DNA of 63,113 nucleotides, filler included, from Choristocarpus tenellus KU-1152 (lineage: Eukaryota; Protista; Phaeophyceae): NCBI GenBank assembly GCA_964200185.2. It is 12 parts of 12 records of this genome, joined end to end, with 100 filler letters (N's around TTAATTAATTAA, not from the genome) between each part and the next. Parts side by side here need not be neighbours in the genome. Positions count along the whole stretch, not along the records: positions 21,192 to 29,129 come from CAXNAD020005366.1; 11 more parts are not named here. The stretch is one strand, 5' to 3'. Numbering within the stretch: position 1 is the stretch's first letter; the number at the start of each line of letters is the position of its first letter. The notes beneath the pieces were generated by a model. The model did no database searches and had not been told where the DNA came from. It saw only the letters and a program-made list of their open reading frames with translations. Made by a program: the position numbers and the translations under genes. Shown here one piece after another: positions 1 through 63,113 of the stretch.

Positions 1-119
1 CCTTCCAAGTGCAAAAACAGTTGCAAAAAAAAACCTTTCGGTACTTTTTCAAGACCGTTTTCGCAGAACAACCATCCTCATAGCCCCGCTCCATCCTCAA
101 TTTTTAAAATCCACTGTTA
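1..119. mobile_element. Terminus of TIR element family C (TAACAG..GAT..CAAAATTGAGGATGG)
   Basis: Ends CCATCCTCAATTTTTAAAATCCACTGTTA. The inverted copy starts at 4578; related ends finish at 1932 and 29336. No complete copy is visible. Confidence 0.6.
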
Positions 120-802
120 GTTGCAGTATATATTATCACAAGTAAAGCATTGTATAGGGCCTCTGACCAGGGTTAGGGTAGTCCCCAGACTATGGTACAG
201 CAATTACGTAGTAGTAAGAAAATCCTATTGGGTCAACGGGTGGTATTATTTCAACATACTATATGCAGGAGGATATGCTATTGTGTTGATTGGTAGAGTG
301 ATAGTTCTTTTTCTACTGCCACTGCAACATGTCATCTGGAGGGCATTGCATTCCATGACAATTTATCAACGTATCAATGAGGTGGTGTTGTAGGGACTTC
401 CGATATAAATATATGTATGTATGACCTACATAAAAGAGAAGTTGCATTACTCTTTCACAGGTACATTGTGCTGACATGTAAGTAGGTATCATGAGGATAT
501 CCTAGAACGATCTGGTTTTCCCTCACGATTTTATGTCTGCCTGCATATTTCTGAAGTCAATCATTCTATCAATGTGGAAGCAAGGGGATGGCGATGTCAG
601 AGGTATCGCAAGGGCTGCATGTAGTGTGTTGTTTAAAATTAACACGGAGTATAGCATACACAGAAGTAGATAGGGACTAAAGAGAAACCTAAAATCCCTG
701 TGTCTCATATGTTTGCGACCATAAGGGTGTAACTTCTCGAGATGACTCCTGGTGACAAAGCGGTCGTTCACATTGGATTCCTCGATGTTTTTTACATGAA
801 GT

Positions 803-1640
803 TCATTCCTCGTCACTTTCCTCGTGCACACCAACCAATCCGCCTATCAATCGATGCGTCGAGAGCCCTCTGTCGATTCTGACCGATTTTGGCAGACTTC
901 CCTCACGCTCCCTTTTCTTAGTTCCAGTGTGATGTACCTCGAAATTGTTACCCCCTAGCGCTTTCAAAACTTGATTGTACCACATAAAGAGACTCTGCCA
1001 CATCCTCTCTAAAGTAGCTGTGTCGTACCCGCTGTACATGTTCTTTACCCCCTTCACAAGGCCATCTCTCGTACTGTAACACTCCCTCCAAACTCTACTT
1101 TTGGGGGATGAGAGATCAGGTGACCGTGCAGGCTGCTTTACGAACTTGACGCTCCACCTCCTCTCCTTCCTGGTGTTGTGGGATTTCCGTGGCGCTTCTT
1201 TTCCAGTATGAGGAATCACTCCATCCTGCTGCATGACCACCCCCTCACCCTCCAACCACGACGTTTTTTCCTTCAATGCGGTGAGACAACTCTCCACGTA
1301 TCATTCCCGATATCGCTCAGCGTTGATGGTCACATCGAAGTCGTACTAGTCTATTCGGACATCTCTCGCTCTCACAGAGGATCGAATTTCTCTGCTCCTC
1401 CTGCTTGATGACGCAAACACACCAGATTCCGATCTTGCCATCGAAATCGCAGGAAGGATCTGGGCGTGAAATGGCCCAGATGAACATCACCTTAGGAATG
1501 TGACTGTTTTGCTGTACCTTGGTGGAGCTTAAACTTTCATCCCCAGGGAACATGTGTGGACGCGCTCCCCGTCGTAGATGAGGTGGAACCATGCTTCGTC
1601 GTTGATATAAATGGTGTTGAGACCGTTTCTGTGATCGATG
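803..1640 (-). mobile_element. Decayed Tc1/mariner (plant-type DDD) transposase fragment
   Basis: Frameshifted pieces: KVQQNSHIPKVMFIWAISRPD, FDGKIGIW, QQDGVIPHTGK, QPARSPDL, YNQVLKALGGNNFEVHH; collinear with the 37387-38475 copy. Confidence 0.85.
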
Positions 1641-1879
1641 TTGTCCTGGCTGCTTGGCTACAGGACTTGCATTGTATATGGTCTGGAGGCTAAGCGAAAG
1701 TCGTACGGCTCTTGGCGAGGTGTTGAGATACTATTTGATAATGGGGGACGTTGTTACTGCCACCGACAGCCCGTATATTCGATTCCACAACTCGGAACAG
1801 ATTCGAAACTATTTCGAAATAAACTGCCAAAATCGAAAAAAAAAATCATATCGACACTTTATCCCAGTCAATTTTGGGT

Positions 1880-1932
1880 CAAGCCCATCCTCAATGAAAA
1901 GCTCCATCCTCAATTTTTGAAATCGGCTGTTA
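1880..1932. mobile_element. Family C TIR end
   Basis: CCATCCTCAATGAAAAGCTCCATCCTCAATTTTTGAAATCGGCTGTTA, near-identical to 29290-29336. Confidence 0.55.
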
Positions 1933-3999
1933 ATTTGAGTCATACATCACTGGGAAAGTCTTCATATTCGTGAAGAAATGGTTAAAGCAAAAAGTGAACA
2001 TTCATAACGTCGCAAATGTATGGGACAAAGGGAGTATATTTATGTGTGTGCGTATAGGGGACGATCTTTTCCTCCTTACGATATTATTCGCAACGGTTTT
2101 CATACAGAAACGTGGTCATTTTAAATAGTGTGGTTCCGGAAGTAGTAGAGGTCACCTGACATAGCGAAAAAAAATAGCGAAATCAAGAATACGGACAACA
2201 TGGAACCGACAAAATAGGTACACCTTTAGTAGGTAGACTCAAGCGACAGTGAGAAAGGTAGCCTGGTTTTCCTACCTGTTCTAGTCCTCATGAAGCTATA
2301 CATACATACGCTATCATATGAGGATCAAAGCTGCCCCTCTGCTTCTCAACTCGCTATTCTACCACATACACAAGAACTTGAAAAACCATCCTCAATCATG
2401 ATCCACCCAGCCCTGACAAGTACAATAACTTGTCATAATTTCACAGGGTGGGCCTGTGGCATACTTGACTTCTATTGATGAACACTACAAGATACATGTA
2501 CATGTTGGAATAAACTGGAGTAGGATGGGATACCTATTCCCTCACAAGTATATGATCCTGTGCATTGTACGACTTCATCGAAATCCACTTAAGACAAAGT
2601 GGGGACTTCTGCACCTTCTCTAAACGAGTGGTGCACTTATTTCTCATGTCAATTAGATTACTACCCAGCACACCTGAAGGCTGGTTGGTGTGTATGGGGA
2701 ACGGAGTGTGTGTACAGCAGAGCCAAATTGATAGGTAGGCAGGTCTAAACCCTTTGTTGAATACCTTAGTGCATGAAAGGCTCGTTGCCCAAACCCGCTT
2801 GGTTGACTTTCTTGGCAAACATACACATTATAAATTCCCCACTGACATTGTCACTGACGTATGAATAAATGTTGACTCATCATACCGCTATATACGTTAC
2901 TACTCTGCATTGTACCCAACTAGAGATAAACTTAACAGGAAATTGTGTTTTATATTTGTATCAGAACATAAAACGTAAGGATAACACTAGGTTATTCGAC
3001 ACCCTTTTCCATTCCAAGTCGTCCTTATCCTATCCAGTACACTCTACTTTATGTGACAATAGTGTACGCAAAATTGATATTGCCCCTCTCTACACGCAAA
3101 GTGACGCCACAATTAGACAAAGGCTCTTTCTGCCAATTGCAAAATTGGGTCCTACCTTTCTCGGATCCTAATATACGACCCTGCCTACCTCTTGACTGGT
3201 TTGGCTCAGCAACACATATGCCATGGCCGCCATGCTTGCCCAGCGAAATGCAAGGGTTTGACACACTGGGACCCTTGGTGTTGAAGCGGAGTGAATGGAG
3301 ATGTTCTTTTCCTGGAGTGTAATTAGGCATAATGTGGACCCCCCTGAGGAAAGATAGTCTTCTGAGTCTTTTTGAAGATTCCCCTTCCCCCCATACCCTC
3401 CTTAATTAATTTTGTTGATTCAAGAGGTAGTGTTCGGAAGATCGATTGACCAAGAATTCCACCGAGCTTTTTCTGTTGGCTCCAAGGCATAGAACTTGTG
3501 GTTGAACCTTCAATAGACGCAAAGCAGCACGTGAGAAATGGTAGAGCTACGTGGAGAGGGGGAAGGATAGAAGGGAAGAGGTAAGTGAAGGATGAAGGCT
3601 GGGGTCAAAAACCTTTGCCTTGGCAGTATAAATGGTTGCTCACGAGATGCACATATTACAATGACAATACCTGGCACCTTTGTCCCAGCTGTACACCAAG
3701 TTGTGAGTGATTTTGTCCAACATTTATTCTGTACAAAGTCCCCTAAGAAATGCGTGCGTAAAGCTTACCAAAGTTCACTGCAGTGATTACAAGCACAGGA
3801 AAGATACGACAGGGGCGAGGTGTTCCCACAACACTTCAAAGAAGCATCAGATGAAGTCCAGATTAGGGATACCGCAGGAGCAAGGAGTCCACTTGAAAAA
3901 GCGCATATTTCTTTTACCTTCCTACCTGCTATCGGCAGGGTATCGAGGGACAGGGGACGGGAGAATAAGGACTTGCCATGGGCCACCAAATAATTCAAT

Positions 4000-4285
4000 A
4001 AAGGAAGGCCTGATGTTTTGTGGGTCCCTAATTTCTACCACTCAGATCAAAGTAATTGTAAAATACTGGAGTTGCTCTGAGTATGAGGGCTATTGGAACT
4101 GCAGTAAACACGTTAGCTACCAAGGTGTTAACGGGATATTTCTACTAAATGATACTCTTGTGGGATCAAATCCCAATACGGATACTCAACCACACTGTGA
4201 TAACTGGTTTCCCACCGAAGTTAGTCACTGAATAAAGGGATTGCTACCCTCAGGCGAAACGTCAGCAAGTCTAAGAGCTTGCGAT
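4000..4285 (+). pseudogene. Possible piggyBac-like transposase relic
   Basis: YEG...CDNWFP followed in another frame by GIATLRRN, resembling the piggyBac DNWFTS...GTLRxN region; heavily decayed. Confidence 0.3.
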
Positions 4286-4369
4286 CCCCAGGACTAGGCT
4301 ACTCTCTCCATAGTCCATATATACAGTCCATCCAGTTCCATCAACTAGTGTTCATTGTTGACCTATCCA

Positions 4370-4643
4370 GACCCAAAGCATTTTCGAGGGTAGGAGTTTT
4401 GCCCTGTTTGTCCGTTCGGGTCTTGGCTTCCCACAGGTTTTTTATACCCTTTTTCGGTTTTCTGTGTAAACCCAGTTGCCTAGACCAAAAGTATCTGGGA
4501 GGGGGATGAAGTCTAAATCAGGGTGTCCATTTTGGACCAAAATCAGCAGAGTGAATTTATATTCTCCATCCGACATATAACAGGGGATCCTCAAAATTGA
4601 GGATGGCGCGGGACTATGAGGATGGTTGTTTTGCGAAAACGGT
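4370..4643. mobile_element. Stack of three truncated TIR elements (family A-like 4370, family B 4483, family C 4578)
   Basis: Family A body (GAGGGTAGGAGTTTTGCCCTGTTTGTCC), then family B start GACCAAAAGTATCTGGGAGGGG, interrupted after CCGACATA by TAACAGGGGATCCTCAAAATTGAGGATGG. Confidence 0.7.
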
Positions 4644-4743
4644 NNNNNNNNNNNNNNNNNNNNNNNNNNNNNNNNNNNNNNNNNNNNTTAATTAATTAAN
4701 NNNNNNNNNNNNNNNNNNNNNNNNNNNNNNNNNNNNNNNNNNN
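4644..4743. other. Artificial contig spacer (N44-TTAATTAATTAA-N44), first of eleven
   Basis: Identical 100-nt spacers at 4644, 7689, 10320, 14627, 21092, 29130, 36176, 38876, 48978, 53524 and 58406; the 12-mer has stops in all six frames. A separate 10-N gap lies at 31766-31775. Confidence 0.97.
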
Positions 4744-4812
4744 ATCAAAATCGCAACATTGGATTGTCATCCACAAATGGACGCGGCTCTACCCTCTAAG
4801 ATACTTTGGCTT
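4744..4812. mobile_element. MITE family A, right end at contig start
   Basis: ATGGACGCGGCTCTACCCTCTAAGATACTTTGGCT. Confidence 0.85.
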
Positions 4813-5721
4813 ACTTCATCCATTGAAATATTGGTGAATTGCATAACAGAGAAAAACTGGTTTGGCTCGGTGTTTCCACACATCGGAGTGTTGATCAAAA
4901 TCATTGTATAACACCTTGTTAAGCACTGTCAGACACCAACGCTACCCAAATGTTGTTAGCATTATATAGCGTTGACTCCTCGTTTCTCTGTTTTCGTGTA
5001 TCCTCTGTTTGTTGTACAGGATACCAGCGACCTCCTATATGCTACCCCCGTGTACATCTCTTGGCTCAAATTTAGTTAGGCTACGACCACATTCCTGAAT
5101 CCGCATTTCCTCAGACCTTGAGCTTGATGATGATGCTATACTGAATACACTCAGACCTCGTAAAGGTTGGTTGCTATGCTGACCACAAACCATTAAATTT
5201 TTGGCTATTGATTATCCTGACCAGATGCTCAATTATTATCTCACATTCGTTAATATTTACACTTAATTTGATTTAATGAAGTCGTGTAATAGAGCAGTGG
5301 TCTACATTAGTAGGGTAACACTCACTCCTGCTTCCGTTCTGATCGCAGAGGTCACCTCTCATTAACCCCATGCTTACTTCACTTCGAGACTTATCACCTT
5401 GGACTGAGCCACACCCTCTCAGAATTACCCAACCTACAATAATTAATAACTCTTTGTTATATAATATGTTCATATGCGGGGGCATGTGGTACATAATATG
5501 TGCATATACAATTAGATCTTTTCAATTTGAAATGCCACTTGGCGATCATTTCTGGTTGTTAGTTCTAATGTTGGTATGTTCCTATGAGTTAAGTGTGTTG
5601 TTTTACTCTTCCCTGCCTTTCTTCCTGTTACCACGTTTCTGCGCTGGCAAAACAGTTGTATTATATCCTATGAGGTAGGGTAGCGCACACAACTGCGGTT
5701 GAGTAATCTCTCTCTGTTCCT

Positions 5722-7688
5722 ATGCCGTGGGGGGATCGTTGGTGGACGACCAGGGGAGAGCAGGCTCTCTGCGATCTGACGTCTGGTTGGAGCGCAAGAA
5801 CCCTTGCTCTTGCGCTGTCCTTACTGTATTTCTGCCTTGGTTGCTCTGGGGGTGTGCGGAGTGTGAGAGGAACAGACAAGATGTCAAACACCCCCCGCGA
5901 CATAGCCAGATTGTCTACAACCCGTGCAATGATGTGTGGCGAGGCCAAGGTGGATAGTTCCTTCCTTCCATTGGATTCCAGTGACTGCGCGACCTTTGGA
6001 CAAACCCTGCAGTCCTCGGGGGTTAGCTTCAGAACCCACGGGGCTGCTTCAGCTACTACAGCAGGTAGCATTGCTTTTATCCCGCCTCACTCCCACGGGT
6101 CTTCGAGTCAATGGGCGGGTAGACAGCCAACTCTTGGCTATAGAACACATGCAGCGAGTCATAGTGAGTTCACTGCAGAGCAACCGTATCATGCTTTTCA
6201 AGATGGGTTCAGGCCCCAGGATTCCCACCAATTTCATTCTTTGTCCATGGGAGCTGACTTTTGGAACTTAGTTGGGTCCCCAACACGGGGACGAGTTGGC
6301 GAGACCAGTTGTTCTACATGGGGTTACGGAGGGGCACAAGCATTGCAGGCTATGAGAGTCCCCGCTTTCAAAGAGGAAATGCCGTCACGTCTACCACTAA
6401 TTATTACAATTGGTCCTCAATGCTCGGGTAAGACTACAACTCTTCGTTCCTTTGAGAGCTCAATGCTGGAGAGGGGAAATTGGCGACTTCAGGACATTGC
6501 TATCGATGACCACCCCAATGTAAGGGCCATCTCTGGTGATAATGGTGGAGGATGGGGGATTTCGCGAGGCACTTCATACTTGTGTTTTGTTTGTAGGATA
6601 GCGGGAAAGGCATGGGCATAACCTGTTGCAATGTTCCGTAAGTTGCATTTCAATAACCGCCCCTTGGCATGCTACCAGCGACAGAGCAGATAGAATGGAT
6701 AGGAGACCTCAGCTTATTTAGTCGAAGTATCCAGCACTCCCGAAAATTTCTTGTCGAAGAATGCTCTCTTCGGTCTTGCCACGTAGGTGGGATGGCACAA
6801 TATGGCAATCCCACTCTTTGCCAGACTCCAACCGTAGGTGATACTGAGGAAGCATTTGTTCCCTACAGTCTTTGTTGCAGGTGATAATTTGGTGGTCGAC
6901 CCTACCCTGTCAAAGAATATCCGCAATATGCTTATTTTTCGGTCAAGCCTACCGGCTCCTTACTTGTACCTGTTGGTTTGACTGGGAACCAACCAGTAGG
7001 GGTAGGACTTGCTCCGACTCATTCTCCTTTCTGGGCAGTGTCTGTTCACCTATAACGTGCGTATAGAACCTCCCGAAATGAACTGTTTTATGTAATTATG
7101 CAAAAATAACGTGGTATTGTGACGTCAGAATGATGCACTCTACTTCCAAAATCCACACAATCCCCCCCCTCCCATGTACAAAGTGATGTTATCTTTCTTT
7201 TCTTTTTTTCACACCTTGACCTGTCAAACGCTCCTCTGAATCGAACAACAAAGGTCTACCATACCATCCCCATGGAGGCACTCCTCCGAGACCCATGGGG
7301 TCAGCAGCAACCTGGGGGCGGCGGCTGGGAGGGTAGAGGGGTGGCGCCAGGCGCCCAGGAGAGAGCAGTATTGGTACACGGCAGATCGGTGGAGTGGCGT
7401 CTTCGTGATAGGGCTTGTCATGAGAGTCGACTTGTGGCACTGAGGCTGCTGGGAAGGATGACGGAGGCAGAGTTTAGTGCCGAGGCAGCAGGCCTGTACC
7501 TGGGATCAGAGCCCGGAGCTTGGGCACGGGGAGTTGGGGGGGCATTCGACAACAGCAAGGCGCAGGCAAGGGAAATGTGTGTTGAGTGTGGACTGGTTGA
7601 GAGAACGGCGGCGGCGGGCGGGTGGGGGGGGGGGGGGGGGGGGTGGGGGAGTCCTACGGGGGATATTTAGTGCCCTTTCCGTGGTTCT
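5722..7688 (+). CDS. P-loop NTPase/kinase-like protein (AAA_33-like), 5' exons, partial
   Basis: Exon 1 ends at 6519 (AAT|GTAAGG) and contains Walker A LIITIGPQCSGKTT and DIAIDDHPN. Exon 2 starts at 7254 (AAAG|GTCTAC) in phase 0: VYHTIPMEALL..HESRLVALRLLGRM. Start codon and end of exon 2 uncertain; contig ends. Confidence 0.65.
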
Positions 7689-7788
7689 NNNNNNNNNNNN
7701 NNNNNNNNNNNNNNNNNNNNNNNNNNNNNNNNTTAATTAATTAANNNNNNNNNNNNNNNNNNNNNNNNNNNNNNNNNNNNNNNNNNNN

Positions 7789-10100
7789 GTGGTTGTGTTG
7801 CAGGTGGGCGCTGAAGTCCATGGGCATGGCGGCATGTCCTTTGGGGAGGCGGGATTCGCAGTGTTTGTATTGTTGCGTCTGCCAAATGGTGGTGTTGTGA
7901 TGAAGAAAGAAGCTCTTGTCGAAGTTTGCAAATATGACGTTTAGGAGTGTAGGGAATCCCTCCGTCCTTGGGAACAGCACGTGCATCGAATGGGCCAGGT
8001 GGTGGTCGCGTACCGAGCGTTGTTGCTGGTGATAGGTCGTGGTGATTCAGGCTTTGTTTTGGTGTAATCGATTATGTTTGGTGCTGTGGGAGGGAGCATC
8101 TGCCCGTTGTTTGACGAATACGCCGTGACACATTCAATATACACAATAATTATTAGTCGACCCGTTTGTCCCTCACCTTTCGCCTCCGGCTGTGACTGTC
8201 CGTAGATCCTGTGGCGTCTTCGTCATCGTTCTCCTCGGTCCTGTTCCTCCTAAAGTCGGGGGCGGACTCTCCCACCATGCACTTAGCGATAATCAAATCG
8301 TCCGTCATGAGATTGTCCGCCCTCATCTCTGCATATTTTGCCTTTATCATCTAGATCATGTCATCTTTGGTGGTCCTGCTTGGGGTGGCGATGCCAAGTC
8401 TAGATGACAGCGCCTGTGTGGCAGTGTAGACGGGCATAGAGATTTTTTGCAGCATGGGCGTGTGGTCTGGATGTGAGCATGGGGATATGGTCGATTAGTG
8501 GGGTAGGTTGCCATGTCGGTCCGGGACCCAGTGTGAGGGTGGAACCGGACAGATTCGTCTTCCAAAACTAACTAGTCGGTGAGTGTTTCGATAAGGCGCA
8601 CCTTTATCTCCTGGCAAGTCTTTCGTTGCAGGTCCACCTCCACCGCCGGGGTGTATGCGTGGATGAACTCGTTCCATGTCACACGGGTGCTGTGAGAGTC
8701 CAACATACAAGGGCACTGATTGAAAGTATCTTAGAGGGTATGAGGTTTGCCCTGTTTGTTGTCCATTTGGGGCTTGGCTTCCCATGTTTTTTTAAATGAT
8801 ATTTTCCTACTCCAAAAAGTGTCATAAGTAGGTAAAATGTGTGCGTTATGAAAAGGTGTGTCCAGAACATGGGTATTGTCACTTCCTAACAAACATGAAG
8901 GTCAAAATTACAACGAAATCGCAACATTGGATTTTGACCCCCAAATGGACGCGGCTCTACCCTCTAAGATACTTTGACTCACTTCCAGATCGGATGAAAT
9001 TTCCAGTCACACCTGTCACATGTACCGTCGACACATGAATTTTTGAAACTGCCCAAGGAACTGCCAGAGGACGGTTTGCCGAAGGGTTCCAGCACGGTCC
9101 TCTCGCATCTGTTTTGTTTTGATTAGTCCAAGAGCGGGTTTTGTTGTCAGTGTAGAGGTTTGAATAGCGGATCGAACGTCACTAGTGGAGACCGGCTGTC
9201 GCTACCACATATTTAGAGGACGTAGTGAAACGGTTTGAGGGTGAGTACATTGGTGTGTATCTACAGTGGTTTCATTATTTTGGATACCATTCCAGCTCGT
9301 CACGATAACACATTCGCCACATCATGAGTGTGGTTTGGCATACAAACTTGCAAGAGGAAGGCCATTAAATGAGCACCCCTTTGGAGTGCGGCCTCCACTT
9401 CTTCAGACCCGCATTCTTTGCCTTTGTCGCAGAATGCGCATGTGCATGCACAAGTGCGTTGTCCATCGTCGCCAAAGAATGTCCTTGCATGTATTTTCTC
9501 CCAGTTCTCTCTTAAGCATTGAACCTGGAGGTCGGTGGTCATGTGGTGAATGCAAACGCATGATCTGTGTTGCGTGGAAGAGTGGAGGGAGGGATACGGT
9601 GGGTTAGTACCCGTTGTGTGTGGACACGGATGATGCAGCATGTGACTGGGTACCCTGTGACGGTTAGGAAACATAGACTTACCCAATCATCACTGTAGCG
9701 TGTGTCCTAACAATCGAAAGACTATTTCTGCACACACCTTGGCATGGCCTTTGTTGTTTAGAACGGTCTCCACTTCACGAATGTCGACAGACAGGGTATT
9801 GGTCCTGACATCCCCTCCTGTTCGAAGCTCTCCCTGAAGTTCGCGTAGACATCATCATCTGCCCAATCTGTGACCTGTTGTAACGTCGGTTGCACCATGT
9901 GTACGTAGTGTAATGTCAACGTTTTGTTGGTCGAGGATGAACATGTTACAACGATTAATCCATAAAGTGTCGAGGGTGAATACGCACAATTTTTGTGAGG
10001 ATGATGACACTTGCTAGTGTAGAGTACCTCTGAGCGTGCTGTTGGCACAGTGCATCCGGGCGACAAACTCTCTTGTTCGTATGCGGGTTTAAGTAGTGCA
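7789..10100 (-). mobile_element. Decayed Sola2-like DNA transposase
   Basis: Minus-strand pieces VYANFRESF..PCLSTFVKWRPF plus a Cys-rich stretch (~9700-9850), and FFLHHNTTIWQTQQYKHCESRLPKGHAAMPMDFS (7789-7986), which resembles the WQxxQ...DF(A/S)EN first-Asp region of Sola2 transposases. Stops and frameshifts; MITE inserted at 8718. Confidence 0.45.
8718..8980. mobile_element. MITE family A, full length (263 bp), TSD ACT
   Basis: TIRs GATTGAAAGTATCTTAGAGGGTA ... TACCCTCTAAGATACTTTGACTC; ACT at 8715-8717 and 8981-8983. Confidence 0.9.
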
Positions 10101-10195
10101 TTCCCGGAGTGGAATCATGAGATGTGACTGGATCGTGGGGCATGGCAGTGCTGTTGCTCTCCCATACGGTGATACCAAGAACATGTGTATCAGGA

Positions 10196-10319
10196 GGGTC
10201 AAAGTATCTTGGGGGTGGTGTCGGCGTCCGTTCTTCACCCTTTTTTCTTTTTTTTTTTTTTTGGTGTGATTTGGTCGCACGGATCGGATTTGAAATTTCA
10301 GCAAAAAAAAGGTTTGTTT
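10196..10319. mobile_element. MITE family B-like end, truncated by contig end
   Basis: GGGTCAAAGTATCTTGGGGGTGG..GTGTGATTTGGT. Confidence 0.7.
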
Positions 10320-13300
10320 NNNNNNNNNNNNNNNNNNNNNNNNNNNNNNNNNNNNNNNNNNNNTTAATTAATTAANNNNNNNNNNNNNNNNNNNNNNNNN
10401 NNNNNNNNNNNNNNNNNNNGGTGTGCAACAACCACCACACCCAGGCTGCGTGACTCGACCAATCAGCCGTCCCTGTTCCTTGGGACCATGATACACCGAC
10501 ACATCTTCAAGACAGCACGAAGACCAAGCACAAGGGCACCACCTGATCTTGCGTTGCATAGCTAGTACCTGAGATCATGGAGGGTTCAAATGAAACAATA
10601 AGCAAACAGCAAACGAAGTCAGTTGATGAGGCACAAGCAGGTTGGAGGGTGTCCCTCAATACAACGACCACTCACTAATCACAGATCAAAGGGTGTCATC
10701 AAACACAAGTCAGAGTGTGGAAAACAGGTCACAGAGATGTGCTTGCTGTCCTTCACTATTACCAAACCAAATTTGGTAGTTCTGGAAATGCATGCTGGGT
10801 GGAACAGTGGGAACCAGAGGATCACTAATACCAACACAGAAGAACTAAACGAGTACAGGGCGTGATCTAAGCCCTCCAAAATCGCAACATTCAATAGGGT
10901 CCACAAGGCACATGGATCCTGTGACCACTTTCACAGCGTTTTGTGCTGCATTGGCTAAATCAATTGCCACACTCAAGCTGCACACAGTCACACATGGTAG
11001 CTGCATCAAGAAGCACATGTACTGCATTGGTGGACACCTTGGGAATTGCTTTGAATTGAAAATCATTGAAGACATTTTGCTGGAATAATTTGAGTTACTA
11101 TTTATTCAACACAAATGGATTGGTATTTTCCGTGCCTCATGCCCTGTAGCATCCAACATCCTGATGTGGGCTGGGCGCAGGCCCGCATAGCAACAGCGCC
11201 AACAGAATCCGGTTTCGTCTACTGCCCGAAAAATCTGGACACCCGCATGGTTGCTGATGTTGTATCTGTGCGGATCAACATTGTAGTAGAGAGGAAAGAA
11301 TTAGAAAGATAAGGACTTGACACCAATCAATGACTAAACTAACCAGACATGTTATCAAGGCCGGTACCTTCACTCAGACAAGGGCCTCTTCACACAACAA
11401 AAACGTCTTCAGGTTGGAGAAGCATCTCTCAAATCCATGTGCTCAATTGTGCCTAATAATAGTTCTAAAACTTTGTCCATTCATTTTGCCCCCAAAGCAA
11501 TTCTGGGCGAGCATCCTTTCAAGAAATACTAGTGGTAAAGTGATAATTCAACATCATCTCGACATTCTTGAAACTGCCCATTTTTCCAGGAAACTAATGC
11601 AGGATAAGGTAAGCTGCCCACCCGAACCTTGCTGCCAGTAGGAACCTCAATGCCAGGGGGTTCTCCCTGGCCCACAGGTACATCAAGAAACAATTAATGA
11701 GGAATATTCACTTAATGCCCAACTCATCTTAATATTACACCCAATATGCTGATGAATGGATAAACACTACCATTGGTGATGTGGACCCACTGTTACAGCA
11801 GGGGATGCGAGGAAGAAGATACTGCGACACTAAAGTGACCCTACAATTGAACCAGGCGAACTCCTGGAGGAGTTAGGGGGAGAACACACTGCGGAAATTG
11901 TTTCAAGTCTGGCAGACATTCAAAGACCCCGTTTGATTACTCATTAAGTTGGGACAAGGTTTTCGACCAGGGCGGATAGATGGGAAAAGATTCGATGGCC
12001 CAATGATAGAGAGGCAAAAGGATATAGATATTGTAGAATTACACCATTTCCCGCCAAGAAATTCGAGTATTACATCGAATTTTAGTAGGACATAGCGGAG
12101 TTACGAATGCTTGTACGCAAAACACACTCCTGGAGAAAAAAACTAGAAAAAAATTTGATCAAAGGGTATGGTCAAGAGGAACATTGCTCATAGGAACTAG
12201 CGTGAAAAGTGACTTTTCACGTGTCAAGGGCATTACATCCTCCATGCATGGTGAATGTAATCTTATTTGTAGTGAAGCACACTTATAGCCACGTTCTACC
12301 ATCAAACACACACAAAATACCTTCCCTAGTAGAAGGAATGGTTCCAGAATCTACACCAAATGAACTGGATGTGAACATTCTCTATTATGATTAGAGTTTG
12401 TCACGAAGTAGGTAATCGATATAAGATGAGCAGTTTACTCCATTCCCGATTTTCTAGCACAAGCATTACACGATCACCGTAAAATCAATCATCTGTACCG
12501 TCAATACGTGGGCACAACTGCAAGATTAAGTAAAAGCACAGTGAAGGTCGCCAAAAAATGCCAAGAGCGGAAATAGCACCCTCATCTCATCACGAAATCA
12601 TGTGATCAACATACGCGACAAAGTTCCTTCGAACAACTGAGGGTAGGCTTTAACATGAACAGGTGGAAACCGAACTGTTATGCACTGTTTGGATGAGAGG
12701 ATAATGAATTTACCGGAAATTCCACGATCAACCCAATACCCATCGATCTTTACGTCTTGGAAACCATCCTTCGTAGGGATCACGCACATGCTCTTGCCCT
12801 CAAAGTCGGTTACAATGGCTTGTGCCGTTGCCTCTAACTTCTCGATCCGCTGGTGCATCATCAGTCCATCCAACATGTCAAGAACTTCAAGGCCTGAGGG
12901 AACACCTGGTATCTTAGGAACGCCTTTCGCATCCATCCAATGGCCGTCAAAAACTTGCCCTGGTAGTTTTGATGGCGATTGCATTCCCTGGTTGTTAGCA
13001 ATCTGCCCCTGTTGGTGAACCATCGGCAGACTCGCAGGTGGGACCTGAGCCTGACCTGGAACTACGACCAGACGCTGACCGGAGTATTCTCCAGCGCCAG
13101 GGTATTCTTCCCGTTGCTGCGATGGATATCCCTACGTTTGAAGATGGTTGAGAATGTGCGTTTTTGGAGTGAGATTTTGCAGGTATGGCGAAGATGAACA
13201 AAAATGGACAGAATCAGAGGTTCATCAGGAACAAACTCCCAATCAAGCACATCGTCCCAACTCTTGACTCCAATAGGAGTAGGTTTTTGTCGTAGCGCAT

Positions 13301-13509
13301 ACTCCCCGTCCTGGCTTCCCGTAGGTATCGAAACATATCATGTAAGCAACATGGACAAAACGAATAGGTGTGTCGGTAGAAAGCAAACAAGGTGAAACAA
13401 TTGGAGAAGAAGGTGCACCAGAGGACCTACAATTGCAACTTCTTACCTGCATTTCCCTGGTGAACCTTAAACCAGATGTAGAATTTTCCAGAGGTGTAAG
13501 CAAGGTGGT

Positions 13510-13580
13510 GAGCCAAAGTATCTTAGATGGTAGAGCCGCATCAATTGGGGGACCAAAATTCAATATTGCGATTTTGATGG
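13510..13580. mobile_element. MITE family A, truncated and fused to AT-rich foreign DNA
   Basis: GAGCCAAAGTATCTTAGATGGTAGAGCCGC..GCGATTTTGATG, after which similarity to family A stops. Confidence 0.8.
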
Positions 13581-13942
13581 CATTATGGGTGTTGATCTCC
13601 AAAACCAATTCATATTTTTTCATGCATCCTGTTCCAGGAACAAGAGTGCCTATTATTGTCGTCATTATGAGGGAAAAAATATCCAAGATTCTCAGTATGT
13701 TTATTGTTCTGTAGTCCCAATGTCTCATTGTTTCAATTGAATATACTCTAATCGGCAATAATAAAAACAATAACACAAGAAAATATCAAGAAGAAAAGGT
13801 ATCGTGGCAAACTGGATTAGTTTTAGGGTTAGATTCCGTCTCCTACTCCGTCTCACTACTCTAAATAGTACTTCAATCTGTGAATAAAAAATATAGCTGT
13901 GAAGAAAACACAGTTTTTGCACAAAATAAAATTCACTGGAAA

Positions 13943-14436
13943 GATATTGCTCCAAATGCTTACCTCTTTGCAATTTAAATAATTTCATAAATATTGGACG
14001 AAATGCTGTTTCGCTATCAACTTGATCTATTATATTCCGCATTCCTTGGTCTGTCGGTAAGTTTTCAACTGTAAACATGCTACGTAGGTTATTACGTTGC
14101 TGTCTCTTCTCCATACTTCTTTGAAATTCTAGTAGATATGGAGATTGGTAATACATACAAGCCAAAACCTGATAACATAACATCTACTATAGAATTACTG
14201 TTATTGGCAGCTCTTCTATCTTTGATTGTTGCAAAATTATTTGCTATCATGTTCCTTATTGCTGTAAAATTCAGATGCTTTTTCGAATGCATAATTCTAT
14301 ATAAATATTTTTTGTGAATATTTATATTATGCTACATAATTATACTAATATTGCTACTTTTTTAGCTATTCTCTACCAAAAATTTATTTTGGATACTCGG
14401 TCTACTATGACTTCTAGCTCATATTTGGAATTGCTG
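13943..14436 (-). mobile_element. Bacterial IS fragment (ISNCY/ISDol1-like transposase N-terminus), frameshifted and truncated
   Basis: MHSKKHLNFTAIRNMIANNFATIKDRRAANNSNSIVDVMLSG (starts 14292), frameshift, then LACMYYQSPYLLEFQR..NNLRSMFTVENLPTDQGMRNIIDQVD..KLQRGKHLEQY. Candidate left end CAGCAATTCC (minus strand, 14436). Intronless and strongly AT-rich. Family assignment from recalled motifs. Confidence 0.75.
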
Positions 14437-14445
14437 AGCAGATAG

Positions 14446-14568
14446 ATAGCTATCACTTTACTGCTCTTTATTATTACTTATCTGTTTGTTTTTGGAGCAG
14501 GAAGCTTTTATATCATCAAATTAATTCGCAAAGGTCCGCAAATTGCCAATGATGATGAAGAGTTTTAA
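14446..14568 (+). pseudogene. cydA: 3' end of bacterial cytochrome bd ubiquinol oxidase subunit I
   Basis: IAITLLLFIITYLFVFGAGSFYIIKLIRKGPQ matches the CydA C-terminal helix motif YxxVFGAGxxYxxxLxxKGP. It abuts the IS end, and an apparent ATAG duplication shifts the frame upstream. Confidence 0.7.
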
Positions 14569-14747
14569 TAATTATTTGCTAAAAATGTTAAGCTAGTCAT
14601 ATTCGTAAAGCTGCTAATTCTAAGGANNNNNNNNNNNNNNNNNNNNNNNNNNNNNNNNNNNNNNNNNNNNTTAATTAATTAANNNNNNNNNNNNNNNNNN
14701 NNNNNNNNNNNNNNNNNNNNNNNNNNTGAAAGCTTACCACAATCAAA

Positions 14748-14917
14748 AACCCAAAGTATCTGTGGGGGGTGGGGGGTTCTACACCAGGGTATCCATCTGG
14801 GCCAAAATCAGGAAAAGTGCATTTAATTTGTCCATCCGACGTATGCAACCAAATCACACAAAAACCGCAACATGAAAAAATTGACAGCCGCCACCCCCCC
14901 CCCAGATACTTTGGGTC
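14748..14917. mobile_element. MITE family B, full length
   Basis: AACCCAAAGTATCTGTGGGGGG ... CCCCCCAGATACTTTGGGTC. Confidence 0.85.
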
Positions 14918-16027
14918 GAAGGTTCCCTAAGGGAGTGCCAAGGCACATTCTTCAAAGGTTGCTCTCTGTGCTGAAAGCTGCTTTATAGCTAGTGGTGTGA
15001 AGTTTGACGCTTTAATCAACTCACTTGAATTCATTGAGAAACAATGGAGAACTTACCTGAATTTTTGTTCCAGTTCAATTTTTTTTCCCACTTTTGTGCA
15101 GCCGTTGTATCATTACATAATCGTTATATTATTATTATAGTTTTATTATTATTTGTACTACTTTGTTATCTACTGTACTACTGCAAATTTTTACTTTGAA
15201 GAAAGTTAACGCAGATCCGTTTTGGCTCAAATTGTCATCCACGCTTTCTAGCACATACTCCGGAGTATATATATATATATATATAGCCCAAGAATTCTCT
15301 CTTTGCAAAATAAATGCATTACTACTACAAACATGATAAACCCAACTTTGCCCTTCTGTCAAGTTCCTTCACCACATCTTCTTCAGCCTTCCTTGAGCAA
15401 AAAACCCACAAATGGTAGTCCATCTCAGATATTGCAGTATGATAGATCGCGCCTCTCAAGGTGGAGAAAGGAGCCCAGAAAAAGATTGGAAGTCAATATT
15501 TCGTGCTGCCATCAGGGCCTGTCACCACCCAGGGGTGTGTGGAAGTGGAGGGAGCTTTTGCCTTGCAGTGTTCTTGACGCACCTCATCTCATGCGAAAAC
15601 AACGGAATCAAGTTGCTTTTCAAATTTTCTGGTCAATCCTTTTCTTTTTTTTCCCCTGAGCTCTTTTGGTTTACAACACACCACCTACAAGCACTACATG
15701 GTTCCAATACATGTTTCCTCAACCTACAGCTGAGCGCACCATCACACAAGATGACAGCCCAAGTCCGTTCCTTTCACACTCAACCCTCCCTTCTACCCCC
15801 TCCCCCCCCAAAAGAAAAAGAAGGTGAAAGTTTCAGCTCATTTTCCAATCTCAATCTTTCCTTCGCTCCCCGTGCCAGTTTAAAAAAAAGGTTCAAGCTG
15901 ACTCTATTTCGTTCCTACCACGTTTCGCAATCCCCTTACACACCGACCCCGGAAACATTGCCCTATGCCCCCTGTGCAATCACTATGGCGCAACGTGCGG
16001 AAATCGCTGGCAACATTTGTATTCCAG

Positions 16028-19000
16028 GAGTATGCAGAGGCTAGTCACACACTGCTGCAGGGTATCCGACTGCAGTCAAACAACACTGAACTGCGTAGAC
16101 TCTTTTATTTGAGTGTTGAGAGGGTGAGAGCAAGCAGGTGTGCGACTGGTGCAATTGTTGCTAGATGCGTTTATTCGTTTTGGGCTTTTTGATGTGTGTG
16201 GACCTCGATTATTGTAACGGTGCAATCGTGCGCACTCCAGGAAGTTTCCAGTTTTGAAGGTGTATCCGCAGTTTATCACTGTGAGAAGTGAGCATGTGTG
16301 CATAAATTTCAATGTGTGTGTGTGTGTGTGTGTGTGTTTGTTTGATGACCTATGCACGCATCTGTCCTACATATTTTTTTTCAAGACAAGTCATAACAAC
16401 TAGCAACAAATGTGTCCAACCCTGGCACCTCACACTCTGTTTATGGTATGTAGTACACACCGAGTGAAGGGAAAACGCCCTACCACTATCCACAAACACC
16501 CAGTGCACGCATCTCCTTTGAGAAGTGTCGCTCCAACACTATCCCTCCGTCTTCACCTTGCCTCTCCTCTCTCTGACATCATTGTGCATGCCAACTGATG
16601 TGCTTCGAAACTACTGCCTACATCACTTCCCTACATCCCTGTGCTGAGCATACAGTGCTGTGAAGATAAGGTAGTTAATGCACTGAAAAGGCACCTTGAG
16701 TTGTCCTTCTCGATCACATCTATCTATGCACTAAAAGTCTACTATTTTTGTCGATCTCTCTGTGGGCCCATTTTTTTTCTGACAGTCACCGGTTTGTGCC
16801 AAATTCGAGGGGGATGGGCGGGTTCGACCGTTCAGGAAATGCTCTGGAAGATGGGGGGAGAGAACAAACGCAGTCCCTGCTTAGGGGTGATACAGGCCTG
16901 GTGAGCTCACACTGATGTTCTGCTGCCTCACACGCTCTCACTTCGAAGGATAGAGAGGAATTCTCAACACCTCACGAGGTGGGGGTATGAAGTTTTTTTT
17001 TTAAATCTCCCAACCCCGTTGAACAACATGCCCTTTAGCTGGAGGAGTGAAATTTACAATCATCTGCAAGTTCGTGTTATTTCCTGATGCAAAGCTGTAG
17101 GGACATCATACAGGAAAGGAAATCTATGATCCAGGTGGGAATGGGTACGGAGGGGGACAACGCGGGGGCGAAGGAGTTTCCCATCAACCCCGAACATGCC
17201 CTTAATCTATGAGAAGTAGGTTTCGGGCACAAATGTGTTGTATCTGATGATGAAAAATAGGGCTGAAATTTTGGTAGCCCTATTCATTTTTGGACTGATA
17301 CACACACACACACACACGCACACACACACACATCTATTGTAGGCCTCTTTTTCCGCCAACAATAAATAAATAAATTGAGGAGTGCAAATATGGTGCTTTC
17401 TGACTTGCCGCCAAGTAGAAGGGCTTGAGCTGTTAATAAGAACATATTATTTCGACATCATTCTTGACGTCTGAGTGCAAGTACCTTAGAGGGTACGAGT
17501 TTTGCCCTGTTTGTCCATTTGGGGCTTGGCTTTCCATGGGTTTTTTTGTGACATTTTCCTACTTCAAAATGTTTCGTAGTAGGTAAAATGTATATACATT
17601 ATGAAAAGGTGTGTCCGGAACAAGGATACTGACACTTCCTAACAATTACGATAGCCAAAATTACATCAAAATCTCAAAATTGGATTTTGGACCCAAATGG
17701 ACACGGCCCCACCCTCTAAGATACTTTGGCTCTCTTCACTCTATCATCGACTCCTAGAGACTGGGGATATATGCAGTTTTTTTTAATTTTTGCTGAGGGT
17801 AGAAGAGATCCAAGGTTACAGCTTTTTTAACAAGTTCAATTGTCAATCCCAAACGCGCCCAGGGAGGGTGCTTTACCTTCAACTCCAGTCAGATAGGTAC
17901 ACCCTCCAGATTTTGGTTATACAGGACTTCTGTTCTCACCCCACTCCAAGAGAACGTACATAGTGGTCTTGTCCTTGCCCATGGGGATAACACTAAACTT
18001 AGCCTCTTTGAGACCACATACAGATGCATCCAAAATACTGCTCCAAAAAAAATATGTATATTTTTTCAAATTCTGACCTTAACAAAACTTGACGGTCTAA
18101 TCTTGTTCAAACTAACTAAAATGTTAACCTCCTACATAGGTTCGACAAACACGACTTTGTGATGCGGCACCAACGATGCATCTCTTCTTATCTGTTAGTA
18201 TCCATGAGTAGTAGGTAGGTGGAAATGTAAAAAATGTGTCTGTCAGTGATCATATCACAGCAACAGCACGAATATGTTCTCTCATGTGCACTCACACCAT
18301 TTCAGCAGATTGATCCGTTCCAGTCAAGGTCTGATCCTAGTGTCATTGCTGCCCTAATATCAACACACTCATATATCGACTTGGAAGATCTCATCGAAGC
18401 TGACTTTGAGTTTGGAAAGGTAAGTGAGACAGTGGTCCAGCACGGCAAAGTAGACCAACCAGGTTGTGTGTCCAGAACGCACAGCCCCTGAGAAAGAATC
18501 TGTGATTCAGTGGTTTAGGAATCTCCACTTTGTAGCACCAGCAACAACATGCCTATTTTCTGTCCTCACACCAGATCTACGATTAACACCCTATTAATGT
18601 ATCCACTTCATACAAAGTCATCGAATTGTCTTTTATTCTTACCTACCCACAATTTCGCCACCCAAGCAGAAGTTGGACTCTACCCTCATCAAAGACATCC
18701 TTCGGAAGTCAGTGCTATCGGTTCTGATCGACTTCAAGAGTGTGCTCATGCCTCTCTTCCTGAGCTACTGCAAGGTGATGTGATGGAAGATCCTTTCAGG
18801 GAGGCCAGATGGGTAGGCAGTAGGCAAGAGCAAAACTGCTGTGAATCTCATGCATGCACACTCCTGAAAAATCTCCCACAATCTAACGTGTAGAGACCCA
18901 AAGTATCTGGGGGGGGGGGGAGGGGGGTCTACACCATGGTGTCCATCTGGGTCAAAATCCGGAAAAGTGCATTTACATTATCCATCTGACATATGCAACC

Positions 19001-20132
19001 AAATCACACAAAAATCGCGACATGAAAAAAATGAACCCAAGTGGACAGCCGCCACCTCCCCACCAGATACTTTCAGCCAGACGCATGAAAACATCCACAC
19101 CAACGGTGCCGTAAAGCCCGACAACACAAAAACGGATCACAGACTTCTGCTTGCTATGATGCTGCCTTTAACTTCAAGCAGAACCACTTCTCATTATCCA
19201 GTATAAACCAACTCTTCCACTCAGAAAAACATCAGCAATCTCTGCCCTTAGAATCTGCTCTCTATCACACTCCTTATAACCTTTTAACACTATCTCTAAC
19301 GCTAACTTCTACCTAACACAACTTACTCCACTCTCAATACAAAAACCCTTTACCCCACATTTTTTTCTTAACTTAAAAAAATTGTATATAGCATGACTCC
19401 AGCTTGGAGAAGCTTGCACAGGACAGTGTGGAGCAGAAGTCCCCACCCCAAAACAGCCAGGGCAATTGGTAAGAACTGTCTTGGACTAAGTTGAAATTAC
19501 TGCAGTTTAATATTGAGGGGGCTGGGTACAATTGTACTAAGCAACATTCCCACTAATGGAATGGCTCGTGTGTCTAGTTGAGCCAATTGGGTGAATTTGT
19601 GTTGATGCATCTATTCCTTACCCCCTTAATTTTTAAATTACCATGGCATCACTCTATGAACTGTGTGCATGTTTCATGTGATCAGGGGCAGGCGGGGTAG
19701 GTAGAGTTCTTGGTTGTTGAAGGTGGTGGACTGGAAAACAATGATTGTGATAAAGGATCAGAAGGACAGGTAAATTGATGGCTACACTAGAGAGAGTTGG
19801 ATATCATATATGTAATCCTAGAAATAGGCAGGTGAATGTGTGTGTATGAGTGCCTTGGTGTAAGTGGAGTTGAATGCATCTTGGTTCCCGGAAATCTGAT
19901 TTACTGAGGTGGTGCAGTGGCAAGGGAGAGGGTCCGTAAGGGAAGATTTGTAGATATGTGCTTTGCTCTTTCTCCTAAGCTTGTTTTGCTGCTTCCAACC
20001 AACTTGTGCAGGTTAGGTAGGCAGGCAGAGGACGGTGCAGCAAGGTTAGACAAAGATGGAAATGCTGAGGGTGAGAAGCAAGATGGGGGGTCTGGTGAGC
20101 AGGAGGGGTTAGAAGGAGGGAGTGATACATCG
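16028..20132 (+). CDS. Putative multi-exon gene of unknown function (one TPR-like exon), partial
   Basis: Phase-0 AG/GT-bounded open exons: 16028-16123 (EYAEASHTLLQGIRLQSNNTELRRLF), 18306-18419 and 18667-18774 (QKLDSTLIKDILRKSVLSVLIDFKSVLMPLFLSYCK). Further candidates near 16786-16900, 19392-19468 and 20011-20132. Full exon chain not resolved. Confidence 0.4.
17473..17732. mobile_element. MITE family A, full length, TSD TCT
   Basis: GAGTGCAAGTACCTTAGAGGGTA ... ACCCTCTAAGATACTTTGGCTC, flanked by TCT/TCT. Confidence 0.9.
18895..19078. mobile_element. MITE family B, full length, TSD AGA
   Basis: GACCCAAAGTATCTGGGGG ... CCAGATACTTTCAGCC, flanked by AGA/AGA. Confidence 0.9.
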
Positions 20133-20367
20133 GTAAGTTGCTGTTCACAAGTGATATTGCATTATGATTGTCAGACCTTTCGTCTATATGTAGACATTCC
20201 AATATCCAAACACACAGACACATTTACCAATGCAAACTTTCCTAAGATTGCTGAACTCTCCCTTCCTACTCTATTTTCTAGTTTGTGTATTGCCCAGAAG
20301 CATGTCACTGATGTTCATATTCAAGAGTCTAAAGTACGCCCCAGCCGAAAAAACACCTTACAAGCAA

Positions 20368-20546
20368 GACCCAAAGTGTCTGGGGGGGGGGGGGGTCTAC
20401 ACCAGGGTGTCTATTTGGACCAATATAAGGAAAAGTGTATTTACATTATCCCTCTGACGTATGCAACCAAATCACACCAAAATCGCGACATGAAAAAATT
20501 GACCCCAAATGGATAGCTGCCGCCCCCCCTCCAGATACTTTAAGCC
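20368..20546. mobile_element. MITE family B, full length
   Basis: GACCCAAAGTGTCTGGGG ... CCAGATACTTTAAGCC; flanks CAA/AAA. Confidence 0.88.
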
Positions 20547-21031
20547 AAACCCTCCGATACAGGGGAGTATTTTTTTTCACGTTTGGTTGATGATTAGAAG
20601 CAATTGAAGTCGCACGTTTGAGGGGGAAAATGCATGTGGTTGTGATCGTTCATTATAGCAGGGGATAATAGCATCAGTTCACTACATTCAACGTTAAGAG
20701 TACTATGGAGAATTGGTATTACTGAAGAGGAAGGAAGGAGAGATAAGTTAACAGCTTTTGTTCTGAGTAGTGAAGAAAATAAAAGAAAATAGCAAGGGAG
20801 ACGGTGTGGGAAGAGGCATGCAAGCAAGATATGGTTATGACCCTAAAGGGCATAAAAATGCACATCCTTTGGTGACTCTTGGCATTATTATACACTGCTT
20901 TTGCTAAGGCATATTGGGCAGATCTGTTGGGTAGGGCTGGGTTCCACCCTCCATCCCACAGTGACCAGCGAAGCACACCTCCTTCTGAACACTTATCCTG
21001 ATGCACTCTAGAGACGTTTGGAACAGGAGGT

Positions 21032-21091
21032 GACTGAAAGTATCTTAGAGGGTACGAGTTTTGCCCTGTTTGTCCATTTGGGGCTTGACTT
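21032..21091. mobile_element. MITE family A, left end at contig end
   Basis: GACTGAAAGTATCTTAGAGGGTACGAGTTTTGCCCTG. Confidence 0.85.
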
Positions 21092-21518
21092 NNNNNNNNN
21101 NNNNNNNNNNNNNNNNNNNNNNNNNNNNNNNNNNNTTAATTAATTAANNNNNNNNNNNNNNNNNNNNNNNNNNNNNNNNNNNNNNNNNNNNAGATGCCAG
21201 AATCTATAGATGTAAGGAAAAAGAAATGTTGTTGGACCTGGCTAGCTGTGGCACGGGAGGGAGTGGCCACGGAGATTAGACTGGGCAGTTGAAACGATAA
21301 TCGTGCTTCTGTCCGTGGGTCTGGTGTCGGGTTGAAATATTATTCCTCCTAGGTGAGGGAGCTTGACTGGTGCAATGACAGCATACCGACCGTATCTTGA
21401 TGTGTGGGGTGTCTTGTCGTGCGTACTACTACTACTACTACGACTGCACAAACACAAACACACACATACACACACGGGAAGCCTAATAAACGTTATTATT
21501 ACATAATCATTTGTAGAG

Positions 21519-21587
21519 ATATCATCCCTGCATCACTGAGGAATCTGCATCACCCTGAAAACTCATGTTTGAATATTCAGGTTATAG
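21519..21587 (+). pseudogene. Degenerate LRR exon relic
   Basis: AG|AT ATC ATC CCT..: IIPASLRNLHHPENSCLNIQVI aligns to the 22621 exon (EIPDSLQNLHHLKSLNVSNNQLY); one codon short and no GT donor. Confidence 0.5.
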
Positions 21588-22620
21588 AATGTGGTGGCCT
21601 TAGGGTTTATGGTGGACTGATTTGAAGGTTTTTCTGCTTCTTGTCCATCTGGCCCTATCTGTACTGCAGGCTGTATCCTTCTAACCCTAGTTGTATCTCA
21701 CGTCTCTATTTGTTTTTCTTTTTGTCAACTTGACCATTACAGTTCAATTATTTTGAAGACCTTTTGTGTGACCCACGCCTTTCTTTCATTGCCAATCATT
21801 AACGAATTTGTTGCAGCTTGGTGTTTTTGCATGTGGATGAAACAAATGCACAGTTTTTGTAGTGTCGATAAAAATTATACTATTCGCTTAGGTTAGGGTT
21901 AGGGTTAGGGTTAGGGTTCGGTAGTGTCTTGGCAAGCTCTGAAATATGTTTCATGTTGAAGGTGTTTTTTTTTAAGGATACCCAGAGCTTGGATAATCTT
22001 TTGATACTGCTAGAAAAGGAAGTATTGGCTAGGTGCTTCTATAAAACAATGTATGAAGTGTGGGAGCACAAATAACCTAAGCGTCAGAGTTGACCTGGAT
22101 GTGTTTATGTTGCCTTTTTGTTTAGGCGTGTCTGTGCACATATTTTTGATATAGATATGCGCACTGTCTTGAGTTGACTTGATTATCCATCTTGAATGAT
22201 CTCACTCTCTTCACCTTGGATTCTGTTCCTGTCCATCTCACCACTACTACCACATTCAGCGATCCGAGCCATCGATCAATTTACCTACATTTCATTATAT
22301 TTCCAAGTTAAATTCTCTATGAGTAACACTACTCCTGCCCTGTGTTGATCGCTTCACAGGGGACTCTACAACCTGTGCTATATTGGACCTAGCCCCTGAC
22401 CTCTCAGTCAATCTTGTGGAAGCTGCTGACTGTTGCTGCTCTTCCTTCTCCTTGACATGCCCCATCTCACTTATACTTTCACCCTTTAACCCTCTGTGTG
22501 CACCTTGAATTGACTAAAGATGTCCTGGATGTGTCTTGAATTGTGTGCCATATCAATGTAAATTTGATTATTGATTTTTTATATATCTGAGCATGTCAAA
22601 CTACAAAATACTTCCTACAT

Positions 22621-22692
22621 GGGAAATACCTGATTCACTGCAAAACCTTCATCACCTCAAAAGTCTAAATGTCAGCAATAATCAGCTTTATG
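22621..22692 (+). pseudogene. 72-nt LRR exon with non-canonical splice sites
   Basis: (G)EIPDSLQNLHHLKSLNVSNNQLY(G), intact frame; acceptor TTCCTACAT instead of TTCCTCACAG, donor GCAAGG. Confidence 0.7.
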
Positions 22693-23699
22693 GCAAGGAA
22701 TATTTGTGTTGTGTATGTGGTTGTTGTTGTGCTCTCCTGCTAGCTTTGTTAATGCAATCTGAGTCAGCATGAATGTTTCTTTATGGGTGACCCTTTGTTT
22801 TTCTGAGTTTGGTTTTTGTACCTCAAATTTCGTAAGGCCTTTGTGTGACTCCCTTTGTTTCGTGTTACAATTATTTCAACATGTTTTTATTGTTAATTAA
22901 TGCTTGATACAAGAAGAAATGCACATTGTATGTATAGTAATATCACTTGATGTAAACGGGGGCATTTTTTTGTGCTGGCCTCACCAGTGGAATTTGGATG
23001 TGGATTAGGTCATATCTATTGTACTATGTTGTATTTTTGTCACATTGTGGTGGATGTCAAATTGAGGTCAAGGTTCATTTTTTGATGATATTAACCCTAA
23101 CCCTTTGATGACATTTGGGTCATTGAATCTCTGAGTAAATTAGTTCATTTTTTGATGAATTGTTGTAAATTTGTGTACAAGGTGTGTTTTAATCAAATAT
23201 TGGAGACATGACATGTTGATTTGTATAATGTAGTTGATAATTGTGTAAATTATTAGCTAAGATACATCTCCAACTTGTTGCTGCACTTCTAACTTGTGTT
23301 TCTTGTAGAGGATAACCTTTTCGATGGTCTAGAACCTGTTTTTGTTTCCCTATTTGAAATTATCAACACACAAACATCTCTCAATTTATATAAACTATTG
23401 TCCGATCATGTGGTAACGCATTTTTTGGTATACATTCTTGTTTTGACTTTTTGGTTCCGACTAACACCCTCACACAATGACAAATGTGTTTCTATGGCCA
23501 CCCTGTTTGTCTAGGGCTTTTTGCTTTAGCAATATACTTACATTCTGAGTGTCTAATTTTCTTGCTACAAACGATTTTGCTGGAAATATCATGCTTTTTG
23601 AGGAAAAAATATACTGGCATTTCACCTGCCCGTGGGAACCTCTTGTTGTAGATTATAACTAAACACCTAACTGGTGTTAGAATATTTTATCAGCTCTAG

Positions 23700-26600
23700 T
23701 ACGGATAGGATGTGCACTGTGTTGGTATTTATTGGAAGCCTTAGTATGGACAGCTTGTGATCAATGTTGTGTAGTTATTTCATATATTGTTATTCTAAAG
23801 TCCAAAGTGTTCTTATTTCTGCATGCATTGGCCACTTCACGTTGCACTTGTTGATATTTTAATGTATTGTTGTTTCCAAATGTATTTTGCCACTGAACTT
23901 GGTTCCTCACAGGGACTATTCCTCTAGCCCTGGGCAACCTGCCAGTCCTTGCTCGTGTATCCCTGTTTGGGAATCAGCTTAGTGGTAAGTTTCTATTTGG
24001 ACATGAATTCTTTTGTAAATCTCTTCTTTCTCTCCTTTACCATTGACAACTCAAATGCCTCCCCCAACATGTCAGTTTTCTATTTGTAGCCTGTAAAATT
24101 TTGGATAGTTGTATTGTAGAAGTGATGCAATCAATTTCTTTTATAGGAGGAGTGTTCACAGAAGGGTTTGGCAAAGTGTGCAATACCCTTCTTCTCTACC
24201 AGTACATTTTTTTCTGATAAGAATCTACACTGTGTAATTCCGTGTAATGATGTTAGCCACAACAATGTAGTTATGAGGACTTTTTTTGGTGCAATCCTCA
24301 CTTGTTTTCAACATTTTTTCTGTTATTGTGGTATGTAGAATGCACCACGTTTTTTGTCAGTCTGGGCCAACAAGGTAATTTGTAATTGGTGACTGTACTG
24401 TTTTATTTCTGCATGCTTTGGTCACATTATGTTTGACTAATTGATATTTGTGTATTGTTGCATTTGAATATATCCTGCAACCCAACTTGGTTCCTCACAG
24501 GTACTATTCCTGAAGTGCTGGGCAAATTGCCTACCCTGTCAAGTCTATCCCTCCGCAATAATTATCTTGTTGGTAAGTGTCTATTTGGACATGTATTCTC
24601 TTCTTTGCAAATCTCTTCTTTCTTGCCCTTCCTGTTTGACTACTCCACTGCCTTTCAACATGCAAGCTTTTTATCTGTAGTCTGTGCCAGTTTTGACTGT
24701 GGAACTTCAGAAATGATAATATCATTTTCAATATTATACACACCAACCTATATCATGCAGGTTTGCTGTTATCAGTTGTAAGATTAGGAGTATTCACAGA
24801 AGGGCTGTTTGGCATGTTGTGGATTACCCTTGTCGACCTCTTGGAGGTGGTTTTTCTGACAACGTGCAGTGTGTATTTTAGGTGGGGGTTAGGGTTACAG
24901 CCAGAGTACTATGTTTTTTAACACTATTTTTTGTGGAATTTTCATTTTTATTCACAATATTGTCTCTAGTGTTGTGGTAGGCAGAATGAGCCAGGATGTT
25001 TATTTGTGTCTGAATTTATACGGCATTTAATACATTTTTATTCTAATGACATAAGTGTTTTAATTTCTGCATGCTTTGAGCACTTCACATTTGACTCATT
25101 TTTTTGTTTCGTGGAACTGAACTTCGTTCCTCACAGGGACTATTCCTGAAGCGCTTGGTAACCTGCCTGCACTGGCTGTATTAGACCTGTCTTCCAATCT
25201 GCTTAGTGGTAAGTGTCTATTTGGGCATATATTCTGCTTTTTTCAAGTCTCTTCTTTTTTGCCTTTCTGGCTTAACTACTCAAATTACCTTCTTACATGG
25301 ATTGTTGTGATGTCAAAATTATCAAGATTTTTTTTTTTTGTATCTAGTAGATTGTTTTGCTGTTAATTAGTTACAAGATGAGGGCTGTTTGACCTACTGT
25401 GCATTACCCTTCTTGTCTACCTCTAGATTGTGTCTTTTCTGAGCAAGAGTATGCAATGTGTATTTCAGTTGGGATCATGTTATTCACAGTACTATGTTTT
25501 GAACAATACTTGTTATTTTGTGGAATTTTGACTTAAATTCACAACCTTGTCTCTGGTATCGTTGTGGTAAGCAGAATGAGTAAATATATTTGTTGTGTTT
25601 GAGATAAGGTACTTCAAAAATTGTGATTCTAATATCAGAAGTGTTTTTATTTTTGCGTTCTTGACTACGTTACATTTTCTACAAATTGATATTCATGTAT
25701 TTTTGGTTTGAATGTATGATGTAACTCAACTTGATTCCTCACAGGGCCTATTCCTGAAGTGCTAGGCAGCCTACCTGCACTGACTGAACTAGACCTGTCT
25801 TCGAATGAGCTTAGTGGTAAGTGCCTATTTTGACATGTATTCTGCTCTTTGCAGTTGCCTTCCAACATGGCAGTTTTGCACCTGCATCCTGTAAAATGTT
25901 ACTCTGTTGTGATGTTGAAACGGCAAAAATCCCTTCATTTGATGTCTAGTATGCTAACATAGTGCAGGTTGTTTTGCTGTTGATTAGTTACAAGATGAGT
26001 GTTCACAGAATGGCTGTTTGGCGTGCTGTGCAGTACCCATCTTGTCTACCTCTAATGACTTTTCTGAGGAAGAGAATTAGATGTATATTTGTGGTGAGAT
26101 TGTATTAGTCACCGAACTATGTTTTTAAAAAACATGTTTTTGTGGAATTTTCATTTTTGTCCAAAACCTTATCTCTGGTGTTGTTGTGGTTAGCAGAATA
26201 ACAGAACATATTTGTTGTGTCTGAGATAGTAAGATATTTCATAACTTGTGATTCCAAATACAGTGTTTATTATTGCATGCTTTGGCTATTTCACATTTGA
26301 ATAGTTGATATTCATTTTGTGTGGCCTTGAATGACTGTATTATGGAACTTAACTTGGTTCCTCACAGGGAATATTCCTGAAGCGCTCGGCAGCCTGCCTG
26401 TACTGACTGAGCTAGTCCTGTCTTCCAATCAGCTTACTGGTAAGTCTCTATTTGGATACATATTCTGCATTTTGCATATCTCTTCTTTCCGGCCTCTCCT
26501 CTTTCTGTACAAAAATTACCTGCCAATATGCCAGTTTTCCATCTGCATCCTTTAAAATGACGACTGTTGTAATGTTGAAATAGTGAATTCCCGTCTTTTG

Positions 26601-27460
26601 ATATCTAGTATACTAACATAATGCAGGTTGTTTTGCTGTTGATTGGTTATGAGATGAGTGTTAGAAGAGTTGTTTAGCGTACTGTGTGTTATGGGATTAG
26701 GTTAGCCACCGTACTATGATTTTGAGAACTACTTTTTTGTGGAATTTTCACTTTTATTCAACCTCATCTCTGGTGTCGTGGTAAGCAGAATGAGCTAACA
26801 TATTTTTTATTCTGAGATGAGGTATTCATAAATCGTGATTCCAATGAAAATAGTGTTTTTTGTGCATTCTTTGGCTACTTCACATTTGACAAGTTGATAT
26901 TTGTTTAGTGTTTATTTTGAATTTACTATGGAACTGAACTTGATTTCACACAGGGACTATTCCTGAAGCGCTCGGCAACCTGCCAGTCCTTGCTAAGCTA
27001 TCCCTGTTCAATAATCAGCTCAGTGGTAAGTTTCCTTTTTGGCGTACATTCAGCTTTTTCAAATGTCTTATTTCTGGCCTTTCCTGCTCGATAACTCAAA
27101 TGCCTTCCAACATGTCAGTTGTCTCTTGTAGCCTGTAAATTGTCAGATTGTTGTAATTTAGAACTGGTGAAATCCCTACGTTTGATATCTAGTATATTGC
27201 AATCATGCAGATTGTTTTGCTGTCCATTAGTGACAACAGAAGGATTGTTAAGAGAACAGTTAGTCAGAGCACTATATTTATCAACCTTTTTTTGGTCCAG
27301 TCGTCACTTATTTAACAACCTTGTCTCTGATGTTGTGGTAAGCAAAATGTGCCAACATGCTTGGTCCGTGTAAGCCTGTGAGATATTTCTTCATTTGTGA
27401 TTCCGATGTGAAACGGTTTCATAATTGCATGCCCAGGCCATTTCACGTTTGACTAATAGT
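23700..27460 (+). repeat. Tandem array of ~600-bp LRR exon+intron units
   Basis: Exon start spacings are 588, 636, 608, 623 and 586 bp. Introns share blocks: GTAAGTGTCTATTTGGACAT, GTGGAATTTTCA, GTTGTGGTAAGCAGAATGAG, GGAACTGAACTTGGTTCCTCACAG. Confidence 0.93.
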
Positions 27461-28919
27461 GTTCACTCTTGAATTTAACAAATTTTGTGACTTGCTCTGT
27501 TTCTGCTGAGCAATTAACATTTGTTTTCTGTTTTCTATAGTTTACTCTGATATTAGTGGAATATCCCATCATTTTTGTTTTGTGTCTGGTGTTCCAATTT
27601 GTGCTGTGCTTTTCCGACAAATTTCTAACTTGCCCTCCTGTGTGCTGGACTTGTTAAACATTTCATTGTTTCTTTTTTTGAGCCTTTTCCAATAGAATGT
27701 GATTGGCCATAGTAGGGTTGAGTTGCTTGATGTGGTGTGCTCTTTCTCAGTTGTTTTGACAATAAAATATTTTTGGCTTGTGACTACACCTTAACCTCCA
27801 ACTTTTTTTTTCCTGTTGTAATTGCTCAACATCTAATTTTTTAAATCAGATTTTTCAAAGGAGGCAGCCCTACGATTTCAAGCATGCAAGGACCTGAGAT
27901 TTACCGATTTCTCCTCTAACAATTGGGTGAATCCCCCAGCTGACGTTGTGGAAGGTGGTCTTGAGGCTATTGTTCGTTATCATGAGGCCATTGAACGCTC
28001 TGGGTCCATCAAATCTTACAGACTTAAGGTGGTTCTTGTTGGAGAGGTTTGTGCAGGCAAGACTAGCCTGGCCCGGAGTATGATGGCAGGCAAGCCTGAT
28101 TTGGCTGGAGCAGATCATCGTACTCGAGGGGTGGATATACATCCCTGGAAGCCCAACCTTGATGAGGTACTAGAGTTAGTGTTGTGGGACACTGGCGCAC
28201 ACAAGGAGTACGACTCTATGCGTCCTTTTTTGCTCACTTGGGGTGCTTTGTATCTTCTTGTGGTTGATCTCTACATTCTTTCCCAGAGTGAGTCAGACAG
28301 AGGCCTGAGTGTTTACAGGTGGCTTGATGCATTACTGTGCCGGGTGCCTGGCTGCTCTGTTCTTGTTGTTGGGACACATATTGACCTCATGGGGGGTGAG
28401 GATGAGGTTAAGGATGCTGTAAGTGAGCTTGAATGCTTGATTGGTCAACACTTGAAATCCAAAGGTGCTGAGATGGATCGGGTTGTTTCTAAGCAGCAGC
28501 AGGAGTGGAGTGAGGGTAAGATGGGGGAGATTCAACCAGTAGCAGATCTTCACATCTTAGGAGTGATGTCTGTCTCCTGTTACACAGGAGACAGGTTGGG
28601 TGCTGTTCGGGAGAAGATTGTGGATCTTGTGATGCGTGAACAAAGTCCTGGCTCAGAGAAAAATCGCCATTTTCCCTCTGTGGGTCAGGTTATCCCAATG
28701 TCATGGGCAAGGGCATCTGCTGTGATGGTTGCCCTGCGTGATGGATTGGACCCATTGATGGCAGGAAGCAAAACGAATGAAGTGTCACAATCCAAGAGTG
28801 AAGGTGAAAGCTTGCCATTTCTGCATTGGGAGGATGCTGTGAAGAAGTGGAAAGAGGTTTGGAATAAGAGTGACTGGCGAGATAATGTGGAAGATACTGA
28901 TGTCTCTGTGTATCTGAAG
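23913..28919 (+). CDS. LRR-ROC(-COR) GTPase of the ROCO family, partial
   Basis: Six 72-nt phase-1 LRR exons, all CAG|...G|GTAAG: 23913-23984, 24501-24572, 25137-25208, 25745-25816, 26368-26439, 26954-27025. They splice in frame to exon 27850-28919, which carries the ROC domain. 5' exon unresolved; 3' exons lie beyond the contig. Confidence 0.92.
27850..28919 (+). CDS. ROC GTPase exon with start of COR domain
   Basis: NNWVNPPADVVEGGLEAIVRY linker; P-loop KVVLVGEVCAGKTSL; RTRGVDI; LWDTGAH; VGTHID; VSC; FPSVGQVIPMSW. Acceptor AATCAG|AT, donor AAG|GTGGGT. Confidence 0.92.
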
Positions 28920-29229
28920 GTGGGTAACTGCTTTTTGGTGCGGTTGCTGAGTTCTGTGTCACTTTGAAGGATTACAAACTTAGCCAAAGGGTAGTCTACT
29001 AGTCTATACATAGAGATGCTACCTGATAGGCTCATCCACTTTGTTTTCATAGTGACGGGAATGAAGAGCTGATTGCAATTGAAAATGAGTGCACCCTTCA
29101 GTCATATATCTGTCCTCTGCCCACCTCCCNNNNNNNNNNNNNNNNNNNNNNNNNNNNNNNNNNNNNNNNNNNNTTAATTAATTAANNNNNNNNNNNNNNN
29201 NNNNNNNNNNNNNNNNNNNNNNNNNNNNN

Positions 29230-29336
29230 GTGCCGCAACATTAAAAAAAAAACATATGTGCACTTTCCGCACACCAATCCGCGTCTCGCTCATCCTCAAT
29301 AAAAAGCTCCATCCTCAATTTTGATGATCGGCTGTT
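29230..29336. mobile_element. Family C TIR end abutting a mariner copy
   Basis: CATCCTCAATAAAAAGCTCCATCCTCAATTTTGATGATCGGCTGTTA. Confidence 0.55.
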
Positions 29337-31184
29337 ACCCGAAGCTTTCCAAAACTACATTCCAGCACAGTATTTTGCCACATCCACCACGGCAATCGGG
29401 GGGAGCTTACCTACCTGCCTTCTCACCCTTTCCTTGCTAGGATGGGAAATTTTGAACACATTGTCACCCTTGGACCCCAGCACTTCACCGTAGACTGTGG
29501 AGGGGCTCTGAAAGATGTGCTCTAGTATCTCTCAGAACTATGCAATGAACACCTCTGCTGGGGCCTCCACCATCTCCTCTGCATTGGTCATCTCCATGTC
29601 TTCCTTCAGTTGCTGGATGGAATAAAAGAATCCCAGGTCGTTGATGTTAAGGTCAGGCGAGTTGTCTTGCTGAGTCTTGATGACAACGTCATCCCCCACC
29701 ACCTCCTCGATTGCCTCCATGATACCCTCCTTGGTGTGTGGCTTTGCCCTGTGAGTCAAAGTATCTTAGAGGGTAGAGCCGGGTCCATTTGGGGGTAAAA
29801 ATCCAAGGTCGCGATTTTGATGTAATTTTGGCTATCATGTTTGTTAACAAGTGTAAATATCCACCTTCTGGACACACCTTTTCATATCATATACATTTTG
29901 GCTACTCCTATACATTTTGGAGTAGGAAAATGTCATAAAAAGCTCCATGGGAAGCCAAGCGCCAAATGGACAAGCAGGGCAAAACTCATACCCTCTAAGA
30001 TACTTTCACTCCCGTCCTACTGTACCAAGATGGTGTGTCCTTCTGGTCTAGGCATACGGGCGGGCCTTGATTGCCGAGATGACATCCTCAATCATGACCT
30101 TCTTATACCTCTCCCCGTCGACCGTGGCTGGTACAAGCACCTTGGTGCCTTGGTGCGGTGTTTGCTGGAGTGCTGAGTGACCTCAGTGCCCACAATTAGC
30201 CAGATTCTGATTTTACCATTAACCACACCCTGTTGGAGAACTTTCTAGGGCGGGTCACCGCCACAAGGACACCACCTTTGTAATATGAAAATTAATCTGT
30301 GCCTGCGGGGGGTTGGGGGCGGTCCTGAATGGGGTGCAGATATACACCTTGCCCATCTTTGAGGATGTAAAACCACATCTCGTCCACATGCACCTAGTCA
30401 TACAGATTGTCAACTAATACCTCACTTCTCCCCCTCTTGTGCGTGTGGCTGATGGCGAAACCCACCCTGTTGACTTTCTATTAGTTTGAGAGGAGTGTCT
30501 TAATCCACCGCTTGACCTTCACCTTCTCGCACTAGCACACATCCCATAACAAGACAAGGGAGACCCCAGCTTTGGCCATCCATTTATGGAAGGATATATG
30601 CAGTGTATCGATGGGACATCTCGAACATCAAGGCTACTTGCACGGCAGCCACATCAACCCTTGCAACGCCGTACAAGGTCCATGCATTCACTCCTTGCCA
30701 TACTCCTTCAGATGACTGAACATGGTGTTTCAAAAAGTTTCTAAGTCTACCGTGATGACCACTTCCATCTCCGAAGGCATCCGAGTCTCGTGCCCTCTCG
30801 CCTCCAGGCATGCATTACCATGTTATTCTTCATTGGAGTGTTTGAGCCCTGACCCCGGACAGACTTCTGGGCCAAAGAATTGGGACCAACAGGTGATGAC
30901 CTGATGATCAAGCTGCTCGATCAATGAGGCCTTCATCCAAGGCATTCCAACAAAGACCCATTTTGACAGTCTCACAAGGTTTTTGAGCCCTATCAAGTGC
31001 AACTTGGTCAACTTCGTAGTGGTGATCCTCCACAGCCATGACAGTCCACGATCTCAAACTTTGCACGACATCCGATCAATACGAGAATCAAGCCTCATCT
31101 AGAAGGTTTTTCATGCGGATCTTTCCCAGGCAAGAATGGAGCACTTCCAAAAGTTATGTTACATTTAATTCCAAAAGGAGGAAG
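29337..31184 (-). mobile_element. Decayed mariner element (DD37D subfamily) with MITE insertion
   Basis: TIR (minus strand) CTTCCTCCTTTTGGAATTAAATGTAACATAACTTTTG flanked by TA; transposase pieces HVDEMWFY and AKPHTKEG..NSPDLNINDLGFFYSIQQLK; collinear with 61395-63093. Confidence 0.88.
29753..30011. mobile_element. MITE family A in mariner catalytic region, 4-bp TSD C(C/T)GT
   Basis: Removing it restores GCTTTGCCCCGTCCT, matching the uninterrupted paralog near 62520. Confidence 0.9.
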
Positions 31185-31498
31185 TATGTTTTATTGGTAC
31201 TGCTTATTGTATAAACCTGTACCTCTAGCCACTAGCACCGTTGTCTGATATGTGACTGAATCAAAGTGTTAAAAGGATAGATAAGTGACGCTCAATTTGT
31301 TGTGAGGAAGAAATAAGAGTGTATCCCTACTAATCTGAACCCAAGGGAATAATTTTGTACTATCAAAAGAGAGCAGGAAATTCAATGCCTTGCAAATACA
31401 CAAGCCCTCTGTCACCACAAAATTCCACTCAATGCCACAGCAGTACACAAAGAAAAGACAAGGTCTGTAATAATAATGACTAGTTGCAGTAACAGGTA

Positions 31499-31536
<38 letters not shown>

Positions 31537-31560
31537 CATACAGTTAGTCAGCAGTAAGTA

Positions 31561-31848
31561 GGCTCAAAGTATCTGGGGAGGGTGGCGGCTGTCCATTTGG
31601 ATCAATTTGTTCATGTCTTGATTTTTAGGTGATTTGGTTCTATACGTTGGATTGATGATGAAAGTGCACTTTTCCTGGTTTTGGTCCAACTGGACAATCT
31701 GGTGTAGACCCGCCACCCGCGCGCCGCAACCCCCCCCCCCCCGGCAGGTGGTAGAGCTTGAAAGANNNNNNNNNNCCTTTTCTTGGTTTTGGTCCAACTG
31801 GAAAAACTGGGGGCGCCCCCCCCCCCCCCCCCCCAGATACTTTGGGTC
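31561..31848. mobile_element. MITE family B (spans 10-N gap), TSD AGTA
   Basis: GGCTCAAAGTATCTGGGG ... CCCAGATACTTTGGGTC, flanked by AGTA/AGTA. Confidence 0.82.
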
Positions 31849-33337
31849 AGTATGGCACACATATATATATATTATATATATATATATATTTGAGCTGTGA
31901 TGTAATGTGACTGTGAATGATTAACTTTAAACAAGATTGCTCTCACTACATTCATCTCTGTTTCATAGTCAGGGAAAGAGGAAGGAGCATGTTCTCATGC
32001 ATGTCACCTTACAGAGAGATACAATGCCTACCTGATTGAATCTAGAGGGGAAAACCCTCATATACCTGCACTATGGTATTTTCTGCCAACAACAAGCCAA
32101 CATAAACAGAGGGGTGAAATAATGCAAAATAGCAGGGTATGTAGTGTAGAACATACAAAGAGAACAATTGTGTAATTGAAACCATCTTAAGTTTGAGGGA
32201 GAGGACCTTCAGCTGGTTGTGTATCTTTTGGGTCTGATTTGGAGGGGGGAACATAACAATATTGTAGCACAACTCTCAATTTCACTTGAGGATTTGCTCT
32301 CCAGAATGAAATTTGTTATCCCAATGTGAAGGTGTTCACCAGAAAGTATTCTGGAGATGAACCAGGGGACATGCATTCATTGCTTTGGAAAAATTATGCT
32401 GGTATCTTCAGGGCATGGCACGTCCATGCTCTTAAATTTGCTCAATTCCAATAACGATGAAATCCTGTGATCAACAGTGACTAGCGGTCTGTCGGACATG
32501 TTCAAAGTCCACTACTCCTGGTTGTGACGAGAACTCTTGCGCTGCAGGTCTATAACATAAAGTCTCAATGGGGAGGGAGTCTCGCATTCGAGTTCCTAGA
32601 GCACGAAGCGTACTATTGCCTTATGTTAGGTCATCTAGGACTAAATGGTATGCCATTCAACAGTTGGTGAAGTCATCTCTGGATATGTATGAGCGTGCTC
32701 TTGTAAGGGAGCACTTCTTTTGAGTACCTGGTGAGATTAGTGTTGAAGACAACAGAACTTGATGTGAGCTGTGACCCTAAACACAAAGAAAAAAAGGGAC
32801 CTAAAGGTAGGTCAGAGGCCAGTTCAGGTCACAAGGGCAGCTGTAATGTTCTGAAGGTGACAGCAAAAGTCAAAAAGGTTCAAAATACGAAGTAAAAGGT
32901 AATGGTTGACAAACTCACTCAACACAAGCACAGGACATGGATGTGTAAGAGTCAGCTGGAAAGGGAGAGGTATGCAGTTGGGGAACAATGTGCTTCATGT
33001 GAAGGAAAACTTGCTCATTCAAATGTCTCGATCAGGTTTTCATCTTTCAAAGACAATGGGATGTCATGCATAGTGTTGCTGCAAATGAATTTTCAATTGA
33101 AGGAACAAAAGCTTGTGTTGTGTAGGAATGCAAGATGTCCTTGACAGAATTGTTTGCTTCCCTTCAGATATCAAGTTCTGAAAATAAGAAAATTATGGCA
33201 GCGTGAACGTTGTGCAGAATTTGTGATTTATTAACACTACCTCTCCCTCACAAAGGTTTTTCGAGGGAGTCTACTTCAACCACCTTTCATCACTATACAC
33301 CTGAAATGTACACGACTCAAACTATGTGCCAATGGTG

Positions 33338-34627
33338 CTACTCTTTGCTTTTTCCTGCTTGCCATGTCTTTATGTAATTAGAAATTCTTTCCTCAGCAGG
33401 CTCATACGAGTTACCTTTAGGTACAGAGGCAGGGTATGGCTTCTTGTGGAGCCACATTTGAGCTATCCACTTAGTTTTGGTGTTGTGCCCCAAGGCTACA
33501 ACCTCTCCAGCATGAAGAGTTCGGACATCAAATGGACAGCCAGGTTCACCACCATAGGATGGGAAAAACAGTAATGCGGTGCCTTTACGTGGCCGGACAC
33601 GAAGTGGACCCAAATCTCTGAATGCTGTGGCACCACCACTCTTCTCGCCAAGGTCAGTGAGGTAAACCTGTGGGCACATGGAATGAGAGTGATGGAGAGG
33701 CGATCATCAATACTTCTAAAGCAGTAAAAGCAGTAATGATGAGCAATTTGTATTTACGATTGCACATCGTTCACCTACCAAAATAGTTGCTGTGCGCTGC
33801 CCCCCCTTAGAAGCTCCTGTCTCCATTGGTGGCAACGCATCCAGATGCCAGCTAAACTTCTCTCCTGGTCGGTACCTCACCGTCTGGGGTTCTTCCCAAT
33901 GACGCAGATATTTTACACCCAGCAGTGTCGACGCCTTGGCCAGTAGCTCGGGAACTGCGGCATAGTGGTGAAACCATGTCGTAGAGGTTCGCTGTTGCTG
34001 AAACTGGGTCTGGGAATTGATAGTGGCACTGCCAACGACAGTAGGACGCAAGTTATCATCTATCTTCTCCTTTACGTTGCCTCTAGCCTTTCGGGTCCGA
34101 GGAGCATCGGGGTCAACAGACATAGCAATATAATTATCACATTCTTCATTCGTGAAGAAATTTTCTATCTCTAGGACCACGGGGTCAGCATGAAGGAGGC
34201 GCATTCCAGGAAAAGTGTCAGCCGATGCATCGAAGTCTAGAAAACCGTGCTTCTCCCTGATCTGCTGCAGAACCTCGGAAGGAAACGGCGCCTCGGCGAT
34301 GGGTCTCCCACCAGATGGAAGGCCATATTTCTCCACACCCACCAGGGTGCTCTGTACGTCAGGGGAAAGAGGAGGGAAGCGAGCGAAGTCGTCTTCAGGG
34401 AGAGCCCCCCCATCTGGAGAGGGTGGTATACTGGATGACTTGCTGGGTATGGTAGACGAATTCTTCTTCCTTTTCAGCGAATCTCCTTTCCGTGTACTGG
34501 ATTTATCAAATCCTGTAGCTTGCAATGCCGTGCTCCATCTGCAGTGTACTAGTTGGTGCAAAGCAGTGCCAGGTACCACCAGCCAACCAGCAAAACCTAT
34601 TGCAAGGATGCTCCACAATCGTGTCAT
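33338..34627 (-). CDS. Prolyl 4-hydroxylase-like 2OG-Fe(II) oxygenase, two exons, N-terminal signal peptide
   Basis: Exons 34627-33779 and 33667-33338, 111-nt GT-AG intron, phase 0. Motifs IENFFTNEECD, RTSTTWF, EEPQTVRYRPGEKFSWHLDA, QRTATILVYLTD..GGATAF, RPRKGTALLFFP, DVRTLHAGE, KWIAQMW. Confidence 0.93.
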
Positions 34628-35838
34628 CGCTTCTGTCCGAAAATGGATGCGTCGAAGAAAAAATACCAGGCACACTCCCTTACAATCTTTTGGGGTTGGA
34701 ACTAAACTCGTAGGGGTCTTCCAAGGAGCTAAGGTCTTGTCACTATTTGTATGTCATACACACCAACCTACATGTTTTAGGAATGGGGTAAAGTATAATT
34801 ATTGAGTTGGGTTGGTGTAGTTAAGACAAAGGTAGAATAGAGTAGTTGAACTTGATCTCGCGCGTTGCGCGCCCCTCGACCTTTTCAATTCCTAATCAAA
34901 AAGTAGTTACCATGAAATTCAATCTTGATTTTAATAGCAGTAGTACTATTTAGAAGTTGAATAATACGACAACAATGCCGTACCAACACATATTGAAGTT
35001 CTCACACTCTTCTACAGATTCTTCTGGTACAACCATAGATTAGATACCGATGTGCCGTCAACGACATTATAGGGGTGACTGAAGACAAACGTAACAAGAA
35101 AAATACCACATGACGGTTACTTTGACCCCTTGACTGCCCACTTACGAGGTCTTGCCTTGTCTGCCACCCTTCACCACTATTTCGATATGTAGAAGAGACA
35201 GGTATCGGAATATGAAAGTATCAATGTTTGTTGCTGATACACCTTGAACGCCACAAATCCATCACCACCTCGTGACTCTGGATCTTACAGGGTTTCAGTT
35301 TGCAGGTTAATGTTTGGTTTATCACGTTGGTGTGTGTGTGATGTTAATTTGGTTGTTTGGCTTGGTGGAGTGGATCGCATTATACGATAATATGTTTAGG
35401 GTTTCGACAAATACTGGAACGTATTCCCAGCAACGGTTGAGGTCCAGTCAAACACCCATGTCTGTCTACCAAACGGTTGAGAAATCCCAATCGTGACCCA
35501 CCACCTGACGCCTTTGCTGGACACCCCCTTCTCGTAGAAGTCACCACCTTCTTGGTTGAGATCTCAATTGTGGAACTTCCCCTCGCCATGCAGTACTCCC
35601 TCTACCAAACTTATCCTTCCTCAAGTCTCTAACTCTCTCCATACCCAAACCCACCTGCAAGCCCATCCCCACCCTGTACCAACTCCAACCTTCCCCTTCC
35701 CATGTCATCCCCCTTTCTCCTACCCTCATCTTCAATCTGAAAGTTCTCCCTCACCCTTCTCCCTGAACCACCGTTCGCCTCCCATAATATAAACCCTAAC
35801 TCAAACCCATAAAACTGATCCTAAAGCTACCCCCAACT

Positions 35839-35910
35839 CTAACCCTAACCCTAACCCTAACCCTAACCCTAACCCTAACCCTAACCCTAACCCTAACCCT
35901 AACCCTAACC
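35839..35910. repeat. Interstitial telomeric repeat (CTAACC)12
   Basis: Perfect hexamer tract with non-telomeric sequence on both sides. Confidence 0.92.
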
Positions 35911-35976
35911 CCACCTTCAATGTTATTGTTATTGTATTGAAATATAATAATAATCATTTTCACTATATCTTACAAA

Positions 35977-36152
35977 GACTCGAAGTATCTGGGGAGGGGG
36001 GGCTCTACACCAGGGTGTCCATTTGGGTCCTAACCAGGAGAAGTGAATTTACATCATCCATCTAACGCATGTAACCAAATCACCCAAAAATCACGACATG
36101 GAAAAATGGACCCCGAATGGACAGCCGCCACCCCCCCCAGATACCTTGAACC
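35977..36152. mobile_element. MITE family B, full length, TSD AAA
   Basis: GACTCGAAGTATCTGGGG ... CCCAGATACCTTGAACC. Confidence 0.85.
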
Positions 36153-36275
36153 AAAAATGTATTATATCTAATAATNNNNNNNNNNNNNNNNNNNNNNNNN
36201 NNNNNNNNNNNNNNNNNNNTTAATTAATTAANNNNNNNNNNNNNNNNNNNNNNNNNNNNNNNNNNNNNNNNNNNN

Positions 36276-36370
36276 CTAACAAACACGATAGCCAAAATTC
36301 AATCAAATTCACAACATTGTATTTTGACCCCCAAACGGACGCGGCTCTACCCTCTAAGATACTTTGGCTG
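36276..36370. mobile_element. MITE family A, right part, inserted in mariner
   Basis: ACGGACGCGGCTCTACCCTCTAAGATACTTTGGCT. Confidence 0.85.
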
Positions 36371-36916
36371 GTGACCAAAGCTGGGGTCACCCTTGTCTTG
36401 TTGTGCGATCAGTGCAAGCACGAGAAGGTGAAGGTCAAGCGGTGGATTGAGCCAGCCCTCTCAGAACAGCAGAAAATCAACAGGGTGGGTTTCATCATCA
36501 GCCACATGCGCAGGAGGAGGGGAAATGGGTTATTAGTGGATGGTCTGTATGACTGGGTGCATGTGGACGAGAACCGTTTTTACATCCTCAACGATGGGCA
36601 AAGTGTGTACTTGCACCCCACTGAGGACCCACCCAACCCCCACAGGCACAGAATAGGCGTTACATCACAAAAGTAATGCTACTTTCAGCTGTGGCCCGCC
36701 CTATGAAGCTCTCCAATGGGGTGTGGTTCAATAGGAAATCAGGATCTGGCCAATTGTGGACATTAGGGTAGCTCAGTGCTCCAGCAAACACCACCCCAGT
36801 GGTACGAAAGTGTTTGTGCCAGCCACGATGGACGGGGAGAGGTTTAATAAGCTCATGATCGAGGATGCCATCCAAGCAATCACACCCGCGTGCCTAGACT
36901 AGAAGTACACACCACC
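36371..36916 (+). mobile_element. Mariner (DD37D subfamily) transposase fragment
   Basis: KVKVKRWIEPALSEQQKINRVGF..YDWVHVDENRFYILNDG; collinear with 62000-62515; breaks where the next element begins. Confidence 0.85.
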
Positions 36917-38601
36917 TTAACCTCTGTGCCATAAGTTTGTGCCATGAAACATCTTTGCTTGCCGAATGAGAATGGCGCCGAATCAGATGATATCTCCACA
37001 TAATGAAATCGGGTTGACAATATGAGCTTTCAGAAAAGGTTGGGGTCGAGGATCGTCCGGAACAAACTCCAGGTGCTTCAAGCCGCCAAAGTAGGGGTCT
37101 TTTGGGGTGATTTTGAGGGCAGAACTGGGCATGTTGAGAGTCAGAACGTCACCATGGCAACCCCCCCATCGACCCCCTGCGTAGGAAGGGTGCCCAAGTG
37201 TCCCTGAATACCAGGGTTGCGCTTGCAGTGTGGCACACTCTCGCGATGGCCCCTGGTGACCATAAACTGCCGTGATACGTTGGGCCAGCCCTGGCAGCGG
37301 AGTTTGGAGTGTCCAAGCGTTACATCTGAGGGCTCTGGGAGGACGTTGCTCATCAGCTCGCCCGTGGCCACACGCTTGACCTAGGGTTGGCGGCACATAG
37401 TGGGTGGCCTTTGGAGCTCACACCGACCAAGATGGCCGCAATACATAGTACCAACTCTGGTAATCGGTCATCTACAATGCGTCAGGTGACAATGAAGATG
37501 GCTACCAAGGAGCTGAATTATAGCATGAGCACCATAAACAGGTTGTTGGATGATATGGGGACCATGCCGAATCACCGCTGGATCAAACCCAAGGTTAAAT
37601 CATGGCAAAAGGTATGGAGAATGGACTTTGTTTGCGATCAAGTGGACCGGAAACGTGGTGTGTATGCCTCCATGGCGAACACGATCCATGTGGATGAAAC
37701 CTGGTTTTACGTGATGGCTAATGGGGAAAGGGTTAGGGTATTTCCGCATGAGGATGATAAAGGCCTTCTAGGGTACCCTACTGTGCAGCACAAGAGTCAT
37801 ATCCCCAAAACCATGATCATTGCAGCGCCAACGCCCGCCCAGATTCGGCTCACAGCTTTGATGGAAAGCTTGGTGTTTGGCGTGTGCGTGCGTGAAAAAT
37901 GGCAGACAGGACAAGCAAGAACTATAAAAGGGGGGATGTGTATGAGCAGGACTGTACTTTATACCATTTGTGGCACAGGAGATGGTACACGGAGGAGTTA
38001 CTGCTTGCAATCAAGACCAAGATGCCTTGGTCACATTGTTGTTCAGCAAGATGGTGCCACCCCCCACAAGGGCAAGGGCAACTCAGAAATCTTGTCAGGG
38101 GCAAGGAAGACTGAGGGGTGGTCGATTAGGCTTGTGATGCAGCCATCTAACTACCCTGACCTCAATATCATGGACCTGTGCTTCTTCAGGTTTTTGGAAT
38201 GTCGGGTGATGGGGGAGCGGTGTGAGTCAGTCAAGGAGATGGCGAAGTTCATTAAGAAACAGTATGAGGAGTATGATGAAATCACACTTGAGAGGGCTTG
38301 GCAGCTCCTTTTTGTGGTGTATAATCAAGTACTTAGGTACAAAGGGGGGAATGACTTCAGTGTGGAGCACTCAGGGGTAAGGAAGAGGCAGTTGTCTCGT
38401 GAGCTTGAAAACATGCCAAAGGTAGACATGGAGGCTTTTTCTGTGGCTGATAAAATTGTGATGGATGGGGAGTAATAATGCTAAAAAGAGCTGAGCCTAA
38501 CCAGAATTTCGTCAAGGATTCCAAATCTTCTTTCACAATGAATTTTATCGACATCTTCAAAAGTTACGGATAATGTGGACAGACTTATGGCACGGAGGTA
38601 G
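36917..38601 (+). mobile_element. Near full-length mariner element (DD40D), transposase ORF 37387-38475 with an internal compensated frameshift
   Basis: TIRs CCTCTGTGCCATAAGTTTGT ... ACAGACTTATGGCACGGAGGTAG|TA. IHVDETWFY, QQDGATPH, 40 residues to the D of NIMDLCFF. The middle segment (ADRTSKNYKRG) reads in another frame. Confidence 0.9.
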
Positions 38602-39044
38602 TACTACTACTACTACAACCACCACCATGTACTCGGACCGTAAACTAAAGGAATAGTAACGTATTATTGTATAGTAGTATGTTTTGGTAAAACAAGTGTT
38701 GGACCCAAACTGTTTGTAACACATAAAAAGAGTATACAATAACCTCTGTCCACTAACGTTAACAGCACTAACTCCCTCACCCATATATTTATTGTTAATT
38801 TAATTAGTTAGGGATGATGCCAACTCATGGTCAGAGGCACTATGCAAAAGAGAGCTACTCAAGTAGAGTATTTTGNNNNNNNNNNNNNNNNNNNNNNNNN
38901 NNNNNNNNNNNNNNNNNNNTTAATTAATTAANNNNNNNNNNNNNNNNNNNNNNNNNNNNNNNNNNNNNNNNNNNNGCAGCTACGAATGTACGCCGACAGA
39001 TAACAATAAAAAAGAAAAAGGAATAATGGGGGGGGAGGGGGGAA

Positions 39045-39090
<46 letters not shown>

Positions 39091-39131
39091 GGTGGTTTTG
39101 TAAGGCAGCAAGGCATTTTACTCCTGCGTAA

Positions 39132-39419
39132 GAGCCAACGTATCTTAGGGTTAGGGTTAGGGTTAGGATTAGGGTAGAGCCGCGTCCGTTTGGGGAGCCA
39201 AAATCCGATGTTGTAATCTTGGTGTAATTTTGGCTATCGTGTTGGTTAGGGAGTGTCAATATCCTTGTTCTGGACACACCTTTTCATAACGTATACATTT
39301 AACCTTCTCCGAAATATTTTGGAGTAGAAAAATGTCATTAAAAAAACCCCGAGGGAAGCCAAGGCTTAAATGGACAAACAGGGCAAAATTCATATCCTAA
39401 CCCTAAGATGCTTTCACTT
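39132..39419. mobile_element. MITE family A with telomeric repeats in both TIRs
   Basis: Internal body matches family A; TTAGAGGG is replaced by TTAGGG units at 39145-39174 and 39395-39406. Confidence 0.85.
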
Positions 39420-39614
39420 GGAAGCCAAACCCGATACGCCACCAAGTGCCCTCTATTTAACAGCTATTGATGGTCATATTGCAGTGCAGACTAAACCACA
39501 AACCATCTTATTATTGTTATTTTCTACTACTGCTATATTTTAGAATTATATTAAACAAAAAGAGTAAAAAAAGTGTAATATAACATACATCACTCTGATT
39601 TCAAAATTTTAAAA

Positions 39615-39617
<3 letters not shown>

Positions 39618-39654
<37 letters not shown>

Positions 39655-39680
39655 TATTATTATTATTATTATTATTATTA
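39618..39680. repeat. Compound microsatellite (GCA)n(TTA)n
   Basis: Read directly from the sequence. Confidence 0.9.
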
Positions 39681-41245
39681 CAGCACATCCCAAGAAGAAG
39701 AAGCTGAAACAAAAAAATAGATACAGCTTCTGTTAATAAAAAAATATATATATTTAAATCTTGTTCTGGTCCGTCGAAAAAACAGGAACGATATTGGGAA
39801 CCTTGTTCATATCGTAACGGCCCAGACTAAAACAAAAGTTAGGGCTAGGGTTAGGGCCAGGAAAAATTGCGCACTTCTGGGGTTAGGGTTAGGGTTAGAG
39901 CCAAAAGCGATTCATGCTTGCACTTCAAGAGTCACTCTTGGCAGAAACACCTGAGCATGATTCGAGAAAATACCTGCAACATTTGATAAAGCACAATAAG
40001 GATACTCCGATACATTTGATACTATATGATACTATTTGATACAGGCTCTCTCAGTGCAGTGCTCCGCAAGGCAGAAGAGAATGCACGAGCTAGTCCTAAC
40101 ATCCAACCCCAACCTTAACCTTAACCTTAACCCTAGCCTGTGAAACAATCATTTTTTTTTAATTTATTAATTTTGTTTGACGAGGTCCGCACCTAAAGAC
40201 CGCTTCTATATTGCTTACACGCAGTCAGCAAAAGTCTCTTGAGACTATTCAACACAAAACAAAAAACTGCAGTCAGGGCAGGGGTTTGGGAGGGTTGAGA
40301 GAGTCTTCAACACATACATTCTTCAGTGTATTGGCACACCTCGGGAAAACTTTCCAAAAAAATAAATAAAAATAGATTAGACAAAAAAATAGTAATGGCA
40401 CAACACTTACAACAGTTACACAAGAAAATAATAATAATAATAATAATAATATATATAAATATATATATATATATATGTACGAATAAGCTTTTACCCAATT
40501 CAACCATGCGAACACCCCACCAGGAGGGCATAAAAAAAAACTGGGAAGGAGGAAGAAGGGAGAAGGTAGAAGGGGGGGGAGGCTGCTTTGACCTATGCCC
40601 TTGAGATACACACACAACTTCCCAGCTACAGATCCATTCTCACTCGGCTAAACTTGGGCAACATGGTACACAGCTATGTACACATCCACGTATACATATT
40701 ATTTTATAATATTTTGGAGTTATTTCCTAGGAGAGGAAAAAAAAAGAAGCAACGCGCAGAAGAACATAACCAACAATATTTTTATTCATATTCACACAAC
40801 TAAAGTTCCACCAGTATTTTTCCAAAAAGGCCTTCCTGTACTACATAGGCAACAGCTAATTCTCAATTCAAACCTGTGCACAGCTCTAAGCACCCAATGT
40901 ATGTATGTATGTATGTATACAGGGACAGTGAGTTCGGGGCTGTGCCCTCATCTAGGTAAGAAGGCAAATGAGCAAGCCCACAGGGGTTATGGCTCTGTCC
41001 ATCCCCAAGTCTCAAAGGGGGGGGTTTGTTTCATATCAACATATCAACACCCGACTGACTGCATCCAAAGCGTTAGGGTTTTGATACCATGTGCATTGAC
41101 TGCATGTAATGAGCTACTTCATTCCCCATACCAAAAAGGTCGTTCAGGAAGATAAAGGCATCGTATCAATGGAATGCAAGATGTAGAGCTGACACACAGT
41201 TGGAATTTCAAAACTTTAAAGAGAACAAGACAAGCAAATGCTCAC

Positions 41246-43272
41246 CAACCCTTGTGCTCACACAGCACCCTCATGGTGTTCCAAGTCTCCCACGGATCTT
41301 CTACCAAGCTTGACTCTTCCTTATCTCCCCCCACCCCACCCCCAGTTTCATCTCCATTCGCTGCGCTGTTGTTCTCTCCCTCAATGGTCCTTCGAGGTGG
41401 TGTAAGGGCCTCTGGATATACTAGCGGAACTCTCAGCCATACCTGCATGTATGTCAGCTCTTGTGACACCTGAAGATGTGAACCCGAAGTGATAAGGTCT
41501 CTAAGACACTGCTTGTGTCTCCAACAAAGGCAGTCCCATTTCAATAGTAAAAAGAGTATTGTGTATTTATATGCAAGGAGCTACTGGGGGAAAATACTTT
41601 GAGATCATACCTTCCTAAGGGCTCCAAGTTCCGTCTCAGGGATCACAGCAAGACCACAACGAAGACATTTGGATACTTTTGTTCAAAGTGTAGTGGGGGT
41701 AAGGTTAGGGTTGGGGTTAGACTCACCTGATTGAGACACCTAGCGTAGTTGGAACAGGCAACAGGTTTTGGAGTTGGAGCTATCACGGCAGCCAACGCCA
41801 AATGAGTTGCCCATGCCATTTCCTGTGTGATTGTATCAATTTAAGATCAACATTGGAAGTGCAGCCACAGAGCACCATCGTATGAGGAAAAAAAGGATGA
41901 AATAAATATCATCACCTCCTAAACCAATGTAGCAGATTGCATTAATGGAGGCCGGGGCTCCATATTGATGTGCAGAGTTGTGCATTTGACACACCTCTAC
42001 TGGTCAAAATTTAACCATAAGAACAGAAACAACATGTTACGGAAAATAATCATAAAATAATCCACAATAGTATGCATCTACAAGGAGTGTGCATTGGATC
42101 TCACATAGCACCAAGAAAACTAAGCCCTCCATTAGTTTCAAGTTTCTTTTGTAGTATAATCATGACCCTACATTTTTCTATGCTCAGATAAGCAGTCCCC
42201 TTGCCCACACTGACGAGCAAACTAGTGATAGAAGCCTCAACACAAGCAAGGTTCAACACCTTGACCATTTTCAATGCTAACCTGCTTGAAGGCCAACTCG
42301 CTTGCCCATGCCGAATCTTGACATGGAGAGTCCAAATCTAGCCACTGCATCAATGCAAATCAGTCATGGAGCGTCAAACGATAGCATGAGAACTGTGTGA
42401 GGCAGACCACAGAACTATACATCATAACCAGATGACGACATAGATCCGTCGAGGGAAGGGAAGATCGCTTGGACTTCGCGATATATCGAGTGTAGGTCCA
42501 CGATCCCGAGCCTGGAAACTTCTACCAAACGTGAAACCGCCAATATCTGAGCCAACATGAGACTTAGGTTGTGTTTCAAGCTGAGGGGTGTCGGGACTCC
42601 ATACCCGCTATGAGGAGTTGGGAGACGATCGATTTTGATTCAAGCACCTCAACTATATCAATAGGCCGCAAAATCCTCACCTCCGATATTTTACCAACGA
42701 TCAGGGAACTCCACTGTCTACTGTCCAAGAGGAAGTCGCTCCTTGTGAGAGGCATTTCTCGTTTACTGCTCACGCCCAGGGCATCACGGTTCAAGCGAGG
42801 ATGAACCTTGGCAAAGGGAGGCGGTCACAACCGTACTAATCAGTGGAAATCTTTTGAGAAAATCATAGAAGACGATATAGCAAGATAAACGGGAAGGTGA
42901 AAATTATTCCGGCCTTTGTTGTGCTGAAGTCTTTGGCACTTACCAGCGGGATTGCCACGAAGTCGTAATGCTGTTTTCGAGCTGTAGATAGATCCACGAA
43001 CGGTGCATCGCGAACGCAGTGGTACAGGAGTAGGGCAAAGAATGAGTTTACGGCTATGCGACATAAGTTGGCGCACACCAACCCTAAGCAACCATTCTTG
43101 CCACAGTGAACCACAGCCCACCAAAGATTACCCAACAAGATCAACAGAGTCAGCCGTAAATTTGGATGCTGCAAGCAGGGAAACGCTTACCATCGTCAAG
43201 GAGATCATTAAGATCAGGTACACAGTTTGTCTCGAAGCCAATCACAAGCTTCTGGGATTTATCAGCCGACAT
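41246..43272 (-). CDS. PRMT5: Protein arginine N-methyltransferase 5, N-terminal TIM-barrel exons (partial)
   Basis: Exons 43272-43191, 42981-42944, 42806-42681, 42344-42282, 41822-41727 and 41469-41246 splice in frame via GT-AG: [94 protein letters not shown]. Confidence 0.93.
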
Positions 43273-43547
43273 CTAACCTACAGGTGAGTGGTGTGTCTAT
43301 GAGTCCGATTGGAATGAGGAGAGGAAGTCAATGTTACCCTAACTCTAACACTGGCTTTTTCTTTTTGTGATAATATATTATACTATTGAAGGACTATTGT
43401 AGTTTGAATTAATGATAGAGCGTCCGTCCAAGCATCCACCAAGATTTTCATCTTTGTCCTTCGACAAATTATCAAGACCATTAGTTGACACGTTGGGTAA
43501 CTCATAATCTTCCAAACCTGAATGTCGTTCGACGATACTCCTTCGGC

Positions 43548-46500
43548 ATGGACGAGACAAACCCTATGAAGATGAAGGTACAGAATTCCCACATACTTAC
43601 ATTACTCAACCATGTAGATTGTAAGAGCTTCAACAAGATGTGCTTGAACTGTGAAACTGATTCGACAAGATGTTCTTGAACAGGTGGCGGACCTGAAGTT
43701 TGAGCTCGGCTCTCGAGGACTATGCCAGACAGGGCTCAAATTCGATCTCGCCCAGCGTCTCCAGGCTGCCATGGATGTGGAGGAGTTTGGGCTTGCGGTC
43801 ACCCAAGTTGACAAGACTCCCCATGAAAACATGGTATCGAAGACGGTTGCTGATGAGAATACCGAGGTGAGATCAATCAGCAGAAAGTATCAATAGCGAT
43901 AGCCTTCGAGCACCAAGGCACTGCGCTTAACAGGAGAAGGTTAGGCAATGTCATATATTTGTCTCAGGTCTTTGAATACTCCCTTTCTCAGGGAGACATT
44001 GTCCCTGCTCCATCGGAAGGAGACTTGTCGAGGGGCATAGGGATTGACGGATTATGTCAACCTCTTGAAGACGGATCTTCCTGTCCCAATGAGATCAGTC
44101 AGATGGGGGATGTAACAGGAATGTTGGTCATAAACGAATTGCTAAAATATGACAATGTCAAGAGGATAAGTGAGACAGAGAGAACAGAGAGGAACCAAAT
44201 GGACAAGGAGCAGAAGGATCAGAATGGCGAGAACATCTCCGCGACATGTTCACCTTGCCAAAAGACGACAGCGTCGATGGTACGGATCTTCTAAATAGTC
44301 CGCGATGTTATTCCTGCTTTGCAACGCCCTATTTTCCGCTTTCTTCATATTTTTAATTACATCCCGTTCTATCCCAGTCACGCTGTGGCAATGAAAGACT
44401 AAAGCTCTGTATCTTTCCTATCATCTCTCGGCACTAATCACTGCAGACCACGTCAAGCCTGACTGTCGGCACATGGGCGGGCAAATGCAGCAGCTTAGTT
44501 GCGGGATTATATTGTGTGATATTGCTTGGCTTAATGCCCGAAGATAGTGGTAGTATAGACCGTCAGACTTGAATGTAAGATTTGGTTGCTTAGATATATG
44601 TGCGCCACCCTCTTCTCATCTTGGTCGTTTGTCCTGTTGTTGCATTAATCAAGGACCTAGCTACAGTGGTTTTGACCAACTGCAATGACGGAACTACTTG
44701 TATCAAGAATGCAGACAATGATGCAGAAGACAATAGTACTGGCAGCAGTCAACATCAAGTCGGAAAGTTGGGTGACAAAGACAAAGACGATGAAGGACGG
44801 CTACTTATAGACGAGGAGGAGGACCCCAAAAAGGGCCAGGAAGATATGCGTGCCTTACCAGACGATGTGTCATCTCTCACAAACGCCCCCCCTGCTGTTG
44901 GCGGCATCTGCAATGAGAAGGTGTTCAGCAGTGGTTTTAATGAACCAAAAGCTAAATATCATTGCTTCATTCTGATCTTGGAAACGTTCAACGTAGTCAC
45001 AAGAAGACCCGAGTCCCAGGTAGTCCAGACCGGAGCTTCTTCTACTGAGTATGAAGTACCGAAGTACTTCGAACTGTGTGAGTAGAAATATACAGTATTC
45101 CGGAAAATATGAATAAGTGTCGTTTGTTCTCTATCTCCTAGTGATTGGAATCCTCGTCTCAGATGTGAAGAGAGCGGAGTACTACGAAAGCTGCTTCTTG
45201 CTCTACAAACTTTCTATTCCACCTCCTATCAAGTCCATTGTGACCATAGGAGAACACCACTCAAGAATTAAAATCCTGCGTCGTCCCTGTCGCTCTCAAC
45301 GCCGGTTTCACACCTCTCTCGTGGCCATTTTTTCACAGGGTGTGAAAGAAGATGGAGGAGAGTGTACCACTGAAGGACGGAACAAGAACCAAAGAACAAG
45401 CAAGAACCTGAGGTGGAGGGTGGAGGGGGGGGAGGAGGAGGACGAGGTGCAGACCAAAGCGGAGAACAAACAAGAGAGATGTGTGCAATCTACTGATAGA
45501 GTCGATCTCAACGTAATTAAGAGCACAGGGTTATCTCAGGGAGAGAAGATGATTAAGCGCAAGGTCAGGTTTAAGCTCCCAGGGTCTTTTGCAGCCAAGA
45601 TGGTCACGAGGGCAGTGCGATTCAGTAATGCTGTTGGACCCCCTTCACAAGTGCTGGAAAAGCACTCCTTAAAGAGGCAACAGGTTGGTAATGATGACAT
45701 GATATGCAATGAGCCCAGATGCCCTTCTCTTGGTAATGAACACAAAGTATGATGCACTATGCACACTTTTACTGGAGACTTTTCATTCCTCTGACTGAGT
45801 CATCTCATTATGCAGGGAACAATACCTTGTGCACGAGATTGTTGGTGTCAGAGAGCAGGCAGGGTGAATGAGTGCATCCCATTGACTCAATGTGATGGTA
45901 TATTATTATTCTATTTGTGTATCTGTTGCTTTTTCTCATACCATGTGCGCTACCTCTCAACCTTTGCATGACTCTTCTGGGTGGGCCCCTCCTTGTGATA
46001 TAGATCGAGGCATTCTATCCGGTTACACCTCCCACAGTATACTCTGGAGTGTACTGGGTGTTCTTGTGGTCAATTCCGAGTTCAATTTACTCCCAGGAAC
46101 CCCCAAAAATGTGCCAAATCTCCAGACAAAGGATACTAGAAAACATTACCTTTTATTTACTCCAATGCCTCCCACCATTGGTCAGGAGTTGGGTGACTCA
46201 GCTTATGAGACAAATGGACCTCTCCCTCAGCATCCAACACGTGTTCGAATCATCCACAGAGCACAAGCCAAGTCCGGAAGGAGAGATGAGGGGAAGCAAT
46301 CAATATCGACCGTTTCATGTGCAGACACAGGAAGCAGCAGTGACCCACCAGAAAATCAATCTGGGGCATGGGTGGAGTTGGCACCAGCACCGACGCCTGC
46401 TACACTGGCAGGGAACCAACCAATGCTGGCGAAAAAACTGGCAGATATTCAGGTGTACAGGAACCTCACTACCGAATTTTGTAGTGCCATGGCTTGCACC

Positions 46501-47376
46501 GATCATTGTGGCACTTCTATATCCCCTTTTGATCCCCTCAAAGTCTAAGTATCTTAGAGGGTAGAGCCGCGTCCATTTGGGGGCCAAAATCCAATGTTGC
46601 GATTTTTGTGTAATTTTGGCTATCGTATTTGCTAGTAAGTGTCGATATCTTTGTTCCGGACATATACATGATACCTACTCTGAAACCTTTCGGATTACGG
46701 AAATGTCCTTTTAAGAAAATCGTGAGAAGCAAAAGCCCCGAACGAACAAACAGGGCGAAAATCGTACCCTCTAAGATACTTTCATTCTCAACTACCGAGT
46801 CCACCGGAAAACCCAGGCGTTCTATGCGTGCAAATACTTCTCTCACTAACCACTTCAGAATCTTACCGATCTCGATGTGTCACATTCATGGCCCGTTTCA
46901 CAGGTACTTCTCCTCTCTAGTCAGTTAGTGCTACAAAGCAACACTAATCTCTCCACTTTTTTCTGCTTATTTTGAATAGAGTGTGCTTGCCACTCAATCG
47001 GCAAACTCCCGAAGACATGTTTTACAGCTTTTGAAGGATCTGATGGCACCAACTACCCTTGTACTTGCACAGAGCTCCTCCTTGTTCCTCTCACCTCACA
47101 ACACTGATCCTGCACAATTGCACATCAACAGGCCGAGAAGCTCAGAAAGCGCCAGGAACGTTTCAATGTCGATACAGTCACTACTACCATTTTGGCTCAA
47201 GGCGTTAACCTGCCGAAGGGACGTCATAAAGAAAGCACTCAAGTCGCACCCTCGATCCTTGTTCTGAAGGGCCCTTGTGGAGGATTGGAGGGTAGGAAAA
47301 ACAATCAGCAAGCAGAGGAGAACAAAAGGGAACGAGCAGAGCAGCAGGCTGTGAAAATGGAAAAGAGAAAGAAGAG
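43548..47376 (+). CDS. SAP-domain protein (SARNP/Tho1/MOS11-like), partial
   Basis: Exons 43548-43577, 43684-43866, 43968-44279, 44654-44920, 45339-45746 and 47270-47376 are phase-compatible. SAP motif MKVADLKFELGSRGLCQTGLKFDLAQRLQ; KMxxRxxRF motifs; acidic linker. Later exons less certain. Confidence 0.75.
46541..46787. mobile_element. MITE family A variant, TSD TCA
   Basis: AAGTCTAAGTATCTTAGAGGGTAGAGCC ... TACCCTCTAAGATACTTTCATTC, flanked by TCA/TCA. Confidence 0.88.
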
Positions 47377-47899
47377 GTAATTTACAGTGCTTTCCAGGCT
47401 ACAACTTACTTGTCTGGCATGTTCCCTCCCAGTGAAAGGCAATATTTCTTCACTGGAGGATGGTAGCAAAGGGGCAGAAAAGCATACTGCAATATTGCAT
47501 GTGTATTTTTTGTACCTGTTGAGAGAGGATGAAAAAATAGTCATCATGGTACTTGCCGGTGAGCAACGTATGCAGACTCCTGACTCTGGTCGATATTCCT
47601 ATGCTGCTCAAGATGTTTGGGTACACCAATTCATCCCAGACTCTGTCAACGGCTTGGTTGATGTTATTGGCAAATTGGGCAGTGTTTTATTTGTACAAGC
47701 TGGCACCCAAGTAACTGGAATTCGTGATTATATTGGGTAAGTATCGTCACCAACAAAGTTCAGTTGACTGTATTTGCCTGCGTGTGCCACAGAATTGTAA
47801 TAGTTTGATGTACCTGGAGCCTCATGAATTTCTCCAACAAAGCAAGGCACTCACCAAGCTCAGCACTCGCTTTGTTATGAAGATTCAGGTTTGAAAACA

Positions 47900-48450
47900 C
47901 AGCACCAGAATCCTGAGGAACACAGGGAGTAGTTTAATTCCATCTGAACAATGGGATGGACTCGGGCAACTTGCCACGAACTGTGACTACAATGCACAAG
48001 CTAGTGCTGTAGACTTCTTTCAAGGTTGGCGGTGTGGTACTTTGGGGGCAGTACCACAGATCACCTTTCCAATACATAACTGCATTGCAAGAGTACCAAG
48101 CTACACAGATCAACATACTAAAGTCACTTCACACTCTGGTGGTTCAGGAGGATGTGAATATTTCTGGGAAACCTCTTTAAAGATGCTTCGTCAACCCCTG
48201 GCAACAGTGACAAGTGAAGCACGCATTGACCTAGAGGTTGTGTGAGAGAGCAGGAAGCCCAGAAGCTGGAGTAGGAATATTTGTTTATATGTACGCAGTC
48301 TTGGACTACTTCAACTTGATGTATTTGGCAGCGGCTACACCATGGCTACCTTCCAATTATCATTATAGGAAAGGTTACAGCAACAACAGTCACTTTCTTC
48401 TCAAGATGGCCTCCAGAATAGAAGTTTGAAGATGTTATGTAGACATTGAA
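47900..48450 (+). pseudogene. Possible piggyBac-like transposase relic
   Basis: LPRTV/DYNAQASAVD resembles the PxxVxxYNxxMxxVD motif; downstream AVLDYFNLMYL; many disruptions. Confidence 0.25.
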
Positions 48451-48958
48451 GGGACAAAAAACGATGGTCGTACAACGTCTACAAGTGTACAAAAACCTTG
48501 GGCACTGTCCTGCACATCATGGAGGGACAGATGCCTCTAGGCAGAGAGATAAGCCCTCAGCTTCTAGTTCAGAAGGTATGGATGGTTCAATAATGGTGTT
48601 GTTAGGTGGGGAGCTGATAGCCCACAAGAACACATTAATAGATCGGATTGACAACAATGGTGGACTAAATGGTGGGGTCTCATTATTTGAAGAAAAAAAG
48701 ATACTATTTCAAGGGGTTCTTAGACCCCTCACACGTCGAACTCTTCCTCCTCTTCATTATCATTCCAATCCTTACACAAAAACAGCGTATCAGTTACGAT
48801 CTCTAAAGCATGCTACGCACCATCACTATGTCATCCACTTGAGTGGAAAGGAAGTAATGGACATTTGTCTAAGGTATAGAGAACACTACTATCTGTGAGA
48901 GTCCAGCAAATACTACCCTTGGGACAGGCAGGAGTGCCACAACATGCCAGGCATCATG

Positions 48959-48977
48959 GACCCAAAATATCTGGGGG
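48959..48977. mobile_element. MITE family B end at contig end
   Basis: GACCCAAAATATCTGGGGG. Confidence 0.7.
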
Positions 48978-49175
48978 NNNNNNNNNNNNNNNNNNNNNNN
49001 NNNNNNNNNNNNNNNNNNNNNTTAATTAATTAANNNNNNNNNNNNNNNNNNNNNNNNNNNNNNNNNNNNNNNNNNNNAGTATCAAGATACTACCATGCCC
49101 GTGTACACTGATCAGGACACATGGAGCGTTCAAATCGCTCCAAAAAAAAAAACATGAAAAATTCAGAAGCACAAA

Positions 49176-49362
49176 ACACGCACACGCACACGCACACACA
49201 CACACACACATAACACATAACACACACACACACATAACACACACACACACATAACACACACACACACATAACACACACACACACATAACACACACACACA
49301 TAACACACACGCATAACACACACACATAACACACACACATAACACACATAACACACACACAC
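49176..49362. repeat. (CA)n microsatellite punctuated by TAA
   Basis: Repeating ATAACACACAC.. units of variable length. Confidence 0.9.
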
Positions 49363-52300
49363 ACCATTATTGCGACCAAACCGATACTTCACGAAATGCC
49401 TCTTCCTCTTCATCCCTCCAATAAAAGAAAGCTTAAGAGTAGAAACGAGTTCGCCACACAGATGTGGGTTCCACATTTGCCCCTCTTGGCCCTTCTTGAA
49501 GTCGAAAGGAGTTGCTCTTATCCCCCACACAGAAACTCCTAAACCAATTTGTTAGTTTTGGCACCAATTATATAGTGTGTCCTGTTCCTAGTGCATATTC
49601 CTGTTTTTCTTGCCCCTCTATCCTGCTCCCCAAGCTCAAGGGTTCGCGAAACCTAGAATCAATGTTCTTTTCAAACTGTTTCCTACTATAAATGGCGTTT
49701 TGCCACAGCAACGTACACTATCCACAACGATTCACAAGACAACTTGCTCGGTAAAGTGTACAGTTTCAGATAGCTCTTTGTTGCCTCTAACACCAAAGCG
49801 GTTACATCGTGTTATGCAAAAGACCCGTTGTCTCAGGGTGAGCAATACATACAAACATACATACATACATACATACATACATACATACACACATATACTA
49901 CAAGTAGTTTTGTATGATATTGATACTCCATTTGTTAAGACAAATCCCTGATAATTGCAGGACAAATTATTTTGGATGTTGACCACCACTGGTCAAGCGC
50001 AGGTATCTCATTGTTGCAACTCCCTGTTGTTCTAGTGCTGGCAGTGCAGAAGCCAACTCAATTGCATCTATTTAATGCAATGGTAGAGCCATCCGCCATC
50101 ATTCCAGGGAACAAAAAATTGTGCTTATCTAAAGGCTACAATGATTTCATTCTCAAGGCATCATGAATTAAACGCATGCTCAGGAACTACACACTAGCAG
50201 CTGGCACTACGGAATGATGCAATGGATGATTAGCCCTATGCCACAACAAGAAGTCAATTTGGGCTAATCTCCCTCTCAAGCGCTACTAATCGAGGTCAAA
50301 GTCACAAACAACACTAGAAATGGTTAGCTCCCAAAAAGAAAAACAAAAGTGTATAGTACCTATCGCGAGAGACCAATGAAGTTAACGATAGTGAACATTC
50401 TCCATCTCATCATTTTCGACGACACTTCGCACTGTTTGCCCATCATGTTAGCCCATCTCGAGAGTACTTTGGCAAGGAAAAGGATTTCCATCAGCATCCA
50501 TCATGAATTCACAACGGCATAGAAGTGGTGCGTTCTATACACCGAGAAGCTCTAGCTACACAACCACACCTTCGGTTTAACGTACCTGAATGCTGTCTCC
50601 TTCTCCCACCCCCGCCTCCTTTCGACCCAGGCCCTCAAGAGCACGTCCAAATGCCCCGCCCGCCACTAGGTCAAAGAGGTGTAACTTCGGCAACGGCTCA
50701 AATCCAGGTCCCAACCCTAAATCTGGGCCTAATGGGCCCTCCAGACCATCTTCCTCTAGGGGCCTTGTGCTCGACTCCTCGCCCATCGCAGTCATGACTA
50801 GCTCTGACAGTCAGTACAACTCCTGTGATTACCAATGCAATGAGATTTGGGGAACCCCAACTTCGTCCATGCAATTTTATACCACTGAAGGTTGGGAGCA
50901 AGAAGAACACTGCCTATGTTGATGGCCTGGAAAAGGGGAGGCCGGAGATCCGACCGTAGTCACTGTCATACAAGTTCCTACTTACCAAGGTACCATCGTC
51001 ACAACGTGTTAGACAGAGGAGGCTAAGAGACACACTTTTTGAATGACGATTGTGAGACAAGGGAACCTTCAGGAGAGAGAGGACAACCCATAACGTGCAT
51101 ACATATAAAAACCTTCCCGAGACATTCCATTTAGGTCAAGTCTACTACGAAGATCAACGCCTTATCGAGTAGTACTCATCGGGAGGAAGGGTCTGCAAAG
51201 ACGACAGGGTCTTCAATGTTCTCCATTATACAAATGCCCTCAAATCACACAGGTGGATATCATATTACTGACATGCTAATGAATCATATATACTCTTAAG
51301 AACCTACCCAAAGATGGATGTCTCGCAATATGTCGAGCAGTAGGAGTGCAACCCAGTCCACCTCCCAGTGTACTCCTAATACTCGGGATAACAGCGGACT
51401 AGTAGTGCCTCCTGATGATAACAAGGGAGAATATGTCGAGTAGTGGGAGGGCACACCAGGTGCACCTCCCAGGCTACTCCCAATACTAAGGATGACAGTG
51501 GCTTAAGAGTACCTTGTGAGGATGACAAGGGAGAATCCTCTCTTTTTTGAGTGGATATAGCTTCGGCGAGACCGGGAGAGTATCGGATCATTTGGACCAA
51601 TAGAATTCATCGTGGGAAACATCACCTATACCAAATGAAGATGGTGATGGGCTGGGTATTTAACAATAGGTAATAGCGATTCACTTTCTACTGAAGAAAC
51701 CAAACTTCATCCCGCAAGGTCTCGTTTTGGTTGTACTTAAAAGGGTAGGGGTGGCGTGCGCTTGATAGGCCCTCCTTGGTAATTTGACAAGTGCGTGATT
51801 GCTACTAGTTTTGCAAGTGTCGATACCCAAGGACAAGTACGTATTTTTGTTGCAAAGGTGAGCTCAAAGAGGAAGTGCACCGTACTGAGAGCAGGCGTCA
51901 AGGAGAGGGATGGCTCTAGAAGAGCTCCATTCCACGGTCAATAGGTTCACCTTCAACCTGTTTGGGACAGAGACAGAGAAGAAGGTATATTTCAATCCTG
52001 TGTTTTCTTTGTCGGAGTTTTCGGTGAAATTATGACTGTTCTGTCCCTCAATATCGTGATTAGGTACTCTTTCATTTGAAGTCGAGTGAGGCGACTGTTA
52101 AGATTATCTCTCATCTCCTAGGCTTCCTCCATCAATATAGAATGCTTCGTTCGCTATGCTTTGGAGGATACAACCTGGGGAAGACCGAGGCAAATGGAAC
52201 ACTTAACTTGAACCAGTTGCAGCTATATTCATGTGCTACTTGTTGACCTGGCTATTAGTTCGACGAGTGAATCCCTTATTGTGCTGCCATTTAAGTATAT

Positions 52301-52743
52301 AGTATAGTGCATCAGCTCGGCAAATGGGCCATTATGTATTGAGGGTGTAGGGTTCAGGGATCCTTCGTATCTCTAGATTCAGTAAACAGGTCGAGACTTG
52401 GCGGGTGAATCATTGCAAGAGAGTCGAAACCCACGATTTCCTGGGGAAGAAAGGAAATAGTAAAATCAACAGTATCTAGGGATCCCATCTCGTAACATTC
52501 TTGGCACATGTAAATTGCTCATTGAGTTGCAGAGGGTGGGTTTGGTGCAGCAAACCTTTTAACCTTAACTGTGATCTCGCCTCTCAAGTATAGTGAACCT
52601 TGTCTGTTGCTGCAAATCTCAGTGCTTATTATGGTTGGACGTTGCAAGCAATGTTTGTTCCAACCTCCCACACTTCTGGAGGTTCTTCTGCCACATCTCA
52701 CACGCCATGTTGTCATCGACGTTCCTTCGTCGGTCGTATATCT

Positions 52744-52920
52744 ATGGGTTACGAAAAGATCGGGAGTTTCCTGTTCGATGAAGGCAAAGAGTGGGCCACT
52801 TCGAAGGAGTTACATGGCATGGCGGCGTTGACATTTAACGAAGAACAGTGTAATGTCGTAATGACCCTAATGGAAAAGGCACTGGATCCAAAAGACAGCT
52901 CCTGGCGCACTCTGCACAAG
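52744..52920 (+). CDS. ENTH-domain (epsin-like) protein exon, partial
   Basis: WATSKELHGMAALTFNEEQCNVVMTLMEKALDPKDSSWRTLHK matches the ENTH W..L..IA..T..IM..L..WR..K pattern; probable GC donor AAG|GCAAGC; 5' boundary uncertain. Confidence 0.75.
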
Positions 52921-53623
52921 GCAAGCAACAAGAGGGCATAGGGGCTGGGGGCACTCCACCAAACGATATGTATATATATATATAAGCTCAACGCAGTACT
53001 AGAGTCTTAGTGATGTGAGTGGGGGGTGAAGAGGATGAGAAGGGGAGAAATTAATGTTGTTACCGTTACATAAGATTGGAGGTGATTTTTGGTTCTAGCG
53101 GATAGAGTATATTGTTCTTTTTTATCGCTTATTTTCTTTGCTGCATGTGTAAGTCGTGATTCAACTTGTTGAGTTGGTTGGACTGCGAAATCTGGAATCG
53201 GTGCTAGGGTTAGGGCGAGAAGTTGAGCGGAAGGGCGATCGAGTGCAGGTAGAGTGCACAGCAGATACATGTCTGTTTTTGGTGTATCGTACGCTCTTTT
53301 ATATATATATAATATATATATATATATATAATCTCTTTCGGGTTTTTTTTTGTTTGTCAAAAATGACAACAATCCCATTGAGCAGGTCTCAGAAACACAT
53401 GTCTAAACACTCCAAATCATCCTATCCAGGTCGCCAACCAAACCTCACGCCGTGCCGATCACCTACGCGCACGAGAGACGCCCCCGGCAAAACCTCTTTA
53501 CCCCCTTACCCCCATCCGTCCCCNNNNNNNNNNNNNNNNNNNNNNNNNNNNNNNNNNNNNNNNNNNNTTAATTAATTAANNNNNNNNNNNNNNNNNNNNN
53601 NNNNNNNNNNNNNNNNNNNNNNN

Positions 53624-56600
53624 GTGGTAGGAGATGATGAGGACGATGGGGAGGAGCTGAGCTACACAGCCGCAATGGCTCTCAACAGGTCTGTCAGTCT
53701 GTGTTTGAAGGTAGACTATATGGTTATGGGATAGGGGTAGGGTGGGGTGGGGAGGGGAGGGTTTGTATCTCATGATCAAGTGACTATTTTTGTAGGAAAG
53801 TACAATACAACTATGGTGGGTACCCCCTAGAGGTCCAAATTGACTCTGTAGCTGTATAGTTGTTGCTTTTGATTCTTTTTTTTCCACTATACTATGAATA
53901 GATGTGTTTTGTTTTTGTTTTTTGGGGGGCATGGGTGGGGTTGAGTTGAGGTAAGTTTTTCATTTTTTCATTTTTTCATTTTTCATAGTGTAATCACTAT
54001 GAAATGTGTGTAATGATGAGCATGTTAAATAAAAACGGTTGAATGTTCTCGTGTGTAAAACTAGGGTTTGAGAGCATGGAGTTTTTTCCAGTGTTGTGTG
54101 AGTGATACAGGCATTTAAAAAAGAAATTAGTCAAGTCATTATGATGCCGAATGGAGATTGTATTCAGAGCCGTCCTATGTGCTACGTAGTGCTTCGTAGT
54201 TGATGATTTTCTCGTGCGTACAGACACTGCGTGTGCAGGCGCTGTGCGATTTGGTACTGAAATTCCTTACCGCACTCGGTGCTTCACACGATTGTACAGG
54301 TATACAATCTAGTGCATTGAGTATCGTCAAGAATTCGATCTGTGATACACTCGTAAGATGCTTTTTTTTTGTTTTGTAGGAATATGATAGCGCTTTTAGT
54401 TGTATCCCGAGTTTAAACTATTTTTTTTATTGTCACAACACGCTTGTACAGGCAGCCCCAGAGGGTCATGGTGAGTTGGCCATATTTTTGGTTGTATTGA
54501 TGCATGCGGTGGGGAGCCCGCAGCGGTACTCGCAAGTCTGTTGTGTTCCGGCTTGTAGAAATAATGATAATTGATACATAGGTGAAATAATGAGAATCGA
54601 TAGATAGGTGTCTTTTGAAAGGGTAGTCGGTTGAATTGTTGTCGTTGCGCTTGAGGCAAGGTTGAAGTGGAACGGTGGGGTGTTTGTCACTGAGATGCTG
54701 AGATTAATAAAAATAATTGTTTCATCGTTGTTCGAAGAGTATGCAGATAATTGATTTTTAAAGTGGTGAAGTGCGTATCGATACTGTGATCACAACAGCG
54801 CGTTCCTGATACGGTAGTACTGGTGTACTCTTGTTCCAGGGTTTCCATTGCCCTGGGAGGCCAAGCGGTTCTCGGGGCAGCTCTCCCCATCATATCGGCC
54901 TTCCTTGGAGATTCGACCAGCTGGCAACGTAGACGTGCTGGCTTGCATGCCCTTCTGCTATTGGGAGAAGGGTGTCGGCAGGAGATGGAGGCAGTGTTAC
55001 CTGAGATTGTTCTTGGACCGGTCCTAGGGGCTGCTCGGGACGACCCCCACCCCAGGGTGCGGGACGCGGCCCTTTCATGCATCAGTCAGATGGCACAAGA
55101 TTTTGTGGGAGAGGACGATGAAGAGGGAGAGGAAGATGAGGAGGACAGTGGGAATGAAGGGGGTTCGTTCCAGTTGAGGTTTCATACGCAGGTGATGGGG
55201 GATGAGGTGATGATGAGTGGTGTTTGGTTAGGGGTGGGGCAATGAAATGTTATAGCGGCGTTGTTTGAAGGCGCTTGTAGATTTTTTTATTGATGTTTAG
55301 TTTGTATTCTGTACAACCCAAGGGCATGTGGGGGTGGGGGGTGGGGGGTGGGGGGTGGGGTGGGTAAGAAATATTAAGGTGAAAAATTTGTTTACTGCTG
55401 TGTGTGTAGTATGTTCCTGCGGTAGTATGTGTGCTAATTTTGTGGCAGGTAATAGTGAGTTATTTTAATGAGAGGTATTTGACTGACTTGATATTGGGGA
55501 GAGGGGGGGGGGGATGTTGACAGAAGACATTGATTGGTACCCCATTTTTGGGCCATTTTTTTCTTTTTTTTGTTGTTGAAAGCAGAATAGATAGCTCTGG
55601 CAATGCAGTCAAGAAGATTTTATGTTAGTAGTGAGTGTCCTGGTTTTCAGTTACTTTGGTTCTTGTGGAAACCTGAGTGAAGAGCGCTGATGTCATACTC
55701 AGGGTGGTGTGTCATTGTGACAGTTTGAGTGTTGTTTGAGTGGGTGGTGTTGAGTTTTATGAGCCCCCATATCTGCTTTGTACTACTTGTGTTTTGAGAA
55801 CTGTGGAGGATGCTTTCAGTAAGCAATGTGTTCACAGGAAAGCTTCTCTTCTATGTTCACACTGTAAAAAGAAGGATTAGCTGCATTTGAGGACTGGGGA
55901 TTGGTGTGTGTTGCGCAAGGTTCAGAGAAGCTGAAATGCTCGGAAGGGCCAAATTGGCCCCCCCTTAAATGGTTTTATGAAAGAGTGGAGTTATGTATTG
56001 ATGGGGTATCAAGTGATAAGTTCAAATTTGTAAAGATAGTGTTTTCATGTAGTAGGGCTTTCTTGGGCGATAAATGGTTACATCTGTTTCAGTCTATCAT
56101 GTTGCAGTATTGTCATATTGCTGTAGCATATATGCTTGGTCTCCATTCAAGCGGATGCCTTCTGAGTTCATATATTACCGTACTTTAACTATTAATAGGA
56201 CAATTAGGCGATATTGCTGTAGTTCGTATATTGCATCACCAGTTCATTTTTTCTCCAATACATCTTTTAGAACCTTATTCCATCGCTTCGTAGTTATCCG
56301 TCTGATCTCGAAGTAGCTCAGGGGTAGAGCGGTGGTCTGTAGATGGTATAGCGAAAGCTTTCTAGTAAACCATTGGTCTGGAGTTCGAATCTCCGCTTCG
56401 AGATCCTTTTTTTTTATCTTCCTTACATATTATTATGAGTTGCTATTAGTACGTAGTATTATTTTATGTAATATTTTTTGAATATTCACTATAAATTAGA
56501 TTTTGAAGGAGGTTGGTGTGGTGCGTGGTCCCACTACCGAGTCACACAAAGGCAGAACAGAAAGGGCTGCGGTCAACACCGATATGCTTTGTATCAACAT

Positions 56601-57848
56601 ACATGTGAGAGGAGCTGCACCCAAAACCTGTGGTACACAGCAGCTAGATACACTACTGGTATTGGGCTGTTCACATGTAGGAAGAAGTTATACTGTATGT
56701 CTCACTTGCTCTGCTGTTTATAATATAAATCACTCTTAATAGTACCTAGCATTTACTGCGTACTTCAAACAACATTGTGAAAGGTATATGTGACACAAGG
56801 AATGAAAAATAAATACATGTATATTCCATGTAATTTTCTGTTTTTGTGTGACTTCCCCTTGCGTTTTTTTTACTAGTGTTGTAGGCATTCATCTCATGTT
56901 GTTGTTCAATAGTGTTACGCCTTCTGATTCATGTTTGGCATTGGGCAATGAGCCATCAAAGGACAACAAGCAATGTTAAAGAGATTGTGGATAGATGGGT
57001 GTATGATTATGCAGGGCTTTGGTGGTAAGGTATGTTGCTTTGAACCGGTTGTTGTGCCATGTCGCTTTCAACTGTCAAACATTGATTGCACTGATATATG
57101 GAAATGATATATCATGTTGCTAAGGTTGCAAGATGTTTGTGATTGCCAAGGTTAGTTGTGTTTTTGATTCCTGCTATACATGCACAATAATGAAGGAGTT
57201 GAAGCAAGACGACCAGGAGAATTTCGAGGATTGTTACTGTTTTGGATCTATGCATTGGAACAAAAATGTGCTTGCTTACACAGTGCTAAAATTTTGAGTT
57301 AAACATTTTCCAGCCGACTTGAGTTACACCTAACCACCTCCCGTATGGTTTTGACAGTCTAGAGTGCTATTGTGTGTAGTACTCATTATGCAATATACCC
57401 AGCAGTGCAGTGCATGGTTGGGAGTATTTGTAGTTCCTAAGAACAAAGGGAAGATTGTCACTTCAACTTCTCACTAAGATCAAGACAATCCCCTTTGCCC
57501 CTATCCTCACCTGCTTGAGCTGTACCCTCTCAGAACAAAACCATTCTTGAACCCTCCTCCCCTTTTGCCTTTGAACCGGCCAACTCCTAGGTGGTCCCTG
57601 TGCTTGTGTCTTCCCTACATGGACCCAACGAGGGGATGCCTCGCGTACAGGCTGCTGCAGCGAGTGCTGTGGCCACCTTTTGCAACCCTGAGCATATGCG
57701 CCCAGAGTGGCTTGGGCTCGACTCTGGAGCTGAACCTGGGGCAGGGGTTGCTACGAGTCTGCTTGGAGGGCTCTTCTCCCTCTTGCAAGGAAGCACCTTA
57801 CCTGGGGTTAAAATGAACGCGTTCACAGCAGTTGCAGCTGTGGCTCAG
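53624..57848 (+). CDS. Importin-4/5 family karyopherin-beta (HEAT repeats), internal exons
   Basis: Exons 53624-53688, 54840-55191 and 57591-57848 splice in frame: ALNRVSIALGG..WQRRRAGLHALLLLGEGC..DPHPRVRDAALSCISQMAQDF..FHTQVVPVL..PRVQAAAASAVATFC. Confidence 0.88.
56307..56403 (+). tRNA. tRNA-Tyr(GTA) with 25-nt intron
   Basis: Acceptor stem CTCGAAG/CTTCGAG; D arm GCTC/GAGC; anticodon stem GTGGT/ACCAT with GTA at 56339-56341; intron 56343-56367 at the canonical 37/38 position; T arm TGGAG-TTCGAAT-CTCCG; oligo-T terminator follows. Confidence 0.93.
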
Positions 57849-58330
57849 GTGTGCAAACTTATCTGAGGGGGAGAGGGGAGAGGGGTAGGGAAGAGGCTAT
57901 GGGGCGGTCCATGACTGTCGACTGTTTCAATACGTCCAGGTCATGGACTAGCCCATGGCTGAGCTATGTCCCTCAACTGGTGAAGAGTCCTGATTCTGAC
58001 TTTTACTCCAGTAGTTATTGTCATTATTATTATTATTTATTGTTCACACACACACATGAAAGATGTCAGAATTGTGCTTGTAAGACATAAACCCTCCTTG
58101 CCTACATTTGATGGAGAATATGAGGATATCAGGACTTCAGTGTTAAGGATACATAACATTGAAAAGACGCCTCCCGGGAGTGTGTGTTGGATTAGTATTA
58201 TTCATTTTTAAGGGTTTTCCACAAATATATGGATGCATTATGAGGGGGACAAGGCTGTTGTTCCAATAAACCTCAACAGTCCTGCTAGCCAGGTTGCCAG
58301 TTCATCCATATTGCCAAATTCCAACATGTT

Positions 58331-58365
<35 letters not shown>

Positions 58366-58560
58366 TTCCCCCCTCCCACCCAACCCACCCCCCCCCCCTC
58401 TCCCTNNNNNNNNNNNNNNNNNNNNNNNNNNNNNNNNNNNNNNNNNNNNTTAATTAATTAANNNNNNNNNNNNNNNNNNNNNNNNNNNNNNNNNNNNNNN
58501 NNNNNGGGGGGGGGGGGGGGGGTGGTGGGGGGGGGGGGGGGGGGGGAGGGAGGGGGGGAG

Positions 58561-59436
58561 GCTGCTGAGTGCGACAGAGAAGATTGAAGAGCTGGAAGGG
58601 TTGATGGAGTCCAGTCGTATGGAGAATCAGAAGTGAGTAGGAATCTAGTGGATGGAGGATTGTGGAGGGGATGGGGGTTGTTTTTAAGGTTTGGGAGGAT
58701 ATGAAGCGGGGGGTAGGGTTCCCCGGTGTTTGAGCTGTTTGTTGACATTGATCCAATAGGAAGAAAGAAAAAGAATTGCTTTACGATTCCAATTGTGTTT
58801 GGCTTCTATTTTTCAGGTATTCAGTTTGTTTCAGGTAAAGACAGTATGCATGTTGTTGTTCTTATCAACCCATCAGCTGGACTGTTCTACAAATCATAGA
58901 TCTCATATGGTATTTCATTGCAGGGGGGAAGGGGGGGAAGTCTTTTTTTTGTCGCTGTTCACCCTTTGTTACACTCTCCTTGCAGATCCATTTTGGCGTC
59001 TTCCAAGGTTAAACTCAGAACTAGTAGTAGTAGTACAGTAGTAGTAGTAGTAGTAGTAGTTGGTTGTAGTTGTAGAAATATCTACCAATTGAAAATTTAG
59101 AAAAGGTGTACTTCTTTTCATTCATTTTGATTGGTCAACCCCATCAACCAACGAAAAACAAACAAAAAAAATACCAATCCGCATCAAAGACACAGACGTC
59201 TCAAGTGAAAAACGGTAAGATCTTATAGGTCTGCACCAATTGTTTGCCTATGTAATACTCTGGAGTACATAATAGCTTACTGCAAACACAGTGCATACCT
59301 TTTTATCTTTCCTACCATCCATTTTTTTTTAAACGAACAATACATTAGTGATAAGCCTATCTTCTTAACAACTCTAATAGCTCCCTTCCTCCATTCCCAC
59401 CCCCTCCCCCCTTCCCCAAATACCCATCTTTTCGGC

Positions 59437-59487
<51 letters not shown>

Positions 59488-60806
59488 CTCTACCTTGTTG
59501 TGGGAAATTGAATGTGTTGTATATCTAGACTCCGTGAGGATTTGGAAGAGGTACAAACAGACAAGGTATCCATAGAGTACCTCCTCCGAGAGAAGCTGGA
59601 GAGACTGGTTCAGGCAGAGATAATGGAGAGGGTTTCCTTCATGAACCAGGTGAATATCACATTTCATTACCATTTCAATATGGACTACTTCAGAGAAGTT
59701 AAAAAAAGAACAACTAAACATATACTCAGGAGTATACTCTGAAGTATATATTTTTTATTGCATGTGGAAGTTGCTGTAGGCCTGTGTACATTCATGCATG
59801 TATTGATGAGCAAGTGCAGTATTATTAATAATATCATTGTTATTGTTATTGCCACTATTGTTGCTCTCATTATTTCTATTAATGCTGAGTGTTATTTCTT
59901 TTCAACTGGCGTTTTTATTGTCTCGAGCTAGGGTTAGGGTTAGGTAGCGCAACATGGGGTCTCACTGTCTGCTCTTTCTCTCAAGGTAGCTAGAGAGGTT
60001 TTCTGTGTCTCTCCTCTCTCCTCTGCATTCCAGCTTAACACCTATGCACTGTCTTGTAGTCTTGTACTGCACCTTTTTTTGTACATCGCATACTTTTGTT
60101 ATTTCTGGTTTATTTTTCAGGGTACTCTCTTGTGGGATTTTTTTTCTTTTGAGACTGAGATGGTTGGAGTGGGTTACAGGACACGTGATTTGTGTGGAAA
60201 ATTCCACTGACTGGGATTTCAAACCGGGAACTTCACAAATATAGATCTAAATATATATACTCGAGTATATATCGAATTGTGAACATACAAGAAAATTTGT
60301 CCTTCGTTAAGTTTGATGAGGTGGGACGTACATATTTGATGTAAGAGGATTCTGATAGCCCATATCGCAAGAATGTATGGGACCGGATAATGGGAAGGAA
60401 GAAGGGGGGGAGGGGAGTTGGATATGCCGAGCTGAGAGAAAGTTGATGCACCTCCACCTCCCCCCCCCAGCACATGCAACACACACAATGAGTTCACCAG
60501 CGCACATATGTACATAATATATATATATATACACACAGGCAGCCTCCTATAATAGGGGAAGGGAATGTCATAGTAGATGATTAGTATTCCACAAGTGTAG
60601 GATGGGAAGTACTCATTTGACTATGTTGCCTTGACTCTTGATCTTCTCTCATTATATTATTATTTTTTATAGAGTAGTAATGATGGCACAGGTGGGGGCG
60701 TAGAAGAGGCCCTTCGCAAGAAACTGGCAAAGTCGATGGAGGAGGGGGAGGAGTCCTCCAGGAGAGCAAAGGCTCTTAGTGAGGAGGTTGTTCGCCTCCG
60801 GGACCG
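58561..60806 (+). CDS. Coiled-coil protein, internal exons (possibly a kinesin tail)
   Basis: Exons ending 58632, 59529-59649 and 60673-60806 are in frame: KIEELEGLMESSRMENQKLREDLEEVQTDKVSIEYLLREKLERLVQAEIMER..EEALRKKLAK. Confidence 0.7.
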
Positions 60807-61394
60807 GTGAGAGACAAAAGGATTCAACTATTAAGTTAATAGTCTAAGGTGGTTTTTGATTTTGTGCATACAGTGTTGGAAGGGATGATGATGAGGACCT
60901 TTCTTTTCCACTTCTTCCCCTATCTCTGTACCTCGCGACGATACCTTAGAAATTCATTGTGAGGTACAACATTTTCTAAGAATTTTATCTATTTTATTGA
61001 GACTTGGTGTTTGATGATGTAAAAGTAATACTTCCAACAAAAATAAACTTTTGTGGTAGAACAGAGCTACTCCACGAAATAATGGTTGTAGGTGTGATTG
61101 CATTCCAAGAGTAATAAATTTAATATAGAAACACTCACTTTGATAACCTTAGTAGTCACTTTTTAAAATGTGATCGCGTTTTGTATACCAATCAGGCGTT
61201 TAATTTATTAGATCAGGCTGAGGATTTCAACATCTTTTGGTTATTGTTTCTGTAGAGGTTGTGGCGTACCTCGGCGTGGCTTCCATAATAATGGTGGTGC
61301 CTGAAGTTGTGGTTGTGTGCAGTTAGGTGGAAAGTTGTTACAACCATTTCTTTATATTATTTATTGTTTCCTCAAGTATTAAGGAATAAATATA

Positions 61395-63093
61395 CTTCCA
61401 CGGTTCGGAATTAAATGTAACATAACTTTTGCAAGCTCAATTCTCGCTTAGGAACGAACTGTGCGTGATGAACCCTTTGGTCAAATCTTGATTCTCATAT
61501 GGATTGTGAGGCGTGGAAAATTTGAGATAATTGGCTGCCATGACTGTGGAGGATAACCAGTGCAAAGTCGACCAGGTCGCATTTGATGGGGTTCAAAAAC
61601 CTCGTGAAACTGTCAAAGTGGATGTTTATTGGGATCCCCCGTCGTTCGAGCTGCTGGCTCATCCCGTCGTCGCCCGTCGGTCCCAACTCTTTGGCCCAGA
61701 AGTTCTTCCAGGGTCCAGACTCAAACACTCGGACGAAGAACATCGTGGTGGCGCAATGCCCGGAGACGATAGGGCGCGAGACTCGGATGCCTCGAGGGAC
61801 GACGGCGGCCACCTCGGACGACTTCGGATTTCCCGAATCACTATGTTCCGTCATCCAAAGGAGTATGAAAGCCATATCGCACGGGGAGGATGCATGTATC
61901 TTGTACGACATCGCAAGGGGTGATGTAGCCGCCGCACAAGTATCCTCGACGTTTGGGATGTCTCATCGGTACACCGCACACCCATCCGCAAATGGACGAC
62001 TAAAACCGGGGTCTCCCTTGCCTCGTTGTGGGGTCTGTGCAAGCATGAGGTGAAGGTGAAGGTCAATCGGTAGATTAAGCCAGTCTTCTGGCACCAGCAA
62101 AAAGTCAGCAGGATAGGTTTCTTCATGAGCCACACACACAAGACGGGGGGGAGTGGGGTATTAGCGGACGATCTGTATGACTTGGTGTATGTGGACGAGA
62201 AGTGGTTTTACATCCTCAAAGATGAGCAAGGTGTGTACCTGCACCCTACGGGCACAGAATGAGTGTTACATTGCGAAGGTGATGATCCTTACAGTTGTGG
62301 CCCGCCTAGGACGGTCTCCAACGGGGTGTGGTTTGATGGGAAAATCGGGATCTGGCCAGTCATGGACGCTCAGTCCTCCAACAAACACCGCCCCAAGGGC
62401 ACTAAGGTACTTGTGCTAGTCACAGTAGACGGGGAGAGGTATAAGTAGCTCATGATCGAGGATGTCATCCCAGCAATCAAGGCCCGCATGCCTAGGTCGG
62501 AAGGACACACCATCTTGTGCAGCAGGATGGGGCAAAGCCACACGCCAAGGATTGGGATCATTGGGGCAATTGAGGAGGCGGCAGGGGACAGCATTTCATA
62601 GAGACCCCGCCACCCAACACACCTGACCTCAACGTCAACGACCTGATATTCTTTTATTCCATCCAGCAACTGAAGGAAGACGTGGGGGTGACCAACACAG
62701 AGAAGCTGGTGGAAGGCCGCATTGGAGGCTTTCAATGTGTACTCCCAGGAGACATTAGAGAGCGTCTGACAGAGCTTCTTCACAATTTACGGTGAAGTGC
62801 TGGGGTCCAATAGTGACAATGTCTTCAAAATTCCCCATGTTAGCAAGGAAAAGACTGAAAAGGCGTGCAAGTTCCCCCTGAATGCCCCGTTGGATGCGAT
62901 GAAATACTGTGCTGGAATGGAGTTTTGGAAGGCTTCAGCAGTGGAATCATAGATAGGTGTAGACTGCCCCATTTTGCTTGAGATTTTGGTGTGCAACCTT
63001 ATAGTGTCTGCACAATACACAGATAAAATATTACCATGTGAAAAAAAAAAAGTCTCACTCATTGATCGGGGCTGCAAAAGTTATGTTACATTT
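61395..63093 (+). mobile_element. Decayed full-length mariner element (DD37D subfamily)
   Basis: TA|CTTCCACGGTTCGGAATTAAATGTAACATAACTTTTGCA ... TGCAAAAGTTATGTTACATTT; YVDEKWFY, FDGKIGIWP, QQDGAKPH and PDLNVND in shifting frames. Confidence 0.9.
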
Positions 63094-63113
63094 GGCTCAA
63101 AGTATCGGGGAGG
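63094..63113. mobile_element. MITE family B start, inserted in mariner right TIR
   Basis: GGCTCAAAGTATCGGGGAGG replaces the expected AATTCC continuation of the TIR. Confidence 0.7.

Follow-up and report, generated by a model that had tools for sequence, protein, structure and literature searches.

The contig CAXNAD020005366.1 of Choristocarpus tenellus, 7,938 bp long and taken in whole, carries an LRR-Roc gene. It probably represents the larger part of a germline LRR-Roc(-COR) gene that belongs to the brown-algal ROCO family, a candidate cytoplasmic receptor made of duplicated cassettes with a diversified ligand face. Its LRRs would sense a ligand, and its GTPase would pass the signal on. No brown-algal ROCO is known to have a demonstrated ligand or a demonstrated part in immunity.

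The Choristocarpus gene adds a further case to an established design and not a new mechanism, because it is built like the brown-algal ROCOs already described: one 72-base exon per repeat, with fast-changing residues on the binding face. What is new is the early-diverging lineage, and the contrast between introns and exons. One Choristocarpus gene has old, diverged units, while its paralogs have near-identical introns around strongly diverged cassettes.

The 72-nt cassette design was until now a matter of Ectocarpales and Laminariales. It is found in Choristocarpus with the same length, phase and selected positions. Its lineage, the Discosporangiales, is treated as diverging before the other brown-algal orders (Phaeoexplorer preprint). 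The Choristocarpus arrays are unusually regular, and therefore lend themselves well to measurements of cassette-array growth and divergence. The field is asking whether these proteins are immune receptors or not, and whether their diversity is germline-only or not.

Locus and deposited model

All positions refer to the window, which is the whole stretch of 63,113 nucleotides that was analysed, and all features lie on its plus strand. A deposited C. tenellus protein matches the locus at 100% identity. Its gene model, P0001, is partial at both ends and consists only of exons 4 and 6 plus the Roc exon. Exon 4 is its first exon and is joined straight to exon 6, which leaves out the intact exon 5.

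The contig itself stops 210 nt past the Roc exon; the gene's 5' end and the greater part of the COR region are missing from it. The Choristocarpus genome is AT-rich, with 38% GC, versus 51-52% on the compared brown-algal side.

Array anatomy

Six exons of 72 nt each encode exactly one 24-residue plant-type LRR (6/6). They are LRR exon 1 (23913-23984, phase 1-1, GTIPLALGNLPVLARVSLFGNQLS), exon 2 (24501-24572, GTIPEVLGKLPTLSSLSLRNNYLV), exon 3 (25137-25208, GTIPEALGNLPALAVLDLSSNLLS), exon 4 (25745-25816, GPIPEVLGSLPALTELDLSSNELS), exon 5 (26368-26439, GNIPEALGSLPVLTELVLSSNQLT) and exon 6 (26954-27025, GTIPEALGNLPVLAKLSLFNNQLS). All six reading frames are open and all splice sites are intact. The acceptors of cassettes 1-5 read (t)tcctcacag and that of cassette 6 tttcacacag; the donor after each cassette is gtaagt.

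The type I motif GxxPxxLxxxxxLxxLxLxxNxLx fits all six translations, and G1, I3, P4, L7, G8, L10, L13, L18, N21 and L23 are invariant across them. The sequence-only reading had described six symmetric phase-1 exons of 72 nt in units of ~600 bp. This holds in every detail checked, and the repeat strings it quoted (GTIPLALGNLPVLARVSLFGNQLS, GTIPEVLGKLPTLSSLSLRNNYLV and so on) match the translations exactly.

Each cassette splits a Gly codon (G|GG or G|GT), with two bases at its start and one at its end. By the standard convention the introns are thus phase 1 on both sides. Published papers use other labels ('phase 2', 'phase 0 exons'), though the split is identical. Any cassette-cassette join gives Gly. 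The Roc exon opens with AT at 27850, and any cassette spliced to it yields Asp. Because the cassettes are symmetric in phase, gain, loss or skipping keeps the frame, and the number and order of repeats are free to evolve. The earlier claim that exons can be skipped, duplicated or swapped without a frameshift is borne out by this shared 1-1 phase.

The cassettes start 588, 636, 608, 623 and 586 nt apart. Each belongs to an exon+intron unit of about 590-640 bp that can be aligned with the others, and all units share one strand. Whole units score nhmmer E-values of 1e-155 to 1e-182. Their introns were said to remain alignable, and indeed they do, at 61-80% pairwise identity, or about 30% diverged. 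No minus-strand cassettes, and no cassettes within the unit introns, were found in the window array.

Unit-like sequence spans 23773 to 27473. Its first part (23773-23912), the 3' end of the intron before LRR exon 1, shares homology with the corresponding ends of the unit introns and aligns to unit-profile positions 522-659 at E=3.9e-26. The last array intron (27026-27849) is unit-like to about 27473, and continues as unique sequence up to its acceptor (aatcag).

The array of single-repeat cassettes most likely arose when an exon+intron unit of about 600 bp was duplicated in tandem, which would have happened most simply via unequal crossing-over between repeated introns. After duplication, purifying selection kept the structural scaffold G.IP..LG.L..L..L.L..N.L. 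Diversifying selection altered residues on or beside the beta-strand of the concave face, at repeat positions 14, 15, 17, 19 and 20. The symmetric phase lets cassette number and order evolve freely, and splicing could vary both.

The array in the window is old and looks static. Nothing shows ongoing shuffling at this locus: the units are about 30% diverged, they share one strand, and DNA contigs from two runs are colinear with them.

Two LRR-like elements lie upstream of the array. The first (21519-21590, DIIPASLRNLHH...) is a decayed relic with an indel relative to the second. It resembles the latter through IPxSLxNLHH, then lacks the LxLxxN core, and is probably an inactivated cassette.

The second element (22593-22692, WEIPDSLQNLHHLKSLNVSNNQLY followed by G; nhmmer E=0.029) has its 72-nt cassette equivalent at 22621-22692. 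The canonical acceptor place lacks an AG (cat|gg), and the donor is GCAAGG. There is an in-frame ATG at 22593, and an AG at 22590-91. The element may be a cassette that has died, or else a 5' exon whose boundaries are unusual. No specific counterpart of it was found in the paralog loci.

The Roc exon

The Roc exon (27850-28919) is 1070 nt long, with an open frame of 356 codons, phase 1 going in and phase 0 going out. It encodes an irregular last LRR, followed by the Roc GTPase (28026-28385) and by a stretch predicted to begin COR-A (about 28660-28919). The Roc domain matches Pfam PF08477 with E=5e-14, at 53 bits versus a cut-off of 27, which is far beyond chance. The earlier call of a ROCO gene holds, and its brown-algal origin was rightly guessed as well. 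Compared to Ectocarpus and Laminaria proteins, the exon has 37-45% identity.

An AF2 model of the Roc exon (pLDDT 82) has as its best structural matches LRRK2 residues 1284-1574, LRRK1 and the RocCOR of M. barkeri Roco2. In these matches 254-278 model residues are aligned, versus about 165 for plain small GTPases. Over its last ~90 residues the model corresponds to the beginning of LRRK2 COR-A and reaches residue 1574.

After the exon the next intron starts (28920-29129, donor gtgggt), and the remaining COR would lie beyond the contig end. In paralog L003 the next exon is found 1.8 kb downstream of the Roc exon; it has no match to Pfam COR. Only 18 of 111 brown-algal ROCOs match that profile (PMC11378527).

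Of the GTPase motifs, P-loop, switch I, THxD and SC are retained. Switch II reads WDTGAH (28185-28202), and the glycine of DxxG is replaced by Ala in all Choristocarpus members, window and paralogs alike. The paralogs have WDFGAH or WDFVAH, versus WDFAGH in 25/25 other relatives. As judged from the motif, the missing DxxG is a departure inside the ROCO family, and not a reason to exclude membership. Given this replacement, the GTPase may not cycle in the usual way.

Selection on the ligand face

Five xxLxLxx codons, chosen a priori, were compared across the six window repeats. On these exposed codons dN is about 1.15. The scaffold has a dN of 0.015 and a dS of 0.44, and intron diversity is 0.32, or about 0.42 corrected. 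The two neutral yardsticks, introns and scaffold synonymous sites, therefore come out at about 0.42-0.44. The sequence-only reading had named a dN/dS not exceeding 1 at these positions as an outcome that would speak against it; the dN found lies well above the yardsticks. This excess, together with the low scaffold dN, supports diversification of the ligand face on a constrained scaffold.

Fitch counts give 1.8 changes per site in exposed codons versus 0.95 in introns (P=0.005), and 0.56 in the scaffold, which is slower than the introns (P=0.003). These figures come from 5 codons in 6 repeats, with saturated distances and pairwise values that are not independent, and the gap-free intron columns may be biased toward conserved sites.

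The sequence-only reading had called the ligand face 'hypervariable'. This stands as divergence among old paralogous repeats of one germline gene, but not as allelic or somatic variation. In an AF2 model of the deposited protein, a beta-strand is placed on repeat positions 15-17 with pLDDT above 90, and a second short strand at xLsG.

The variable positions might merely drift under relaxed constraint, or the gene might be a decaying pseudogene, with no positive selection at all. The partial deposited model, the two decayed LRR-like relics upstream, the lost switch II glycine, and the saturated distances in a small sample all lean that way. However, exposed codons in the window change at about 2 to 2.7x the rate of both neutral yardsticks (P=0.005), and the corrected dN of the paralogs is about 8-fold their intron diversity. 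The scaffold replacement rate is about 30x below the synonymous rate, and six cassettes plus a Roc exon of 356 codons are open with splice sites intact. Drift or decay is thus very unlikely.

Paralogous contigs

The same cassette layout, with 72-nt exons bordered by AG and GT, occurs on four other Choristocarpus contigs. It is also present in Ectocarpus fasciculatus, in Laminaria digitata and on one Logan contig. The diversification signal is stronger in the paralogous contigs than in the window: over 12 units on the four contigs, exposed dN is 1.02 versus an intron diversity of 0.116. Introns of this subfamily are 90-95% identical within and between the four contigs, which may include alleles, and cassettes only 65-88%.

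Such figures could also come about if gene conversion or unequal exchange homogenises the introns, with selection rejecting converted ligand-face codons, or if a mutational process targets the exons. Selection against conversion beside homogenised introns has been proposed for HLA introns. The paralog introns are at the level of the Roc exons (88-93% identical), and within the cassettes only nt 1-6 and 31-72 are diverse. Where scaffold codons conserve their amino acid, their third positions have about twice the intron diversity (0.21 vs 0.116, P=0.04), an excess that rests on 10 sites.

On the other side, introns and synonymous sites in the window are equally diverged (0.42 vs 0.44), with no sign of homogenisation there. 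A recent duplication burst followed by strong selection explains most of the paralog pattern, and some of the four contigs may be alleles. Homogenisation or targeted mutation is accordingly judged unlikely, and duplication followed by selection is retained as the preferred account.

Splicing and somatic rearrangement

Before each cassette, the 3' end of the intron carries a conserved block of ~130 nt. This block is kept even between two subfamilies with introns that are otherwise barely alignable. Near -90 it carries TGCATG, in 4 of 6 window units and 11 of 12 paralog units.

The array may in addition be an active splicing repertoire, in which cassettes are skipped or chosen in combinations to yield many receptor isoforms, as a layer on top of germline evolution. 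The shared phase would keep every such combination in frame, the deposited model joins exon 4 to exon 6 despite the intact exon 5, and Ectocarpus ROCO splice variants differ in LRR content (PMC11378527). The conserved block with TGCATG before the cassettes fits as well. Against this, the locus was found in no RNA run, the deposited model is partial at both ends, and splice sites are equally strong in all six cassettes. An inverted-repeat scan showed no docking or selector complementarity of the kind known from Dscam-like mutually exclusive splicing; its hits were short, imperfect pairs of 14-26 nt with 73-93% complementarity, and the conserved block had no recurring pair. A repertoire of this kind is possible but doubtful.

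It is also conceivable, if quite improbable, that the Choristocarpus cassette introns are working parts of a diversification system. They would then serve as homology tracts for frequent unequal exchange or conversion by which cassettes are reshuffled, or as splicing control elements that choose cassettes. The thought arises because the paralog introns are near-identical, their ligand-face codons are saturated with replacements, and the ~130-nt block is conserved.

Somatic rearrangement or conversion of cassettes within an individual, like that of lamprey VLRs, was raised in 2012 for Ectocarpus as speculation (PMC3341825). Besides the cassette architecture itself, one low-depth run could be read this way: around exon 4 it has contigs that end at 25518 and 25828 and pass there into sequence of another kind. 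These loose ends are more likely pieces of paralogs, because the adjoining sequences repeat in every unit.

A 5,791-nt contig of DNA run X1 is colinear with 23800-28225 and covers the array without gaps or joints, and the DNA contigs of run X2 tile the same array order. Only intronic single-base differences separate the window from the contigs of these two runs, although assembled contigs cannot reveal rare variants. The cassettes have full splice sites inside an ordinary intron-exon gene, and reports of somatic recombinants are lacking for brown algae (PMC11378527). Somatic rearrangement is extremely unlikely here, and the germline reading is kept.

Comparison with known systems

That the layout was already established for brown-algal ROCO genes proved correct. 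Ectocarpus LRR-ROCO genes with 'type I LRR exons' were described by Zambounis et al. 2012 (PMC3341825), and those of three further species, Saccharina japonica, Cladosiphon okamuranus and Nemacystus decipiens, by Teng et al. 2024 (PMC11378527). Between them, these papers report exons of 72 nt with a single LRR each, splice variants that differ in cassettes, and positive selection at the positions equivalent to those found here (PMC3341825, PMC11378527).

Choristocarpus shares with these genes one LRR per 72-nt exon, the same motif, a uniform intron phase, and an array followed by Roc. Sites 14, 16, 18 and 19 of Teng et al., in 23-residue numbering, are positions 15, 17, 19 and 20 in Choristocarpus, with positive selection on the concave face in both. 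Choristocarpus differs in that its lineage split off before the orders studied so far. Its cassettes sit in regular, alignable tandem units of 590-650 bp on one strand, unlike those of the known brown-algal ROCOs. In the latter, recent shuffling shows itself in cassettes, intact or inactivated, that lie within introns and often on the opposite strand. Laminaria locus L006 for example has ten intact cassettes on the opposite strand, and none were found in Choristocarpus. Switch II is DxGA in the Choristocarpus gene and DxAG in the known brown-algal ROCOs.

We know of no kinase, ankyrin or WD40 parts in brown-algal ROCO proteins. LRRK2, LRRK1 and prokaryotic Roco (PDB 8u8b, 8e05, 4wnr) have the domain order LRR-Roc-COR, which the Choristocarpus gene would share. 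The modelled fold of its Roc exon matches LRRK2 1284-1574 with Z about 20 over 254-278 residues, at about 20% sequence identity. Unlike these proteins, Choristocarpus has LRRs of the plant-specific 24-residue type, in a gene built of cassettes.

Tetrahymena LRR genes (PMC6564038) similarly have a uniform exon length, a single intron phase and unit duplication through ectopic recombination. Their exons however are exactly 90 bp and out of register with the repeats, their introns are phase 2, and there is no Roc. As the lineage is unrelated, these arrays have an independent origin.

The variable lymphocyte receptors of lampreys and hagfish are also LRR cassettes with variable concave-face residues. 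VLR genes are assembled somatically from flanking cassettes without splice sites, whereas Choristocarpus has ordinary germline exons, in one arrangement in the DNA contigs.

Plant LRR receptors and NLRs share the 24-residue repeat LxxLxLxxNxLsGxIPxxLGxL, with diversifying selection on xxLxLxx. Their LRR domains mostly occupy a single large exon or a small number of them, and the partner domain is a kinase or NB-ARC, not Roc. When the LRR part of the Choristocarpus gene is used as a query, most matches are receptor kinases of plants and LRR proteins of bacteria.

The LRR cassette array

The locus under study (window 21192-29129; CAXNAD020005366.1 of GCA_964200185.2, 38% GC) is another case of the known brown-algal LRR-ROCO cassette design. 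Its six LRR exons lie at 23913-23984, 24501-24572, 25137-25208, 25745-25816, 26368-26439 and 26954-27025, and each is exactly 72 nt long. Each of these cassettes is bordered by a pyrimidine-rich ...cacag acceptor on the 5' side and a gtaagt donor on the 3' side, and encodes one 24-residue LRR of the plant-specific type, G-x-I-P-x-x-L-G-x-L-P-x-L-x-x-L-x-L-x-x-N-x-L-x. A glycine codon is split at every cassette border, with two bases at the exon start and one at the end; this means that any exon joins any other in frame. In the standard convention, the introns on both sides of each cassette are in phase 1.

The cassettes start 588, 636, 608, 623 and 586 nt apart. Entire units of exon plus following intron can be aligned, with introns 61-80% identical among units, and a profile built from these units recovers every one of them (E=1e-155 to 1e-182). 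Unit-like sequence extends from 23773 to 27473, and the intron after exon 6 runs for 824 nt before the Roc exon. The sequence-only reading had described six symmetric phase-1 exons of 72 nt in duplicated units. This is confirmed in every detail, and its LRR translations match those of the six exons exactly.

A search with the Roc exon finds a 100% identical deposited protein from Choristocarpus tenellus, P0001, which is partial at 352 aa and is annotated on this same 7,938-bp contig. Its model spans only 25738-28754: it begins at exon 4, joins exon 4 to exon 6 so that the intact exon 5 is skipped, and breaks off within the Roc exon. The six-exon reading is more complete than the deposited model, which omits exons 1-3 and 5.

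Exons 1 and 6 are 82% identical, against 68-70% for their introns. Gene conversion between the two was considered on this basis and rejected, because scaffold constraint by itself raises exon identity. Within the window array, introns and synonymous sites have diverged equally, and the array is therefore, on present evidence, old and static.

Selection at the ligand face

For plant LRRs, the exposed class consists of the x positions of xxLxLxx. The same class was used in PMC3341825 and PMC11378527. Here its five x positions (14, 15, 17, 19 and 20 of the repeat) were set as the exposed class beforehand. In the AlphaFold2 model of P0001, where the LRRs have pLDDT above 90, positions 15-17 form the beta-strand of each repeat.

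Rates were computed by the Nei-Gojobori method for the 6 window exons, and for 12 units from L001-L004, four contigs that carry a paralogous Choristocarpus subfamily. The number of codons is small, distances are saturated, the pairs are not independent of one another, and only gap-free intron columns were used; within these limits, the method gives an exposed-codon dN of 1.15 in the window and 1.02 in the paralogs. The dN of the 11 scaffold codons is 0.015 and 0.044 respectively, with a scaffold dS of 0.44 and 0.41. Intron diversity is 0.32 in the window (about 0.42 corrected) and 0.116 in the paralogs.

Fitch changes per site were also counted on a tree made from each locus's own introns, for the window and for the 5 units of L001. 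Intron sites underwent 0.95 changes in the window and 0.24 in L001, and third codon positions 1.0 and 0.61. Scaffold codon positions 1+2 stand at 0.56 in the window, slower than introns (P=0.003), and at 0.44 in L001. Exposed codon positions 1+2 reach 1.8 in the window (P=0.005) and 2.0 in L001 (P<5e-5), where P comes from comparison with random intron columns.

These data show that the LRR scaffold is constrained and that residues of the binding face are replaced fast. A dN/dS at or below 1 at the exposed positions, which would have counted against the hypervariable ligand face proposed from sequence, is not what is seen: in the window, exposed-codon dN is 1.15 versus a scaffold dS of 0.44.

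The paralogous subfamily

The four paralogous contigs have the same design, with 72-nt cassettes upstream of a Roc exon (L001:3658-6900, L002:411-1000, L003:6806-8100, L004:1462-4000). The cassettes are spaced 639-654 nt apart, all on one strand. The Roc exons are 74-75% identical to that of the window and 88-93% among themselves. When the LRR part of a paralog was used as query in a protein search, LRR proteins of plants and bacteria dominated the matches, and no further Choristocarpus loci were returned.

The introns behind these cassettes (about 570 nt) are 90-95% identical both within and between contigs, whereas identity among the cassettes is just 65-88%. Uncorrected, exposed codons are about 5 times as diverse as introns; corrected, the factor is about 8. 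Cassette diversity is limited to two stretches, exon nt 1-6, which hold the x of GxIP, and exon nt 31-72. Over exon nt 7-30 and in the flanking intron, uniformity equals that of the remaining intron.

At ten scaffold codons that are conserved at the amino acid level, third positions have about twice the diversity of introns (0.21 versus 0.116, P=0.04), an excess that is only suggestive. Two histories could lead to it. The introns could have been homogenised, through conversion or unequal exchange, while selection preserved the diversity of the cassettes. Alternatively, it could stem from a recent duplication burst, followed by strong selection. The window array has no such contrast.

For the locus under study, the most likely mechanism is germline tandem duplication of the exon plus intron unit by unequal crossing-over. 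Diversifying selection would then have acted at the ligand face while the scaffold was conserved. Because the phase is symmetric, repeats can be gained, lost or skipped without a shift of frame.

Intron ends and possible regulated splicing

Ahead of each cassette, the last ~130 nt of intron are conserved between the window units and the paralog subfamily (for example 23783-23912, 24371-24500 and 26824-26953). This block has a branch-like ctgaac or ctcaac near -20 of the cassette; near -90, a TGCATG is present in 4/6 window units and 11/12 paralog units. The remaining intron sequence can barely be aligned between the two subfamilies. In blastn comparisons of window introns with paralog introns, and of the flanks of two LRR-like elements upstream of the array, the only matches are telomere-like hexamers and a single one of 53 nt, which lies at the 3' end of the intron.

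It is plausible that regulated cassette splicing adds a layer on top of germline evolution. Splice variants with differing cassette content have been described in brown-algal ROCOs (PMC11378527). An inverted-repeat scan for a Dscam-like docking and selector arrangement found chance-level pairs only.

Roc exon and domain identity

The Roc exon occupies 27850-28919 (1070 nt). Its 5' border is in phase 1, with an Asp codon split as G/AT, and its 3' border is in phase 0. The frame is open over 356 codons, which specify an irregular terminal LRR together with a Roc GTPase, the latter matching Pfam PF08477 (Roc) at residues 59-178, or 28026-28385, with E=5e-14. An Rfam search of the whole contig piece gave no match.

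Folding was done on the single Roc exon and on P0001, with exons handled singly. The AlphaFold2 model of the Roc exon, from a 30-sequence alignment, has a mean pLDDT of 82, and its top Foldseek matches are LRRK2, LRRK1 and the RocCOR of Methanosarcina barkeri Roco2. VIA-align places 254-278 residues of model 1-356 on LRRK2 1284-1574 (Z ~20, rmsd ~3 Å), but only ~165 residues, of model 55-265, on plain small GTPases (Z ~18.5-19). Judging by this longer alignment to LRRK2, the exon looks like it continues past Roc into the apparent start of COR-A.

The remainder of COR lies beyond the contig end. In L003, one of the paralogs, the exon that follows the Roc exon lies 1.8 kb further downstream, and the Pfam COR profile does not match it. 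This agrees with the Pfam COR profile matching only 18 of 111 brown-algal ROCOs (PMC11378527).

The window Roc domain keeps the P-loop, switch I (RTRG), THxD and SC motifs. Its switch II reads WDTGAH (28185-28202). The DxxG glycine, equivalent to Ras G60, is Ala, preceded by Gly or Val, in 5/5 Choristocarpus ROCO proteins, so that the glycine has either traded places with the alanine before it or been lost; in 25/25 relatives in the alignment, from other brown algae and further assemblies, switch II is WDFAGH.

Other brown algae and related systems

Cassettes of 72 nt with AG/GT borders, upstream of Roc, were also found in Ectocarpus fasciculatus (L005), Laminaria digitata (L006, CAXNAO020007449.1) and a Logan assembly (L008). 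The Laminaria locus has seven gene-strand cassettes, six with AG/GT and one whose donor place reads GG, and its opposite strand holds another ten that are intact; spacings are irregular, at 205-815 nt. It shows the 'shuffled' picture described for Ectocarpus. The Choristocarpus arrays, in contrast, are regular and one-stranded, with opposite-strand cassettes in none of the contigs. Tetrahymena LRR arrays, made of 90-bp exons, are an independent analogue.

Choristocarpus is a brown alga that is placed in the Discosporangiales in current phycology. This order was the first lineage to diverge from all other brown algae according to the Phaeoexplorer preprint, in which ROCO orthogroups come up solely among the expanded families.

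That the ROCO layout was already established in Ectocarpus, as the sequence-only reading stated, is borne out by Zambounis et al. (PMC3341825), who describe the 72-nt 'type I LRR exon', its shuffling, and a concave face under positive selection. The cassette layout was confirmed in four brown algae by Teng et al. (PMC11378527), whose positively selected sites are equivalent to positions 15, 17, 19 and 20 here. The coverage of both papers lies outside Choristocarpus and its order, and a comparison of divergence between introns and exons is in neither of them.

DNA runs and rearrangement

Somatic recombination was raised as speculation for Ectocarpus (PMC3341825), and no somatic recombinants are known (PMC11378527). 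Only two public runs contain this stretch, X1 and X2, both DNA-like and from one study. A 5,791-nt contig of X1 is colinear and gap-free with 23800-28225, with four intronic single-base differences, and contigs of X2 tile the array in the same order as the window. No spliced or rearranged joints in the array were seen in the contigs of either run. These contigs, which are blind to rare variants, support the assembly and give no hint of rearranged copies. Somatic rearrangement is an unlikely source of the cassette diversity.

Two X2 contig ends, at 25518 and 25828, run for at least 255 nt into unlike sequence that is absent from the window and from all fetched loci. Exon 4 lies between them, and X2 coverage is absent over 25520-25691. 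Since depth in X2 is low (3-8x) and the loose ends adjoin elements repeated in every unit, they are most likely pieces of paralogous units; that the two samples differ in structure here is a less likely alternative.

Upstream region and small repeats

No further intact cassettes are present between 21192 and 23772. There is an LRR-like element at 22621-22692 (WEIPDSLQNLHHLKSLNVSNNQLY), which has no AG where a cassette has its acceptor, and GCAAGG as its donor. On its 5' side are an in-frame ATG at 22593 and an AG at 22590-91. With this extension (22593-22692) the element could act as a 5' exon, the alternative being a dead cassette. A decayed LRR-like copy with an indel lies at 21519-21590. 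Both elements are of a different LRR subtype, IPxSLxNLHH.

An interstitial telomere-like repeat, (GGTTAG)x4.7, is found at 21891-21918, with its complement, CCCTAACCCTAAC, at 23092-23104. A further telomere-like stretch, GGGTTAGGGTTA, sits inside the second unit's intron at 24884-24897. Near the contig start, at 21424-21475, there are (TAC)x7 and (CA)n microsatellites.
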